A stretch of 64,000 nt of DNA from Elainellaceae cyanobacterium (GTDB lineage Bacteria; Cyanobacteriota; Cyanobacteriia; CAKZMO01): contig JBHJGR010000160.1 of the NCBI GenBank assembly GCA_050331615.1, positions 6,482-70,481 of the forward strand, in the 5' to 3' direction. The position numbers and the translations under genes are program-made. Below the pieces are notes generated by a model. It saw nothing but the letters and a program-made list of their open reading frames with translations. It was not told the DNA's origin and made no database searches. Shown here in pieces: positions 1 through 64,000 of this stretch (positions are counted from its first letter, which is position 1; each line of letters begins with the position of its first letter).

Positions 1-771
1 GAGCGCCAAACCTTCATCGACCAGTACGGCACCGAGCCCATCCAGGTACCCATGACTGGTGGTCTGGTGACCTTTGCCTACAACCTGCCTGGCGTTGAGG
101 GCGACATCAGGCTGACCCAGGAAGCCTACTGCGGCATTGTGACGGGTGAAGTCGCCACATGGGACGCTGAACCCATTGCATCTGCTAACCCCGATCTGAA
201 TCTGCCCAGCCAGGATATCACCTGGGTGCACCGCTCTGATGGTAGCGGCACCACCTTCCTATTCACCAACCACATCAACACGGTGTGCGACAACTGGGAA
301 GGCGGCGCAGCCAAGACCGTTGACTGGCCCGTTGGTGTCGGTGCCAAAGGTAACGAAGGTATCTCCGCTCAGGTGCAGCAAACCGAAGGCGCTGTCGGTT
401 ACGTTGAGTACACCTACGCTTCTGAGAACAACATCCCCGTTGCCAGCCTAGAAAACTCCGCTGGTAACTTCATCGATCCTTCTCCTGACGCTGCTGCTCT
501 TGCGTTTGAAGGCGTTGAAGTTCCCCAAGACTTTGCTCTGCTGATTCCCAACCCCGAAGGTGATGATTCCTATCCCATTGTGGGTTTGACCTGGATGCTG
601 CTGTACCCCGAGTACGACAACGAGCAAACCGCCAAGGCCATCGAAACCATGGTCGACTGGGCGCAGAACAACGGTGCTGAGTTTGCCCAAGAGCTGGGCT
701 ACATTCCCCTGCCTCAAGGCGTTGGCGATCGCGTCAAGAGCACCGTTGAAGAAGAAATCGCCGGTCTCTAG
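1..771 (+). CDS. pstS: Phosphate ABC transporter substrate-binding protein PstS/SphX, 5'-truncated at the window edge
   Basis: Reading frame is open from nt 1, so the M at 52 is internal. Periplasmic phosphate-binding motifs are present (SDGSGTTFLF, GAVGYVEYTYA). A stem-loop terminator follows. Confidence 0.75.
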   Translation, partial: ERQTFIDQYGTEPIQVPMTGGLVTFAYNLPGVEGDIRLTQEAYCGIVTGEVATWDAEPIASANPDLNLPSQDITWVHRSDGSGTTFLFTNHINTVCDNWEGGAAKTVDWPVGVGAKGNEGISAQVQQTEGAVGYVEYTYASENNIPVASLENSAGNFIDPSPDAAALAFEGVEVPQDFALLIPNPEGDDSYPIVGLTWMLLYPEYDNEQTAKAIETMVDWAQNNGAEFAQELGYIPLPQGVGDRVKSTVEEEIAGL

Positions 772-821
772 GTTTTACGAGACTTGTAGATTTTAGACTC
801 AACCGCATAGTTTGAGTGTGA

Positions 822-852
822 AAGAGCGTACAGTCTGTGCGCTCTTTTTCTT
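822..852 (+). terminator. Rho-independent terminator downstream of pstS
   Basis: 7-bp stem AAGAGCG/CGCTCTT with an 11-nt loop, followed by TTTTTCTTT. Confidence 0.55.
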
Positions 853-860
853 TGGTTAGG

Positions 861-952
861 TATAGCGTTACGCTTTCGCGTTAGAACGCTCAAGAGGTGT
901 GGAACCCGTGTGTTGAGGGGCTTTCACACTCAAACCTTAGCCCGTAGGGCTG
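861..952 (-). repeat. R1 dispersed multi-hairpin repeat (~93 bp), copy 1
   Basis: Reverse complement of the consensus ATGGCCCTACGGGCTAAGGTTTGAGTGTGGAACCCCCGCG..CGCGGGTTCCACACCTCTTGAATGTCCTAACGCGAAAGCGTAACGCTATA; 10 copies in the window. Confidence 0.85.
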
Positions 953-973
953 TACTTGAAGGAGGGCGATCGC

Positions 974-1783
974 CTAGCGACATTGGCGGGCATTGATTTC
1001 TTGATGGGCCTCTTGTCTCAGGGCTGCCAGCATGGCGGTTGACTTTGGCTCAAACCGCCCCAAAGCAGCGTAACTCAGGAGGCCAAAGTATTCCCGAAGT
1101 GACAGAAAAGCGACCTGTGCTGAGGGCAAATATCGGGGTAGGGAAACTGGATGGGGGATCACCTTTAGGCCAAGACTTTGAAACGTCAGCGTCGCTCGCA
1201 GCATGTGGGGGGCGTCCGTCACCAGCAGAACGCGCTTGGCATCGAGGGAGTGCAGCAGCAGCGAGGTAAACAGCGCCTCTTCATAGGTGGTCATGGCGCA
1301 GTTCACCTCTTGAACCACCTGGTCCAGATCGAGGTCGGGCGACGGTGCAGCCAAATCTTTCATGAGTCGCCGGGTCTCGGTAGCGGCATAGTGGCCGACG
1401 ATGAAAATTGTGGGGGCACGCTCCTGCTGCCAGAGATCGACTGCCTCCTGGTAGCGGGCATCCTCAGGGCGGCGGCTGAGCACCACAATGGCGTCGGCGG
1501 ACTGTCCTGAGTCACGGGGCACAAACCGCATCAGGTTGTTGACCGCCAGGGAAGCCATCAGGGGTGAGGTCACCACCAGGTAAAACGCCAGCAGAGCGAG
1601 GGCCGGTTTGCTGACCCACTGCTTGAGGGCGGGCGATCGCACCAGCCAGGGCACCACGATCACCATAAGCAGAGCCATCACCACGACTGAAGGCGCTGCC
1701 AGCCCATCAAAGATGCTCCAGTTCAGCCTGGTCCAGAGGCGCGTCGGCCAGAAACTCAGACCACATATCATCCATTTGATCAT
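974..1783 (-). CDS. DUF218/YdcF(ElyC)-like envelope-associated protein
   Basis: N-terminal TM segments and a C-terminal DUF218-like domain (IVVLSRRPED..IFIVGHYAA..VLLVTDAPHMLRA). Start set at an internal ATG, because the track ORF begins with a TTG inside repeat R2. Confidence 0.5.
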   Translation of the reverse strand: MIKWMICGLSFWPTRLWTRLNWSIFDGLAAPSVVVMALLMVIVVPWLVRSPALKQWVSKPALALLAFYLVVTSPLMASLAVNNLMRFVPRDSGQSADAIVVLSRRPEDARYQEAVDLWQQERAPTIFIVGHYAATETRRLMKDLAAPSPDLDLDQVVQEVNCAMTTYEEALFTSLLLHSLDAKRVLLVTDAPHMLRATLTFQSLGLKVIPHPVSLPRYLPSAQVAFLSLREYFGLLSYAALGRFEPKSTAMLAALRQEAHQEINARQCR

Positions 1784-1820
1784 ATGAATTGACCTCAAAA
1801 GATACGCTGACAGCAGCAGT

Positions 1821-1905
1821 AAGTGCTTGAGCAATTTCAGTTACATTTTTTTGGGTGCGTCCCTTGCGGGGGGCACATCCCAAGAAAGTAATTCCGTTTA
1901 ATACT
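1821..1905 (+). repeat. R2 hairpin repeat, copy 1 (AGTGCTTGAGCAATT..TACATTTT..GGGTGCG-hairpin-..AGAAAG)
   Basis: Aligns with the copies at 3034, 4498 and 32327. Lies between the divergent DUF218 gene and the UbiA gene. Confidence 0.75.
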
Positions 1906-2083
1906 TATTCCAGCTCAGTTATAGCAACTCCGCCGTTTAGACAAGCAGAATACAGAAAAATTATTCGTTTCTTAGAAATATGCCCGGTCTTACTTTGTAG
2001 AATCATCGCGATTACCCTCTACGCTCCTTTAGATATCGCTGGTATCCTTATGGGGATGGTTTTAAGTTCACTGGGGTGGTAGC

Positions 2084-3031
2084 GTGGCTGTTTCAGCTCA
2101 TCGGAAGTTTTCCCTCGCGTCTCATATCGCTGCGCTTCGTCCCCGTCAATGGACGAAGAACTTAGTCATTTTCGCCGCGCCAATTTTTGCGTTTAGCATC
2201 AATGCTGACTCGATGCTGGGCAGCGCTTTGGCATTCGTTCTATTTTGCTCGCTGTCAAGCAGCTTCTACCTGCTCAACGATGTTGCAGACGTGGAGTCCG
2301 ATCGGCAACATCCGGTCAAGTGCAATCGCCCGATCGCCTCGGGGATGGTCAAAGTGCCGACCGCGGTCGCGATGGCCATTGTGCTGATGGCAGGAGCCCT
2401 GACCATCGGCTGGATGCAGTCGTTTGATCTGGGTCGCGTCCTCTCGGCTTATGCCGTTCTACAAATCGCCTACAACCTGAAGCTTAAGCGGACGCCCATC
2501 CTCGATATCGTGGCGATCGCCACTGGGTTTGTTCTCCGCGCCTCTGCCGGGGCCGCTGCCACCAGCATTTCCCTCTCCCCCTGGTTCCTCCTGTGTACAG
2601 CGATGCTGGCCCTGTTCCTAGGCATCGAAAAGCGCAAGGCTGAGCTGCGGCTGCTCAAAATCAAAGGCGGCAAGACCCGCTCTGTGCTGAAGCGCTATTC
2701 CCTCTCCCTGCTCACCCGCATGGAGAGTACGGTCACCACGGGGGCCGTCATGAGCTATGCCCTTTGGAGTTCAGGCCCGCTAGTCAACGGAGCCACCACC
2801 CCCTGGATGCTGATAACCCTGCCATTTGTGCTGTACGGGATCTTTCGCTACCAGCTCTTGAGCGATCCCGAGGAGCTGGAGCGCCGGACAGAAGACAGCG
2901 AACCCGGTGGTCAAACCGAGCGTCCTGAGGAAGTATTGTTGCGCGATCGCCCAATCTTGCTAACCGTCCTGGGCTGGGTGTTGACGATTCTGGTGATTCT
3001 TTGGCTCCAAAAGCAGGGCATTATCCAGTAG
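2084..3031 (+). CDS. UbiA-family prenyltransferase, decaprenyl-phosphate 5-phosphoribosyltransferase (DPPR synthase, Rv3806c)-like
   Basis: Polytopic membrane protein. The motif NDVADVESDRQHPVKCNRPIASG closely resembles the Rv3806c-type NDxxDxExDRxHPxKxxRPIAxG signature. It is followed by DprE1-like and DprE2-like genes. GTG start. Confidence 0.7.
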   Translation: MAVSAHRKFSLASHIAALRPRQWTKNLVIFAAPIFAFSINADSMLGSALAFVLFCSLSSSFYLLNDVADVESDRQHPVKCNRPIASGMVKVPTAVAMAIVLMAGALTIGWMQSFDLGRVLSAYAVLQIAYNLKLKRTPILDIVAIATGFVLRASAGAAATSISLSPWFLLCTAMLALFLGIEKRKAELRLLKIKGGKTRSVLKRYSLSLLTRMESTVTTGAVMSYALWSSGPLVNGATTPWMLITLPFVLYGIFRYQLLSDPEELERRTEDSEPGGQTERPEEVLLRDRPILLTVLGWVLTILVILWLQKQGIIQ

Positions 3032-3033
3032 AT

Positions 3034-3110
3034 GAGTGCTTGAGCAATTCTAGCTACATTTTCTCAGGGGTGCGCCCCCCAGAAAGCAATTTGGTTTCAC
3101 TACTTCAATC
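3034..3110 (+). repeat. R2 hairpin repeat, copy 2
   Basis: Begins 3 nt after the UbiA stop codon and contains the hairpin GGGGTGCGCCCCCC. Confidence 0.75.
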
Positions 3111-3126
3111 AGAGGGAATCGGTCCT

Positions 3127-4497
3127 ATGTCACTTACCGTAGAACGCCCGATTACAGGTTGGGGAAGGTATCCGGTGGTCAAGAGTGCCCTGCATCGCCC
3201 CGAGAAGGTTGCTGCCCTCCGGCAGCTCTGCCAGCAGGACGCAGGTCATTCGTCCCTGGCTCGGGGAGCTGGGCGCAGCTATGGTGATGCCGCCCTCAAC
3301 GGCAGCGGTCAAACCATCCTCACTGAACGGCTCAACCGCATGCTGGCGTTCGATGCCCAAACCGGGCGGCTGCGCTGCGAGGCGGGCGTTGCCATCAAAG
3401 AGATTCTGGATGTATTCGTCCCCAAAGGCTGGTTTCCCTCGGTGACGCCGGGCACTAAGTTTGTCACCGTGGGTGGGGCGATCGCCTTCGATGTCCACGG
3501 CAAGAACCACCACCAGGACGGCTCCTTCTGCCGCCACGTGCATCGGTTCAATCTAATCCTCGCTTCGGGAGACGTGGTGACCTGCTCCCGCGACGAAAAC
3601 CCTGACCTGTTCTGGGCCACGGTAGGCGGGCTGGGGCTGACGGGCATCATTACCGATGTGGAATTCTCCCTCCAGCCCATCGAAACAGCCTACATCAACG
3701 GGCACAACATCAAGGCCCGCAACCTGGATGAGGCGATCGCCCTATTTGATGAGTATGAGCCTCAGTACCAATATTCTGTTGCCTGGATTGACTGTCTGGC
3801 TGCAGGAGCGTCCCTGGGGCGCAGCATCCTGATGCTGGGTAACCACGCCAAAGTTGAGGATCTGAGCCCAAATCAGCGCCCCTATCCGCTGGCGCTGAAG
3901 CCCAAGCAGCGCTTCCGCGTCACCTTTGACCCGCCCGCTGGCCTGCTGAATCGATATACGATGGGCGCGTTTAACACGCTCTACTACAGCCGCCAGCTTT
4001 CCTGCGAGGTGCGGGCGATCGCCGACTACGATTCCTTCTTCTACCCGCTGGACTTCATTTGGGACTGGAACCGCCTCTACGGCAAGCGGGGGTTTGTGCA
4101 GTATCAGTGCGTTTTTCCCCCAGAGACCAGCCGCACCGGGCTAATCGAGGTGCTAGAACAGTGCAGTCGCAAAGGCTGGGGCTCATTTCTGGCCGTTCTG
4201 AAGCGGTTTGGTCCCCAGGAGGGCCTGCTGTCCTTCCCCATGCCGGGGTTCACCCTAACGCTAGACATGCCCGTGAAGCCGGGGCTGTTCGAGTTCCTAG
4301 ACGGGCTAGACCACCTGGTAATTCGCCGGGGTGGTCGGGTTTATTTGGCAAAGGACGCCCGCCTTGGCCCTGACGCCTTCCGCGCCATGTATCCCAACTA
4401 CGCTGACTGGCTGGCCATCAAGTCGCGCGTCGATCCTGCCAATCAGTTCAAATCCACTCTGTCTGAACGGCTTCAGATTGAGCCAGCTCAGTGCTAA
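3127..4497 (+). CDS. FAD-dependent oxidoreductase, DprE1-like (decaprenylphosphoryl-beta-D-ribose 2'-oxidase family)
   Basis: FAD-binding PCMH-type N-terminus carrying GAGRSYGDAAL (compare the DprE1 motif G-RSYGD), and a C-terminal GGRVYLAKDARL (DprE1-like). Start moved to the ATG at 3127, preceded by GAGGGAA; the track ORF starts at 3001 inside the UbiA gene. Confidence 0.7.
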   Translation: MSLTVERPITGWGRYPVVKSALHRPEKVAALRQLCQQDAGHSSLARGAGRSYGDAALNGSGQTILTERLNRMLAFDAQTGRLRCEAGVAIKEILDVFVPKGWFPSVTPGTKFVTVGGAIAFDVHGKNHHQDGSFCRHVHRFNLILASGDVVTCSRDENPDLFWATVGGLGLTGIITDVEFSLQPIETAYINGHNIKARNLDEAIALFDEYEPQYQYSVAWIDCLAAGASLGRSILMLGNHAKVEDLSPNQRPYPLALKPKQRFRVTFDPPAGLLNRYTMGAFNTLYYSRQLSCEVRAIADYDSFFYPLDFIWDWNRLYGKRGFVQYQCVFPPETSRTGLIEVLEQCSRKGWGSFLAVLKRFGPQEGLLSFPMPGFTLTLDMPVKPGLFEFLDGLDHLVIRRGGRVYLAKDARLGPDAFRAMYPNYADWLAIKSRVDPANQFKSTLSERLQIEPAQC

Positions 4498-4580
4498 TGC
4501 ATTAAGTGCTAACGCATAATTCATCCATCCTATGGGGGTGTGCGCCCCCAAGCAAACAACTTCGGTTACCGACTTAGAGA
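4498..4580 (+). repeat. R2 hairpin repeat, copy 3 (diverged)
   Basis: Starts immediately after the DprE1-like stop codon and contains the hairpin GGGGGTGTGCGCCCCC. Confidence 0.65.
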
Positions 4581-4611
4581 CGTTCACGCAACCTCAAGCT
4601 ACGGGACGCAT

Positions 4612-5355
4612 ATGCGGGGAAAAACAGTTCTGATTATCGGCGCAACGTCTGCCATCGCGCGATCGCTCGCCCACCAGCTGGCGCGACGGGGTGCTGCCCT
4701 TCACCTGGCCGCCCGCGATCGGGTCGAAGTGGAGCGCATCGCCAGCGACATCGCGATTCGCTACGGCGTTCCCACCTCCTGGAGTGCCGTTGAGGCAACC
4801 CGCTACGATAGCCATCCTGATTTCTTTCAACAGGTGCTGGAGCGCACGGGGCGACTGGATGGAGTGGTAGTGTCCTTGGGGGAGCTGGGCGACCAGTCGA
4901 AAGCGCAAATTGATGTGAACCATGCCCAGCGCATCATCCACTCCAACTACACGGGAGTGGTGTCTATTTTGACGCCCATCGCTAACTATCTAGAGCAGCA
5001 GGGGCAGGGCTTTGTCATCGGCATTTCCTCAGTAGCGGGCGATCGCGGTCGGCCCAGCAACTACGTCTACGGTTCGGCGAAGGCCGCCCTGAGTGCGTTT
5101 CTCCAGGGGTTGCGTGGTCGGCTAGCCAAGGCGGGGGTGCACGTCCTCACGGTGAAGCCGGGATTTGTCGATACCAAAATGACCTTCGGCAAGTCCGGGA
5201 TGTTTTTGGTGGCTAGCCCCGATCAGGTCGCCGCCCAAATTCTGCGGGCGCTGGATCGGGGTCAGAACATTGCCTACGCTCCCTGGTTTTGGTTTGCCAT
5301 CATGGCCATTATCCGCGCCGTTCCTGAATTTATCTTTAAGCGACTTAACCTGTAA
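4612..5355 (+). CDS. Short-chain dehydrogenase/reductase, DprE2-like (decaprenylphosphoryl-2-keto-ribose reductase family)
   Basis: Rossmann motif GKTVLIIGATSAIARS, active-site region NYVYGSAKAAL, and about 247 aa, which is like DprE2. Start at ATG 4612. Confidence 0.65.
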   Translation: MRGKTVLIIGATSAIARSLAHQLARRGAALHLAARDRVEVERIASDIAIRYGVPTSWSAVEATRYDSHPDFFQQVLERTGRLDGVVVSLGELGDQSKAQIDVNHAQRIIHSNYTGVVSILTPIANYLEQQGQGFVIGISSVAGDRGRPSNYVYGSAKAALSAFLQGLRGRLAKAGVHVLTVKPGFVDTKMTFGKSGMFLVASPDQVAAQILRALDRGQNIAYAPWFWFAIMAIIRAVPEFIFKRLNL

Positions 5356-6983
5356 TGACTCCACCCCAGCCCGATTCAAGGCCCGTCGTGGCCCTCTTTG
5401 ACTTCGATGGCACCCTCACCCGAGGCGACTCCTTCCTGCCGTTTTTGCGAACGATGGGCGGGCCGTGGTACTACTGGTCGCGGATTTTGCTTCTAAGCCC
5501 CGTTCTCGGCGGCTATGCCCTGAAGGTTCTATCCAACTGGAAAACCAAAGAGGCCGTCCTAACCCGCTTTATTAAAGGGCGCACCGAAGCTGAGCTAGCG
5601 CAACTGGGCGATCGCTTTGCCCACGAGGTTATTCCTAGTCTGCTGCGACCTGAGGCAGTCGAACGGCTACGCTGGCACCAGCGGCAGGGGCACCGCACCA
5701 TTTTGGTCAGCGCCTCCATTGAGGCGTACCTGATTCCCTGGGCGCAGTCAATGGGTTTCGAGCAGGTGGTGAGCAGCCGCCTGGAGTGCCGCGACGGTAC
5801 CCTCACTGGGCGACTGGTAGGACGCAACTGCTATGGCGACGAGAAGGTGGCGCGGCTCCGTGAAGTGCTGGGCGACTTCGGCCAGTACCAGATTTATGCC
5901 TATGGGGATAGTCGGGGCGATCGCGAACTCCTCGCCATTGCCGATCATGCCTACTACCGCGAATTCCCGGTTGAAAGCGAAGATGAGACGCCAGGAAATA
6001 ATCCACCCGCCGGTACACCGCCCACTAGCGGCAACTGGGAGCGGGGGCTGATGCTCTCGGTGGCGGCAGCGGCGGCCCTCTACCTGGGGCTGGTGCTCTG
6101 GAGCGGGGCCGACCAAGTGTGGCAGGCGATTGACCTGCTGCCCGTCTGGCTCATTCCGGCCATGGCGGCGATCGTGTTTTTCGGCTACTGCCTCCGCTTC
6201 ATTCGCTGGCAGTGGTATTTGGCCGCAATGGGCTACTGGGTGCCCCTGAGGGACAGCTTTCGCATCTTTTTGGCCAGCTTTGCGCTGACGGCTTCTCCTG
6301 GGAAGGCAGGCGAGTCGGTGAAATCCCTGCTGCTGAAGCGGCGCTATGACATCCCCATTGCACCTACCTTGGCGGGACTGTTCTGCGAACGCTTCACCGA
6401 TGCCCTGTCGGTGGTGCTGCTGATTTGCCTCAGCTTTTTCTCTATGTTTCGGGCGTCATGGGCGATCGCCCTGGTGGGAGCCTTTCAGCTAGTCTTCATT
6501 CTGCTGCTCCAGCACCCCGCTTTCCTGAAGCAGCGGATTCTCAAACCCCTGGCCCGCTGGTCCAAGCTAGCAAATATTCTACAGAAGGTGGAAACCCTGA
6601 TCGATAGCGCCAGCCTTCTGCTGCGTCCCAAAATTCTGCTGGGCAGCACCGCCCTCGCCCTGATTGCCTGGGGACTGGAAGGAGTTGCCTTCTACATCAT
6701 TTTTCAAAACCTGGGGGCAACCAGCGTTGGCCTCTACCAGGCGGTGCTTACCCACACCGGTTCAGGTCTCCTGGGGGCGCTGTCCATGCTGCCGGGGGGC
6801 ATTGGCAGCGCTGAAGCCCTCACCGTCAGCCTGTCGATGATGTATGGCGCGAGCCAAATTGCGGCGGTTACCGGAACGTTTCTCATCCGCCTGCTGACCC
6901 TCTGGTTCGCGGTGGCAATCGGTATCGTGGCTATGCTGTCGCTGCAGCGATCGTCACGGCACCGGGTCGGTCGCCAGTCCTAG
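5355..6983 (+). CDS. Fusion protein: HAD-IB phosphatase domain plus LPG-synthase-TM (UPF0104, flippase-like) membrane domain
   Basis: N-terminus has the HAD motif I ALFDFDGTLTRGDSF and motif IV GDSRGDRELL. A Pro/Thr-rich linker follows, then about 7 TM helices with an LPG_synthase_TM-like signature (FLASFALTASPGKAGE). Its ATG overlaps the stop codon of the upstream SDR gene. Confidence 0.6.
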   Translation: MTPPQPDSRPVVALFDFDGTLTRGDSFLPFLRTMGGPWYYWSRILLLSPVLGGYALKVLSNWKTKEAVLTRFIKGRTEAELAQLGDRFAHEVIPSLLRPEAVERLRWHQRQGHRTILVSASIEAYLIPWAQSMGFEQVVSSRLECRDGTLTGRLVGRNCYGDEKVARLREVLGDFGQYQIYAYGDSRGDRELLAIADHAYYREFPVESEDETPGNNPPAGTPPTSGNWERGLMLSVAAAAALYLGLVLWSGADQVWQAIDLLPVWLIPAMAAIVFFGYCLRFIRWQWYLAAMGYWVPLRDSFRIFLASFALTASPGKAGESVKSLLLKRRYDIPIAPTLAGLFCERFTDALSVVLLICLSFFSMFRASWAIALVGAFQLVFILLLQHPAFLKQRILKPLARWSKLANILQKVETLIDSASLLLRPKILLGSTALALIAWGLEGVAFYIIFQNLGATSVGLYQAVLTHTGSGLLGALSMLPGGIGSAEALTVSLSMMYGASQIAAVTGTFLIRLLTLWFAVAIGIVAMLSLQRSSRHRVGRQS

Positions 6984-8408
6984 CTGAGCACTGAGGTCAG
7001 CGTCGTAGACCGCTAGCTCCCAGTTTTGCGCCGCCTGAACTTGGTCGATGGTCAGCCCGGCTACCCCTTGAAAATTAGCCCCAGACAGATCGGCATCGGT
7101 TAAGTCCGCCTCTGCTAGCTTGCTGCCGCTTAAATTCGCGCCAACCAGATTGGCTCCAGCCAGGTTGGCTTGCGTGAGGTCGGCGGTTGCTAAGGTCGCC
7201 TTCAGCAAATTAGCGCACCCTGAATCTGCTAGGGAGTCTTCCCCGTTGCTCGCCTGCGTTTCATCGGCAGCAATACAGGCGAGGTCGGCGCTTTGAAGGT
7301 TGCTGTTGGCTAAGTCAGCCCGCGATAGGTCCGTACCGGTTAAATCAGCGTTGATCAGATTGGTTTCAGTGAGATCAGCTCGACTGAGATTGGCTCGACT
7401 GAGGTTGGCATCAACAAGCTTCGCGCCCCTCAAGGAGGCCCGAGTCAAATTAGCGCCACTCAGGTCACTGCTGCTGAGGATGGCGCGATTGAGGATCGTC
7501 TGGCTTAAATCGGTGCAGAGCGGTGCGGAATCGACTACTTCGGCCAGACAACCCAACTGGGCGTTTGTCAGATCAGCCGCTTCCAGGGTGGCATCGGTAA
7601 AGCTCACCCCCTGGAGCCGGGCGTCCCGTAGTTTCGATTGCTGCAGTTGGGCTCCCTGCAGCTGGGCTCCCTGCAGGTCAGCGCTCCAGAGCCCTGTGTT
7701 CTGCAGCCGGGCGTATCGCAGTTCAGCAAACGGTAGCTCGACTTTCGGCAGATGGGCATTCTGCACGTCCAACCCCCGTAGGCTAATGCAGTTGGGCATA
7801 AACCCCCCCACAACCGGCATCCTGCGAAAATCGGCGTAGCGCCAGGTACGGGGATCGAGCCAAGCGGCGGTGGGGCGCTCTTCCTCGGCTTGAATGTCCC
7901 AATAGCTACACCCCTGGTTGAGGGTTTGCAGCGCCTGAATGCGTCCGGCGTTGTCCGTGCGTCCTTCGGCACCCGTGATGATTTGCCAAGCCTGGGTGTA
8001 GGTTTCCTGTTCACGGGTATCAGCCTGGAAGATGTAGACCAAAAGCCCCAGCACAATGGTAAACTCCCCCAGCAGACGCACTGTGCGTACCGCGAAGTGT
8101 TTGACGGCTTCAACCCCCTGGGCCGACCGCTGCTGGTAGGCTTCGAACATTTGCCGATACTCATCCGTATCGATTTCAGAGGCTTTGGCAAGCTGGATTA
8201 AGCAATAGTCCCGCTCTAGGGGATCTCCAATGGCGCGGAGCCGGACAAATTCCTGGCGCAGCTTCTCCAGCCCTGTAGCGGTGAGGTTATCGAGGGAAGA
8301 TGAGGGTTCCGGCGATCGCTCCACTCCTGCATCTTCTGCCGCTGCTCCGCCAAGGGCGGGTTGGGGCTGGATGGGTTGCTTGGGATCGGAACCCGATACA
8401 TGGTCCAT
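6954..8408 (-). CDS. Pentapeptide-repeat protein with a non-repeat N-terminal domain
   Basis: Long runs of A(D/N)LxG/A pentapeptides (ANLSRADLTETNLINADLTGTDL..). Convergent with the HAD-fusion gene, overlapping it by 30 nt. Confidence 0.6.
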   Translation of the reverse strand: MDHVSGSDPKQPIQPQPALGGAAAEDAGVERSPEPSSSLDNLTATGLEKLRQEFVRLRAIGDPLERDYCLIQLAKASEIDTDEYRQMFEAYQQRSAQGVEAVKHFAVRTVRLLGEFTIVLGLLVYIFQADTREQETYTQAWQIITGAEGRTDNAGRIQALQTLNQGCSYWDIQAEEERPTAAWLDPRTWRYADFRRMPVVGGFMPNCISLRGLDVQNAHLPKVELPFAELRYARLQNTGLWSADLQGAQLQGAQLQQSKLRDARLQGVSFTDATLEAADLTNAQLGCLAEVVDSAPLCTDLSQTILNRAILSSSDLSGANLTRASLRGAKLVDANLSRANLSRADLTETNLINADLTGTDLSRADLANSNLQSADLACIAADETQASNGEDSLADSGCANLLKATLATADLTQANLAGANLVGANLSGSKLAEADLTDADLSGANFQGVAGLTIDQVQAAQNWELAVYDADLSAQLGLATDPVP

Positions 8409-8459
8409 TACTGTCTTCCTGCTCTTGCAGCGGGTTTTATTGTGATCATACCTAAGGAC

Positions 8460-8549
8460 TAAGTAGAACTGCGTTGAAAAACGAAGGTTAGAAAACTGGG
8501 GGAGCGCCCCGGTTTTCTAACCTGAATTTAATTGTGCCGACCTACTTAT
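8460..8549 (+). repeat. R4 MITE-like element with AAGTAG/CTACTT terminal inverted repeats, copy 1
   Basis: Internal long hairpin GGTTAGAAAAC-GGGGGAGCGCCCC-GGTTTTCTAACC. A reverse-complement copy lies at 11931-12034. Confidence 0.7.
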
Positions 8550-8650
8550 TTCGCTGTAAAAATTTGCAAAAAAAGACGCCCGTCAAGGCGTCGAGATAGC
8601 AGTTGAATTGCTATGGGATCTCAGGTGGGCGATCGCCCACTTAGCTAACC

Positions 8651-9304
8651 TTACTCACTCATAAGGGTGTCGAGCTGCTGCTGCACCGGCGGGGGCAGCA
8701 GGACGCGGTTGACGCCGTGGATGACGCCGTTACCGGCCTCGATATTCGGCTGCACGACGCTGCCGTTGTTAACGATGATCCGGTCTTCTGCCACGCGCAC
8801 GGCGACGCCACCGCCCGTCAGGACGGGAATGGTGCCGGTAGAGATATCGCTGGCAACCAGCTCACCCGAAGCGACGTGATAGCGGAGAATCTGCTGAAGG
8901 ATTTCCCGGTTCTCAGGCTCCAGCAGGGCTTCCAGCACACCGTCAGGAAGCTGTTCAAAGGCTTCATCGGTGGGGGCAAACACGGTGTAAGGCCCTTCAC
9001 CGGCAAGGGTGTCAGCCAGACCAGCGGCCTGCACAGCCTGCACCAGCGTATTAAAGGATTCGCTGCCGGATGCGACGTCTACGATGCTCATATCGGCAGA
9101 CATGCCGCTGCCCATTCCAGGCTCGGCTTCGTCCATCATTGCGCCGCCTTCGGTACTTTCTTCCATCGTGCTGGCACCATCGGTGTGGTTGGATGCGATA
9201 GCGGTTTGGGCGATCGCACTGGGAGCAGCGATGGATAGACCCAGCAGCCCTGCTGCCAGCCCGACCTTCTTAGCTAATTTGATTGCGATTTGGCGAGTCG
9301 TCAT
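8651..9304 (-). CDS. Fasciclin (FAS1) domain secreted protein
   Basis: Signal peptide (MTTRQIAIKLAKKVGLAAGLLGLSIAAPSAIA) and FAS1 motifs (TVFAPTDEAF, NGVIHGVNRVLLPP). Start set at the internal ATG 9304. Confidence 0.7.
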   Translation of the reverse strand: MTTRQIAIKLAKKVGLAAGLLGLSIAAPSAIAQTAIASNHTDGASTMEESTEGGAMMDEAEPGMGSGMSADMSIVDVASGSESFNTLVQAVQAAGLADTLAGEGPYTVFAPTDEAFEQLPDGVLEALLEPENREILQQILRYHVASGELVASDISTGTIPVLTGGGVAVRVAEDRIIVNNGSVVQPNIEAGNGVIHGVNRVLLPPPVQQQLDTLMSE

Positions 9305-9529
9305 ACTCAAAATCCTTTTGATACCTCCTTGGGTTCTATTAAAAACGTAAATAAATATAAATGAATGACCCTCCGTCGATAGGTCGACATTGGCCACAGC
9401 GGCGGCAAGGGATTCCCCCAACCGATTACGCTGTTTCACTCACGGGGCAGATTCGCGCGCCCTTTCTAATCTGAGAGTCTGAAAGGGTCATCATCTTTGG
9501 ATGATTTTTGTTGGATTACTTGAATCGGT

Positions 9530-10417
9530 ATGTTTAACGGCAATCAAATTAAAACGGCGGCGCTGCTGGGTCTGCTAAGTGGCCTGATCGTGCTGGCGGG
9601 GTACTACCTGATGGGCAACGAGCAGGGGCTGTATTTGGGACTGGCGATCGCTACCGCCACCAGCTTTGGCTCCTGGTTTTTCTCAGATAAGGCGGCTCTG
9701 GCGGCTTACCAGGCCCAGCCCATCGAGCGGCATCAGGCTCCCGAGCTGTATGACCTGGTGAAGGAACTGAGCGATCGCGCCCAGATTCCCATGCCCAGGC
9801 TGTTTCTTGTCCCCACTCAGTCGCCCAATGCTTTTGCCACTGGGCGAGACCCGAACCACTCGGCGGTTGCCGTTACCCAGGGCATTGTGGAGCTGCTGTC
9901 CCGCGACGAACTAGCGGGGGTGCTGGCCCACGAACTCACCCACGTCCGCAACCGCGACACCCTCACCCAGGCGGTGGCCGGAACCCTAGCGGGTGCAATT
10001 ACGTTCCTGGGACGCATACTGAGCTTTGGGCTGATGTATGCCCCTGCCAATCGGGATAGCCGCCGGGGCAACAATCCGCTGGCTATCTTGTTTTTGATTG
10101 TTCTGGCTCCCATTTCGGCAGCGCTGATTCAAATGGCCATTTCCCGAACGCGGGAGTTTGCCGCCGATGAAGGGGCCGCCGACGTGACAGGCAATCCCCT
10201 GGCGCTCGCCAGTGCTCTAGAGCAGCTTGAAGAGCGGGGACGGGAAATCCCTATGAATGGCAATCCGGCGATGTCGCCTTTGCTGATCATTAATCCCCTT
10301 TCGGCAGAAGGCTTGCAAAGCCTGTTTCGCACCCACCCCCCCACAGAGGAGCGCATTCGCCGCCTCCAGCAACTGGCCCAGCAGAACCGCCAAAAATCCT
10401 TTGCCCTGACGCAGTAA
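9530..10417 (+). CDS. htpX: Membrane zinc metalloprotease HtpX (M48)
   Basis: HELTHVRNRD zinc motif, TM segments and typical length. Confidence 0.8.
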   Translation: MFNGNQIKTAALLGLLSGLIVLAGYYLMGNEQGLYLGLAIATATSFGSWFFSDKAALAAYQAQPIERHQAPELYDLVKELSDRAQIPMPRLFLVPTQSPNAFATGRDPNHSAVAVTQGIVELLSRDELAGVLAHELTHVRNRDTLTQAVAGTLAGAITFLGRILSFGLMYAPANRDSRRGNNPLAILFLIVLAPISAALIQMAISRTREFAADEGAADVTGNPLALASALEQLEERGREIPMNGNPAMSPLLIINPLSAEGLQSLFRTHPPTEERIRRLQQLAQQNRQKSFALTQ

Positions 10418-10465
10418 GGCGGTTTCAAAAAGCGGTCATCCCCTATCCCGTTAGTAGCGTCTGGT

Positions 10466-10543
10466 GTATCCGCAGATTTCGCAGATTTCGCAGATGGATG
10501 ACTTCCCTGCTCTTTATCTGCGTCCATCTGCGTCATCTGCGGA
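10466..10543 (+). repeat. R3 palindromic element (ATCCGCAGAT..GCAGAT..ATCTGCGTCATCTGCGGAT), copy 1
   Basis: Inverted halves built from CGCAGAT/ATCTGCG units. Related copies at 16089-16330 and 18723-18797. Confidence 0.7.
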
Positions 10544-10570
10544 TTGTTGTAGATTTCGAGACCTCTACCG

Positions 10571-11692
10571 ATGACAGACTGGATACATCTTATTTCTGAA
10601 TGGTCGGCTTCGATGAATCGCGTGTTTGATCAGGCTAAGCGTCAGGTTAAAACGGTGCTCGGTATCGAAGACCCGCTGCAAATTTTGCCCTATCGGGGTT
10701 ATGGCACGCGCGATCGCCTCTACTTCATGGGGCGGGTGCTGCGAGATGAAGGAATCAGGCCGGGCAGCCAGGATACGCCCATCTGGGAAAACGCTTTGAA
10801 TATGTTCCGCCGCTTTGAAAGCGATGAAGTTCCCGGTGCCCGACTGCGGCTCACCTTTGAAAACCAGCAGCAGGAACTGGTGACGGATCAAGAGGGATAC
10901 TTTCGGGCGGAGGTGTTTCCGAGTGAGTTGTCGGGCGATCGCCTCCGCTATCAGGCCCAGGTAGAGCTGCTGGACCCCCACCCCCGCAAGAAGGAGCAGG
11001 TCCGGGCAATGGCGGAGGCGATCGTGCCCCTGACCACGGCTCAGTTCGGCGTCATCAGCGACATTGATGACACGATTGTCCACAGTCGGGCCACCGATTT
11101 GCTGGAGATGCTCTGGATTGCCTATCTGGGCAATGCCCATACCCGCCTCCCGTTTCCAGGGGTCGCCAAGTTCTATAAAGCCCTCCAAGCGGGCAAAAGC
11201 GGCAACGACGGCAACCCGGTTTTCTACGTCTCCAGTAGTGCGCTGAATATGTATGACGTGTTTGAGGAGTTCATGGATCTGCATGATCTGCCCGCGGGTA
11301 CCCTGTTTCTTCGGGAGATGGAGCTATCCCTTGAAAACTGGCTGTCCTTCAGCCATGAGGGCCATAAGCGAGGAAAGATCGAGGCCATTCTGGAGTGCTA
11401 CTCAGAGTTGCCGTTTATTTTGATTGGGGACAGCGGCCAGGAGGATGCCGAAATCTATCGGCAACTGGTCCACGACTACCCGCACCGGGTTAAGTGCATC
11501 TATATCCGTAACGTCAGTCAAGAGAAACCACGGCGTCAGAAAGAGCTGGAGGCGATCGCCCAGGATGTTCAGTCCCTCGGCAGCCCTTTTGTCATCGTGC
11601 CCGATACCTTCACCGCCGCTCAACATGCCGCCAATCAGGGGTGGATTGCCCCCGACACGCTCTTTGAAATACAGCAGAGCGATCGCTGGTAG
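10571..11692 (+). CDS. App1-family (DUF2183) phosphatase-like protein
   Basis: GVISDIDDTIVHS motif typical of the App1 phosphatidate phosphatase catalytic domain. Confidence 0.55.
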   Translation: MTDWIHLISEWSASMNRVFDQAKRQVKTVLGIEDPLQILPYRGYGTRDRLYFMGRVLRDEGIRPGSQDTPIWENALNMFRRFESDEVPGARLRLTFENQQQELVTDQEGYFRAEVFPSELSGDRLRYQAQVELLDPHPRKKEQVRAMAEAIVPLTTAQFGVISDIDDTIVHSRATDLLEMLWIAYLGNAHTRLPFPGVAKFYKALQAGKSGNDGNPVFYVSSSALNMYDVFEEFMDLHDLPAGTLFLREMELSLENWLSFSHEGHKRGKIEAILECYSELPFILIGDSGQEDAEIYRQLVHDYPHRVKCIYIRNVSQEKPRRQKELEAIAQDVQSLGSPFVIVPDTFTAAQHAANQGWIAPDTLFEIQQSDRW

Positions 11693-11930
11693 ATAAACCG
11701 CTCTTCTGCCTGACGGTTCGAGAAAGTCATAGAGTGACCGATAAGTTTGGGGGGGCGATGCATTGGGCCGTTACATCCCGGTTGGGAGCGAAATATGTTG
11801 GCTAGATGCATCTGTTTCTCCTCGGGGAGAAGCGCCAAGTTCCAGGAGCGGCGATAGGAGGCGATCGCCCTCCCGAAACATTTCTCCCACGAGCGAATAC
11901 ACCGTAATGGTTGGCTGCTTGTGTACACTT

Positions 11931-12034
11931 AAGTAGGTCGGCACAATTAAATTCAGGTTAGAAAACCGGGGGAGCGCCCCGCTGAGGCGCTCCCCCGGTT
12001 TTCTAACCTTCGTTTTTCAACGCAGTTCTACTTA
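11931..12034 (-). repeat. R4 MITE-like element, copy 2, sitting where a bidirectional terminator would be
   Basis: Reverse complement of the copy at 8460, with an extended perfect hairpin GGGGGAGCGCCCCGCTGAGGCGCTCCCCC. Lies between the convergent App1 and glmS genes. Confidence 0.7.
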
Positions 12035-12056
12035 CCAGTTTTAGAACTGTTTTGCT

Positions 12057-13961
<1,905 letters not shown>

Positions 13962-14228
13962 AGACAGGACTCTCCTCACCGCGATGCAGTCTATTCAACA
14001 CGATGAGCCTATTTTAGTGAACCCCCCCGCGTTTTGCTGGCGTTTTGCCTCAAATCTTGTCGCGCCAGTTCCACGCCCCTCATAAACAAATATAAAATTC
14101 AGATGTAAATTACACTGGATCAGGTAGCCAGGTAGCCATAAACAAACGAGGCTGTGGTGGGGCGCACCCCACTAGCTTTACTTACGTCCACGGACTGAAG
14201 TCCCTGCTAACACAATGCTGCTTGGGTG

Positions 14229-14558
14229 ATGGAGGATGCTATGACCGGTCAGGATTTGCATCATTTACTAATCTCCAAATGGGGACGCTCCTATGACGTG
14301 CAGTTGCGGCGAGTCCAGGGGAAATTTTTTGTGCAGGTGATGTGGCGCTACCTGGAGCAGGCATCTTTCCCGATGTCTGAGAGCGATTATTTGGAACACT
14401 TGGACGCGATCGCCAACTACATCAACGCCTGGGGGGGCACTGCCCAGGTGCAGGCATTCATCGAGGAAACGCGCGATCGCCCCCGGTTAGGCAAAGCCGT
14501 CAGTATCCCCATTGATTTGGGCGATCGCGCCTCCGAGTGGGTCTTAGAAGACCTGTAG
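14229..14558 (+). CDS. DUF3067-family protein (conserved in cyanobacteria and plastids)
   Basis: Translation (LLISKWGRSYDVQLRRVQGKFFVQVMWRYLEQ) resembles DUF3067. Confidence 0.5.
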   Translation: MEDAMTGQDLHHLLISKWGRSYDVQLRRVQGKFFVQVMWRYLEQASFPMSESDYLEHLDAIANYINAWGGTAQVQAFIEETRDRPRLGKAVSIPIDLGDRASEWVLEDL

Positions 14559-14594
14559 GCGTGGCTTCGCTAGACCGCGCCCAATTTCAAGCAC

Positions 14595-16073
14595 CTAAAA
14601 CTGCCGCGACCATTCCTGGGGCCAGCGCTCTACCACCACCTTGGTTTGGGTGAAAAACTCGACCGCGTGCTGGCCCTGGCCGTGGAGGTCGCCAAAGAAG
14701 CTTTCCTTCCAGCCGCTGAAGGGGAAAAAGGCCATGGGAGCCGCCACACCGATGTTGATGCCAATGTTGCCCGCTTCGGCCTCGTAGCGGAACTGGCGGG
14801 CCGCTGCGCCGCTGCTGGTAAACAGGCAGGCCATGTTGCCGTAGCGGCCTTGATTGATGAGGGCGATCGCCTCATCAATCGCACTCAAATGAATCAGGCT
14901 CAACACCGGACCAAAGATCTCCGTCTGGGCCACTTCGCTAGCGGGGTCCACGTCCTGCAAAATGGTGGGCCGGATGAAATAGCCCTGATCGTAGCCGTCA
15001 ATGCGGGGATTGCGCCCATCCACCAGCACCTTTGCGCCCGATTCCGCGCCCTTCTGAATCAGCCCTTCAATGCGGGCCTTGCTCTGGGCGGAAATGACTG
15101 TGCCCATCTGCACCTGTTCGTCCAGGCCATAGCCCACGGTACGGGTGGTGGCGGTATGGGCGATCGCCTCTGTAAACATAGACCCAGCTTCTCCTACCGT
15201 AATCGCCACCGAAGCGGCGAGGCAGCGCTGTCCGGCACAGCCAAAGGCGCTATCGGCCATGATCCGCGTGGTCATCTCCAGATCCGCATCGGGGAGGACG
15301 ATCACCGGATTCTTCGCCCCGCCCTGGCACTGCGCCCGCTTACCGTTGGCCGCCGCTCGGGCATAGACATACTGAGCCACCGGACTAGAGCCAACAAAGC
15401 TAACGGCCCGAATCTGGGGATGGTCGAGGATAGCGTCTACGCAGGTCTTGTCGCCGTGAACCAGGTTAATCACGCCGGGGGGCAGGTCAAGCTGGTGGAT
15501 CAGCTCAAACACCTTTTGCATGGTGAGGGGCACCCGCTCCGAGGGTTTGATCAAGCAGGTGTTGCCACAGGCGATCGCATAGGGCATAAACCAGAAGGGA
15601 ATCATGCCCGGAAAGTTGAAGGGGGCAACCACCGCCGTCACACCTAACGGCTGGCGAATCATGATCTCATCAATGCCCCTGGCGATGTCCTCAGAGTTGT
15701 AGCCCTGCATCAGCAGGGGGATGCCGCAGGCCACCTCCACATTTTCAATGGCCCGCTTCAGCTCGGCTCGCGACTCTTTCAGGGTTTTGCCGCATTCCTG
15801 AGTAATGGTGCGGGCGATCGCCTCCACCTCCTGCACCATCAGCTCCCGCAGCCGAAACAAGTAGCCCACCCGCTCCGTCGCCGGGACGCGCCGCCAGGAC
15901 TGAAAGGCCGCCTGGGCCGCATCCGTAGCCGTTCCGATATCTGCAGCGGTCGAAAGGGGAACGTGGGCCAGGGTCTCCAGCGTGGCAGGATTGACCACCG
16001 CACGAGTCTCGCTGCCGGAGGCGGGGCACCAGCGGCCATTGATGTAATTGGGCAGGGGCGAGGGGTCAGGCAT
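14595..16073 (-). CDS. Aldehyde dehydrogenase, methylmalonate-semialdehyde dehydrogenase-like
   Basis: ALDH fold with catalytic-Cys region FGCAGQRC, the Glu motif (LELGGK-like), and a MMSDH-like C-terminus. Confidence 0.7.
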
Positions 16074-16088
16074 GATGCTCAGCTATGA

Positions 16089-16330
16089 AGTCAGGTAGGC
16101 GGAGTTTCACGGGGTATCCTGGCAGGTATGGATTATCCGCAGATAGCGCAGATGACGCAGATGAGAGTCATCTTCGTTTCCATATCTGCGTCCATCTGCG
16201 TCATCCAGTCAGGTAGGCGGAGTTTTACCGGGTATCCTGGCAGGTATGGATTATCCGCAGATAGCGCAGATGACGCAGATAAGAGTCATCTTCGTTTCCA
16301 TATCTGCGTCCATCTGCGTCATCTGCGGAT
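16089..16330 (+). repeat. Tandem duplication (2 x ~118 bp) of an R3-family palindromic element
   Basis: The unit AGTCAGGTAGGCGGAGTTT..GGATTATCCGCAGATAGCGCAGATGACGCAGAT..ATCTGCGTCCATCTGCGTCATC occurs twice head-to-tail. The track ORF at 16128-16637 is a translation artefact of this repeat. Confidence 0.8.
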
Positions 16331-16343
16331 TAATTATCCCTCA

Positions 16344-17513
16344 TTAGCTGGCCTGGCGCAGGGGAACGGTCTCGGCTTCGAAGGAGGAGCCGGTCGGCGG
16401 AAACACCCGAACCGCATCCGGTGCCACGACCACCCGCACCTGGGTCGCCAGGGGCAGAACTGTCTCGGCGGCGGTGCGGACAATCAGATCCCGCCCAGTG
16501 GAGGTGCGCAGGGTGTAGCGGTTTTCCCGACCGAGAAACTGGCGATCGCGCACCGTCAAACTCCCCTGACCATCGGCCACCAGGGTGAGGTCTTCCTGGC
16601 GCACCATCAGGTCGGCCCGCTGCCCGTCGTGATCTGAACCAGCCTCAATATGGCCAATCTCCGTCTGCCAACCCGTTGCTCGCCCCTCTGCCGGGATAAA
16701 GTTGGCCTGGGTGACGAATTCCGCCACAAATCGGGAGGCGGGTGTCTGATACAGCTCCTCTGGGGTGCCCACCTGCTCCAAACAGCCCTCCCGCATGACG
16801 GCGACGCGATCGCAAATGGACAGCGCCTCCTCCTGGTCGTGGGTGACAAAAATGCCGGAAGCCCCCGCTTCCTTGAGGATGTCCCGCAGGTCTTGCCGGA
16901 GCTGGAGCCGCACTCTGGCGTCCAGATTGCTCAGCGGCTCGTCCAGCAGCACCATCTGGGGATTGGGGGCCAGCGCCCGCGCCAGGGCCACCCGCTGCTG
17001 CTGCCCGCCAGAGAGCTGGTGGGGATGGCGATTCTCCAAGCCGCTCAGACCCACGAGTTCCAGCACTTCCCGCACCCGCTGGCGCATCTGGGCGGCTCCC
17101 AGGCGCTGCCGTAGCGGACTTTTCAGGCCAAAGGCGATATTCTTGCCGACCGTCAGATGGGGAAACAGGGCGTAATCCTGAAACACCATGCCGATGCCCC
17201 GCTTTTCGGGGGGGAGCCAGTATCGCTCTCCGGCGATCGCCTGTCCGCCCAGGCTAATCACGCCGCTTTGGGGCCGCTCAAACCCGGCAATCAGCCGCAG
17301 CAGGGTGGTTTTGCCGCAGCCCGATGGTCCCAGCAGGCCCAGCAGCTCCCCTTCGTACAGGCTGAGGCTGACGCTGGACACGGCGGGAATCGCCTGGTGG
17401 TCAAACTGGCGGGTAATGGCATTGAGGGTCAGGACGGGCCGCAGGTACTTGAACGGAAATGGGGTGGTTGAGAACGATTTGCGGCCTTCGAAGTTCATTG
17501 CGGTGGCGGTCAT
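16344..17513 (-). CDS. ABC transporter ATP-binding protein (PotA/FbpC-like importer ATPase with C-terminal TOBE domain)
   Basis: Walker A GPSGCGKTT, signature LSGGQQQRVALARAL and Walker B. True start is probably internal. Confidence 0.75.
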   Translation of the reverse strand: MTATAMNFEGRKSFSTTPFPFKYLRPVLTLNAITRQFDHQAIPAVSSVSLSLYEGELLGLLGPSGCGKTTLLRLIAGFERPQSGVISLGGQAIAGERYWLPPEKRGIGMVFQDYALFPHLTVGKNIAFGLKSPLRQRLGAAQMRQRVREVLELVGLSGLENRHPHQLSGGQQQRVALARALAPNPQMVLLDEPLSNLDARVRLQLRQDLRDILKEAGASGIFVTHDQEEALSICDRVAVMREGCLEQVGTPEELYQTPASRFVAEFVTQANFIPAEGRATGWQTEIGHIEAGSDHDGQRADLMVRQEDLTLVADGQGSLTVRDRQFLGRENRYTLRTSTGRDLIVRTAAETVLPLATQVRVVVAPDAVRVFPPTGSSFEAETVPLRQAS

Positions 17514-17677
17514 GGGGTAAGGAGTGGTTGGAGTAGGCAGGAAAATAAGCCCTCAGGCTCACTGCCTGGCTTCATTCCACTATACGGCTTTTCGGGTCGC
17601 CTTTTGATATCTGTTCTCATTAGGATTTCTTGAAAATCTTTGAAGTCTTCCTTTAAGGGAAAATTCTTTAAATGTCA

Positions 17678-17730
17678 GGGTGAGGGCAAATGGCCATTTG
17701 CCCCTACGGTGTTGGGTACAATCATTTCCA
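17678..17730 (+). repeat. R5 repeat (GGGGCAAATGGCCATTTGCCC palindrome core), copy 1
   Basis: Matches 20598-20652 over about 50 nt, including ..GGGTA(C/G)(A/G)ATCATTT. Confidence 0.55.
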
Positions 17731-17774
17731 TTCCCATTTCAACGATCTTTCATATTTCATCCCGCAGAATTGCC

Positions 17775-18716
17775 ATGCCCCAAACCGACGAAATTCAGCC
17801 CGACAGTTTACTGGAGCGAGGCCATTTGCTCACCGAGCAGGCCAACCCCAACAGTCAGCAGCTTGACCAGCTCTCTTCCCTGGAGCTGGTGGACCTGTTT
17901 AACCGGGAAGACCAGGGCGTCATCAACGCCATCGCCCAGGCCCGCATTCCCCTGGCCCAGGCCATCGACGCGATCGCCCATTCCCTTTCCCAGGGCGGGC
18001 GGCTTTTCTACGTCGGCGCAGGCACCAGCGGACGGTTGGGAGTGCTGGATGCGGCGGAATGTCCGCCCACCTTCTGCACGCCGCCGGAGCTGGTGCAGGG
18101 CATCATTGCCGGGGGAGCTGCCGCTTTGGTGCGCAGTTCCGAGGGTCTAGAAGATCGGGCAGAAGACGGTATGGGGGCGATCGCCCACCACCAGATCACC
18201 CAGCGGGACGTGGTTGTGGGCATCACCGCAGGCGGCACCACGCCCTATGTCCACGGCGCGATTGAGGCGGCCCGACAGCGGGGGGCGACGACCATCTTCA
18301 TTGCCTGTGTGCCCGTAGAGCAGGTGAGCCTGCCGGTGGATGTGGACATTCGGCTGCTAGTGGGGCCAGAAATCCTGGCCGGGTCCACTCGCCTCAAAGC
18401 GGGCACCGCCACCAAGCTGGCCCTGAACCTGCTGTCCACCGGGGCGATGGTGAAGCTGGGCAAGGTGTATGGCAACCGCATGGTGGATGTGTCTGTCACC
18501 AACCGCAAGCTCTACGATCGCGCCCTGCGTATTCTGCAAGATTTGACCGATCTGGATCGGACTGCCGCCACCGAGCTATTGGAGCGCAGCCAGCGACGGG
18601 TGAAGCTGGCCCTGCTGATGCACTGGGCCGGGGTGGATGTGGAGGAGGGCGATCGCCTCCTAGCGGAGCATCAGGGGAACTTGAGAGGGGCGATCGCTGC
18701 CCGACAGTCTACTTAG
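17775..18716 (+). CDS. murQ: N-acetylmuramic acid 6-phosphate etherase
   Basis: SIS-domain motif RLFYVGAGTSGRLGVLDAAECPPTF and length of about 313 aa. Start at ATG 17775. Confidence 0.8.
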   Translation: MPQTDEIQPDSLLERGHLLTEQANPNSQQLDQLSSLELVDLFNREDQGVINAIAQARIPLAQAIDAIAHSLSQGGRLFYVGAGTSGRLGVLDAAECPPTFCTPPELVQGIIAGGAAALVRSSEGLEDRAEDGMGAIAHHQITQRDVVVGITAGGTTPYVHGAIEAARQRGATTIFIACVPVEQVSLPVDVDIRLLVGPEILAGSTRLKAGTATKLALNLLSTGAMVKLGKVYGNRMVDVSVTNRKLYDRALRILQDLTDLDRTAATELLERSQRRVKLALLMHWAGVDVEEGDRLLAEHQGNLRGAIAARQST

Positions 18717-18722
18717 ACCTGA

Positions 18723-18797
18723 ATATCCGCAGATTTCGCAGATTAAGCAGATTTCGGCCCATTCTCTATCTGCGTCCATCTGCGAAATCTGCGGATC
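18723..18797 (+). repeat. R3 palindromic element, copy 4
   Basis: ATATCCGCAGATTTCGCAGATTAAGCAGAT...ATCTGCGTCCATCTGCGAAATCTGCGGAT. Confidence 0.7.
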
Positions 18798-19034
18798 ATC
18801 TGCTTTCCAGCCAAGTAAGGCACCGCCCACCACAACCTTGCGGCTCAAATGGTGGGTCAACGGTGGGCATTGCCCCGCCGAAATGGCTGCAATGACCAGA
18901 ACGCCTTAACCGGCAGACATAAAGTAAAAGCCCCACAAGCCGTTAGGCTCAAGGGCTGGAGTTCCTGAAAATCGTCACTGGGTATATCTTGTCAGCTAAC
19001 AAAAAAGCTCACAAGGGGGTGTGACCCCACAGCG

Positions 19035-20216
19035 TTAGGGTATCTGGGAGTTGGCAAGGGTCTTCTGCTCCAGGGTTAAATCCCGCTCCTCAAGGGGTAC
19101 GAAGGGGGCGTTGTGTAGCCCTGTGTAGATCTGGGTGGGGCGGAAGATGCGGTTCTCGCCGAGCTGCTCTTTCCAGTGGGCCAGCCAGCCAGCCACCCGG
19201 GCGATCGCAAAAACTGGAGTAAACAGATCCGAGGGAATGCCCAGCTTGCGGTACACCAGCCCAGAATAGAAATCTACATTGGGGTAAATGCCCTTGCCCC
19301 CCAGTTTTTCCTCAATCACGCGCTCCAGCTCTAGGGCGATGGCATAGTAGGTGTCGCCGCCAAACTTGTCAAACAGCTTCTCGGCCAGCTCCTGCAGAAT
19401 GATGGCGCGGGGGTCTTTGACCTTATAGACCCGGTGGCCAAACCCCATAATCTTAGACTTGCGGCGCATGCAGTCTTCCACATAGGGGCGCACATTCTCC
19501 ACCGAGCCGATCTCCTCCAGCATCAGCAGCACCTCCTCGTTGGCCCCGCCGTGGAGTGGTCCCGCTAGGGTGCCGACGGCAGAGGCGACCACCGCATAGG
19601 GATCGGTGAGCGTAGAGGCCGTCACCAGGGCTGAGAAGGTAGAGGCGTTGATGGTGTGCTCGGCGTGGAGGGTGAGGCACACGTCAAAGATATAGGCAGC
19701 TAAGGGATCGGGTTCCCGCTCGTTGAGCATATAGAGGAAATTGGCCGAATAGTCCAAATCGTCCCGGGGCTGCACCGGGTCGTTGCCGTGGCGCATGAGC
19801 TGAAAAGCCGCCACCATAGTGGGGATCTTGGCCAGCAGGCGGACAACGGCAGCGCGAATATAGGCCGGGTCGTCCAGCGCTCGCCGCGAGTAGAATAGCC
19901 CCAGGGCCGCCGCGCAAGCCTGGAGTGAGTCCATCGGGTGACCGCTTTCGGGGAAGCATTTCATCATATCACGGATGCGATATTTGAGCCGTCGATGGAA
20001 GCGAATCTCATGCTCAAAGGCGGCAAGCTCCTCCTGAGTGGGCAGGTGCCCCCAGATGAGGAGGTAGGTGGTTTCGAGGAAGGTGCTGTGTTTAGCGAGG
20101 TCTTCAATGCGAATGCCGCGATATTCCAGAATGCCCCGCTGCCCGTCCACATAGCTGATGCTGGACTGCTTTGCTGGAATGCCCTCTAAACCTGGCCGAT
20201 ACTCGTACAATGACAT
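19035..20216 (-). CDS. gltA: Citrate synthase
   Basis: Typical type-II citrate synthase sequence with catalytic-His regions (GFGHRVYK). Confidence 0.9.
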   Translation of the reverse strand: MSLYEYRPGLEGIPAKQSSISYVDGQRGILEYRGIRIEDLAKHSTFLETTYLLIWGHLPTQEELAAFEHEIRFHRRLKYRIRDMMKCFPESGHPMDSLQACAAALGLFYSRRALDDPAYIRAAVVRLLAKIPTMVAAFQLMRHGNDPVQPRDDLDYSANFLYMLNEREPDPLAAYIFDVCLTLHAEHTINASTFSALVTASTLTDPYAVVASAVGTLAGPLHGGANEEVLLMLEEIGSVENVRPYVEDCMRRKSKIMGFGHRVYKVKDPRAIILQELAEKLFDKFGGDTYYAIALELERVIEEKLGGKGIYPNVDFYSGLVYRKLGIPSDLFTPVFAIARVAGWLAHWKEQLGENRIFRPTQIYTGLHNAPFVPLEERDLTLEQKTLANSQIP

Positions 20217-20349
20217 GGTGCTTGGATTCCCTAACGATCGGAAGCTTTCGACAAGTTCGAAAAATTCGACAAGTTAAATAGATAAGAATAAGATTGTCAC
20301 ATTCTCGCCCGGAACGGCTGTTTGCCTTGGGCAATTTTTACCATTAAGT

Positions 20350-20441
20350 ATGGCCCTACGGGCTAAGGTTTGAGTGTGAAACCCCCGCGTCGCGGGGGCT
20401 TCACACCTCTTAAGCGTCCTAACACGAAAGCGTAGCGCTAT
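20350..20441 (+). repeat. R1 repeat, copy 2
   Basis: ATGGCCCTACGGGCTAAGGTTTGAGTGTGAAACCCCCGCGTCGCGGGGGCTTCACACCTCTTAAGCGTCCTAACACGAAAGCGTAGCGCTAT. Confidence 0.85.
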
Positions 20442-20597
20442 CCATGGACATCAATAAGGTCGGTGGGGGTGCGCCCCCCGCCATAGCGTTGGTTGTTTAT
20501 TTATGGCTACCTGCTTAATTAGGTGAGTTTGCTAGCCTTGAGCAAGAGTAGAGGTTTGTAGGCCATTTCTGAGAAAAGTTCTACCCCCAGTGAAACG

Positions 20598-20652
20598 GTC
20601 GGTAGGGGCAAATGACCATTTGCCCTTACGTCATCGGGTAGGATCATTTTCA
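20598..20652 (+). repeat. R5 repeat, copy 2
   Basis: GGTAGGGGCAAATGACCATTTGCCCTTACG...GGGTAGGATCATTTTC. Confidence 0.55.
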
Positions 20653-20671
20653 AAAATCTCCTTAGGGCAGG

Positions 20672-21166
20672 TTAGAGCAAAAATCTGGGCGGCGTCAGCC
20701 AAAAGAGATGGCTGTGGCCGACCGGTGAGCCATTCTCAGGCAGGGTGAGACCAATCACCCCCGCTTTTTTGAGCACCACACGTTCCCTCGCCTCTCCCCA
20801 TACGAGCTGTTCGGCCCAGTTTCCCAAGTCGGGCTGATGACCCACCAAGGCAAGCGTACCATCCCAGTATTCTGGTGTTTTCGTTAACCAAGCCAGCCAA
20901 TGATCCAACCCCCCATCAGGGGCTAGGTCAGCAGTGGTTTCCAGGCGATCGCCCAACCCCACATCCTGCAAAATCTCAGCGGTCTGCCGCGCCCGCACCA
21001 GGGGGCTGGAGAGGATGAGGTGGAAGCTCAGCTCTAGCTCCCGCAGCCGCTTAGCTACCCGGCGGGTTTTGTGCTGGCCCTCGTCAGTCAAGGGGCGGTC
21101 GCCATCGTTGGCGTAGGTGCCTCGTTCGGCAGCGATGCCGTGGCGGATGAGGTAGAGGGTGATCAT
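20672..21166 (-). CDS. Histidine phosphatase superfamily protein, SixA-like phosphohistidine phosphatase
   Basis: LYLIRHGIA catalytic RHG motif and about 165 aa. Start at ATG 21166. Confidence 0.65.
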   Translation of the reverse strand: MITLYLIRHGIAAERGTYANDGDRPLTDEGQHKTRRVAKRLRELELSFHLILSSPLVRARQTAEILQDVGLGDRLETTADLAPDGGLDHWLAWLTKTPEYWDGTLALVGHQPDLGNWAEQLVWGEARERVVLKKAGVIGLTLPENGSPVGHSHLFWLTPPRFLL

Positions 21167-21182
21167 AGGCGGGGACGGGGTT

Positions 21183-22106
21183 CTAGAGGGATTTGGGGGT
21201 GCGATCGCCAAACCGCAGCAGCAAAGCGATAGCAACGCTCACAGCCAGGATCAGCACCATGCTGAGGGCCGAGCCAAAGCCCCAGTTGCGGCTAGCACCG
21301 AGGAACTGATTGTAGATCAGGCGGGGGATGGTCATGCTGGAAGCACCCCCCAGCAGCTCGGGTACTACAAAATCGCCCATGCTGGTAATAAAGACCAGCA
21401 GACACCCCGCAGCAATGCCGGGCAAGGTCTGAGGCACGGTGATTTTCCAGAAGGTCTGCGGCGGCGTGGCCCCCAGGTCGGCGGAGGCTTCCAGGAGTCG
21501 CCGGTCGAGCCGCTCCAGGGAGGCGTAGAGAATCAGCACCATATAGGGCAGGAAGTTGTAGGTGAGGCCGATATAAACGGCCCCGCTACTGTTGAGCCAG
21601 GCTTGGGGCGGTAGGCCGACGCTGGTCAGCAGGGTGTTGAGGATGCCCGTGGGGCGGAGGATAGTAATCCAGGCGTAGGCCCGCAGTAGGGAGGAGGTCC
21701 ATAGCGGCAGCACAAACGCCACCAGCAGCAGGTTTTGCCATCGCTTAGGGGCCATCAGAGCAATCCAGTAGGCCACCGGGAACCCCAGCAGCAGACACAG
21801 GACAGTGGCCACGGCAGCGAATTGGAGCGATCGCCCCATCACCCGCAAATACACCGGCTCCAGAATGCGCAGGTAGTTGCCCCAGCCATAGTTGGCGATG
21901 GGGTCTTCGGGCCGCAGCCCCGGCACCAGGCTGAGCTGGAAAATCAGCACCGCCGGAATGACCAGCAGCAGCAGCAGCCACAGCCCTGACGGACTCAGCA
22001 GCACCAGGGGCTGCACCAGCCGCTGGAGACGAATTTTGAGGCCGGGGCGCTGGGGCGTTGGGGGCGGCTCGCTGAATGGTTCGCGGGTAGGAGAGGTACT
22101 GGTCAT
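21183..22106 (-). CDS. ABC transporter permease (PotB/PotC-type polyamine importer family)
   Basis: Six TM helices and an EAA-like loop (ASADLGATPPQTFWKITVP). Sits 17 bp upstream of the SixA-like gene on the same strand. Confidence 0.7.
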   Translation of the reverse strand: MTSTSPTREPFSEPPPTPQRPGLKIRLQRLVQPLVLLSPSGLWLLLLLVIPAVLIFQLSLVPGLRPEDPIANYGWGNYLRILEPVYLRVMGRSLQFAAVATVLCLLLGFPVAYWIALMAPKRWQNLLLVAFVLPLWTSSLLRAYAWITILRPTGILNTLLTSVGLPPQAWLNSSGAVYIGLTYNFLPYMVLILYASLERLDRRLLEASADLGATPPQTFWKITVPQTLPGIAAGCLLVFITSMGDFVVPELLGGASSMTIPRLIYNQFLGASRNWGFGSALSMVLILAVSVAIALLLRFGDRTPKSL

Positions 22107-22124
22107 GGCAGGTGGGAGTCAAGC

Positions 22125-23606
22125 TCACTCGTTCATATTTTTGTAGGTGGCCACCGCCGAGGGCGAGATGCGGTTCAGGTAGCGGAAAATCCAGTACTTG
22201 AAGACTGTGTCGAGAATCACCGGAAAAGTAGCGATAAACAGAAAGATGAAGTCGCGGTTGGCCGGTAGGCCCAGGTGGCGGGAGATGCCTTCTAGAATGA
22301 CTTCCCAGCCGTGGGGTGAGTGGAAGCCGACGAACGTATCGGTGAATAGGATGATAATAAAGGCTTTGGCGCTGTCGCTGAGGCCATAAATCAGCTCATC
22401 AATAAATGCCTTGAGGGTGGCGATTTCCCGCTGGCTGCTGGACAGGACCCCCACAAAGGCCAGAACGGACAGAATATCGGCAAAGACGTTTTTAATCGCA
22501 TCAGAGCTGCGCCTCTGGTACACCAGCTCCACTTCTGCCGCTTTCTCCTGAATGCGAGCTTCTATTTCTTCCTCAGAAAGGGGCGGCGTTTTGCCGATTA
22601 AAATCTCGAAGCGGAGGCGCTCGTCAAAGCGCTGCAGCTCGTGGAGGGCTTCTTCCTCCATTTCAATGTTGAGGAAGGCATTGGCGTCAATGTCGGCGCG
22701 GAAGTGATCGACGATTGGGCCAACCACAAAGTTTTTCGACACCTGCTGGGTCAGCAACGGAATGATGATCAGCAGCAGGATAAACCGTAGGGAGATGATG
22801 GTGCGGGTTTTGGAGTCGCGGAAGTTTTCCACCACCTCCCGCTCGGCTTTGGGGTCGAGCTCTCGCTTGATCCGGTCTACCGTGCGCAGAATCGAGCGGG
22901 GCAAGACGCCCGTCTTATCAGCAAATGACTCGGAATCGCTGCGGTTGGGCGATCGCCCTGATTTTCCCCGCTCCAGGGCAGCCCGCGACGTACTGGGTTC
23001 ATCAACGGCTGCTCCCGATTCTTCTCGGGGCATCCGCCGCACAGGGACGCTACGCCCATCGGGGGGAAGGGGCTGACTCGGTGTGGTGCGAGCAAACGCG
23101 ATCGCCCCGTCGCCAATCCCGTTGCGCCGTCGCATGAAGGAGTCGGGGGATTGGCGGCTGAGGGCGGTCTGCTCCGGGGGGGCAGGGCGATATCGCACCA
23201 GCACTTCGTCAATAAACTTCAGCTTGTTGAGAATGGCCCGGGGCGGATCGATCACGTCCACCGTGGGCACGTCAGGGGAACTGTCATCGATTCTGATTTC
23301 CGATGGTGTGCGCCCGGATAGATTCGTCACGCGAAAAATCGAGTTGCTGGCGTTAAACTCCGCTAGACGAACCTTGATAATATTCAAATATTTTTTTAGC
23401 TCGGCCTGAAAGTAGGTCTGCACGCTGCGGCTGTAGTTGCCGTATTCTGGCGTGATGCGCCCCCCATCGAAATGGGTATCCTCGATGGATTTAATTGTGA
23501 GTGCCGCTTCGTATGCCTCATCTAGCGCCCGCTCGGGCGTTCTCTGAAGCCACCGATTGGTGCGGCGAAATAACCCCTGGACAGCATTGAAAACGTTGGA
23601 ATTCAT
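22125..23606 (-). CDS. pxcA: Proton extrusion protein PxcA (CemA family)
   Basis: The C-terminus GFHSPHGWE...FPVILDTVFKYWIFRYLNRISPS is nearly identical to the chloroplast CemA signature. Start at ATG 23606. Confidence 0.8.
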   Translation of the reverse strand: MNSNVFNAVQGLFRRTNRWLQRTPERALDEAYEAALTIKSIEDTHFDGGRITPEYGNYSRSVQTYFQAELKKYLNIIKVRLAEFNASNSIFRVTNLSGRTPSEIRIDDSSPDVPTVDVIDPPRAILNKLKFIDEVLVRYRPAPPEQTALSRQSPDSFMRRRNGIGDGAIAFARTTPSQPLPPDGRSVPVRRMPREESGAAVDEPSTSRAALERGKSGRSPNRSDSESFADKTGVLPRSILRTVDRIKRELDPKAEREVVENFRDSKTRTIISLRFILLLIIIPLLTQQVSKNFVVGPIVDHFRADIDANAFLNIEMEEEALHELQRFDERLRFEILIGKTPPLSEEEIEARIQEKAAEVELVYQRRSSDAIKNVFADILSVLAFVGVLSSSQREIATLKAFIDELIYGLSDSAKAFIIILFTDTFVGFHSPHGWEVILEGISRHLGLPANRDFIFLFIATFPVILDTVFKYWIFRYLNRISPSAVATYKNMNE

Positions 23607-23804
23607 AATAGGTGGCGGAAGAATGCAACTGCCATGCGCTAGCAGAATCACGGTACCGGGCCAGAATGAGGCAGATATGAACCCGACGTTAAGGACGCGG
23701 AAACCCTACGGCAGGGACGCTGATGGCTGCGAACGGTCGATGCGTCACGTCGCAGAGCGTTTCAGACGGTCTCGGTTTCAAGGATGCCGTACAAGTCATG
23801 CTGT

Positions 23805-23898
23805 ATAGCCCTGCGGGCTAAGGTTTGAGTGTGGAACCTCCGCGCCGCGGGGGTTCCACACCTTTTGAATGTCCTAATGTAAAAGCGTAAAGCTATAT
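23805..23898 (+). repeat. R1 repeat, copy 3
   Basis: ATAGCCCTGCGGGCTAAGGTTTGAGTGTGGAACCTCCGCGCCGCGGGGGTTCCACACCTTTTGAATGTCCTAATGTAAAAGCGTAAAGCTATAT. Confidence 0.85.
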
Positions 23899-23910
23899 CA
23901 TATCAAATCT

Positions 23911-26118
23911 ATGACGACTGACCTCGGGCCATCGACTTGGCCATCGACCTGGATTGAAGGGGCCACCCGGAGTGGCAAGACCCAGCAGCTCATTCAGCAG
24001 TTTTGCGACTGGGTCGGCCCTGCGGCAGACGCTGCCCACCCGCTGCGGGATCACGTGGGGGAGCGCGGCCAGCGGGGCATGCTGGTGTTTGCCGCCAATG
24101 GGGACAACCGCATCGAGCTGGCAGACCGGCTGGTAACAGCCATCGGCGGACGCTATCCCTTTGATTCGACCACGCCCCTGGGCTTTTTTCAGGACGAAGT
24201 ATTGCTGTTTTGGCCACTGGTCGCCCAGCAGCTTGACCTCAGCGTCCAGTTTCCCATCCGTCTGCGTCCCGAAACTGAGCAGGAGCTAGCCACCCGCCTC
24301 TGGCAGGCCGAGCTAGACAGCGGACAACTGCAGCAGGAGGGCGTGCGGGACTACTATATGGTGCGGCGGACGCTTGATTTGTACCAACTGGCGGCCAGTG
24401 CCGGGGTTCCTGTAGAAGAAGTTCCCGCCCGTCTGCACACCGGTTTGACGCCATCCGGCGAAACCAATGCCCTGTGGGACTGCATGGGGGGGCTGGTGCT
24501 GCGGTGGCGTACCTGGTGCCTAGAGCGGGGACTGCTGACCTATGGCATCCTCTCCGAGCTGTACTGGCGTTACTTGCTGCCCCATCCTACCTATCAGCAG
24601 CGGCTGGGCGATCGCTACCAGGCCATTTTCGCCGACGACGGAGACGAATACCCGGCGATCGCCACCCAGCTCTTTCACCAGTGCCTAGATTTGGGGCTCC
24701 CCGGCGTGTTTACCTTCAACCCAGAGGGGGCCATGCGCCTGGGGCTAGGGGCCGACCCGGATGTCTTTGCTTCCCTGCGGGATCGCTGTCCTCAACAGGT
24801 TCTTCTCACCCCTGCCCCCGACAGCAGTCTAGGGGCTGCCTGGGGCGATCAGGTGTGGGAATGGGTCAAAGCGCCGCTGGTGATGCCGGAACTGCCCGCC
24901 TCGGTGCACGCGATTCAAACCATCTCTCGGGCAGAACTGCTGCGGACAACGGCGGCGGTGATCCAGCAGGCGATCGCCTCGGGTCAGGTAGAACCCCAGG
25001 ATGTGGCCATCATCGGGCCAGGGCTGGATGCGATCGCCCGCTATACCCTGCGCAACATTCTGGCGGCTCAGGGAATCCCGGTGGAGTCGGTCAGCGACCA
25101 GCAGCCCATCGTTAGCTCTCCCCTAGTGCGGGCGCTGCTCAGCCTGATGGCGCTGATCTATCCGGGGCTGGGGCGGCTAGTGGAGCGGGAGGCGATCGCC
25201 GAAATGCTGGTGATGCTTAGCCGCCGGACCCAGGCGACGATTCTTTCCCAAGAAGGGGCTGTTTCTCAAGCAGAGGGAGGGGCGATCGCCCCCGAGGAGA
25301 TGCCTATCGATCCCGTCCGGGCTGGACTGATCGTCGATCACTGCTTCATCCCAGACCCCGCTCACCCCGACCTGCGCCCGGTGACCGCCTTTCCCCGCTG
25401 GGATCGGCTGGGCTACGCCACCACCCAAGCCTATGATGACATCCGCCAGTGGATTGAGGCGCAGAAGCTCCAGCAACAGCAGCGTCTGTTGCTCAACCCG
25501 CTGACGCTGCTAGATCGGGCCATTCAAAAATTTTTTCTAGGCAGTGCCGCCCTCCGTGCCGATGAGCTGGCTGTGGTGCGAGAGCTAATGGAAACCGCTC
25601 AGCACTACTGGGAAGTGGATGCACGACTACGCCAGGCCGCCCTCGCTGAGAATGCCGCCGTCCCGAGTGATTCGACCGCTGCCACGGTGGGACGCTTCAT
25701 CCAGCTCCTGCGCAGCGGCACCATTACCGCCGATCCATACCCGGTGCGGCCTCTAGAGGGCAGTCCTCAGGCGGTGACCCTGGCGACGATTTTTCAGTAT
25801 CGCGCTAATCGCCTGGCTCACCCCTGGCAGTTCTGGCTGGATGCTGGCTCGCCCCTCTGGCTCACCGGCGGTGGCTATTTGTTTGGGGCACCGCTGTTTC
25901 TTCAGCGGTGGTCGGGCCAGCCCTGGACTGCCGCCGATACCCTCCAGGCCAATGACGACCGGCTGCGGCGCAACTTAGTAGATTTACTGGGGCGGGTGAC
26001 GGACCAGATCTACTGGTGTCACAGCGATTTGGCCACTACCGGGCAGGAGCAGGCCGGTCCGCTGATTTCTCTGGTGCATGCCGTCCGCCTGGAAGAAAAA
26101 GATTCTTTACGGGCGTGA
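23911..26118 (+). CDS. Conserved hypothetical P-loop protein, divergent UvrD/AddA-like helicase-related
   Basis: Walker A-like GATRSGKT near the N-terminus and a degenerate motif-II-like IFADDGDEY; 735 aa with no other recognisable signature. Confidence 0.35.
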   Translation: MTTDLGPSTWPSTWIEGATRSGKTQQLIQQFCDWVGPAADAAHPLRDHVGERGQRGMLVFAANGDNRIELADRLVTAIGGRYPFDSTTPLGFFQDEVLLFWPLVAQQLDLSVQFPIRLRPETEQELATRLWQAELDSGQLQQEGVRDYYMVRRTLDLYQLAASAGVPVEEVPARLHTGLTPSGETNALWDCMGGLVLRWRTWCLERGLLTYGILSELYWRYLLPHPTYQQRLGDRYQAIFADDGDEYPAIATQLFHQCLDLGLPGVFTFNPEGAMRLGLGADPDVFASLRDRCPQQVLLTPAPDSSLGAAWGDQVWEWVKAPLVMPELPASVHAIQTISRAELLRTTAAVIQQAIASGQVEPQDVAIIGPGLDAIARYTLRNILAAQGIPVESVSDQQPIVSSPLVRALLSLMALIYPGLGRLVEREAIAEMLVMLSRRTQATILSQEGAVSQAEGGAIAPEEMPIDPVRAGLIVDHCFIPDPAHPDLRPVTAFPRWDRLGYATTQAYDDIRQWIEAQKLQQQQRLLLNPLTLLDRAIQKFFLGSAALRADELAVVRELMETAQHYWEVDARLRQAALAENAAVPSDSTAATVGRFIQLLRSGTITADPYPVRPLEGSPQAVTLATIFQYRANRLAHPWQFWLDAGSPLWLTGGGYLFGAPLFLQRWSGQPWTAADTLQANDDRLRRNLVDLLGRVTDQIYWCHSDLATTGQEQAGPLISLVHAVRLEEKDSLRA

Positions 26119-26150
26119 TTGTCCTGCTTGTATAATCACCACAACGACGT

Positions 26151-26651
26151 TTGCATCCACCTGTGATTGCCATCTATCCCGGTAGCTTTGATCCCATTAC
26201 TCTCGGGCACCTCGACATTATTGAGCGGGGCTGTCAGCTATTTGAGTGCGTGGTTGTGGCCGTGCTCAGCAACCCCAATAAGTCTCCTCTGTTTACCGTG
26301 CAGCAGCGCATTGAGCATATTCGCCAGTCCACAAAGCATCTCCCCAACGTGGAAATTGATAGCTTCGGCGGGCTCACGGTAACCTATGCCAAGGTGCGAG
26401 CTGCGCGGGTGCTGCTGCGCGGGCTGCGGGCTGTTTCCGATTTCGAAATGGAGCTGCAAATGGCCCATACCAATAAGACCCTCGCAGACGACATCGAGAC
26501 AGTCTTTTTAGCAACCTCCAACGAATACAGCTTTTTGAGCAGTAGTGTCGTTAAGGAAATTGCTAAATTTGGCGGCCCGGTGGATCACCTCGTGCCGCCC
26601 CCCGTTGCCCTGGAGATTCGTCAATGCTACGCCGAGACCCCGATCCGATGA
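26151..26651 (+). CDS. coaD: Phosphopantetheine adenylyltransferase
   Basis: [22 protein letters not shown] (the H/T-x-G-H nucleotidyltransferase motif), about 165 aa. Confidence 0.9.
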
Positions 26652-27367
26652 CGCTCACGTCCAGTCCTCTGACCTTACCCAGTGAACCCGTGAAAAATGG
26701 CCTCCCCCATCCAGATGCGTCGTCCCCTGAAGGCATGGATATTCAGCGGGAACTGAGCCGAATGGAAGAGATGATCCTGGACAGTCCGCGCATTCCCCTC
26801 AGTCGCCGCACCCTCATTGACGAAGAGCAGGTGCTGGACCAGCTAGAGCTCATTCAACTGGCGCTGCCGACGGCCTTTCAGGAGGCGCTAAACGTGATTC
26901 GTCAGAAAGAGGCCATTCTGCTGGAGGCCGAGCAGTATGCCCAAGACATCGTCGAGGCGGCGGAGCGGCGGGCAGCCCAGATTCTCGACGAAATGGGGCT
27001 CATGCGGCAGGCGGAGATCGAAATCGCCCAGGCCCGCCAGCAGGTGCAGCAGGAATGTGAGGCGATGCGAGATCAGGTGCAGGCAGAAATTGATCAGATG
27101 CAGCGACAGGCCCAGCACGACCTGGAGGAAATGCGGCAAATGGCGATCGCCGAATGCCAGGACGTGGAGCGGGGAGCCGACGCCTATGCCGATCGGGTCT
27201 TGGGGGACATGGAGCGGCAGCTCAATGAAATGATGCGAGTCATCCGGAACGGGCGACAGCAGCTCCGGCCAGAACCGCCCCCCAGCCACCTGTCACCCCA
27301 ACGCCCCGGTGACTTTAGCGGGGGACGACCCTACCCGTCTGCGCGACCGGGCGATCGCCACCGCTAG
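26648..27367 (+). CDS. Coiled-coil protein of unknown function (Q/E/A/R-rich)
   Basis: Its ATG overlaps the coaD stop codon (ATGA). Long predicted heptad-rich helix ([23 protein letters not shown]...). Confidence 0.45.
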
Positions 27368-27493
27368 CCTGGATTATTCATCAAATAGGGTGGGCACCGC
27401 TCATCTAAACCCTACAGGCCAGACAGAGCCTAAAATCCCGATAGAGGCTGTAGGGTGCGCCATCGCATCGCGTGACGCACCGATAAACCTAAC

Positions 27494-28651
27494 CTAACCG
27501 CTCACCAGCTCAGTCCAGTAGTTTTCGTACAGCTCAGCGGCTTCTCCTACCGGGGCAATGCCCTCACAGTTGGCCAGCACCTCTTCTGGAGGAAAGAGGT
27601 CAGCATTTTCTTTGAGCTGGTTGGGCAGCATTTCGTACGCTTCTTTATTAGGCGTGGCGAAGTAGAGGGTTTCCACTGCCAGCTTGGAGACTTCAGGATC
27701 AAGAATAAAGTTCATCCAGGCGTAGGCTGCTTCAGGGTTAGGAGCGGTTTCGGGAATGACCATTGTATCCGTCCAGAGGGAAGAGCCGCTGCTGGGGACG
27801 ATGTACTCCAGGTCTTCATCCTCCAGGGTGGCGGCGATCGCATCTACCGAATAGCTCATCACCAGCAGCAGGTCGCCCCCCAGAAGCTGATCTTCCCAAC
27901 CAAAGGACTGGAAGTCGGCGATCGCCGGCTTCAGCTCCACCAGCCGCTGATAGGCAGCCTCAATTTCGGCGGGGTCGGTGGAATTATATGAGTAGCCCAG
28001 GGAGCGCAGCACGGCCCCCATCGTTTCCCGCACATCGTCTAGGAGGGTAATGCGGTTGGCAATCTGGTCGGTTTCTTCCCAAAGATAGTCCCAATCGGCA
28101 GGGGCTGGTTCCAGCACGGCTTTGTTATACAGCAGGCCCGTGGTGCCCCAGCTATAGGGAACACTATGCTTGTTGTCTGGGTCATAGACTGGGCTTTGCC
28201 ACTTGCTATACATCTGGTCTAGCCCCTGGAGCTGCGACCGGTCTAGCGGCATGAGCAGACCTAGCTCGACCATCTGCTGCACCATATAATCGGAGGGATA
28301 GAGGATGCTATAGGCACTGCCCCCGCCTGCCTGCATCCGCGCTAGCATGACTTCGTTCGACTCGTAGATGTCCACCACCACCTGGTAGCCAGTCCGCTCG
28401 GTGAAGAGGTTGGTCAGCTCATCGTTGGTATAGTCCGCCCAGGTGTAGATGTGCAGCGTCCCCGCATCCGGCGCTGCCGCGACATTATCCTCGCCGCCCC
28501 CTTGTGAGGGTTGGACATCAGCCAATTGACTCCGGCAATTTGACAGTGCGATCCCAGACAGAGCCGCCGCAGACGCTTGGAGAAATCTCCGGCGGGTGGG
28601 CGTGAATCGACGTGGCGATCGCCCCAAGTGCAGTCGAGAATTTTGTTTCAT
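27494..28651 (-). CDS. Polyamine (spermidine/putrescine)-type ABC transporter periplasmic substrate-binding protein, PotD-like, with Tat-type signal peptide
   Basis: [20 protein letters not shown] twin-arginine signal, and a PotD/PotF-like SBP fold (IYTWADYTNDEL..). Confidence 0.65.
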   Translation of the reverse strand: MKQNSRLHLGRSPRRFTPTRRRFLQASAAALSGIALSNCRSQLADVQPSQGGGEDNVAAAPDAGTLHIYTWADYTNDELTNLFTERTGYQVVVDIYESNEVMLARMQAGGGSAYSILYPSDYMVQQMVELGLLMPLDRSQLQGLDQMYSKWQSPVYDPDNKHSVPYSWGTTGLLYNKAVLEPAPADWDYLWEETDQIANRITLLDDVRETMGAVLRSLGYSYNSTDPAEIEAAYQRLVELKPAIADFQSFGWEDQLLGGDLLLVMSYSVDAIAATLEDEDLEYIVPSSGSSLWTDTMVIPETAPNPEAAYAWMNFILDPEVSKLAVETLYFATPNKEAYEMLPNQLKENADLFPPEEVLANCEGIAPVGEAAELYENYWTELVSG

Positions 28652-28971
28652 GGTGTCAGGACGCTCTCCCAGGCTAATAAAACAGCAGTGACCAGAACCA
28701 AGATTTCGATTGTAGCTAAGGGTGGGGAAGGTACGGCCATCGCCGATTTAAGCAGGACAGAAGGTCGTCCGGCTTTGCATTAGCCGTTTCGATGTCCTAA
28801 AAATCTGCGCGATCGCGACTAACCCAGCACCATCATGCGGCAAAACTGAGAGTAGATCCAGCAAATCGCGATTTTTTAGCCGCAGCGGACCCTCGCTTGA
28901 GTTCTGGCTTGGCGTGGCTTCGTCCCATCGGCATCAATCCATCGGCATCAACCCACCTGCATCGACCCACT

Positions 28972-30345
28972 ATGAGTCCTATGTCATCCCACTGTTCCCT
29001 CCGCCAGGAAATTGCTGAATGCCTCCACCTCTCCCTACCTCTGGCAGGAGCACAGTTGGCCTTTGCGGCCACGGGATTCGTCGATACGGTGATGATGGGT
29101 GGCTTAGGCAGCGATTATTTGGCAGCGGGTGGCCTGGGGGCGACCACGTTCACCTCCCTGCTGGTGGTGGGCACGGGGGTGGTGTCAGCCGTCAGTCCCT
29201 TCATCGCGGAGGCATACGGTGCCCAGCAGGCTGACCGCGCCGGACGGATGATGGACCAGGGCATCTGGCTGGCGATCGCCGTGGCGCTGCCGATCACGAT
29301 CCTGTTGGGGAATGCCGCCCCGGTGCTGCGGCTCCTGGGCCAGGAGGAGACGGTGGTGCGACTGGCGGCCCAATACCTGCGGGCGATCGCCTGGGGCTAT
29401 CTGCCGGGGCTGCTGTTTGTGGTGCTGCGGAGCTTTGTTACTGCCCTGTCCCAGCCCCGGCCAGTGATTCTGATCATGGGGTTGGGCGTTGGTCTTAACG
29501 CGATCGCCAACTATATTTTGATGTACGGCAAGCTGGGACTACCGGCTCTGGGGCTGGTAGGCATCGGCTGGTCGAGCACCCTGGTGTACTGGAGCATGGG
29601 TTTTGCCCTGGTGGTTTATGTGATGCGTCAGCCCCAGTATGCGGTCTATCGTCCGTTTCGGACTGTTCATCGCTTCCAGGGGCGGCTGTTTGGGGAGCTG
29701 ATAGCGGTGGGTCTACCCATTGGGATTCTGGCTACCTTTGAAACGGGGATGTTCAGCGTGGTGACGTTCATGGCAGGGCACCTGGGCACGACGGCCCTGG
29801 CTGCCCATCAAATTGCCCTGCAAACCATCGTCATTACTTTTATGGTGCCTTTGGGTATCTCTCAGGCCATGACGGTACGCGTCGGGCAGCTCGTTGGCCG
29901 ACAGCAGGAAAGTCAGGCTCGCCGAGCGGGATACGTAGGGCTGGCGCTGGGCTTAGCCTTCATGGGAAGCATGGCCACCGTAATGCTGGTCGCGCCCCAG
30001 CTCATTGTGGCCCTCTATCTGGACATAACCCTACCCGATAACCAGGATGTGGTGCGAGGGGCGATCGCTCTACTGGCCGTGGGCGGTATCTTTCAGCTAT
30101 TTGACGGGGCTCAGGTCGTTTCTGCCGGAGCCCTAAGGGGCCTAAAGGATACCCGCATCCCCATGGTGGTTGGCGTGGTGGCCTACTGGATCGTGGGGTT
30201 GCCCAGCGGCTACCTGGGCGGATTTGTGCTGGGTCTGGGGGGCGTGGGGCTGTGGTGCGGCCTGGCGATTGGGTTGGCGATCGCTGCCATTACCCTCACT
30301 TGGCGGTTCCACCGACTCCTGGCACCCAGGTTAGACGGGTATTAA
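28972..30345 (+). CDS. MATE-family efflux transporter (NorM/DinF-like)
   Basis: Twelve TM helices in two internal 6-TM repeats, with typical MATE motifs. Start at ATG 28972. Confidence 0.75.
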   Translation: MSPMSSHCSLRQEIAECLHLSLPLAGAQLAFAATGFVDTVMMGGLGSDYLAAGGLGATTFTSLLVVGTGVVSAVSPFIAEAYGAQQADRAGRMMDQGIWLAIAVALPITILLGNAAPVLRLLGQEETVVRLAAQYLRAIAWGYLPGLLFVVLRSFVTALSQPRPVILIMGLGVGLNAIANYILMYGKLGLPALGLVGIGWSSTLVYWSMGFALVVYVMRQPQYAVYRPFRTVHRFQGRLFGELIAVGLPIGILATFETGMFSVVTFMAGHLGTTALAAHQIALQTIVITFMVPLGISQAMTVRVGQLVGRQQESQARRAGYVGLALGLAFMGSMATVMLVAPQLIVALYLDITLPDNQDVVRGAIALLAVGGIFQLFDGAQVVSAGALRGLKDTRIPMVVGVVAYWIVGLPSGYLGGFVLGLGGVGLWCGLAIGLAIAAITLTWRFHRLLAPRLDGY

Positions 30346-32321
30346 TTTGGGGTGAGCGGGGGGGGCTCAGAGGCGATCGCGCAGTCCAGCCCACTCACCG
30401 AGGTTTCCGGCCCAGCGGGTACCAGGCCAACCACATGAGGAACAGGGCGGGGCGTATACATCGTCATCGGTTCGCCTCGATAGGCGAGGGAGGTGCTTGC
30501 CCCCGAATCGAGCATGACGGCGTCGCGGAACCCCGCCTGCTGCAAAACCTCGCCCAGATCGACCGAGCCAATGCGCCCGTTGGTAATGCCAATGACGGGC
30601 TGCCCGGCCTGATTAATGCCCCAGAAAGCCCGGTGGCGCTCGGCGTCAAAGTCAAATAGGTCGCCAAAAGAAGCGGGCGATCGCGCCTGACCATCCTTCA
30701 CCAGCCAGGCTGCCCCCACAAAGGCATCGGTCACATCGGGCATCTCGGCCCGCACCCCCGCCCGGGAGTTGTGGTTTGCCGCCTCAAAGGGGATAAAGCG
30801 TACCTCGTCTGGACTGATTAGCACCAGCGGGCGACCGTTGAGCTTCAGGTTTTCCCCCGGATTGCCCGGCACAAATCGTCGGGTGTGCTGGCTCAGCACC
30901 GGACCAATCATCACGTTGGAGTCCAGGTACTTCATGGAGAAGAAGCCGCCGTCCACCACCGCCACCGCCTCGGTGCCTGCCATAATCTCTTCCACCTGGT
31001 AGCGGCTGTCGGCGTGAATTGTAATCGGTTTGCCGCCCGTCACCAGGGTCAGGGGCAGATCTTCAAAGACGGGGTGGGTCTTGCGGATGGGAGCCGTGAA
31101 GTCAAACCCGGTTCCCCAGCGGGGAGACGGAGGACCGCCCCAGGTTTCCTCAACCGCCCGCCGCAGTTGGGACTGCCCCATGCGATCCACTGCCAGCAGG
31201 CTTTGAGATGCCCCGGCAAACCGATCCTCGGCGTTGTCCATCGTCAATGCTGCCCGGTAGCCCGCCTCGGCTACCGCCTCGGCTACTCGTTCGTTGTAGT
31301 TGCCCTCGGGATAGGTGAAGTAGCGGATGGGTATCCCCAGCTCCGCTTCCAGGATGCGCTTCGACTCCACCACCTCCAGCCGCAGATCCGCATCTGTCAA
31401 ATCACGCAAATCACGGGGATGGTTGATGCTGTGGGCGGCGATAGTAACCAGCGGGTCGGCGGCCATTTCCCGGAGCTGATCCCAGTTGACTCCAGGACGG
31501 CCATGATCGCGCCCCACCTTATAGGTGTAGATGGAAAACAGCCCCGGATAGCCATACTGTTTCAACAGCGGATAGACGTGCTCGTAGTGGCCGATGTACC
31601 CGTCATCAAAGGTCAGCAGGATGGGTTTCTCGGGCAGCCCCAGCCCGGTGCGCAGGTGAGTCACTAGCTGATCCATGCTGATGGGAGTTAGCCCGTTTTC
31701 CTGAATCAGCTGGAGGTGGCTCTCAAACTCTTCCGGCGTGACGTCAAAGAAAACCTCTTTGACCGGCAGGATATCGTGATACATCATTACGGGCACCTTG
31801 GCCAGTCGCGCCTGCTCATGCAGGTCGGGCCAGGGGGCGGCGGAGAAGGAGGCCACCAGTTTGGGGCCGAGGCCCTGCATCATCGACTCCAGACCCATCT
31901 CGGGAGACTGTACCCAGGTCGCCACCTCGACGGCCTGGCGGGCAACGCCATTGAGCACGGCGGGAACGGCCACTTCGGGAGGACGACACACTGCCTGGGC
32001 TGGGTCATCAATATCTGGGTCGGCACCGTCGAGTTCCGTACTGCCTGAGCTGGGGTAGGTCGGACGGCTAAAGCTGGCTAGCAGGGAAGGGGCATTGGCT
32101 GGTTCGCGTGGGATGGCGGTTCCCCCCATTACAGCGATCGGGGTTGCTGCCGGAGCAACGGTTGCCAGGACGCCAGTAGGGGCGAGGAGGGTAATTAGCC
32201 CCAAGCTGGCGCAGATACGGGGCCAGAGGGTGCGATCGCCCTTAGCAACATCGGCATTCATTGAGTGGGGCACAGTCGAGGGTTGAGCGGAGGATGGCTT
32301 CACAGTGAATCCCATGAACAA
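30342..32321 (-). CDS. Polysaccharide deacetylase (NodB/CE4) fused to a C-terminal phosphodiester-glycosidase (NAGPA-like) domain
   Basis: NodB motifs (LLTFDDGYIGHYEHVYPLL, AAHSINHP), followed by a roughly 250-aa NAGPA-like domain. N-terminal signal/TM. Start is ambiguous: TTG at 32321 or ATG at 32315. Confidence 0.6.
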   Translation of the reverse strand: MFMGFTVKPSSAQPSTVPHSMNADVAKGDRTLWPRICASLGLITLLAPTGVLATVAPAATPIAVMGGTAIPREPANAPSLLASFSRPTYPSSGSTELDGADPDIDDPAQAVCRPPEVAVPAVLNGVARQAVEVATWVQSPEMGLESMMQGLGPKLVASFSAAPWPDLHEQARLAKVPVMMYHDILPVKEVFFDVTPEEFESHLQLIQENGLTPISMDQLVTHLRTGLGLPEKPILLTFDDGYIGHYEHVYPLLKQYGYPGLFSIYTYKVGRDHGRPGVNWDQLREMAADPLVTIAAHSINHPRDLRDLTDADLRLEVVESKRILEAELGIPIRYFTYPEGNYNERVAEAVAEAGYRAALTMDNAEDRFAGASQSLLAVDRMGQSQLRRAVEETWGGPPSPRWGTGFDFTAPIRKTHPVFEDLPLTLVTGGKPITIHADSRYQVEEIMAGTEAVAVVDGGFFSMKYLDSNVMIGPVLSQHTRRFVPGNPGENLKLNGRPLVLISPDEVRFIPFEAANHNSRAGVRAEMPDVTDAFVGAAWLVKDGQARSPASFGDLFDFDAERHRAFWGINQAGQPVIGITNGRIGSVDLGEVLQQAGFRDAVMLDSGASTSLAYRGEPMTMYTPRPVPHVVGLVPAGPETSVSGLDCAIASEPPPLTPN

Positions 32322-32326
32322 TCGGG

Positions 32327-32403
32327 TAAGTGCTTGAGCACAATTAATTACATTTTCTTGGGGGTGCCCCCCAAGAAAATAATTTTTTTAACTACTCAAG
32401 AGG
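32327..32403 (+). repeat. R2 hairpin repeat, copy 4
   Basis: GTAAGTGCTTGAGCACAATTAATTACATTTTCTTGGGGGTGCCCCCCAAGAAAATAAT. Confidence 0.75.
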
Positions 32404-32551
32404 TAGGCTGGCTTTCAAGACTCTAGGGCGGCTAGACCGCATCAATTCCCTAGCCTACGCTAGTTCTACCCGATTTTGGCAAAAACGCCTGGTTTCCCAG
32501 ACGACATTCTCTGGCGTTGCGGAATTTTCGCCCAAGGGATGCCGCAGACGG

Positions 32552-33034
32552 CTATTCGGCAAACATCTTAGTGAGAATCCGCTGGACAATTTCCATGCCC
32601 GTAAACGCCTGCCAGCCAAACAGCCCCACCAGGGAAACGTTGAGGGCAATGTGGGTGTTGCGCGCCCACTCCTGGCCCTTCTGCATAAAGGGCGACAGGG
32701 CAGCGGAGGTGGCAATCAGGCCGGTCATGCCCAACCCAACGAGCAGGTGCGGCCCAAAGAACAGCTTGCCGTTATTGATATAGGTAACGGCCATACCGCC
32801 GAGAGACCCCAATATCATCAGGGACAGGAGGGCAGAGCTGATCTGAAAATGACGGACGTTGACCTTCTTTTTAGCCAGTTCCTTTTTCTTGTCGGTATCG
32901 TCGGTCTTCCGCATCTGGCGGATTTGAAAGCCCAGCACTGCCGTGTAAATCGACAGCAGCAGCAGGCCCCACATAAAAATGGGATGCACAAAGTTGAGCC
33001 AGGGCTTGATTGATTCGGGAATTGGTAAATCCAT
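32552..33034 (-). CDS. DUF4079-family small membrane protein
   Basis: Four TM helices and about 160 aa, consistent with a conserved cyanobacterial/plant family. Confidence 0.45.
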   Translation of the reverse strand: MDLPIPESIKPWLNFVHPIFMWGLLLLSIYTAVLGFQIRQMRKTDDTDKKKELAKKKVNVRHFQISSALLSLMILGSLGGMAVTYINNGKLFFGPHLLVGLGMTGLIATSAALSPFMQKGQEWARNTHIALNVSLVGLFGWQAFTGMEIVQRILTKMFAE

Positions 33035-33121
33035 GATCCTTGCTGGTGGATGAGCGCGTCTTCACATAATTTAATTTACACAATTCGATGAAAGTCTGCC
33101 TCAAGACGCTGGACAAAGGCG

Positions 33122-34687
33122 CTAGTGCAGGAAATGGCGTACTCCCGTTAGCACCAGCACCAGGCCCAACTCGTTGGCGGCCTTGATCGAATCCTGATCC
33201 CGCAGACTGCCGCCGGGCTGGACGATGGCGGCAATGCCCGCAGCGGCAGCGGTGCGCACCGAATCGTCGAACGGGAAGAAGCCGTCGCTGGCGAGGACGG
33301 CCCCATTGGCATTGGCCCCAGCCTGCTCCAGGGCAATTTTGACCGCGCCTACCCGGTTCATCTGGCCAGCGCCAATGCCCAGGGTGGTGCGATCGCCCGT
33401 TACCACAATTGCGTTGGACTTGACGTGCTTGACCACCCGCCAGGCAAATACCAGCTCCGCTAATTGAGCATCGGTGGGCTGCTGGTCACTCACCACCTGC
33501 CAGTGAGCTGGGTCGGCGGGCTGCTGATCGCTGGCCTGGACGAGAAATCCCCCGGCGATCGCTCGCACCGTTTGGGCTGGGCCAGCGGCTAAATCTGGCA
33601 GAATGAGGACCCGCAGCTTCGACTTCTGGCTCAGGATCTCTTGGGCCTCCGGCGCACATCCCGGTGCCACCACGCATTCCAAAAAAGTCTTGGTGAGGGC
33701 GGTGGCGGTGGCGGCATCAATCGGCTGGTTGAGGGCCACAATGCCGCCAAAGGCCGATATAGAGTCAGCGGCAAAGGCTTTTTCGTATGCTGCTGATAGC
33801 TGCTGATCCACAGCCACGCCACAGGGATTGGTGTGCTTCAGCACAGCGGCGGCAGGCTCGTCTGCCGGAAATTCGGTAATGATGCGGCGGGCAGCCTCCA
33901 GATCTACCAGGTTGTTGTAGCTGAGTTCCTTGCCCTGGAGCTTGGTGGCGGCAGCCCAGCCCGAGGGCACCGTACCCGTCTGGTACCAAACTGCGGGCTG
34001 GTGGGGATTTTCGCCATAGCGGAGCGCCTGGATTTGTTGACCGGTGAGGCTGAAGCGGTCGGGAAAGCGAGCTGGCTCCGACGACGCCTCCGTAGCCGAT
34101 GGCGTGTGGCTCAGGTAGGTGGCGATCGCCTGATCATAGGCCGCAGTCTGCCAGAATCCCCGCTGGGCACAGGCTTGCCGAAAGGCTAGGGAGGTGGTTC
34201 CCCCCTGCTGGCGCAGTTCCTCCAGGTAGGGCTGATACTGGTCATGATAGGAGAGCACGGTGAGGTGGGCGAAATTTTTGGCGGCGGCCCGCAGCAGGGT
34301 GGGACCACCGATGTCAATCTGCTCCACCGCATCGGCCAGGGGCACGTCGGCCTGGGCGATGGTCTGCTCAAACGGGTAGAGGTTGACCACCACCAGGTCG
34401 AAGGGGCGGATGCCGTTGGCCTCCAGGTCAGCCCGATCCTGGGGAACGTCGCGACGGGCGAGAATGCCGCCGTGGATGCGAGGATGGAGGGTTTTAACCC
34501 GCCCCCCCAGAATTTCGGGAGAACCCGTATAGTCGGCAACTTTGGTAACAGGGATGGCCGCCTCTTGGAGCGATCGCGCCGTTCCCCCACTGCTGACCAG
34601 CTCAAACTCAAATTCTTCTACCAGACAGCGGGCCAGGTCAACCAGCCCGGTTTTGTCAGAAACACTCAGGAGTGCCAGCTTTGCCAT
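33122..34687 (-). CDS. purH: Bifunctional AICAR transformylase / IMP cyclohydrolase
   Basis: MAKLALLSVSDKTGLVDLA.. MGS-like N-terminus and an AICARFT C-terminus, 521 aa. Confidence 0.9.
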   Translation of the reverse strand: MAKLALLSVSDKTGLVDLARCLVEEFEFELVSSGGTARSLQEAAIPVTKVADYTGSPEILGGRVKTLHPRIHGGILARRDVPQDRADLEANGIRPFDLVVVNLYPFEQTIAQADVPLADAVEQIDIGGPTLLRAAAKNFAHLTVLSYHDQYQPYLEELRQQGGTTSLAFRQACAQRGFWQTAAYDQAIATYLSHTPSATEASSEPARFPDRFSLTGQQIQALRYGENPHQPAVWYQTGTVPSGWAAATKLQGKELSYNNLVDLEAARRIITEFPADEPAAAVLKHTNPCGVAVDQQLSAAYEKAFAADSISAFGGIVALNQPIDAATATALTKTFLECVVAPGCAPEAQEILSQKSKLRVLILPDLAAGPAQTVRAIAGGFLVQASDQQPADPAHWQVVSDQQPTDAQLAELVFAWRVVKHVKSNAIVVTGDRTTLGIGAGQMNRVGAVKIALEQAGANANGAVLASDGFFPFDDSVRTAAAAGIAAIVQPGGSLRDQDSIKAANELGLVLVLTGVRHFLH

Positions 34688-35035
34688 ACCTACCTGTGCT
34701 CAACCCGTCAACGTCCGATCCAGGCAATTCGTCTGGTTCGACGCGCCAAACTACGCCTGCAGGCAACTCAAAGTCCCCGTTAGGCAATGCAATGATATCA
34801 GGCGATTTGTCCTATCGCTATCCCCTGCTGTCGCGATCGCCTCCTCTAAAAAGTGCAATCAGCGCAGTCCGCTGTCGCCCTTGACCCGGCATACGGGCGG
34901 ACCTTTGCGTAAATTTTGATTTCGGCTTGCAAAATTTTCCCTGATAGTGGGAAATGTTATGAGTAAGGCAGAAGGGGCACTCTAAATCGAGTCGATCGTG
35001 TCTCGGGGTAAAGGGCGGTTTTGCAGCGAAAGACT

Positions 35036-36871
35036 ATGCAGCTTTGGACCCATCAATCAACGCCGCCCAATCCGCTGCCTGACGCTGAGCAGTCGCGACG
35101 AGGGTTGGCGCAATCCCTGCTCGCTAGGCTAAAACCGCGACGCATTGGTCGGCAAATCGGCTATGGGTATCTCGTGGCGATCGCCATCGGCTGGACTGGG
35201 TCGATGGCGGGCATGATCATTGCAGACTATTTTCAAGGACAGGGCCTTTTCCAGCTAATAGATGCCCAGTCTCAGTCCCGATTGCTGACGAAGTTTGAGC
35301 GAACTGCTAGCCAGGCTCAAATACACGGGGTCCATGCCCTCGCCCTAAACGATAATGACGACAAGCTACAGCGAGAACTGGAGGAATTACGGGGCAGCTT
35401 AATCAATATTGGGTCAACTTGTCGGGAATTCGATGGTTTTCTCCAAAATCATCCCCGCTGGACCGCTGCAGACCCCGCAACCTTAAGGGCACTCCTAGCC
35501 GACTATAGTCATTTGCTCAACCAGCAAGCCGAACAGATCTTCGCCGCCCTGGATACTGAGGAACCTAAAGCGGCGCTGCCAGCAATTTTGTCAGGTGAGG
35601 TGACCGAGCGGCTCGCTCAAAAGCACTCAGACTTAGCGGTAGTGATTCAGATCGCCCAAAGCCAGGAAGCTGAAGCGTCTGAGGTCATGGAGAAGGCGCA
35701 GGGCTTTGAGAAATTCATGATTGTTGTCAGTGTCACTCTGGCTGGATGCCTAGCTGGCTTGCTGGCCTGGCGCACTACTCGGGCGATCGCCACTCCCCTG
35801 GAGAACATTACACGGGTCGCTCAGCAGGTGGCCCGTGAAGCAGACTATGGGATGAGAGTCCCGGTGGTTCACAATGACGAAATTGGCATCCTCGCCGCCT
35901 CCCTCAATGACCTGATCGAGCGAGTGGCTGAGCGCACCCAGTCGCTAGAGCAGGCCGCCGCCGCCGCCGCGGCTCAGAATCAGGTCCTAGAAGAAACCCT
36001 GGCGACCCTGCGCCGCACCCAGCTAGGTCTGGTCCAGTCGGAGAAGATGTCGTCTTTGGGGCAGTTGGTGGCTGGCATCGCTCATGAAGTCAACAACCCC
36101 GTTGGTTTCATTAACGGCAATCTTGAATATGCGGAGGAGTACAGCACGAGCCTCCTAGCTATCATGGCTCGGCTGCAGACGGATCTCCCCACAATCCCGG
36201 CAGCCCTGGCCCAGGAGCTTAAAGATGCGGATATTGACTTCATCCGCCAGGATTTTCCTCGGGTCTTGCAGTCGATCAAGAACGGAGCCGATCGCATCAG
36301 CAGTCTGGTGCTGTCGCTCAAGATTTTTTCCCGCCTGCAGGAGTCACACCTCAAGCAAACCAATATCAACGATGGCTTAGACAGTGCGCTGCTGCTGCTG
36401 GGACATCGGCTCAAGCCTCAGGCCACCCGTCCCAAAATTCAAGTCCAGCGCTATTATAATGAGCTGCCCCTAGTGGAGTGCTACAGCAGCCAGATCAATC
36501 AGGTCTGCATGAATATTCTCAGCAATGCGGTAGATGCGATTGATGAGCAGTGGCGCGAGGGTCAGGCCGACGGCCAGCCTGTCATCCTGGTGCGAACCAG
36601 CGTAGTGGGCGATCGCGTCCAGATCGAAATTCAAAACAATGGTCTTGCCATTCCCCAAGATATTCAGGGCAAGATCTTTGACCCGTTTTTTACCACCAAG
36701 CCGCCCGGACAAGGCATTGGGCTGGGCCTATCCACCAGTTATGAGATTATTCGTCAACAGCACCAGGGAACCCTTTCCGTTGTCTCCCCAGCGATTGGCT
36801 CCTGCGGAGCCCGATTCACGCTAGAAATTCCCCAGCGGCTTCCTCCCATTGCCACTCAAGCGTCTAGCTGA
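35036..36871 (+). CDS. Sensor histidine kinase (TM sensor, HAMP, HisKA, HATPase_c)
   Basis: H-box GIAHEVNNPVGFI, and an N/G1/G2 ATPase region (ILSNAVDAI...GQGIGLGLS). Confidence 0.8.
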   Translation: MQLWTHQSTPPNPLPDAEQSRRGLAQSLLARLKPRRIGRQIGYGYLVAIAIGWTGSMAGMIIADYFQGQGLFQLIDAQSQSRLLTKFERTASQAQIHGVHALALNDNDDKLQRELEELRGSLINIGSTCREFDGFLQNHPRWTAADPATLRALLADYSHLLNQQAEQIFAALDTEEPKAALPAILSGEVTERLAQKHSDLAVVIQIAQSQEAEASEVMEKAQGFEKFMIVVSVTLAGCLAGLLAWRTTRAIATPLENITRVAQQVAREADYGMRVPVVHNDEIGILAASLNDLIERVAERTQSLEQAAAAAAAQNQVLEETLATLRRTQLGLVQSEKMSSLGQLVAGIAHEVNNPVGFINGNLEYAEEYSTSLLAIMARLQTDLPTIPAALAQELKDADIDFIRQDFPRVLQSIKNGADRISSLVLSLKIFSRLQESHLKQTNINDGLDSALLLLGHRLKPQATRPKIQVQRYYNELPLVECYSSQINQVCMNILSNAVDAIDEQWREGQADGQPVILVRTSVVGDRVQIEIQNNGLAIPQDIQGKIFDPFFTTKPPGQGIGLGLSTSYEIIRQQHQGTLSVVSPAIGSCGARFTLEIPQRLPPIATQASS

Positions 36872-37620
36872 CCCATGTCTCGTGCAGCCTGGTGGCCATT
36901 GGAAAACCAGCGGCTGAGACCGCGCATTGGGGATTTGGATGTTCTGGAGGCTGGAGCCGCATGATTCTCGGTCAACTGACCATGCGGTTGCTCATTCGCC
37001 GGAGAGGCACTTGACTGAGTGAATGGGCTAGTGGTGGGCGATCGCTTCAGGAGAGCGTCCGTTAGGGACAGGTCCGGCGAGTTATCTGAAGCATCCATTT
37101 CGTCGGATACCTCTGCGGCAGAATGCTTCCGCTCGCGTCGCAGCTTGAGCTGCCGCTGCAGCTTGAGCAACACGGCAATGAGCGCTGCTTCATTTAGGGG
37201 CGGTCCATCGAGGATGCTCAGAACCCGGTTCATGTTGGCTGTCATGCAGGTGACGAGCTTGTCGCGGTGAAAGCCAGGCAGCAAATCGGCTGCCCCCTGA
37301 TGAATGGCCCATTCTCGCTCGGGGGTCGAAATCTTGCGCTGAAATCGGTTGGTCAGCACAATCTTGACTCCCGGATGGTGGGCACGGCACCAGCGGCAGA
37401 ACGCATAGGGCTTTTCCCCCAGCGTTTCGATATCGATGAGCAGCAAGTGGGGCAGGGTCAGTCCGGCGATGCTGAGTTCAATCAGATTGTCAATCAGGTC
37501 AATTTCGGGGGGCTCCCAGATGACCGAAATGCTCTGCGATTTCAGGGCCATCCGCCAGAGGCACCCCTGAAACCGACTGGGTTGAATCATCAGTACAAAC
37601 GGCTGTGGATCAGTCATCAT
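36856..37620 (-). CDS. Atypical (pseudo-)receiver domain protein with a disordered S/P/Q-rich tail
   Basis: REC-like fold with a conserved LLLIDIE Asp site but no N-terminal acidic pair (LMIQPS). Convergent with the histidine kinase gene, overlapping it by 16 nt. Confidence 0.45.
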   Translation of the reverse strand: MMTDPQPFVLMIQPSRFQGCLWRMALKSQSISVIWEPPEIDLIDNLIELSIAGLTLPHLLLIDIETLGEKPYAFCRWCRAHHPGVKIVLTNRFQRKISTPEREWAIHQGAADLLPGFHRDKLVTCMTANMNRVLSILDGPPLNEAALIAVLLKLQRQLKLRRERKHSAAEVSDEMDASDNSPDLSLTDALLKRSPTTSPFTQSSASPANEQPHGQLTENHAAPASRTSKSPMRGLSRWFSNGHQAARDMGQLDA

Positions 37621-37781
37621 AAGACTTCTCAATGTATGGCAGTGGATGCATCGTCCTGGAAAGGGCTTGACGGTACACATTTCACTTAGCCACGCGGGGG
37701 AGAAAAATCCGGAGGGTTATTCTTTAGGCTGCAGTTTTTTCACAGACCCGCCCTTTTCTTGAAGTCAGCTTGATTCGTGGG

Positions 37782-37874
37782 ATGGCCCTACGGGCTAAGA
37801 TTTGAGCACGAAACCCCTATGACGCTCGGGTTTCACACCTCTGAAGTGTCCGTAACGCGAAAGCGTAATGCTAG
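37782..37874 (+). repeat. R1 repeat, copy 4 (diverged)
   Basis: ATGGCCCTACGGGCTAAGATTTGAGCACGAAACCCCTATGACGCTCGGGTTTCACACCTCTGAAGTGTCCGTAACGCGAAAGCGTAATGCTAG. Confidence 0.8.
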
Positions 37875-37962
37875 ATTTGGTACGGGCGCATTATCGATCG
37901 CCTCAAATCAAGCTAGGATGCTAGGTGCCTGTCTAAATCTCCAACGGGGTTTTCGGACAGAT

Positions 37963-38056
37963 ATGGCCCTACGGGCTGAGGTTTGAGTGTGGAACCCCCG
38001 CGACGCGCGGGTTCCACACCTCTTGAATGTTCTAACGCGAAAGCGTAACGCTATAT
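37963..38056 (+). repeat. R1 repeat, copy 5 (near-consensus)
   Basis: ATGGCCCTACGGGCTGAGGTTTGAGTGTGGAACCCCCGCGACGCGCGGGTTCCACACCTCTTGAATGTTCTAACGCGAAAGCGTAACGCTATAT. Confidence 0.85.
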
Positions 38057-38156
38057 CAAGTAAGTAGGTCGCCATAAAAAACAACGCTATGGTGGGGCGC
38101 GCACCCACTGGCTTCGTTGATGTCCATGTACTTACCGAGCTAGGAAAGCGATCGCC

Positions 38157-39332
38157 ATGCTGGATTTGACTCGCCTGGCCGCCCAGATGGAGGGCATCGG
38201 CCAATACCTTAATGAAGAATCGGCAGCGGCCCGTCGTCGCCTGGAAAAGGCCCAGCAGGTGTTAGAGGAAGCTCTGCCCCATCAGGCCGCACTGGTGGAG
38301 CGGCAGCAGATCTGGCGCGATCGCCTAGGCTTCACCGCTGCGGTCCCCTTGGAGCCGCTGGATACTCGCAGGGCGATCGCCGCTGCCCCGCCCCTCCATA
38401 CCGTCCTCGCCACTGATGGTTCCCAAATTGCCCCCAGCCACCATGAAATTGCCTACTGCTATCTAATCAACGTCGGGCGCATCGTGCTTCACTATGGTCA
38501 GAACCGCCATCCGCTGCTGGACAGCATCCCCGAGGTGTTCTACCGTCCTCAGGACCTGTACGTCTCGCGTCAGTGGGGCATTCGTACCGAAGAATGGATG
38601 GGCTACCAGCGTACGGTCTCAGAAGCGGTCGTGCTTGCCGAACTGGCGCACCAGCTTTCGCCCACCCATCCCACCCTAGCAATGGTAGACGGCTCCCTAA
38701 TTCATTGGTTTTTGGAGCCGCTGCCGGGAGAAGCTCGCGATCGCCTGCTGCCCCCCATCCTGCAAGCCTGGGACATCCTGCGGCAGGCCCGCATTCCCTT
38801 AGTGGGCTATCTCAGCGCCTCCCGTAGCGGCGAAGCCCTCAATATGCTGCGACTGCATACCTGCCCCCATCCCCAGCCCGACTGCTTCACCCACTGTCCG
38901 GGGCAAACGGAGCAGGCTCCCTGCCAGGTCTTCGCGCCCCTGCGGGATACGGCCCTGTGGTCAGTGCTGCTGAAGCCGGGGCAGCGCAGCCCCCTCTGGC
39001 GCAGCGCGGCCAAGATCCTGGCCCAGTATGGCGACCATCCCGTTTACTTCTGCTACATCCATGTGGGCACCGAAGTAGCCCGCCTGGAGTTTCCCCAGTG
39101 GGTCATTCAGGAGCCGGATCTGCTTGAAACCGCCCTCACCCTCGCCGTTGAGCAGGTGCAAAAGGGCTACGGCTATCCGGTGGCCCTGGCAGAAGCCCAC
39201 AACCAGGCCGTCGTGCGCGGCGGCGATCGCGCCCGCTTTTTCTCCCTGCTGGAACAGCAAATGATCCGCGCCGGCCTCAGAAATATCGGCACCTCCTACA
39301 AAGAAACCCGCAAGCGAGGCAGCATCGCCTAA
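38157..39332 (+). CDS. NurA-like 5'-3' nuclease domain protein
   Basis: Two DGS-type motifs (VLATDGSQI and AMVDGSLIHW) as in the NurA domain; 391 aa. Confidence 0.4.
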   Translation: MLDLTRLAAQMEGIGQYLNEESAAARRRLEKAQQVLEEALPHQAALVERQQIWRDRLGFTAAVPLEPLDTRRAIAAAPPLHTVLATDGSQIAPSHHEIAYCYLINVGRIVLHYGQNRHPLLDSIPEVFYRPQDLYVSRQWGIRTEEWMGYQRTVSEAVVLAELAHQLSPTHPTLAMVDGSLIHWFLEPLPGEARDRLLPPILQAWDILRQARIPLVGYLSASRSGEALNMLRLHTCPHPQPDCFTHCPGQTEQAPCQVFAPLRDTALWSVLLKPGQRSPLWRSAAKILAQYGDHPVYFCYIHVGTEVARLEFPQWVIQEPDLLETALTLAVEQVQKGYGYPVALAEAHNQAVVRGGDRARFFSLLEQQMIRAGLRNIGTSYKETRKRGSIA

Positions 39333-39373
39333 AACTACCTGCCAATCAAAAATCCAAAATCAAAAATCCGAAA

Positions 39374-39652
39374 TCACCCCTCCCTCTCCTCCTCCGGATT
39401 GTCGTAAAGCGTTTCAATCAGGAGATCGACTTCCTGGCGGTGATAGCTCAAGAACGACTCACACTCCTGCAAGTGGCGGATGGCGATCGCGAACTGGTCG
39501 AACACCTCCGCCAGCTCCAGATGGCCACTCTCAATCTGAAAAATCAGTTCTTCTACTTTGGCAACCGTAGCTTCATAGCTCCAGCCGGGGGCTGCTGCTT
39601 GAGAAACATCGGCGGATGGGGACGGATGGGAATTTGACGAGGGAGAACTCAT
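39374..39652 (-). CDS. xseB: Exodeoxyribonuclease VII small subunit
   Basis: YEATVAKVEELIFQIESGHLELAEVFDQF matches the XseB helix-loop-helix core. Its start overlaps the xseA stop codon. Confidence 0.8.
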   Translation of the reverse strand: MSSPSSNSHPSPSADVSQAAAPGWSYEATVAKVEELIFQIESGHLELAEVFDQFAIAIRHLQECESFLSYHRQEVDLLIETLYDNPEEEREG

Positions 39653-40914
39653 GGCGTTGGAGGGGGGGAATGGAACTCGGGAGATGATGGAACCTGGGTG
39701 ACGATGACGTCAACGGTGCCCTGGGCGAGCTGCACCTGAAGCGGCTGCCCAGGGGATAGCTGGTCTACCGATCGAGCGACGCGGCCATCCGCGCTTCTTA
39801 CGACCGCGTAGCCGCGCTGGAGGACCACTGCCGGATCCAGGGATAGCAGGGTTTGCCGCAAAAGCTGGCACTGGTGCTCGGCTTGCTGCAGCCGCTGGGC
39901 GGCTGCCTGGATCAGCCGCTGATACCGCCATGCCTGGGCATCTGCCTCGTGCTGAAGCTGCTGATTAATCTGCAGCCGCCGGAGGCGCTCCCGGAGGCGA
40001 TGGAGCTGGTCGTCCTTGGACCGCACGTGGAGGTTTAGCGACTGTTGGAGGGCACTGAAGCGCTCCTGGTGCTCATTCCAAAGGAGGTCGAGGCTGGGCA
40101 CGGCCTGCTCTGCCGCCGCTGTTGGCGTATGGACACAGACATCGGCAGCCAGGTCTGCCAGGGATTCATCCCGCTGATGGCCGATGCCTGACACGATGGG
40201 AATGGGACACAGAACGATCGCCCGTACCACCTGCTCATTGTTGAAACAGTCCATATCCTCGGTTGCGCCGCCGCCGCGGGAGAGGACGAGAACGTCGGCT
40301 CGCCCATCCTGCTCGACCCGCTGAATCGCCCGCACGATGGAGGCCGGAGCCTGATCACCCTGTACCAGCGCTGGAGAAAATAACACCCGCAGGCCCGGAT
40401 ATCGCCGCCTCAGGGTACGCTGAATATCGCCCCAGGCGGCGGCTTGGGGCGAGGTCACTACGGCGATCGTTGAGGGATAGGTGGGGAGCGATCGCTTCCT
40501 GGCCGGATCAAATAAACCTTCTGCATCCAGCCGCTGTCGCAGTTGCCGATAGCGCAGCGCCCGCAGGCCCTCCCCAGCCGGTAGCGATTGCCACACGTTG
40601 AGCTGGTAGGCTCCCCGCTTGCGGTGTAGCCGTACTCGCCCCAGAATGATCACCTGTTCTCCGGGCGTAGGCAGAGTCGTAAGCTGATTAATCTGGCTAT
40701 TCCAAACGATACAGCTGATAGCCGCATCGGCATCTGGGTCCTGCAGCGTGAAGAACAAACCGCTACGATAGCGATTGGCGCTAGAGACTTCGCCAACCAC
40801 CCAGATGTGCTGCAGCACGGTGTCCTGCTCCAGGAGATCTTGAATGTAGCTCGTCACCCCCGCTACCGACAGGGGCGTCTCGGGCATCAGCAACGGTGGG
40901 AGGTAGGCAGACAT
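39649..40914 (-). CDS. xseA: Exodeoxyribonuclease VII large subunit
   Basis: OB-fold N-terminus (IWVVGEVSS), catalytic middle domain (VLSRGGGATEDMDCFN), and a coiled-coil C-terminus. Confidence 0.85.
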   Translation of the reverse strand: MSAYLPPLLMPETPLSVAGVTSYIQDLLEQDTVLQHIWVVGEVSSANRYRSGLFFTLQDPDADAAISCIVWNSQINQLTTLPTPGEQVIILGRVRLHRKRGAYQLNVWQSLPAGEGLRALRYRQLRQRLDAEGLFDPARKRSLPTYPSTIAVVTSPQAAAWGDIQRTLRRRYPGLRVLFSPALVQGDQAPASIVRAIQRVEQDGRADVLVLSRGGGATEDMDCFNNEQVVRAIVLCPIPIVSGIGHQRDESLADLAADVCVHTPTAAAEQAVPSLDLLWNEHQERFSALQQSLNLHVRSKDDQLHRLRERLRRLQINQQLQHEADAQAWRYQRLIQAAAQRLQQAEHQCQLLRQTLLSLDPAVVLQRGYAVVRSADGRVARSVDQLSPGQPLQVQLAQGTVDVIVTQVPSSPEFHSPPPTP

Positions 40915-41393
40915 GAGGGCATAGATTAAGGCAAGTGGATCCAGACGGACGATAAGCAGGTCGCGAGATATTTCTATGATGCAATCTTAAAATAAATTTA
41001 GTACGTTTGTATGGATTTTGTCACGAAAATCGGTACAATAGTTAGAGTGAGAATCCGTAGGAGTATGTCGGAAGACGCAGAAATGCTCGCGCAGAAATGC
41101 TCGCGGTTGCTCCAACGTCAATCTCTAGAACGGAACCTCGCTGAGTGCAAAACCTAGGCCAAGCCGCATGAGTTTTATCATTGAGTCTTATCATATCGAC
41201 TCCGGATTGATTCCGGTATTTAGACTGTTCCAGCCGCTCATGCCCGCGTACTGCTCACCGGCATTTGATCTAGTGGTCTAGTGGCCTACGGGCACTTAAG
41301 TTCACTCATGCACCATTCGCTCGTACCCAGCTCGCTCGCCCGCAATTCGCTCACACTTACTGTGTGACTGTTTATACTCTTCCCGAGGCACTC

Positions 41394-42614
41394 ATGGCTA
41401 AAGCATCTAACGAAAATTCTGAGAAGCAAAAAGCGCTAGATTTAGTTCTAACCCAAATTGATCGTAATTTCGGCAAGGGGACCATTATGCGCCTGGGAGA
41501 TGCCGGGCGCATGAAGGTAGAAACCATTCCTACGGGGGCGCTTACCCTCGACCTCGCTCTGGGTGGAGGTCTGCCCCGGGGGCGCGTCATTGAAATCTAC
41601 GGCCCTGAGAGTTCTGGAAAAACGACGGTGGCGCTCCACGCGATCGCCGAAGTTCAGAAAACGGGGGGCATTGCGGCCTTTGTCGATGCCGAACATGCCC
41701 TTGATCCCGTCTATGCTGCCAACCTGGGGGTCGATATCGAGAATCTGCTGGTCTCCCAGCCCGATACTGGAGAAGCCGCTCTGGAAATTGTCGATCAGCT
41801 CATCCGCTCAAACGCGATTGACCTAGTCGTCATTGACTCCGTGGCAGCCCTAGTACCCCGTGCGGAAATTGAAGGAGAAATGGGCGATGCCCACGTCGGT
41901 CTCCAGGCGCGGCTCATGAGTCAGGCGCTCCGGAAGATTACGGGCAGCATTGGCAAGACGGGCTGTAGCGTTGTCTTCCTCAACCAGCTCCGCCAAAAAA
42001 TCGGCATTTCCTACGGTAACCCCGAAACCACCACCGGGGGTAATGCGCTCAAGTTCTACGCCTCGGTGCGTTTAGATATTCGCCGCATTCAAACTCTGAA
42101 AAAAGGTACGGAAGAATACGGTATTCGGGCCAAGGTCAAAGTCGCCAAGAACAAAGTGGCTCCACCGTTTCGCATCGGCGAATTTGACGTGATCTTCGGT
42201 AAGGGCATCTCCTCAATGGGCTGCATTATGGATTTAGCCGAAGAAACGGGGATTGTTACTCGCCGAGGAGCCTGGTACAGCTACAACGGCGACAACATTG
42301 CTCAGGGGCGAGACAACGCCGTGAAATATATGGAGGACAATCCAGAGTTTGCCCAGGATGTTGAGCGGCAGGTGAGAGAGAAGCTAGAGCTGGGAGTCCC
42401 CGTATCAGCTACTTCGGTCTTGCCAGTGGACAAAGAAGCTGACGACTCAGATGACTTTTCCGAACCTGCCGCAGAAGTTGAGATGGAGCCTGGGGAGGCG
42501 TCGCCGGAGGTTTCGGAGGAGGTCCCGGAGAGTGCTGCAGCAGATGCGGCTAGTAGCAATGGTACCACCAGCACTCGGGGCAGGCGCTCGTCTCGCCGGA
42601 AATCATCCTCCTAG
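41394..42614 (+). CDS. recA: Recombinase RecA with an extended acidic Ser/Glu-rich C-terminal tail
   Basis: Walker [10 protein letters not shown]; L1/L2 loops. Start at ATG 41394 ([15 protein letters not shown]). About 50 residues longer than usual at the C-terminus. Confidence 0.9.
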
Positions 42615-42634
42615 ACCATGTCCGGGCGATCGCC

Positions 42635-43264
42635 TCATCCCGCCGCGTCTCCGAGCACTGACCGTCGTTTCGACAGAATGCTCTTAACGTGCTTTTTAAC
42701 CGTGTTTTCGGTGATGTATAGCGACTCGGCGATTTCCCGATAGGAGCGGCCTCGCAGACGCATCTGCCACACATCCCCTTCGCGGGGGGTCAGGCGATAT
42801 TTGCAGATGTCGGTTTGGACAATGTTCTGAATCGACTGGCTACGCTCCTCGATGGAGATTAGCAGGTGGCGATCGCGCTCTCCGCAGTCCTCCAGCTTAA
42901 TCCACTGGGCGCGGATGCGTAGGGCCTCACCTGTGCTTAAGCTCGCATCGTGTTCCAGGGTGAGCCGCTGCCCTGGATATAGGGTCTCACTTTCAATCAG
43001 GGCCTGGCATACCCGCCAGATCTCGTCAGGAACGTACTTGAGGGCTGCTAACTCTGTAACCGCTTGCTTTTCCTGGGGCTGGGATTGCCGTCGCATCTGG
43101 CGGCAGATTTGGCGGGCGCGGCTGTTGATTTGAAGAATTTCACGTTGCGGTGTGACTACCATTACACCGTCGATCAGGCTTTCGAGAACTGCTTTGAACA
43201 GATTGAAGCGATGGGATTCAGGGTTGGGGGTCTTCATATCCAGCATGCTCAATGAAGTGTTCAC
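42635..43264 (-). CDS. LuxR-family transcriptional regulator with an N-terminal PAS-like domain
   Basis: C-terminal HTH LTPREGDVWQMRLRGRSYREIAESLYITENTVKKHVKSI. Confidence 0.7.
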   Translation of the reverse strand: MNTSLSMLDMKTPNPESHRFNLFKAVLESLIDGVMVVTPQREILQINSRARQICRQMRRQSQPQEKQAVTELAALKYVPDEIWRVCQALIESETLYPGQRLTLEHDASLSTGEALRIRAQWIKLEDCGERDRHLLISIEERSQSIQNIVQTDICKYRLTPREGDVWQMRLRGRSYREIAESLYITENTVKKHVKSILSKRRSVLGDAAG

Positions 43265-43645
43265 TTATTCATAACGTTCGCCAGATTCGAATTATTCTGA
43301 CGAGATAGCGGTTTCCAGTCGCAAGAGGTATCGATTTGGGAGATGGGGGTACACCTCCCGTACTCCACTCGCGTGAGAAACGCTGTATTTATCCAGATTT
43401 CAAGGACTGTTAGTTATGGCTTCACGCATAGGCGGGGGAGTTTACGGAGAAGCTAGGACAGTTTGCAGATTGGTGAAACCCAGATCTGGCGCTCCGTTTC
43501 CCCCAACCGATGTCCCATCAGGCTCATCTAGTCGGGCGATCGCCCCTACGCTAGTCAGGGGAAGTCGGTGGGAAATGTGCCAACTCTCTGATCGACCGTA
43601 ATCAAAAGATTTACTGAGAGAACTGTCCTAAGGTCATGAAGTATC

Positions 43646-43732
43646 GCGTTATGCTTTTGCGTTGGGACGCTCAACCGGTGTGAAACCCCTGCGATGCGGC
43701 GGTTCCACACTCAAACCTTAGTCCGTAAGACA
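43646..43732 (-). repeat. R1 repeat, copy 6 (diverged)
   Basis: GCGTTATGCTTTTGCGTTGGGACGCTCAACCGGTGTGAAACCCCTGCGATGCGGCGGTTCCACACTCAAACCTTAGTCCGTAAGAC. Confidence 0.75.
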
Positions 43733-43736
43733 TAGG

Positions 43737-44195
43737 TTGCAGTTTTTAGTTTGCTGCCTACTCGTCTGTTCCACTGCCCCCGTGGAGGACATCTTCATGA
43801 TTGAATCGCTCGCCGAACTGTCGCTTGAGCAGCTGTTGATTGACCCCGAACACCAGCGACGGGTCGAGCAAATTGCCCGTAAAAATACGCGGGGAACCTC
43901 CGTTGCCTGGGAGGATGCGGCCCAAGCTGCCCATCGGCGTATCAATCGCTACTATGGCCTGGAATCGCCTCTACCAGCGGCGGAGGGCATTCCACGTGCT
44001 CATCTGATCCCCGGCCCGCCCGGAAGCCATTGCGAGCCGCGTGCTGTAGCGTTTCACCAGCGCGAACGGAATTGGAGCGAAACACTTGCCCGACGCGATC
44101 GCCCGGACCTCTGGGCCATTATCAAGGCCCAGTTACGGGTTGAAGATGCGGCTGTCATCGAGCGATATTTTCTGAATGAGGTTCCCGATAGCTAG
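43737..44195 (+). CDS. Hypothetical protein
   Basis: ORF only, with no recognisable motif. True start is possibly the internal MIESLAEL (43797). Confidence 0.3.
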   Translation: MQFLVCCLLVCSTAPVEDIFMIESLAELSLEQLLIDPEHQRRVEQIARKNTRGTSVAWEDAAQAAHRRINRYYGLESPLPAAEGIPRAHLIPGPPGSHCEPRAVAFHQRERNWSETLARRDRPDLWAIIKAQLRVEDAAVIERYFLNEVPDS

Positions 44196-44225
44196 GGGAG
44201 CGATCGTGATAGCCTTTGGGCTCCT

Positions 44226-44933
44226 CTATAACCCCGGCAACCCAAGCTGCTGAGGCATAGACGTGTTAAGCGGCGGACCAGAGGCCAACCGGTGGGCAAA
44301 GCGCGTCGTCTCCGGCAGCCGATATTTAGTCGTGCAGCGCTGCACGTAGTCGAGCGCTGTCGGCAAGCTGATGCGGTGGCCGGGGGAAATGTAGAGGGGA
44401 TTGGTGCGATCGCGATTACGCAGTACCGCGCCGATCGTCTGCTCCTGGTGAACGAGCGGCTGCTGCGCCCCCTTCTCCGGCGCAAGTTCAGCATGGTTAC
44501 CGATGAGTCTGGACTTGGCTACGCCGATGGCTGGCAGATCAGTGAGCCAGCCAACGTGACAAGCGATCCCAAACCGACGGGGATGGGCTGTGCCCTGACC
44601 ATCACACAGCAGGAGGTCTGGGACCGTAGTGAGCTGGGCGAGGGCGTCGAGCACGGCGGGAACTTCTCGAAACGAGAGCAGGCCGGGAATGTAGGGAAAG
44701 CGGGTGGGCTGGCGGGCGATCGCCTGCTCGACTAGCTTTAGCTCGGGAAAGCTGAGTACCGCTACTGCGGCTCGGGTCGTGTTGCCGTCGTCTTCAAACC
44801 CGACATCAATACCGGCGACGTGGGCGACTTCTCCAATTGCGTCCGTCAGCACGATTTCGCCCTTGAGCTGATGCTGCAGGGCGATCGCCTCGGCGGCGGT
44901 ATCGGGCCATGGATGGGTCCGGGCAATTTTCAT
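44226..44933 (-). CDS. nfi: Endonuclease V (deoxyinosine 3' endonuclease)
   Basis: AGIDVGFEDDG...LLCDGQGTAHPRRFGIACHVG...AIGVAKS, characteristic of the Nfi family. Confidence 0.8.
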   Translation of the reverse strand: MKIARTHPWPDTAAEAIALQHQLKGEIVLTDAIGEVAHVAGIDVGFEDDGNTTRAAVAVLSFPELKLVEQAIARQPTRFPYIPGLLSFREVPAVLDALAQLTTVPDLLLCDGQGTAHPRRFGIACHVGWLTDLPAIGVAKSRLIGNHAELAPEKGAQQPLVHQEQTIGAVLRNRDRTNPLYISPGHRISLPTALDYVQRCTTKYRLPETTRFAHRLASGPPLNTSMPQQLGLPGL

Positions 44934-45059
44934 CTAGCGCTCTTGATTCCCTCTTAGTGGCGATTTACTCCGACAGTGAAGACGCTAAACTTTCTTATAC
45001 GGTATTTCTTTACAAAAAGTAACATAAAGCGAAAGTCAACATAGAGAGCAACGGTTTTA

Positions 45060-46289
45060 ATGTCTTCTTACATTCTAGGTCTGCTCCTGATTGGGTTGCT
45101 TCTGCTCGCCGTCACTTGGGGCTCAAGATGGATTACTCGGCTCCCCCTGTCCTATGCCGTCATTTACCTGATCATCGGCGTGATTTTAGGGCCTTATGGA
45201 ATTGACCTACTCCGGGTGCAGCCTGAAATTCAGTTCCTGGAACGATTCACTGAGTTTGTGGTGATTATCTCGCTATATAGCTGTGGTCTTAAAATCAACC
45301 GTCCCCTCAAAGCTTCTCTATGGGCGTCTCCCATACGGCTAATTGGCCTGCTGATGCCCCTGTCCATTCTAGGTTTGGGAGCCGTCGGGCACTGGCTGCT
45401 GGGGTTGCCATGGGGAGCCTCTTTCCTGCTAGGAGCGGTGCTGGCCCCCACGGACCCGGTGCTGGCATCGGAAGTGCAGTTAGACCATCCGGATGATCCA
45501 AACGAGCTGCGGTTTGGCCTCACCTCTGAAGGAGGGCTCAATGATGGGCTAGCCTTCCCTTTTGTTTATTTTGGATTGCACTGGATTGAAGATCCTAACT
45601 GGCAGAACTGGTTTCGCCAGTGGGTGTTGGTGGATGTAATTTGGGCGATCGCCGCTGCTGTCATCGCTGGCATCGTCATCGCCAAGGTAGCCATTCGGAT
45701 CAACCACCAGTTTCAATCGACGAAGGGAGTCAATGAGGTAATGGAAGACCTGATTGCTATCGGCATCGTTCTAGTCACCTATGCCCTGACTGAGCTGATC
45801 AACGGCTATGGATTTTTAGCGGTATTTGTTACTGGGCTGGCTTTGCAAAGGCAGGGGTGCTATCCCGAACAGCGGCAGTCGCAGCTTCACTTCATGCTGC
45901 AGATTGAGAAGTTGCTGGAGGTGGGGGCAATCCTACTGCTGGGCTCTCTGCTGCGGGTTGAGCAAATGCTCGATTTTATTCCCCAAACGCTGGTTGTCGC
46001 TGGGCTATTGTTTTTTCTAATTCGGCCCGCTAGCGCCTGGATTAGTACCCTGGGCGACCCCCTCCACCCGACGACGCGACTCTTATTTGGCTGGTTTGGC
46101 ATTCGCGGCATCGGTTCAATTTACTACCTGTCCTACGCAGTTAGCGACGGCATACCTGCCGATGTCATGGCCGAATTGCGCTGGATTACCTACCTGACGG
46201 TGCTCCTCTCCATTCTGCTACATGGCATTAGCGCTACGCCTCTGATGGCCTGGCACGAGCGCTACATTGGCGATAGCCGCCTGTCATGA
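45060..46289 (+). CDS. Na+/H+ antiporter, CPA1 (NhaP) family
   Basis: 10-12 TM helices, with GAVLAPTDPV and EGGLNDGLAFPF motifs typical of NhaP/CPA1. Confidence 0.7.
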   Translation: MSSYILGLLLIGLLLLAVTWGSRWITRLPLSYAVIYLIIGVILGPYGIDLLRVQPEIQFLERFTEFVVIISLYSCGLKINRPLKASLWASPIRLIGLLMPLSILGLGAVGHWLLGLPWGASFLLGAVLAPTDPVLASEVQLDHPDDPNELRFGLTSEGGLNDGLAFPFVYFGLHWIEDPNWQNWFRQWVLVDVIWAIAAAVIAGIVIAKVAIRINHQFQSTKGVNEVMEDLIAIGIVLVTYALTELINGYGFLAVFVTGLALQRQGCYPEQRQSQLHFMLQIEKLLEVGAILLLGSLLRVEQMLDFIPQTLVVAGLLFFLIRPASAWISTLGDPLHPTTRLLFGWFGIRGIGSIYYLSYAVSDGIPADVMAELRWITYLTVLLSILLHGISATPLMAWHERYIGDSRLS

Positions 46290-46474
46290 TTAGAGCGAGT
46301 CCCAATCGCGTAGCGTGCGGACCTGGAAGGTGGTGGCGCGGCACACCACCATTTCTCGTGGAAAATGCCACAACTCTTGATGAAGAAGCGCCGGGGGAAG
46401 CGTCCTCGACGCATATCTCAGAAGCTAAAAATTTAGGGGTAAGTCCCGCAGGGACTTACCCCCAAGCTTTAAGC

Positions 46475-47863
46475 CTAACGACCGATCCCTACGTACTGGA
46501 AGCCGATTGCTTGCAGCGCCTCCCGATCGAGGAAGTTCCGGCCATCAATGATCATCGGCGAGTTCATCGTCTCCGCCATGCGCGCATAGTTCAGAGATTT
46601 GAACTGTTCCCAGTCCGTCACCAGCACCAGCGCATCACAGCCTACCGCCATCAGTTCTGGATTGGTCTCTACAGCCACGTTAGACAGCCCGTGGCGCATA
46701 CCGGTTTGAGACACGATGGGGTCGTACGCCTTGACTTTTGCTCCCAGACGAGCGAGCTGCTCAATCAGGTCGAGGGAGGGAGCATCGCGCATATCGTCGG
46801 TGTTGGGCTTAAAAGTCAGACCCAGCAAACCAACGGTTTTCCCCTTCAGGATCTTCAGCACCTGCTGCAGCTTCTCGACCGTGATCAGCCGCTGCCGCTT
46901 GTTCACCTCAACGGCTGCCTTGAGAATTTGGCTGTCGTAGCCGTAGTCATCAGCGGTGTGAATGAGGGCGGAAACGTCTTTCGGGAAGCAGGAGCCGCCC
47001 CAGCCGATGCCCGCCTGCAGAAACTTGCTGCCAATGCGGGAGTCAAGACCGATGCCCTGGGCGACCTGGGTGACATCAGCACCGACGCGATCGCAGATAT
47101 TGGCGATCTCGTTGATGAAGCTGATCTTAGTCGCCAGGAACGAGTTGGAGGCGTACTTCACCATCTCTGCCGAGCTGAGGTCGGTCACGACCACAGGAAC
47201 CGTAGGCAGGGACTTGTCATCGGAGAATTCGCGGGACACGATGGGAGCGTAGAGTTCCTGCATCATGGCGATCGCCCGGGAGCTGTTGCTGCCTAGCACG
47301 ATGCGGTCGGGGTTAAACGTGTCGTAGACCGCCGAACCTTCCCGCAGGAATTCGGGGTTGCTCACAACGTCGAAGTCCACCTCGCTTTCGGGGTTGGTGA
47401 CTACGTTGCTGCCACCAGCGGGCACCAGCTCTTTCTGGCGCTCGGTGACACCGTCCAGCACGATCATGCGCACCCAGTCACCCGACCCGATGGGCACCGT
47501 TGACTTGTTGACAATAACTTTGTAACCGCCGTTGAGGTGCGCCCCGATTCCCTTAGCGACTGCCTCCACGTAGCGGGTATCGCTCTCGCCCGTCGGCAGG
47601 GGCGGTGTGCCTACGGCGATGAAGAGGATCTCACCGTGCTTAACGCCAGCCTCCAAGTCGGACGAAAACTGAATCCGCCCGGCCTGAATAACGCCCTTCA
47701 TCAAATCGGACAGCCCCGGCTCGAAAATAGGCGATTGCCCCGACTGCATCAGCTTGACTTTCTCTTCGTTGTTGTCAACGCAGATAACGTCATGTCCGAT
47801 GTGAGCCAGGCAAACCCCGGTTACAAGGCCAACATATCCGGTACCGATAACACAAACGCGCAT
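46475..47863 (-). CDS. ugd: UDP-glucose 6-dehydrogenase
   Basis: MRVCVIGTGYVGLVTG NAD-binding motif and catalytic region GGSCFPKD. Confidence 0.85.
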   Translation of the reverse strand: MRVCVIGTGYVGLVTGVCLAHIGHDVICVDNNEEKVKLMQSGQSPIFEPGLSDLMKGVIQAGRIQFSSDLEAGVKHGEILFIAVGTPPLPTGESDTRYVEAVAKGIGAHLNGGYKVIVNKSTVPIGSGDWVRMIVLDGVTERQKELVPAGGSNVVTNPESEVDFDVVSNPEFLREGSAVYDTFNPDRIVLGSNSSRAIAMMQELYAPIVSREFSDDKSLPTVPVVVTDLSSAEMVKYASNSFLATKISFINEIANICDRVGADVTQVAQGIGLDSRIGSKFLQAGIGWGGSCFPKDVSALIHTADDYGYDSQILKAAVEVNKRQRLITVEKLQQVLKILKGKTVGLLGLTFKPNTDDMRDAPSLDLIEQLARLGAKVKAYDPIVSQTGMRHGLSNVAVETNPELMAVGCDALVLVTDWEQFKSLNYARMAETMNSPMIIDGRNFLDREALQAIGFQYVGIGR

Positions 47864-47976
47864 AGGTTGCTCCTAATAATAAGTGTGTTCTGAATAGGTG
47901 TTCCGTGGGCATGCGAAGCCCATTGAAGGATTTGGGATAGAACCTCTAACCCGACTTGGGGGCAGAGGTCCGGTCG

Positions 47977-48951
47977 CTAGAGAGTGGATGATGGACTGAG
48001 ATCGGGAATAGATGCCCCATTGCGATCGCCAATCCGACTGCGGAAATCGTCAATCGTCAGCTTCAAGCCGTCCATCAGGGGAATGGTTGGTTCCCAGCCA
48101 AGATGGGTTTTCGCCCGAGTAATGTCCGGCTTGCGTCGCCGGGGATCATCCTGGGGAAGCGGCTCATATTTGATAGGAGCATCCGGGTTCACCAAGCTTT
48201 GCACGGCTTGTGCCAGCTCCAGAATGGTATATTCCCCGGGATTCCCCAGATTGACCGGGCCGATGAAGTTCCCGTTCATCAATCGGATCAGCCCCTCCAC
48301 CAAGTCGGAAACATAGCAGAAGCTGCGGGTCTGGGAACCGTCTCCGTAAACCGTGAGGGATTCTCCCCGCAGAGCCTGCCCGACGAAGTTGCTCACTACC
48401 CGGCCATCGTTCTCCAACATGCGAGGACCATAGGTATTAAAAATACGCGCCACGCGAATATCCACATCGCTCTGCCGATGGTAGTCAAACGCCAGCGTTT
48501 CAGCTACGCGCTTGCCCTCGTCATAGCAACTGCGGATACCAATGGGGTTGACGTTGCCACGGTAGTCTTCGGCCTGGGGGTGCACCTCGGGATCGCCGTA
48601 AACTTCCGACGTTGACGCCAGCAAAAATCGAGCTTTCACCCGCTTTGCCAGACCCAGCATGTACAGCGTTCCCATCACGTTGGTCTTGATGGTTTTAACG
48701 GGGTTGTACTGATAGTGAATGGGCGACGCTGGACAGGCCAGGTGATAAATTTGATCAACTTCTAGCCGAATTGGTTCCGTAATATCGTGGCGGACGAGCT
48801 CAAAGTAAGGATGACTCATCCATCTCAGGATATTCCGCTTGTGTCCGGTATAGAAGTTATCTAGGCAGATGACTTCATGACCCGCTTCCATTAATCGATC
48901 AACGAGATGCGAGCCAATGAAGCCAGCTCCCCCAGTGACTAAAATTTTCAT
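47977..48951 (-). CDS. UDP-glucuronate decarboxylase (UDP-xylose synthase, UXS family)
   Basis: [35 protein letters not shown] is typical of UXS. Start at ATG 48951. Confidence 0.8.
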
Positions 48952-49433
48952 AGTATGATTTTGCCTAGATTGTATCAATGGTTATGGGTGATAGTCTCTA
49001 AATTAGGGCTGATCGGGCACCTGGAGTAATCCCGACAGCATCTAGACCCAGGAAAAGTGAGACAGGGAACTGCTCCTAAGAGGGTTTCACTAGAGATTAT
49101 CAAAGGAAATGCCGAGAAGAGATGTTGCTTGCCTCAGGATTCACGGAGTCTTCAAAAGATTACCCGAAAAATCCGCGGGATTTTCGTAAACAATTTTGCG
49201 GCTTCGCAAAATAATTTGTAGATTCTCCAGAGTGACTGGATTTCTACAAAAACCCTAGCGGTGATTTTAGAGGAATTTTATCGACTCACTAGCACTAGAG
49301 CCTCACTCCATCGACCCTTCCCGATAGTCCTGATCTCGAATTCTGAGGCTATTATGCCCAAAGACGTAGAAAGAGTATCGCCCCGCTGGTGACGGCGATC
49401 GCGACGCCTCCTGATAAAATATAAAGAGAATAT

Positions 49434-49470
49434 TGACTTTCCCCCATAGAGGAGAGTTTAGGATACTGAG
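49434..49470 (+). promoter_or_regulatory. Candidate sigma70-type promoter for petE
   Basis: TTGACT at 49434, with a TAGGAT-like -10 hexamer about 19 nt downstream. Weak, by inspection only. Confidence 0.2.
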
Positions 49471-49526
49471 TCGGTGGACGATAGACAGCACCAATTCTGG
49501 TATGGCGATCAAGTATGGAGAAAGTA

Positions 49527-49934
49527 ATGAAATCTAAAGTTTCAGTACCTCAAAGGCTAGGGATTCTACTGTCGGCAATCTTTGTCGTTATCTCAAGCTT
49601 CCTGGTTTCCGCATCCCCTGCTCTGGCAGATACCTACGAGGTAAAGATGGGTGCCGATAACGGCCTGCTGAAGTTTGTTCCTGACCAAGTCACCGTTCAG
49701 CCTGGCGATACGGTCAAGTTTGTGATGAATAAGCTCGGCCCCCACAACGTCGTCTTCGACAAGACGCCGGGCGGTCCAGCCTTGGCTAAGGCCCTCTCGG
49801 CTGAGAAGCTACTGTTTGCACCGGGTGAATCGACTTCCGTGGTCATCCCCGGAGATGCTCCTACGGGAACCTACAGCTACTACTGCACGCCTCACCGTGG
49901 GGCTGGCATGGTTGGTGCAATCACGGTTGAATAG
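49527..49934 (+). CDS. petE: Plastocyanin
   Basis: Copper ligands in HNVVFD and [13 protein letters not shown]; signal peptide. Start chosen at ATG 49527, which follows GGAGAAAGTA; there is an alternative start at 49515. Confidence 0.9.
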
Positions 49935-50030
49935 ATTTCTCGCTGGTCTGATGACCAAGCGCTTTTGTTTCATCCCGTTTGAGTTCAGCCATTGTGAGTT
50001 TTGAACCCTGAGTTTTGAACTCTGCGAATA

Positions 50031-50062
50031 GCCTGGGGCGCAAGTGTGCCCCAGGCTTTTGA
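50031..50062 (+). terminator. Rho-independent terminator downstream of petE
   Basis: 9-bp stem GCCTGGGGC/GCCCCAGGC with an 8-nt loop, followed by TTTTG. Confidence 0.55.
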
Positions 50063-50207
50063 CTAGACACTTCCATTGCACGAGGGAAGTTAGGGAGCTG
50101 CTCGAAAATAAGCTCCCCGATGCGGTACGGCTAGCGCTTAGGGCGATCGCGTCAAACTTTTGACTGGTGGGCAATGCCCTTAGCGTCGCTAATTTGTGGC
50201 TGTTTAC

Positions 50208-52214
50208 TTACGACGACAGGTAAGTGTAGCGGCTGAGCGATCGCTCATAGTTTTGCAGCAGCCATTGGGCCTCCTGCAGCGTAATTTTGCCGTCCTGCAG
50301 AGCCCGTTCCGACCGGAGCCGCATGTTCTCAATGAGATCCTCCGCGTCGTACTGCACGTACCCCAGTACCTCCGTCACCGTATCCCCCTTGACCACGTGC
50401 TGGATCTGATAGCCTTTGGGGCTGAGGGTGATGTGAACGGCATTGGTGTCGCCAAATAGATTATGTAGGCTGCCCATAATTTCCTGGTAAGCTCCGCTTA
50501 GGAACATGCCCAGGTAGTAAGGCTCATAGGTAAGCTGCTCTGCCGGCGAATTGACCGGGCGGAGGGGGTGGAGTTCCAGCACCCGCTTCACATCCCGCAG
50601 GTCGATGAATCGGTCAATTTTGCCGTCGCTGTCACAGGTCAAGTCGGCCAGAATTCCCCGGCAGGTTGGCTCTTCATCCAATCGGTGAATCGGCATAATG
50701 GGGAAGAGCTGGTCGATCGCCCAGGCATCAGGGGCCGATTGAAAGACCGAAAGATTGATGTAGTAAATCGACGCCATGATGTCTTCCAGATCTTCCAGAT
50801 CATCTGGCACGTAGTCCTGCTGGCGAGCGATATCTAGAATTTTTTGGCAGCAGGCCCAGTAAAGCCGCTCGGCCCGCGCCCGTTCGCGAATGCTGAGGTA
50901 GCCAAAGTTGAACAGGCTGAGGGCCTCCATTTTGAATTGAGACGCGTCGTGGTATGCCTCCTGATAGTTGGTGACGTTGATGGAGTGGTAGGTTTCGGCC
51001 AGGTTTCGCAGAATTAGATGGTCGTCTTCGCTGACCGGAGCGGGAGCCGCCGCAGGCATGTCGCTGGTGCTCAGGACATCGAAGATAAGGATGGACTGAT
51101 GCGAGGCGATCGCCCGGCCACTCTCACTGATCAAGGTAGGCACCGGCAGATCCTTAGCGTCACAGGCTTCCTTCACTGCCGCCACCACATCGTTGGCGTA
51201 GTTTTGCATGTTGTAGTTTTTGGAGGCGTGGAAGTTGGTCTTTGAACCGTCATAATCGACTCCTAGACCGCCCCCCACGTCTAAATACTGCATAGATGCG
51301 CCCAAATTAGCCAGCTCAACGTAGATCTGACAGGCTTCCCGCAGGGCATCCTTCAGCACGCCAATGGAGGAAATTTGGGAGCCGATGTGAAAGTGCAGGA
51401 GCTGGAGGGCGTCGAGCATCCCGGCAGCCTGGAGCCGCTCAACGGCGGTGATCATTTCGGGAATCGTCAGCCCGAATTTGGCGCGATCGCCCGTCGAAGT
51501 GCCCCAGCGCCCTTCCCCCTTGACATTGAGCTTCGCCCGTACGCCTAAAATGGGCTGGACCTGGAGCTTACGGCTAGCCTCAATGGCCAGATCTACCTCT
51601 TCGATCTGCTCCACCACGATGATGGAGGTGTGTCCCAGGCGACGGGCTAGCACGGCCGTTTCGACATATTCCCGGTCCTTATAGCCATTGCAGATGAGCA
51701 GCGCTCCTTCAGTGTCAAGCGTGGCCAGGGCAATCATCAGCTCAGGCTTTGAGCCAGCCTCCAAGCCAAACTGGTGCGGTCTGCCAAACTTCACCAGGTC
51801 TTCCATGAGGTGGCGCTGCTGGTTGCACTTGACCGGAAACACCCCCCGGTAGTGGCCGGGATAGTTATAGCGGGCGATCGCCCGACCAAAGCAGGCGTTA
51901 AGCCGATCGATGCGGTCTTCCAGAATATTGGAAAAGCGGATGAGCAGGGGCAGATCCAGATTGCGCTGCCGCAGGGCCTGAACGAGTTCGTATAAGTCGA
52001 GGGAACCGCCGCGATCGCCCTTAGGAGAAACCGTTACGTGTCCAGCGGCGTTAATCGAGAAGTAGGGTTCTCCCCATCCCTGGATGCGGTAGAGTTCTTC
52101 GCTGTCTTCGATTGTCCAGCGGCGGCTGGGGCTGGGCACTGGAGCACCCTCGTAGCGAGATCCCCTACCGTTCACGGACTGTTCTAGATATTTTGATGTC
52201 TGCATCGATGCCAT
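50208..52214 (-). CDS. speA: Biosynthetic arginine decarboxylase
   Basis: N-terminal WTIEDSEELYRIQGWGEPYF and a PLP fold-III/ODC-like core. Start at ATG 52214. Confidence 0.85.
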   Translation of the reverse strand: MASMQTSKYLEQSVNGRGSRYEGAPVPSPSRRWTIEDSEELYRIQGWGEPYFSINAAGHVTVSPKGDRGGSLDLYELVQALRQRNLDLPLLIRFSNILEDRIDRLNACFGRAIARYNYPGHYRGVFPVKCNQQRHLMEDLVKFGRPHQFGLEAGSKPELMIALATLDTEGALLICNGYKDREYVETAVLARRLGHTSIIVVEQIEEVDLAIEASRKLQVQPILGVRAKLNVKGEGRWGTSTGDRAKFGLTIPEMITAVERLQAAGMLDALQLLHFHIGSQISSIGVLKDALREACQIYVELANLGASMQYLDVGGGLGVDYDGSKTNFHASKNYNMQNYANDVVAAVKEACDAKDLPVPTLISESGRAIASHQSILIFDVLSTSDMPAAAPAPVSEDDHLILRNLAETYHSINVTNYQEAYHDASQFKMEALSLFNFGYLSIRERARAERLYWACCQKILDIARQQDYVPDDLEDLEDIMASIYYINLSVFQSAPDAWAIDQLFPIMPIHRLDEEPTCRGILADLTCDSDGKIDRFIDLRDVKRVLELHPLRPVNSPAEQLTYEPYYLGMFLSGAYQEIMGSLHNLFGDTNAVHITLSPKGYQIQHVVKGDTVTEVLGYVQYDAEDLIENMRLRSERALQDGKITLQEAQWLLQNYERSLSRYTYLSS

Positions 52215-52567
52215 TCTCCCAAATGTCAAGTCCACTAAGGCTCCAGCCAATATCTGCCTACCACCGGAACGTCGGTAAATTCACGCTAGAGTGCGGTATT
52301 GTCGGTCTATCCCTGGTCGCCAATTTATCTTAGTGGAGTCTCAGATCCGATGATATCGGTCAATCAACATAAGTTGCCAACCCATGTCCCATACATCTCT
52401 CGGCGTTTCCACTGATTATTTGCGTCGCCCGATGAGCAACGCTTGTCCCCCGGTGATGTTTTGCGCCGTATTTCGTCTCCAGCAGGACTTACGCCGTCCT
52501 GGGGTTCTGAATGGTTTTACGGGTGCGCAGCGCCCACAAAACCAACAAATTGCGTCAGTCCTATCCA

Positions 52568-52663
52568 GTATGGCGTTACGCTTTCGCGTTAGGACGTTCA
52601 AGAGGTGTGGAACCCCCGCGACGCGGGGTTCCACACTCAAACTTTAGCCCGTAGGGCTATAAA
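52568..52663 (-). repeat. R1 repeat, copy 7
   Basis: GTATGGCGTTACGCTTTCGCGTTAGGACGTTCAAGAGGTGTGGAACCCCCGCGACGCGGGGTTCCACACTCAAACTTTAGCCCGTAGGGCTAT. Confidence 0.85.
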
Positions 52664-52703
52664 TGAGAGAATTCAAAAACCTGTTGTGTAGGCCCTACCG
52701 TTC

Positions 52704-53087
52704 ATGACGAGCACCCGAGGCATCATTGATGCCAACCAAGCCTTCTACCGAGCCTTTGAGCGCAAAGATATCGACGCGATGGGGATGATCTGGTCCAAAG
52801 GAGCAGCCAGTCTGTGTGTTCACCCCGGACGCCATGCCTTGCGGGGATGGGAACAGATTCGCGAGTCGTGGGAGACGATCTTCAAGAACACTGAATATCT
52901 GGAAATCGATATCGAACTGGTTACAGTTGAGGTCAACGGCGGGTTGGGCTATGTCGTGCTGGTCGAGCATCTCTTTCAAGTGGTGCGCGGTCGGCGACTG
53001 GAAGCCCAATCTGTGGCGACTAACCTATTTGAGCAGATGAGCGATCGCTGGTACATTGTTCATCACCACGGTAGTCCGGTGGCCTGA
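52704..53087 (+). CDS. NTF2-like (SnoaL/DUF4440) small protein
   Basis: About 127 aa with an alpha+beta cone pattern (IDANQAFYRAFERKDIDAM..W). Confidence 0.45.
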   Translation: MTSTRGIIDANQAFYRAFERKDIDAMGMIWSKGAASLCVHPGRHALRGWEQIRESWETIFKNTEYLEIDIELVTVEVNGGLGYVVLVEHLFQVVRGRRLEAQSVATNLFEQMSDRWYIVHHHGSPVA

Positions 53088-53143
53088 GGCTTGCCCCGTT
53101 GTGGCATTCACGGTAAGACGCTGATAGGCGGATCTGAGAAGCT

Positions 53144-53983
53144 ATGAATCTTATCATCATCGGCTGTGGCTACGTGGGTAGCGCCGTTGCCAGCTATTGG
53201 CGCGATCGCTCAGACCATCGCGTCTGGGCCACGACCACCACGCCAGACCGCCTGCCGGAACTAGAGGCGATCGCCCACCGGGCACTGGTGCTCACCGGTA
53301 CCGATCGGGATGCTCTGCAGCAGGCCCTCCAGGACCAGGAGGGAATAGTCCTCACGCTGGCCCCCACGAGCGATCGGCAGGTGGACGCCGATTGCTATGA
53401 AGCTACCTACCTCCATACCGCCCAAACCTTGGTGGCTGCCCTGGAACAGACACCCAGCGTCAAGCAAATTATCTACACCAGTAGCTGCGCGGTTTATGGC
53501 GATCGCCACGGAGACTGGGTCACGGAAACCGATCCCATTGACCCGTCCGATCGCCACAGTGAGGTGCTGTTCGAAACCGAGCAGGTCTTGCTGTCTGCCG
53601 CCGGCCCAACGCTCCAGGTCTGTATTCTGCGGCTGGGGGCGCTGCACGGTCCCGGTCGCGAACTTGGGCAGCGGTGTCGTAGGGTGGCAGGCACTACTCG
53701 CCCCGGCACGGGAGAGTTTTTCACCAACTGGGTGCATTTAGGGGACGTTGTCGCGGCAATTGACTTGGCGATCGCCCAGCGTCTTCAGGGTATCTATAAC
53801 CTAGTCAACGACGATCCCCTGACGCTGCGAGACTTATTTGATCGAGTCTGCCGCCAGTACAACCTGCCGCCGGTAACTTGGGACCCGTCCCAGGCGAAAT
53901 CCACTCCCGCCAATCGCCGCATCTCCAATCAAAAGCTCAAACAGGCGGGATACTCGCTGATGCATCCGGAGACTGAGCTTTGA
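53144..53983 (+). CDS. NAD(P)-binding Rossmann-fold oxidoreductase/epimerase-like protein
   Basis: N-terminal GCGYVGSAV dinucleotide-binding motif; about 279 aa. Confidence 0.5.
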   Translation: MNLIIIGCGYVGSAVASYWRDRSDHRVWATTTTPDRLPELEAIAHRALVLTGTDRDALQQALQDQEGIVLTLAPTSDRQVDADCYEATYLHTAQTLVAALEQTPSVKQIIYTSSCAVYGDRHGDWVTETDPIDPSDRHSEVLFETEQVLLSAAGPTLQVCILRLGALHGPGRELGQRCRRVAGTTRPGTGEFFTNWVHLGDVVAAIDLAIAQRLQGIYNLVNDDPLTLRDLFDRVCRQYNLPPVTWDPSQAKSTPANRRISNQKLKQAGYSLMHPETEL

Positions 53984-54074
53984 GACAATGGGCGATCGCC
54001 CAATCCGGCTACAGCATATGCGAGTCTCGTTCTATCCTGAGAGAGGAGATCAATCCGGACCCGCCACACCGCTC

Positions 54075-55391
54075 ATGAGCTACTACATCGCGCCCCGCTT
54101 CCTTGACAAACTTGCCGTTCACATCACCAAAAACTATCTCAACCTGCCGGGGGTGCGGGTACCGCTGATTCTAGGCATCCACGGGCGCAAAGGGGAAGGT
54201 AAAACCTTCCAGTGCGAGCTGGCCTTTGAGCGCATGGGTATCGAAGTGGTGCACATGTCGGGGAGCGAGCTGGAGAGTCCCGATGCGGGCGACCCATCCC
54301 GCCTGATTCGCCTGCGCTACCGGGAGGCGGCAGAACTGGTGCGGGTGCGGGGACGGATGGCTGCCCTGATGATTAACGACATCGATGCTGGGGCAGGTCG
54401 ATTTGATGAGGGCACCCAATACACGGTTAATACCCAGCTCGTGAACGGTACGCTAATGAACATCGCGGATAACCCGACGAATGTCCAGCTCCCCGGCAGC
54501 TATGACGATCAGCCCATTCAGCGGGTACCGATTATCGTCACGGGTAATGACCTCTCTACTCTCTACGCTCCTCTAGTGCGAGAGGGGCGCATGGAGAAAT
54601 TTTATTGGGAACCCGATCGCGCCGATCGCATCGGCATTGTTAGCGGCATCTTTGCCCCTGATGGTCTGTCCAATACAGCCGTGACGGAGCTGGTAGACAC
54701 GTTCCCGCAACAGTCCATCGACTTTTACAGCGCCCTCCGTTCCCGCCTATACGACGAGCAGATACGCCACTTCATTCACCAGGTCGGGCTAGAGCGGGTG
54801 TCGGCCCGGGTAGTGAATAGCAAGGAAGCGGCTCCGGTTTTTCTCAAGCCCGATTTTAGTTTGCAGCATTTGCAAGAGATGGGCGATCGCATCGTCCAAG
54901 AGCAGCGCCGCCTGGAAGATACGGGCCTAGTGCGCGAGTACAACCGAGCGCTAAACTACCGGCAGCAACAGGCCGATCGGCAACAGGCCGAGCAGCAAGA
55001 AGTGCCCGCTGGCAATGGCTCGTCAACACCATCTACCGACTCAGCCTCGTTCTATCGGGCTTACTCATCTCCACCGGAGCTGGACTACCTGACCGCCACT
55101 CACGCATCTGCGCCGACCAACGGTGCCCCGCCTTTGGAGGCAGACACCCTCCAGCAGGTGCGTGGAACCTTGGCCCAAGGAGGGCGCATCGGCATTGAGC
55201 ACGCGGACGAGCGCCGATTTCGCGTTAATTCCTGGTCAAGCTGCACGTCAGTAGAGGGCACTGAGGAGGAGGTGTTAGGCCATCTGGCAAGCTGCCTGCA
55301 AGACTATGAAAAAGAATATGTGCGGCTCGTGGGTATCGACCCTGCTGCCAAGCGACGCACATTTGAGGCGATCGTGCAGCGCCCCCAATGA
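54075..55391 (+). CDS. rca: Rubisco activase (cyanobacterial type, AAA+ with C-terminal extension)
   Basis: GIHGRKGEGKTFQCELAFERMGIEVVHMSGSELESPDAGDPSRLIRLRYREAAE aligns with the plant/cyanobacterial Rca Walker A and sensor region. Start at ATG 54075 (MSYYIAPRFL). Confidence 0.8.
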   Translation: MSYYIAPRFLDKLAVHITKNYLNLPGVRVPLILGIHGRKGEGKTFQCELAFERMGIEVVHMSGSELESPDAGDPSRLIRLRYREAAELVRVRGRMAALMINDIDAGAGRFDEGTQYTVNTQLVNGTLMNIADNPTNVQLPGSYDDQPIQRVPIIVTGNDLSTLYAPLVREGRMEKFYWEPDRADRIGIVSGIFAPDGLSNTAVTELVDTFPQQSIDFYSALRSRLYDEQIRHFIHQVGLERVSARVVNSKEAAPVFLKPDFSLQHLQEMGDRIVQEQRRLEDTGLVREYNRALNYRQQQADRQQAEQQEVPAGNGSSTPSTDSASFYRAYSSPPELDYLTATHASAPTNGAPPLEADTLQQVRGTLAQGGRIGIEHADERRFRVNSWSSCTSVEGTEEEVLGHLASCLQDYEKEYVRLVGIDPAAKRRTFEAIVQRPQ

Positions 55392-55461
55392 GCCATTGGC
55401 CGCCCGGTAGAGGACACCTTCGGCAATAGCTTCGTCGTTCTGGGCGATCGCCCCATGCTTG

Positions 55462-55540
55462 CGCGTTAAGACCCTCAAAAAGTTCAAAGCCCCCGCATCG
55501 CGGGGGCTTTGAATTCAAACTTCAGCCCGTAGGGCTATAC
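55462..55540 (-). repeat. R1 repeat, copy 8 (partial/degenerate)
   Basis: CAAAGCCCCCGCATCGCGGGGGCTTTGAATTCAAACTTCAGCCCGTAGGGCTATA. Confidence 0.6.
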
Positions 55541-55544
55541 CGAC

Positions 55545-56138
55545 TTACCAAAGGCCCTGTACTGGCTCCGCGGCTGCGGGAGCGGTGGTAGTGGGCGTAG
55601 TTTGGAACGTTTCCTCGCGCTGCATCATTGTTTCCTCGCGCTGCATCATCGTTTCCTGCGACACCTCAGGCTCGGTGATCATTTCGGCCTCATCTTCTTC
55701 GAAGAGGTCGGGTTCGTCCACGTCTGTAGATGGAGTAGCTGGCGTTGTGGCTTGGGCATCAAAATCAGGGTTGAGCGTAACGACTTCATCTCCCCGGATG
55801 AGAGCAATAGCATCATCATCCTGATAGATCACCGTCACCTCTTCGCCGACATCCAGACCTAGCTCGTTGATGTCGGCGTTGCTCAGATAGATCGTGTCTA
55901 CCGTACCGTCTTCTAGATCGACGCGGACTTCACCAAAGTCAGGGTCAACCGCTATAACCGTAGCGGGAACCCGGACCTGCATGGGGTCGACTTCTTGGGC
56001 AATGTCCTGGGTCGTAATCTGAGATTGTGAGTCAGAGGCTGCAGCGCCGGGTAGGGCGATCGCCCGATGAGCAACGCCAAGGGACGTGATCACGGCCAAG
56101 GCGGAACCCAGCAGAATATGGGGCTTGCGATGTAACAT
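55545..56138 (-). CDS. Secreted acidic protein of unknown function
   Basis: Signal peptide, highly acidic, with a tandem ETMMQRE heptad duplication. Confidence 0.35.
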   Translation of the reverse strand: MLHRKPHILLGSALAVITSLGVAHRAIALPGAAASDSQSQITTQDIAQEVDPMQVRVPATVIAVDPDFGEVRVDLEDGTVDTIYLSNADINELGLDVGEEVTVIYQDDDAIALIRGDEVVTLNPDFDAQATTPATPSTDVDEPDLFEEDEAEMITEPEVSQETMMQREETMMQREETFQTTPTTTAPAAAEPVQGLW

Positions 56139-56267
56139 CTTTGTACTCCTTCCGTAGAATTTTCGGGGTGCCCAAACGCTACATGGCTGGCAGCGACAAA
56201 GCACTACCCGGTATCGAAGATACTAGACGGCGCTAGGGAGAAAATGGGTCCATCAAAGGGTAGAAAG

Positions 56268-56870
56268 CTAAATCGCCTCGCCCAAGCCCAGGGGCGTTTC
56301 CGATAGGGGCGTACCTAGTTTGCTGAGGTTAAGGGCATGGCCTGCCATAACCAGATAAACGGTGGTGGCGATCGCCCCAATCTGTCGCGTCAGAGCCCCT
56401 AGGCGATCGCGAAATAGCCGCCCCGCAGGATAAGCGGGAACGACCCCCCAGCCGGTTTCCTCGGCCACGATGACAATACTACAGGGAGTCTGCTTCAGGC
56501 TGGCAATTAGGGCCTTGGCCGTTTGCTCCCAGTGGTCAGCCTCTTGGTCTAGCTGGGTCGCCAGCCAGGTACCCAGCGAGTCGATGAGCAGACATTGGTG
56601 AGGCAGGGCATTCCCAACGACTGCCGGCAAATCCATTGGCCCTTCCACGGTCAACCAGTGAGCGGGGCGGCGCTGCTGATGCTGGCGAATGCGGGTCGTC
56701 CAGTCAGGATCGTCAGAATTAGTCGCGGCTGTTGCCACATAGACAATTTGCCGGTCTGGCTGGGCATGCTGGGCGATCGCCGCCTCGGCCCACTCGCTTT
56801 TGCCCGATCGGGCTGGACCTGTCACCAGGATCAAAGGATTATTAGAGGAAACCCCAGCAGGGTCTACCAT
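56268..56870 (-). CDS. cobU: Adenosylcobinamide kinase / adenosylcobinamide-phosphate guanylyltransferase
   Basis: P-loop ILVTGPARSGKSEWAE, and about 200 aa when started at ATG 56870. The upstream part of the track ORF is Gly/Pro/Arg-rich non-coding-like sequence. Confidence 0.75.
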   Translation of the reverse strand: MVDPAGVSSNNPLILVTGPARSGKSEWAEAAIAQHAQPDRQIVYVATAATNSDDPDWTTRIRQHQQRRPAHWLTVEGPMDLPAVVGNALPHQCLLIDSLGTWLATQLDQEADHWEQTAKALIASLKQTPCSIVIVAEETGWGVVPAYPAGRLFRDRLGALTRQIGAIATTVYLVMAGHALNLSKLGTPLSETPLGLGEAI

Positions 56871-57181
56871 GACTGGCGCTCGCCATAGGAGCGATCGCTG
56901 TTGGCGGGAAAGGACTGTACGCTGAGGGCCGTCACCAGGTCGCCATTCACGAGAATTTTGATTTGCTGGGCCAGCCGCAGTTCGGCTATGGGGGCCTGCA
57001 GCAGGTTGCCTACCCGGGCGATCGCCTCGGCAGTTTCCAAATCTCGGCAGTGTACTCGGAGGACGCCCCACCAGCGAGTCAGCTTACAGGTCTGAAGCGC
57101 TTTGAGCTGGCTGAGTTCTACGGGATCTTCGCGGTAGAAATCTAGAATGAGTCGCGTGAGTTGAGAGTACCAGTTCATCAT
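56864..57181 (-). CDS. Small hypothetical protein, likely co-transcribed with cobU
   Basis: ORF only. 7-nt overlap with the cobU start. True start is probably the MMNWYS at 57181. Confidence 0.3.
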   Translation of the reverse strand: MMNWYSQLTRLILDFYREDPVELSQLKALQTCKLTRWWGVLRVHCRDLETAEAIARVGNLLQAPIAELRLAQQIKILVNGDLVTALSVQSFPANSDRSYGERQSW

Positions 57182-57704
57182 GATCTTTAACTTGAGTGCC
57201 TGGGGACCTTCCGGGGATGAGCAAATGCAAAAAAATTGCAAAGAAAATGCAAAAAGCCTAAACGCCAATGCCGAGGTGCATGCTTAATAAGCAGCGCATC
57301 ACTCAAATTTGCATCTCAATTTGCGTCTATATAATTGATGCCATTTGCTTTAGCTGATACTTTACATTGAACATCAGGTTTTCTCTGGTTGTAGCATGGC
57401 TGAAAAAAGATTTAATAACTGGTTGGATTTAGTAAGATCCCTTTTGAAGTTACTCAATCCTTCTCTAGGTAAGGATTTAAGCGGATTGCCATGCCTCCGG
57501 TGGTGTAACAATTTTGTGGAAGTTGTTGATATAAGTTAATCAAACGATCGAATTTCTCCCATTTAATTGAAGGGCATACTTTAATCATTTGTTTAGGTTT
57601 GCCAAAAGGGAATTCAAGGATTTAGTTGAGCCCAACCGACGATCAATGAGATCGCTAGCGCCAGCATGACCAATCATTTCATTTACACTGTGGATATGGC
57701 GCTA

Positions 57705-57788
57705 TGCTTTCGCGTTAGGACATTCAAGAGGTGTGGATCCTCCGCGTCGCGGGGGGTCCACACGCAAACCTTAGCCCGTAGGGCTATA
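57705..57788 (-). repeat. R1 repeat, copy 9
   Basis: ATATGGCGCTATGCTTTCGCGTTAGGACATTCAAGAGGTGTGGATCCTCCGCGTCGCGGGGGGTCCACACGCAAACCTTAGCCCGTAGGGCTATA. Confidence 0.85.
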
Positions 57789-57819
57789 GAATTGGAGCCG
57801 TTTTGATAGGTCAGCTCAC

Positions 57820-59244
57820 ATGCGATCGCCCCAGTCCTCTCCTCTCCAGTCCCCGCCCACCCAATTGCTGCCTACCCTGGCAGAAATCCTGCGGCAGCGC
57901 CGCCTTCAGTTAGCCCAGCGCTTCGATCATCCCGTGGTGCTGTGGTCGGGGCAGCCCCAGTCGCGCAACTTTCCGGCCAACGTCTATCCGTTTCGCCCCA
58001 GCAGTCATTTTCTCTACTTTGCTGGGCTGCCGCTGAGCAACGCCGCCATTCGTCTGAGCCAGGGTCGCCTAGAGCTATATAAAGACAACCTGTCCGCAGC
58101 TAGCGCTCTCTGGCACGGAGCCGCACCCGCGCGGGAGGAGCTAGCGGTGCAGATGGGAGCCGATGCTGCCTATCCCTTAGCTGAGCTAGGGCAGCGGCTG
58201 GATGGGGACGCCACCCTTCCGGTTCAAGATCGCGCCACTCAAAATCAACAGTCTCGCTTGCTGGGGCGATCGCTGGCTGATGCCCCCCAGGGAATGGATC
58301 AGGAGCTGGCTCGGGCCATTGTGGCTCTGCGCCTGGTTCACGATCAGGAGGCGATCGCCCAAATTCGCACCGCCGCAGCGGTAACGGTGCAGGCTCACCG
58401 AGCAGGAATGGCTGCCACGCCTCAAGCCACCCATGAGGCAGCGGTGCGGGCGGCAATGGAACAGGTGCTCATGGCCCATGGAATGACCGTTGCCTATAAC
58501 AGCATCGTCACCGTCCACGGAGAGGTGCTGCACAACGAGCAGTATCACCACCCGCTCCACCCCGGCGATCTGCTGCTGGCGGACGTGGGGGCGGAAGCGC
58601 CATCCGGCTGGGCCTCAGACGTAACCCGCACCTGGCCAGTCTCCGGCAGGTTCTCTCCCACCCAGCGGGATATTTACGACATCGTGCTGGCAGCCCACGA
58701 TGCCTGCATCGAGTCCATGAAGCCAGGGGTGGAATATCGGGACGCGCATCTGCTGGCAGCACGGGTAATTGCGGACGGACTGGTACAGTTGGGTATCTTG
58801 CAGGGACGGGCCGACGATCTAGTAGAGATGGACGCCCACGCCCTGTTTTTCCCCCACGGCATCGGTCACCTGCTGGGCCTAGATGTCCACGATATGGAGG
58901 ATTTGGGGGATTTAGCCGGATACGCCGAGGGTCGGCAGCGGAGCGATCGCTTCGGTCTGGGCTACCTGCGCCTCGATCGCCCCCTTCAAGCGGGCATGAT
59001 GACCACCATCGAGCCAGGGTTCTACCAGGTTCCCGCTATTTTGAATGATCCAGAACGGCGATCGCGCTACCAGTCTGTGGTCAACTGGGAGCGACTGGCC
59101 CAGTTTGCAGACGTGCGGGGCATCCGCATTGAGGACGACGTACTGGTGACGGAAGCGGGTACTGAGATCATCACCGCCGCCCTGCCCACCCAGGCCGCAG
59201 CGATTGAATCAATCGTCCAGGGTACCTATAGCCCTACGGGCTAA
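57820..59244 (+). CDS. Xaa-Pro aminopeptidase (M24B, aminopeptidase P-like)
   Basis: Pita-bread metal ligands HGIGHLLGLDVHD..E..E, with a creatinase-like N-terminal domain. The last five codons (YSPTG) and the TAA stop lie inside an R1 repeat. Confidence 0.7.
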   Translation: MRSPQSSPLQSPPTQLLPTLAEILRQRRLQLAQRFDHPVVLWSGQPQSRNFPANVYPFRPSSHFLYFAGLPLSNAAIRLSQGRLELYKDNLSAASALWHGAAPAREELAVQMGADAAYPLAELGQRLDGDATLPVQDRATQNQQSRLLGRSLADAPQGMDQELARAIVALRLVHDQEAIAQIRTAAAVTVQAHRAGMAATPQATHEAAVRAAMEQVLMAHGMTVAYNSIVTVHGEVLHNEQYHHPLHPGDLLLADVGAEAPSGWASDVTRTWPVSGRFSPTQRDIYDIVLAAHDACIESMKPGVEYRDAHLLAARVIADGLVQLGILQGRADDLVEMDAHALFFPHGIGHLLGLDVHDMEDLGDLAGYAEGRQRSDRFGLGYLRLDRPLQAGMMTTIEPGFYQVPAILNDPERRSRYQSVVNWERLAQFADVRGIRIEDDVLVTEAGTEIITAALPTQAAAIESIVQGTYSPTG

Positions 59245-59318
59245 GGTTTGAGTGTGGAACCCCCGCGACGCGCGGGTTCCACACCTCTTGAATGTCCTAA
59301 CGCGAAAGCGTAACGCCG
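59228..59318 (+). repeat. R1 repeat, copy 10 (near-consensus), overlapping the 3' end of the aminopeptidase gene
   Basis: ATAGCCCTACGGGCTAAGGTTTGAGTGTGGAACCCCCGCGACGCGCGGGTTCCACACCTCTTGAATGTCCTAACGCGAAAGCGTAACGCC. Confidence 0.85.
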
Positions 59319-59398
59319 TCGGGCGAAGCATTGCGGCAAAACAAACAGGAAAGGACCCGCAGGTAATGCCGCAGTGCTTCGCCCCAATCAACCGTCAC

Positions 59399-62300
59399 CT
59401 AGTCCAAAATCGCGGCCTTATTCAGGGCAATGAGCTTCTTGAAGGCGTCATTGTCCAGTTCCGTCAGCCAGGACTCATCTGACCCAACGATCGCCCCCGC
59501 CAGCTTCTTCTTATCCTCAATCATCTCGTCAATGCGCTCCTCCAGGGTGCCCATGGCGACAAACTTGTGGACAAACACGTTTTTGGTCTGGCCGATGCGA
59601 AAGGCGCGATCGGTGGCCTGGTCTTCCACCGCCGGATTCCACCAGCGGTCAAAGTGAAATACGTGATTGGCCCGAGTGAGCGTGATGCCCACGCCGCCTG
59701 CTTTCAGTGAGAGAACAAAGATGGAGGGACCAGTCTCCGGGGCCTGAAAGTCTTCAATCATGCGCTCCCGCTTTTTGCGGCTGGTGCCACCGTGCAGATA
59801 GTAGGTGTTGTAGTGGCAGGTGTGGCGCAGGTACTTCTCCAGGGCATCCCCCAAATCCGTGAACTGGGTAAAGATTAGGGTACTTTCTCCCTCCTGGATA
59901 ATCTCGTCAAGCATTTCCAATAGGCGGCTGAGTTTGTGCGATCGCTCTGCCGTAAACTCGCTGTCGTCCTGGAGAAACTGCATGGGGTGGTTGCAAATCT
60001 GCTTCAGCTTCAGCAGGGTAGAGAGGATCAGCCCCTTCCGCTGCATGCCCTCCGCCTTTTGTAGCTGCTCTGCCACATCCTTAATGGTGGCTTCGTAAAG
60101 GGAGGCTTGCTCCCTGGTGAGGTTGCAGTAGACCTTTTGCTCGACTTTGTCTGGTAGATCTTTGATAATGCTGGCATCCGTCTTCACCCGCCGCAGAATG
60201 AAGGGTTCCACCAGGGCTTTCAGCGTCTTTGATTTAATTGGATCGTTGTACTTTTGAATCGGGACTTCAAAGTTCTGGCGAAACTGGCTCTGCTTGCCCA
60301 AATAGCCGGGATTCAGGAAGTTGAAGATCGACCACAGATCCAGCAAACGGTTCTCCACGGGAGTGCCCGTCAACGCCAGCCGGTGATGAGCATTGAGCTT
60401 GAGAATTGCCCTGGTTTGGGCCGTTTTGGGATTTTTGATGTTTTGCGCCTCATCCAGCACCACCCGATGCCAGTTGATGCCCTCCAGCAGTTTGGCATCC
60501 ATCCGCGCCAAGGTAAATGAAGTAATCACTACATCATGAGTCTGGCAAGCGGTCTTGAACTCTTTGGCGTCCTTGATGCGCTGGCTGCCGTGATGCACCA
60601 GGGCGGTCAACTGAGGCGCAAACTTGTGAATCTCATGCTGCCAGTTGCCCACGACGGAGGTCGGCGCAATCAGCAAAGTGGGCGGCATTTCCTCCACGCC
60701 AGCCGCTGCTGCCTGCTCCTTCTCCTGCACCATGCGGGCAATGACCTGCACCGTTTTGCCCAAACCCATGTCGTCGGCCAAACAGCCGTTCAGCCCCAGA
60801 CTTTCTAAATAGTGGAGCCAGGACACGCCCCGCTTTTGATAGCCCCGCAGAACGCCGTTTAACCCCTCTGGATCGTCGATCGCCTCTAGTTGGCTTTTGT
60901 CGTGCAGCTTGGAGAGCATGGAGGAAAGGGTGCGATCGCGCTCGTAATCCACCTCGATGTCTTCATCTTCGGAAGCTGAAGCCGCTAGCTTCATAAAGTC
61001 CAGCAGGCTCATTTCCGGGTTCTCTTGCTGCTGCTCTTTCCAAAACTTGAGCATCTGCTGCATCTTGTCCTTGTCCAGCTCCATCCACTTGCCCCGGAAC
61101 TTTACCAGGGAAGTCTTAGCATCGACAAGTTGCTGCCATTCTTCCTCGCTAACGGGTTCATCCCCCACCGCCAGCTCGTACTGGTACTCCACCAATGTAT
61201 CAAAGGAAAAATATTGCTTGCTCTTATCGTCACCGCCAGGGGACTTGCCCGTCGCCTTGAGGCGCATTTTGGCCCGCTGCCGTCCTTTAGGCGTCCACCA
61301 GGCAGGTACAAAGACTTTGTAGCCTGCGTCCTCCAGTACCCAGGCCGACTCTTTGAGAAAGTCGAAGGCAGTTTCCAGCGTCACCCAGATGCCCACGGGC
61401 TGGTCAGTTTCCAGCCCCCGCCAGAAATTGGGATAGATGCGAGCCGCATACCCCAGGTTCATCAGCAAATGCTGCTCAAAGTGGTCACCAAACTGTTTGC
61501 GCAGTTCAGTCTGCTGATTGGACTTTAGCCGCCAGTAGTCCAGCAACGAAATGCGCAGGGAAGGATCATGTTTGGGCGCTACCTGAAACTGAATTAGCCA
61601 AGGGTCCTGGGGCTCGGCTGGCTCAAGGATCTGGAAGCACACATGAAAAGGAGCGGCAGTTTGGGAGCGGGTGATGCGATCGCGCCAGCTCTGCCACTTC
61701 TTGTACTGCGCCAAACCATTGCGGGTAACCCAGGGGGTGCTGGATTCTGGGTGGAGACATTCCTGCACCAGCGTATCGGCAATCTTTTTCTCAAAGGTTT
61801 GGGGCAGCTTGGTGCTGGTGACCAGCTCGGTGAGCAAGCATTCAGAAAAGTGGCGCAGCAAGGTACTGGCATCATAAAGTTCGGGCTGCTCCTGGGGGGC
61901 ATCGGTGCCCGCAGCGCAGGCCAGGGGCAGGTGTTCGGCATAGTACTCAATCATGGACGCGTACTGCTCCCCCACGATCTCCCATCCTGGATAGATCTCA
62001 AAACTGGTGTGCGATCGCGACTTTGACTGCCCGGCGGTTTGGCGGGTCTTTTTTGCCCTGGTAGTAGACTTTGAAGCATTGCGCCGGGATGAAGCAGATG
62101 AGTGGCTGGTCGAGGTCTGGCGGGTTTTAGTTTGCTGACCAGTAGACTGCTTTGCCAGTTCCCGGTATTTGAGGGCAGGAATGTATTGGTCTTTAAGCAG
62201 GACGGTTTTAAATGCCTGAATAAAGTGATACCAAAAGAACAGATCGGCCCCCAGCTGCATATCAGCCAGGCCGTGCAGCGCCATGAAGTGCAGATCCGTC

Positions 62301-62704
62301 AGCAGGGAAACGATATTGCGGTTGGCTGCAGAGTTCCCCTGCAGCGGCAGCCGGTAGCAGTCCACCTGCCAATAGCGCCAGTCAACCTCGCCAATTATCT
62401 CCTCGTCGTCTTCTAGGTAGCGCGACAGTTCTACAGAAGGCAGGGGAGCGTCGTCGGCAGTGGGCAGCAGGAAATAGCGGGGGGCGATCGCCTCGTTCTT
62501 TGACTGACTAGGCGGCAGCGCAATGGCCAGTTCCTCGGCGAGAAACGCCTGCAAATCTGTGGCCAGCAGGTGACGGGGATGAGTATCCTTCGCCTTCTTC
62601 CGCCGCCGCGTCTGCTCGCTTGTCTCTACCCAGAGGTAAAATGCCCCCGCCTGAATGAACGATGTCGCCGCATCTGGAATCCAGGTTCCATGAAGAATCT
62701 TCAT
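59399..62704 (-). CDS. SNF2-family helicase with a ~550-aa N-terminal non-helicase region
   Basis: SNF2_N motifs (LADDMGLGKTVQVIA, DEAQNIKNP) and a helicase C domain (LIFTQF...DRWWNP..QATDRAFRIGQ). Start at ATG 62704. Confidence 0.8.
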   Translation of the reverse strand: MKILHGTWIPDAATSFIQAGAFYLWVETSEQTRRRKKAKDTHPRHLLATDLQAFLAEELAIALPPSQSKNEAIAPRYFLLPTADDAPLPSVELSRYLEDDEEIIGEVDWRYWQVDCYRLPLQGNSAANRNIVSLLTDLHFMALHGLADMQLGADLFFWYHFIQAFKTVLLKDQYIPALKYRELAKQSTGQQTKTRQTSTSHSSASSRRNASKSTTRAKKTRQTAGQSKSRSHTSFEIYPGWEIVGEQYASMIEYYAEHLPLACAAGTDAPQEQPELYDASTLLRHFSECLLTELVTSTKLPQTFEKKIADTLVQECLHPESSTPWVTRNGLAQYKKWQSWRDRITRSQTAAPFHVCFQILEPAEPQDPWLIQFQVAPKHDPSLRISLLDYWRLKSNQQTELRKQFGDHFEQHLLMNLGYAARIYPNFWRGLETDQPVGIWVTLETAFDFLKESAWVLEDAGYKVFVPAWWTPKGRQRAKMRLKATGKSPGGDDKSKQYFSFDTLVEYQYELAVGDEPVSEEEWQQLVDAKTSLVKFRGKWMELDKDKMQQMLKFWKEQQQENPEMSLLDFMKLAASASEDEDIEVDYERDRTLSSMLSKLHDKSQLEAIDDPEGLNGVLRGYQKRGVSWLHYLESLGLNGCLADDMGLGKTVQVIARMVQEKEQAAAAGVEEMPPTLLIAPTSVVGNWQHEIHKFAPQLTALVHHGSQRIKDAKEFKTACQTHDVVITSFTLARMDAKLLEGINWHRVVLDEAQNIKNPKTAQTRAILKLNAHHRLALTGTPVENRLLDLWSIFNFLNPGYLGKQSQFRQNFEVPIQKYNDPIKSKTLKALVEPFILRRVKTDASIIKDLPDKVEQKVYCNLTREQASLYEATIKDVAEQLQKAEGMQRKGLILSTLLKLKQICNHPMQFLQDDSEFTAERSHKLSRLLEMLDEIIQEGESTLIFTQFTDLGDALEKYLRHTCHYNTYYLHGGTSRKKRERMIEDFQAPETGPSIFVLSLKAGGVGITLTRANHVFHFDRWWNPAVEDQATDRAFRIGQTKNVFVHKFVAMGTLEERIDEMIEDKKKLAGAIVGSDESWLTELDNDAFKKLIALNKAAILD

Positions 62705-62932
62705 CGCTAGTCCTGTCACTGTCTCGCTTAGACTTGACTCTATCAGATTTTTGGAGTAAGCGAAGCTACACGCTTTGCTAACAAGCACCCTACTGGATGA
62801 CTGCAAAGGGCGATCGCCCCTAACCCAAAAGAATGAACATTTTTATTTTTCCTTGAAAAGAAATAATGATTAGGAAAATTTGCCTAGAAAGAAGGAGCAA
62901 ATCTCCGTCTCACCGCAGCTCTGCAAGACTTT

Positions 62933-64000
62933 ATGGACTATCAGCCCGCCGAAGATGCTTCCTTGCCAGCCCTCAAACCCCTTTTCGCTGAAAACAACAT
63001 AACTGCCCTCCTGCCGTCAGACAGCATCTTTAGGACAGACAAACCCGACGATCTGTCCCATCAGCCGGTCCATATCGACCCGCTTACCGGCGTGCGCGTT
63101 AATAGGGAGGAACAAACTGCGCCGCCTCCCCCCCCGCCGCTGCGGCGACAGCAGAGTGTCGATCGAGCGGTCCAGCCCAAGCCCTCCGTCATGAACACGC
63201 CCAAGGCACCCAAGGGCGACGAAACCATCCTGCCGAGCGCAAACCTGCAGGGCCAGGACTTAAGCCATGAGGACCTGAAGCTAGCTGATTTAAGCCGCCT
63301 CAATCTCAGGGAAACTAAGTTCTGCCGGGCGGATTTGTACGGTGCGCACCTCCAGGAAGCAGATTTGGAGCAGGCGGACCTGTCTAACGCCGACATGGAA
63401 GAGGCCGACCTCAGCCTGGCGAACCTCGCCCAGGCGCGGCTCTATGGCACTAATTTGAGCTTTGCAATGCTCTATACGGCGAACCTGAGTCGGGCAGACC
63501 TGCAATATACTGACTTTTCCTATGCGGATTTGCGAGAAGCGGATATGTACGGCGCAAATTTGCAGAAGGGTAATTTTCATGAAGCCCATTTAAGCTTTGC
63601 CTACCTGGGTAGCGCTGACTTTAGCGGTTCCCAAATGTCCCAGGTCAATGCTCGGGAGGCGATTATCCACAGCGCTAAGGGGGTTGGCGCAAATCTTCAG
63701 AAGGCAATTTTGCTGCGAGTAGACTTTAGCAAAACCGACCTATCCAATGCGGACCTCACCGGGGCTAAGCTGCAGTATTCCATCTTTCAGGCCGCCCGCC
63801 TGCGCGGGGCTCGGTTGATCGAAGCCGATATCTCTCTGGCTAATTTCTTCAAGAGCTGTCTTCGAGACGCCAGTCTAGCCCAGGCGATCGCCCACAGCAC
63901 CAACTTTGCCCAGGCCGATCTCGGCGGCGCATCCCTGATTGGAGCACACCTCGAAACGGCTAATTTCCAGGAGGCAAACCTATCCTATGCTTTGCTGCGG
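62933..64000 (+). CDS. Pentapeptide-repeat protein, 3'-truncated at the window edge
   Basis: ATG at 62933; the frame is open to nt 64000. The C-terminal two-thirds are A(D/N)LxxADL repeats (ADLSNADMEEADLSLANLAQARL...). It has no stop in the window, so the track does not list it. Confidence 0.6.
   Translation, partial: MDYQPAEDASLPALKPLFAENNITALLPSDSIFRTDKPDDLSHQPVHIDPLTGVRVNREEQTAPPPPPPLRRQQSVDRAVQPKPSVMNTPKAPKGDETILPSANLQGQDLSHEDLKLADLSRLNLRETKFCRADLYGAHLQEADLEQADLSNADMEEADLSLANLAQARLYGTNLSFAMLYTANLSRADLQYTDFSYADLREADMYGANLQKGNFHEAHLSFAYLGSADFSGSQMSQVNAREAIIHSAKGVGANLQKAILLRVDFSKTDLSNADLTGAKLQYSIFQAARLRGARLIEADISLANFFKSCLRDASLAQAIAHSTNFAQADLGGASLIGAHLETANFQEANLSYALLR

What the first reader, a model, noticed from the sequence alone, without database searches (positions are those of the whole stretch)
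5355..6983. HAD phosphatase fused to an LPG-synthase-TM / flippase-like domain at the end of the DPA-like cluster
The mycobacterial pathway needs a phosphatase (Rv3807c, PAP2 type) to remove the 5-phosphate from DPPR. Here a HAD-IB phosphatase domain (DFDGTLT motif) occupies the matching position and is covalently joined to a UPF0104 / LPG_synthase_TM-type polytopic domain, a family associated with lipid flipping. This could couple dephosphorylation with translocation of a lipid-linked sugar. It is a non-orthologous replacement and an unusual domain fusion. Translational coupling (ATG overlapping the upstream stop codon) ties it to the DprE2-like gene.
Basis: inference. Interest (0 to 1): 0.6.

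Follow-up and report, generated by a model that had tools for sequence, protein, structure and literature searches.

The report
Sugar-lipid phosphatase fused to MprF-like flippase
A cyanobacterial gene joins a HAD phosphatase to an MprF-type lipid-translocator domain at the end of an operon that makes a lipid-linked arabinofuranose-like sugar donor; the phosphatase role has a published precedent, but the translocator domain is a new, widely conserved candidate for the still-disputed flippase of this pathway.

Summary
ORF 5355-6983 (+) encodes one 542-aa protein with an N-terminal HAD-IB phosphatase domain (all catalytic motifs intact), a disordered linker and a C-terminal LPG_synthase_TM/UPF0104 ("PplT", MprF-like) domain. 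Its ATG overlaps the stop of the DprE2-like gene (TAATG). It closes a UbiA-DprE1-DprE2 operon.

The fusion is not an artefact. Full-length orthologues occur in many cyanobacteria and in Salinibacter.

In 80 related loci the same parts form a conserved module. The commonest order, in 25 loci, is DprE1|DprE2|HAD|UbiA|PplT as separate genes. UbiA and PplT are adjacent in 27 loci. The window's gene is the fused form of two module members.

The HAD is most likely the polyprenyl-phospho-5-phosphoribose 5-phosphatase. This replacement of Rv3807c was already shown experimentally for a HAD fused to UbiA in Citrobacter (Kelly et al. 2024), so it is not new.

I found no paper that reports the MprF-type domain in the flippase slot. 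It is inferred to translocate the lipid-linked pentofuranose. Strict coupling of dephosphorylation to flipping is unproven. The HAD also fuses to UbiA and GT-C partners, which suggests membrane tethering. No GT-C lies in the window.

Verdict: new variant of a known kind; moderate interest.

The parts
2084..3031 (+). UbiA-family polyprenyl-phosphate 5-phosphoribosyltransferase (DPPR-synthase-like; first step of the pathway)
   Evidence: Pfam UbiA E 1.3e-25. NCBIfam NF008978 decaprenyl-phosphate phosphoribosyltransferase, 266 bits, above the cut-off of 207.
3127..4497 (+). DprE1-like FAD oxidase. The ORF opens at TTG 3001; the probable start is ATG 3127, which matches the orthologue length of 455 aa.
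   Evidence: NF053785 DprE1 model, 472 bits (cut-off 500). FAD_binding_4. 91% identical orthologue P0267 of 455 aa with 100% query coverage.
4612..5355 (+). DprE2-like short-chain dehydrogenase. The ORF opens at GTG 4540; the probable start is ATG 4612, giving 247 aa as in orthologues.
   Evidence: adh_short E 5e-35. NF005489, 314 bits (cut-off 267); DprE2 model NF053786, 188 bits (cut-off 250). Orthologous genes of 247 aa in L086 and L088.
5353..5357 (+). TAATG stop/start overlap between the SDR gene and the fusion gene
   Evidence: Read directly from the sequence. The same one-base overlap occurs in syntenic locus L088: SDR ends at 10001 and the fusion starts at 10001.
5355..5966 (+). HAD-IB phosphatase domain (aa 1-204). 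Catalytic residues D16, D18, T20 (motif I), S121 (motif II), K164 (motif III) and D189 (motif IV). Hydrophobic cap segment at aa 27-59.
   Evidence: PF12710 and TIGR01490. These residues are invariant in 63 orthologues. Foldseek matches 3fvv (E 2e-10) and SerB structures. Cap hydropathy is 1.3-1.7, against -0.67 in soluble 3fvv.
5967..6032 (+). Variable Pro/Glu/Thr-rich linker (aa 205-226), predicted disordered
   Evidence: pLDDT below 50 at 209-225. Length and sequence vary, but all orthologues stay in frame.
6033..6983 (+). PplT / LPG_synthase_TM / UPF0104 polytopic domain (aa 227-542, stop included). Conserved intramembrane polar motifs: R281/R284/W285, TASPGKAGE (E320), CERFTD (E345, D349), WxxEG (E442), LPGGIGxxE (E487) and R512.
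   Evidence: PF03706 E 1.3e-40 and TIGR00374. Foldseek matches the MprF structures 7duw_A (E 2.3e-5, 334 columns) and 9j8s_A. The K/R distribution supports N-in/C-in topology.
974..1834 (-). Divergently transcribed DUF218 (ElyC/SanA-like) membrane protein. Its link to the cluster is uncertain.
   Evidence: PF02698 E 2.6e-17. It has the same position in syntenic L088 but is not found next to the module in other loci.

Best explanation
The four genes at 2084-6983 form one operon that builds a polyprenyl-phosphate-linked D-arabinofuranose-type donor from PRPP. UbiA transfers ribose-5-phosphate to polyprenyl phosphate. The cytoplasmic HAD-IB domain of the last gene removes the 5-phosphate; this is the Rv3807c step, done here by an unrelated fold. 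DprE1-like and DprE2-like enzymes then epimerise C2. The C-terminal MprF-type PplT domain moves the lipid-linked pentofuranose, and possibly its ribose precursor, to the outer leaflet. An unlinked GT-C glycosyltransferase would use it there. The HAD reaches its membrane-bound substrate through a hydrophobic cap and through tethering to the PplT domain. The fusion keeps the phosphatase in the membrane-bound pathway complex and raises the local concentration of substrate for a probably promiscuous scramblase. Shown: domain identities, intact catalytic and family motifs, N-in topology by the positive-inside rule, a real and conserved fusion, and a conserved gene module. Inferred: substrate identity, translocase activity, direction of transport, and the acceptor glycan.
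For: Domains and folds are established. The HAD catalytic residues and nine charged or polar intramembrane PplT residues are invariant in 63 orthologues. The module is conserved across phyla. The order DprE1|DprE2|HAD|UbiA|PplT occurs in 25 loci. Adjacency within 60 bp is seen for DprE2-HAD in 43 loci, UbiA-PplT in 27 and UbiA-HAD::PplT in 6. In Salinibacter the fusion sits beside DprE1, DprE2 and UbiA inside a polysaccharide cluster. In Calothrix it does too. Locus L089 reads UbiA|PplT|GT-C(PMT_2)::HAD without DprE1/E2. That is a minimal ribofuranose-type system in which PplT is the only candidate left for the flippase role. Several modules that lack PplT carry a GtrA or an SMR/ArnE-like gene instead. 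No such gene lies in the window. There is a published precedent for the HAD step: the HAD PRP domain of Citrobacter ORF15 dephosphorylates polyprenyl-P-ribose-5-P (PMC11127046). There is published transport activity for the homologous MprF domain, together with the 'fused enzyme gives local concentration' model (PMC11980842). UPF0104 fused to the archaeal Dol-P-sugar synthase AglD was predicted to be a flippase (PMC5898192). The K/R distribution places the HAD in the cytoplasm, where PRPP-derived substrates are made. DprE1 homologues share at least 12 contigs with the fusion.
Against: There is no biochemical evidence for any member of this PplT subfamily. Four loci carry both PplT and a GtrA or SMR gene (L006, L061, L038, L055). 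The anti-correlation between PplT and these small genes is weak (Fisher p = 0.058). The HAD product (polyprenyl-P-ribose) is not the expected flipped species if DprE1/E2 act in the cytoplasm, so the fusion does not join consecutive steps. The same HAD is fused to UbiA, GT-C, an acyltransferase and DUF6080 in other organisms, so fusion in itself says little about the partner's function. No GT-C and no acceptor pathway lie within the 64-kb window. In some cyanobacteria the fusion gene sits alone. The related loci were retrieved with HAD and PplT sequence patterns, which biases the sample. Direct sequence comparison with the characterised Citrobacter PRP was not possible.
Confidence: 0.6

Rival explanations
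1. The PplT domain is only a membrane anchor or scaffold. It tethers the HAD phosphatase to the membrane-bound pathway complex and moves no lipid. Flipping is done by an unlinked protein such as GtrA, ArnE/F-like, DedA or the GT-C itself.
For: The HAD of this subfamily is fused to many different membrane partners: UbiA in P0097, GT87 in P0093, PMT_2 in P0111, Acyl_transf_3 in P0114 and DUF6080 in P0113. A GtrA or SMR gene lies directly upstream of the fusion in L061 and L006. GtrA-like proteins of the pathway have themselves been proposed to act as hubs rather than flippases (10.1101/2020.04.19.049825).
Against: Where the HAD is a separate gene, a stand-alone PplT is still kept, tightly adjacent to UbiA in 27 loci. 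An anchor for the HAD would not be needed there. The stand-alone HADs carry their own hydrophobic cap. Nine charged or polar intramembrane residues, including the family signature PGGxGxxE, are invariant, which is unexpected for a passive anchor. Homologous MprF domains transport lipids.
Confidence: 0.17
2. The PplT domain works in the opposite direction. It returns free polyprenyl phosphate, released by the periplasmic GT-C, to the cytoplasmic leaflet for reuse by UbiA. This is carrier-lipid recycling of the kind DedA and DUF368 proteins perform.
For: The tightest linkage of PplT is to UbiA, the enzyme that consumes polyprenyl phosphate (27 adjacencies; L089). MprF-type domains behave as bidirectional, promiscuous scramblases (PMC11980842). 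The co-occurrence of PplT with GtrA or SMR in four loci would be explained if the two proteins move different species.
Against: Most modules with PplT contain no other candidate exporter for the sugar-lipid (38 of 40). A bidirectional scramblase would serve both directions anyway, so this rival overlaps with the main explanation rather than excluding it.
Confidence: 0.12
3. The fusion acts on glycerophospholipids and only happens to lie next to the DPA-like genes. In this reading it is a PgpC-like phosphatidylglycerophosphate phosphatase joined to a phospholipid translocator, like YbhN/PplT of E. coli.
For: There is a weak match to TIGR01545 phosphatidylglycerophosphatase C (E 2e-6), and JGI names one relative that way (P0100). 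E. coli PplT/YbhN is linked to PG and cardiolipin enzymes (10.1101/2022.03.11.483950). In some cyanobacteria the fusion gene is unlinked to the pathway genes.
Against: The TIGR01545 score is 27.7 bits against a cut-off of 259. Linkage to DprE1/DprE2/UbiA is conserved across cyanobacteria, Rhodothermota, Proteobacteria, Zixibacteria and others. The same HAD is fused to the PRPP-dependent UbiA and to GT-C enzymes.
Confidence: 0.05
4. The fusion is an artefact: two genes joined by an assembly error or a frameshift.
For: Adjacent split HAD and PplT genes exist in Methylomonas (L009, L010) and in a Chlamydiae MAG (L008).
Against: More than 75 independent full-length fused proteins were found on separate contigs and from separate sources. 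The linker is in frame in all of them although its sequence varies. About 17 clusters at 50% identity are fused. A syntenic orthologue is 87% identical. The Methylomonas split genes nest inside the fused clade, which points to secondary fission.
Confidence: 0.01

Closest known systems
Citrobacter youngae O1/O2 three-component pentofuranose side-chain system: ORF15 (PRP::PPPRS), ORF14 (ArnE/F-like flippase), ORF12 (GT-C, GT136). Kelly et al., PNAS 2024, PMC11127046.
   Same: It has a UbiA-type polyprenyl-phosphate phosphoribosyltransferase and a HAD-family phosphatase that removes the 5-phosphate. Auxiliary epimerases diversify the pentose; DprE1/E2 homologues are noted there for Araf systems. 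The donor is flipped and used by a GT-C.
   Different: In Citrobacter the HAD is fused to the synthase; here it is fused to the putative translocator. The flippase slot is filled there by a small ArnE/F-like protein and here by an MprF-type 8-helix PplT domain. No GT-C lies within the 64-kb window. The acceptor glycan in the cyanobacterium is unknown.
Mycobacterial DPA pathway: Rv3806c UbiA, Rv3807c PAP2 phosphatase, DprE1, DprE2, Rv3789 GtrA-like
   Same: The chemical logic is the same, and UbiA, DprE1 and DprE2 are homologous.
   Different: The phosphatase is HAD-IB rather than PAP2. The candidate translocator is MprF-like rather than GtrA-like. The carrier lipid is probably undecaprenyl rather than decaprenyl; this was not tested.
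MprF (bifunctional aminoacyl-phosphatidylglycerol synthase/flippase; structures 7DUW, 9J8S)
   Same: The TM domain is homologous (PF03706; Foldseek E 2.3e-5). The architectural principle is the same: a cytoplasmic lipid-headgroup-modifying enzyme fused to the translocator domain.
   Different: The enzyme is at the N-terminus and is a HAD phosphatase, not a C-terminal DUF2156 aminoacyl transferase. The presumed substrate is a polyprenyl-phosphate sugar, not a glycerophospholipid. The MprF equivalog model is not matched by the window protein.
Archaeal AglD (GT2 dolichyl-phosphate-hexose synthase fused to a UPF0104 domain) and stand-alone UPF0104 proteins (GpgF, YbhN/PplT)
   Same: A UPF0104 domain is joined or adjacent to an enzyme that makes a lipid-linked sugar. 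It is predicted, but not demonstrated, to flip the product (PMC5898192, PMC12713373).
   Different: The partner enzymes and lipid headgroups differ. AglD carries the enzyme that creates the sugar-lipid bond, whereas here the partner is a trimming phosphatase.
Pseudomonas (para)aeruginosa PA7/Pa5196 D-Araf pilin glycosylation cluster PsPA7_6245-6251, and the rhizobial noeC/H/O/P Nod-factor arabinosylation genes
   Same: These are non-actinobacterial DPA-like clusters with UbiA, DprE1 and DprE2 homologues.
   Different: Those clusters carry a GtrA-family protein (and a PAP2-type 6245 in Pseudomonas), not a PplT domain. The rhizobial NoeP-position gene is a 401-aa protein without Pfam matches, not a PplT.

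Membership tests
HAD superfamily, subfamily IB (TIGR01490 / PF12710) | Profile match above the curated cut-off | tested here: met
   PF12710, 132.7 bits against 27. TIGR01490, 163.2 bits against 98.3. TIGR01488, 112.4 bits against 45.
HAD superfamily, subfamily IB (TIGR01490 / PF12710) | Four catalytic motifs: DxDxT, S/T, K and an acidic motif IV | tested here: met
   D16, D18, T20, S121, K164 and D189 are invariant in 63 orthologues.
HAD superfamily, subfamily IB (TIGR01490 / PF12710) | Rossmann-like core with a helical C1 cap | tested here: met
   The AF2 model has pLDDT above 90 over the domain. Foldseek matches 3fvv (E 2e-10, TM-target 0.72-0.75) and SerB structures.
Phosphoribose phosphatase (PRP) HAD domains of PRPP-dependent ribofuranosylation (Kelly et al.) | Genetic or physical linkage to a PRPP-dependent phosphoribosyltransferase | tested here: met
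   The gene shares an operon with a UbiA PPPRS. Relatives of this HAD (46% identity) are fused to UbiA in P0097, which matches NF006088 across part of the HAD plus UbiA. HAD-UbiA adjacency occurs in 23 loci.
Phosphoribose phosphatase (PRP) HAD domains of PRPP-dependent ribofuranosylation (Kelly et al.) | Sequence relatedness to an experimentally characterised PRP (e.g. Citrobacter ORF15 N-terminal domain) | not tested
The only evidence is the indirect link through the HAD::UbiA architecture.
Phosphoribose phosphatase (PRP) HAD domains of PRPP-dependent ribofuranosylation (Kelly et al.) | 5-phosphatase activity on the transferred ribose-5-phosphate | not testable with these tools
   This needs an enzyme assay.
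LPG_synthase_TM / UPF0104 / PplT (PF03706, TIGR00374, COG0392) | Profile match above the curated cut-off | tested here: met
   PF03706, 140.1 bits against 33.4, covering profile positions 2-302 of 302. TIGR00374, 67.4 bits against 43.2.
LPG_synthase_TM / UPF0104 / PplT (PF03706, TIGR00374, COG0392) | Fold like the MprF transport domain | tested here: met
   Foldseek matches 7duw_A (E 2.3e-5, 334 columns) and 9j8s_A (E 5e-4). Plain sequence search against PDB chains finds no MprF, so the relationship is distant.
LPG_synthase_TM / UPF0104 / PplT (PF03706, TIGR00374, COG0392) | Lipid translocation activity | not testable with these tools
   Activity is shown only for MprF proteins in the literature.
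MprF (bifunctional flippase/aminoacyl-PG synthase, NF033480) | C-terminal aminoacyl-PG synthase domain and an equivalog-level score | tested here: not met
   No such domain exists; the protein ends after the TM domain. NF033480 is not matched by the window protein. A related stand-alone PplT scores 34 bits against a cut-off of 600.
Rv3807c-type PAP2 phosphatase | PAP2 domain | tested here: not met
   No PAP2 match was found in the fusion or in any cluster gene. The relationship is functional analogy only.
PgpC (phosphatidylglycerophosphatase C, TIGR01545) | Equivalog score | tested here: not met
   27.7 bits against a cut-off of 259.
Three-component extracytoplasmic pentofuranosylation system (synthase + flippase + GT-C) | UbiA-type polyprenyl-phosphate phosphoribosyltransferase | tested here: met
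   NF008978 above its cut-off.
Three-component extracytoplasmic pentofuranosylation system (synthase + flippase + GT-C) | ArnE/F-like (or GtrA-like) small flippase | tested here: not met
   HMMs built from the GtrA and SMR genes of related loci find nothing in the 64-kb window. The PplT domain is the only candidate.
Three-component extracytoplasmic pentofuranosylation system (synthase + flippase + GT-C) | Dedicated GT-C glycosyltransferase | tested here: not met
   None was found in the window. It may be encoded elsewhere in the genome. Related loci do carry GT-C-clan or unassigned polytopic neighbours: DUF2079 with E 7e-83 in L012, PMT_2 in L073 and L089.

The most novel reading that the evidence does not exclude
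MprF-type PplT/UPF0104 domains may be a previously unrecognised, phylogenetically widespread class of translocators for polyprenyl-phosphate pentofuranoses (ribose, arabinose and perhaps a 2-amino pentose). They would fill the 'DPA flippase' role that is still disputed for GtrA-like proteins. Their fusion to the 5-phosphatase may indicate that the ribose form leaves the cytoplasmic leaflet as soon as it is dephosphorylated, which bears on the debate over where DprE1/DprE2 act.
Probability: 0.4. Interest if true: 0.7.

Novelty: new variant of a known kind. Interest (0 to 1): 0.55.

Why it matters
The protein that moves decaprenyl- or undecaprenyl-phosphate arabinofuranose across the membrane is still uncertain. 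Rv3789 and other GtrA-like proteins may be hubs rather than flippases, and no flippase was identified for Pseudomonas pilin arabinosylation.

This study found an MprF-like domain tightly and repeatedly linked to the UbiA synthase in dozens of lineages, and fused to the pathway phosphatase in cyanobacteria and Salinibacter. That gives a concrete candidate that can be tested by complementation.

The result also extends the idea that MprF-type scramblase domains are general modules whose substrate is set by the attached enzyme, from glycerophospholipids to polyprenyl-linked sugars.

Finally, it shows that many cyanobacteria, including marine picocyanobacteria, probably make D-arabinofuranose-type surface glycans that have not been characterised.

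Tried and rejected
1. NoeP hypothesis. I asked whether rhizobial NoeP, the last gene of the noe arabinosylation operon and required for arabinosylation, is a PplT. If it were, PplT might be the transferase. A tblastn search of the PplT domain against plasmids found no rhizobial hit. The Sinorhizobium nod-linked cluster reads UbiA-GtrA-DprE1-SDR-401-aa hypothetical, and that last protein has no Pfam match. The idea was rejected.

2. Strict mutual exclusion of PplT and GtrA/SMR flippase-like genes. There is only a weak trend (Fisher p = 0.058), and four loci have both.

3. GT-C partner in the window. None was found by a hydropathy screen, by Pfam, or by tblastn with seven polytopic neighbours from related loci. 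The MatE gene at 28897-30345 is 22 kb away and ordinary.

4. Promoter and terminator scan of 1700-7300. It gave no more than chance.

5. Direct sequence match of the PplT domain to MprF chains in the PDB. None was found; only profile and fold comparisons detect the relationship.

7. Pfam assignment of the large polytopic genes inserted between HAD and UbiA in Gallionella-type loci. There were mostly no hits, or sub-threshold hits to DUF2079 and DUF2142. Their GT-C nature is not established.

8. Inter-domain geometry. Model coordinates could not be inspected, so the position of the HAD active site relative to the membrane domain was not assessed.


Full report
**1. What is in the sequence**

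ORF 5355-6983 on the + strand is one uninterrupted frame of 542 codons.
- Pfam finds HAD (PF12710) at aa 13-193, E 2.7e-38.
- Pfam finds LPG_synthase_TM (PF03706) at aa 237-523, E 1.3e-40, covering the whole profile.
- NCBIfam places the N-terminal part in HAD-IB (TIGR01490, 163 bits against a cut-off of 98).
- NCBIfam places the C-terminal part in the 'flippase-like domain' family (TIGR00374, 67 bits against 43).
- The ATG at 5355-5357 shares its A with the TAA stop (5353-5355) of the upstream gene.

Upstream on the same strand lie three pathway genes:

| Gene | Coordinates | Best model | Score against cut-off |
|---|---|---|---|
| UbiA-family enzyme | 2084-3031 | NF008978, decaprenyl-phosphate phosphoribosyltransferase | 266 against 207 |
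| DprE1-like FAD oxidase | probable start 3127, end 4497 | NF053785 | 472 against 500 |
| DprE2-like SDR | probable start 4612, end 5355 | NF005489 (PRK07102) | 314 against 267 |
| (same SDR) | | NF053786, DprE2 | 188 against 250 |

**2. The fusion is real**

- A database search returned more than 75 full-length proteins of 505-564 aa with both domains. Identity is 52-87% in cyanobacteria (Calothrix, Rivularia, Pleurocapsales, Trichothermofontia, Spirulina, Leptolyngbya). It is 45-50% in Salinibacter ruber and many metagenome contigs.
- In alignments of 16 and of 63 orthologues the linker (aa 205-226) varies in length and sequence but always stays in frame.
- A Synechococcales MAG (L088) with an 87% identical protein is syntenic with the window on both sides, including the one-base stop/start overlap.
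- An exhaustive HMMER scan of 1.84 billion cluster representatives gave 904 relatives at E <= 1e-30. Among the best 150, about 17 representatives are full-length fusions. The rest are stand-alone HADs of about 200 aa or stand-alone PplT proteins of about 320 aa.
- The fusion is therefore genuine and old, but it is the minority architecture.

**3. Anatomy**

- The HAD catalytic set is invariant in all 63 orthologues: D16, D18, T20; S121; K164; D189.
- The AlphaFold2 model is confident (mean pLDDT 87.7, pTM 0.69). The only disordered stretch inside the chain, apart from the two termini, is the linker at 209-225.
- Foldseek against the PDB matches the N-terminal domain to HAD-IB structures (3fvv, E 2e-10; SerB). 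It matches the helical bundle to MprF (7duw_A, E 2.3e-5 over 334 columns; 9j8s_A).
- Lys/Arg cluster at 281-284, 315-331, 387-424 and the C-terminus. The loops at 250-265, 361-367 and 453-459 have almost none. This gives an N-in/C-in topology with the HAD domain in the cytoplasm.
- The PplT domain keeps invariant polar residues inside the membrane: R281, R284, E320, E345, D349, E442, E487, R512, and the PGGxGxxE signature.
- The first cap helices of the HAD (aa 27-59) are hydrophobic. This holds for 13 fused and 69 stand-alone relatives (maximum 19-residue Kyte-Doolittle mean 1.68 and 1.47). The equivalent segment of soluble 3fvv scores -0.67. By inference, this suggests a phosphatase that dips into the membrane surface to reach a lipid-linked substrate.

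**4. Context elsewhere**

I fetched 80 loci from a one-genome-per-species collection and annotated them with the window's own proteins as queries.
- The commonest arrangement, in 25 loci, is DprE1|DprE2|HAD|UbiA|PplT as five separate genes. These loci are mostly Gallionella, Nitrosomonadales, Accumulibacter and other Proteobacteria, plus one Zixibacteria MAG.

| Adjacent pair (within 60 bp) | Loci |
|---|---|
| DprE1-DprE2 | 45 |
| DprE2-HAD | 43 |
| UbiA-PplT | 27 |
| HAD-UbiA | 23 |
| UbiA-HAD::PplT | 6 |

- Fused forms occur in cyanobacteria, Salinibacter (L001, inside a polysaccharide cluster), a Myxococcales MAG, and picocyanobacteria. The picocyanobacterial order is UbiA|HAD::PplT|DprE2|DprE1.
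- In a neighbour-joining tree of PplT domains the fused proteins form two clades. The adjacent split genes of Methylomonas nest inside one of them, which points to secondary fission. The proteobacterial stand-alone proteins form a separate clade.
- The same HAD subfamily is fused to other membrane proteins of this kind of pathway: UbiA (P0097), GT87 (P0093), PMT_2 (P0111), an acyltransferase (P0114) and DUF6080 (P0113).
- The most telling locus is L089: UbiA | PplT | PMT_2(GT-C)::HAD, with no DprE1/E2. It holds a synthase, a phosphatase, a GT-C and one further conserved membrane protein. The only function left unassigned is translocation.
- Several modules without PplT carry a GtrA gene (L069, L074, L077, L078) or an SMR/ArnE-like gene (L017, L019) next to UbiA or HAD. 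These are the families proposed as flippases in the known systems.
- The exclusion is not strict. L006, L061, L038 and L055 have both, and the trend is weak (Fisher p = 0.058).
- The window itself has no GtrA- or SMR-like gene and no second copy of any module gene.

**5. What is already known**

- Kelly et al. (PNAS 2024, PMC11127046) showed that Citrobacter youngae ORF15 is a HAD 'phosphoribose phosphatase' fused to a UbiA-type polyprenyl-phosphate phosphoribosyltransferase. The D18A mutant accumulates farnesyl-P-ribose-5-P. They state that Rv3807c is an unrelated phosphatase and that DprE1/E2 homologues accompany Araf-type systems.
- The flippase in their system is a small ArnE/F-like protein.
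- A HAD in place of the PAP2 phosphatase is therefore a published solution.
- The role of GtrA-like proteins (Rv3789, PsPA7_6247) as the DPA flippase is disputed, and no flippase was identified for Pseudomonas pilin arabinosylation.
- UPF0104 domains have been predicted to be flippases because of MprF and because they form the C-terminus of archaeal AglD.
- A preprint lists 'dehalogenase-like hydrolase + PplT' among rare architectures, without any functional comment.
- P. aeruginosa MprF is a promiscuous scramblase. Its authors argue that substrate preference comes from the fused enzyme through local concentration.
- In the searchable library no paper mentions both DprE1 and MprF. I found no description of a PplT-type component in a DPA-like or pentofuranose module.

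**6. Most likely mechanism**

The proposed steps are:
1. UbiA makes polyprenyl-P-ribose-5-P on the cytoplasmic face.
2. The tethered, membrane-dipping HAD removes the 5-phosphate.
3. DprE1-like and DprE2-like enzymes invert C2. Neither has a signal peptide, and the reductase needs a nicotinamide cofactor, so both probably work in the cytoplasm.
4. The PplT domain equilibrates the lipid-linked pentofuranose across the bilayer for an unlinked GT-C.

My confidence is high for the phosphatase assignment (about 0.8) and moderate for the translocase assignment (about 0.55). Strict coupling of dephosphorylation to flipping is the least secure part, for two reasons. The two activities are not consecutive steps. 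The HAD is also found fused to the synthase and to GT-Cs, which suggests that the selective advantage is assembly of a membrane-bound pathway complex.

**7. Rivals**

- PplT as a mere anchor. This is weakened because a stand-alone PplT is retained next to UbiA where the HAD is a separate gene, and because of the invariant intramembrane polar residues.
- PplT as a recycler of free polyprenyl phosphate. This is compatible with a bidirectional scramblase and explains the tight UbiA linkage. It cannot be excluded.
- A glycerophospholipid role (PgpC-like). This is contradicted by the score (27.7 bits against 259) and by the conserved context.
- Artefact. This is excluded.

**8. Co-occurrence in cyanobacteria**

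- DprE1 homologues at 56-91% identity are common in cyanobacteria.
One is the 544-kb contig of L087, where the fusion is more than 10 kb from DprE1.
- In Trichothermofontia the fusion gene is not clustered.

**9. Verdict**

The 'non-orthologous phosphatase' element is already known. The new element is the MprF-type domain as a conserved member of the lipid-linked pentofuranose module, fused to the phosphatase in this lineage. This is a new variant of a known kind, of moderate interest. It offers a directly testable candidate for a flippase whose identity has been debated for years.

Noticed in passing
L007 6067-11605 (Sphaerothrix gracilis); L010 5625-11565 and L009 (Methylomonas MAGs): These variant modules lack the DprE2 reductase. 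They carry a class-III aminotransferase (PF00202, E 1e-71 to 1e-79) between UbiA and DprE1. The 2-keto intermediate made by DprE1 may be transaminated to give a polyprenyl-phosphate 2-amino-2-deoxy-pentofuranose donor, a sugar-lipid I know of no report for.
   Followed up: partly
L089 5933-10238 (JGI metagenome contig): This is a minimal system: UbiA | stand-alone PplT | PMT_2-type GT-C fused to a C-terminal HAD, with no DprE1/E2. It is probably a ribofuranose-type three-component system with PplT in the flippase position.
   Followed up: partly
L012, L013, L014, L020, L042 (Prochlorococcus / Cyanobium): Marine and freshwater picocyanobacteria carry UbiA|HAD::PplT|DprE2|DprE1. Some also have a second stand-alone PplT directly after the fusion (L042 11506-12474, PF03706 E 5e-36). 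L012 has a DUF2079 GT-C-clan protein next door (4854-6251, minus strand, E 7e-83). This implies uncharacterised arabinofuranose-type surface glycans in these abundant organisms.
   Followed up: partly
window 974-1834 (-): A DUF218 (ElyC/SanA-like) membrane protein is transcribed divergently from the cluster and is in the same position in syntenic L088. ElyC-type proteins are linked to envelope and carrier-lipid homeostasis. No association was seen in other loci.
   Followed up: partly
window 5433-5531 (aa 27-59 of the fusion) and all related HADs: The first cap helices of this HAD subfamily are hydrophobic (19-residue hydropathy up to 1.2-2.4), unlike soluble HAD-IB 3fvv (-0.67). They may be a membrane-dipping element for lipid-linked substrates.
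   Followed up: partly
L026 3589-7285, L033, L044, L046, L049 (Gallionella-type loci): One to three large polytopic proteins (531-640 aa, some with a C-terminal TPR) are inserted between HAD and UbiA. The 636-aa type has 14 paralogues across the loci. Pfam gives no hits or only sub-threshold hits (DUF2079). They are probably novel GT-C-like transferases.
   Followed up: partly
L004 8752-9885; L086 8868-9947 (Calothrix): In some filamentous cyanobacteria a 359-377-aa protein (eight TM segments scored in L004) with no Pfam match sits between DprE2 and the fusion gene. It is absent from the window.
   Followed up: no
window 6954-6983: The 3' ends of the fusion gene and of the convergent pentapeptide-repeat gene (6954-8408, minus strand) overlap by 30 bp. 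The same neighbour is present in L088.
   Followed up: no
L083 6416-11256 (Sinorhizobium alkalisoli symbiosis plasmid): A nod-linked arabinosylation cluster reads UbiA (387 aa) - GtrA - DprE1 - SDR - 401-aa hypothetical protein without any Pfam match. The last gene is in the NoeP position, and NoeP is reported as required for Nod-factor arabinosylation. Its fold and function remain open.
   Followed up: partly
window 9530-11692: An M48 peptidase (9530-10417) and an APP1-type phosphatidate phosphatase (10571-11692) lie downstream in conserved synteny with L088. No link to the cluster is apparent.
   Followed up: no
H7, NZ_CP083583.1 855-2210 (Kovacikia minuta 1.2-Mb 'plasmid'): A 66% identical DprE1 homologue lies at the very start of a megaplasmid record of a cyanobacterium. 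The record has no annotation and was not inspected for the rest of the module.
   Followed up: no
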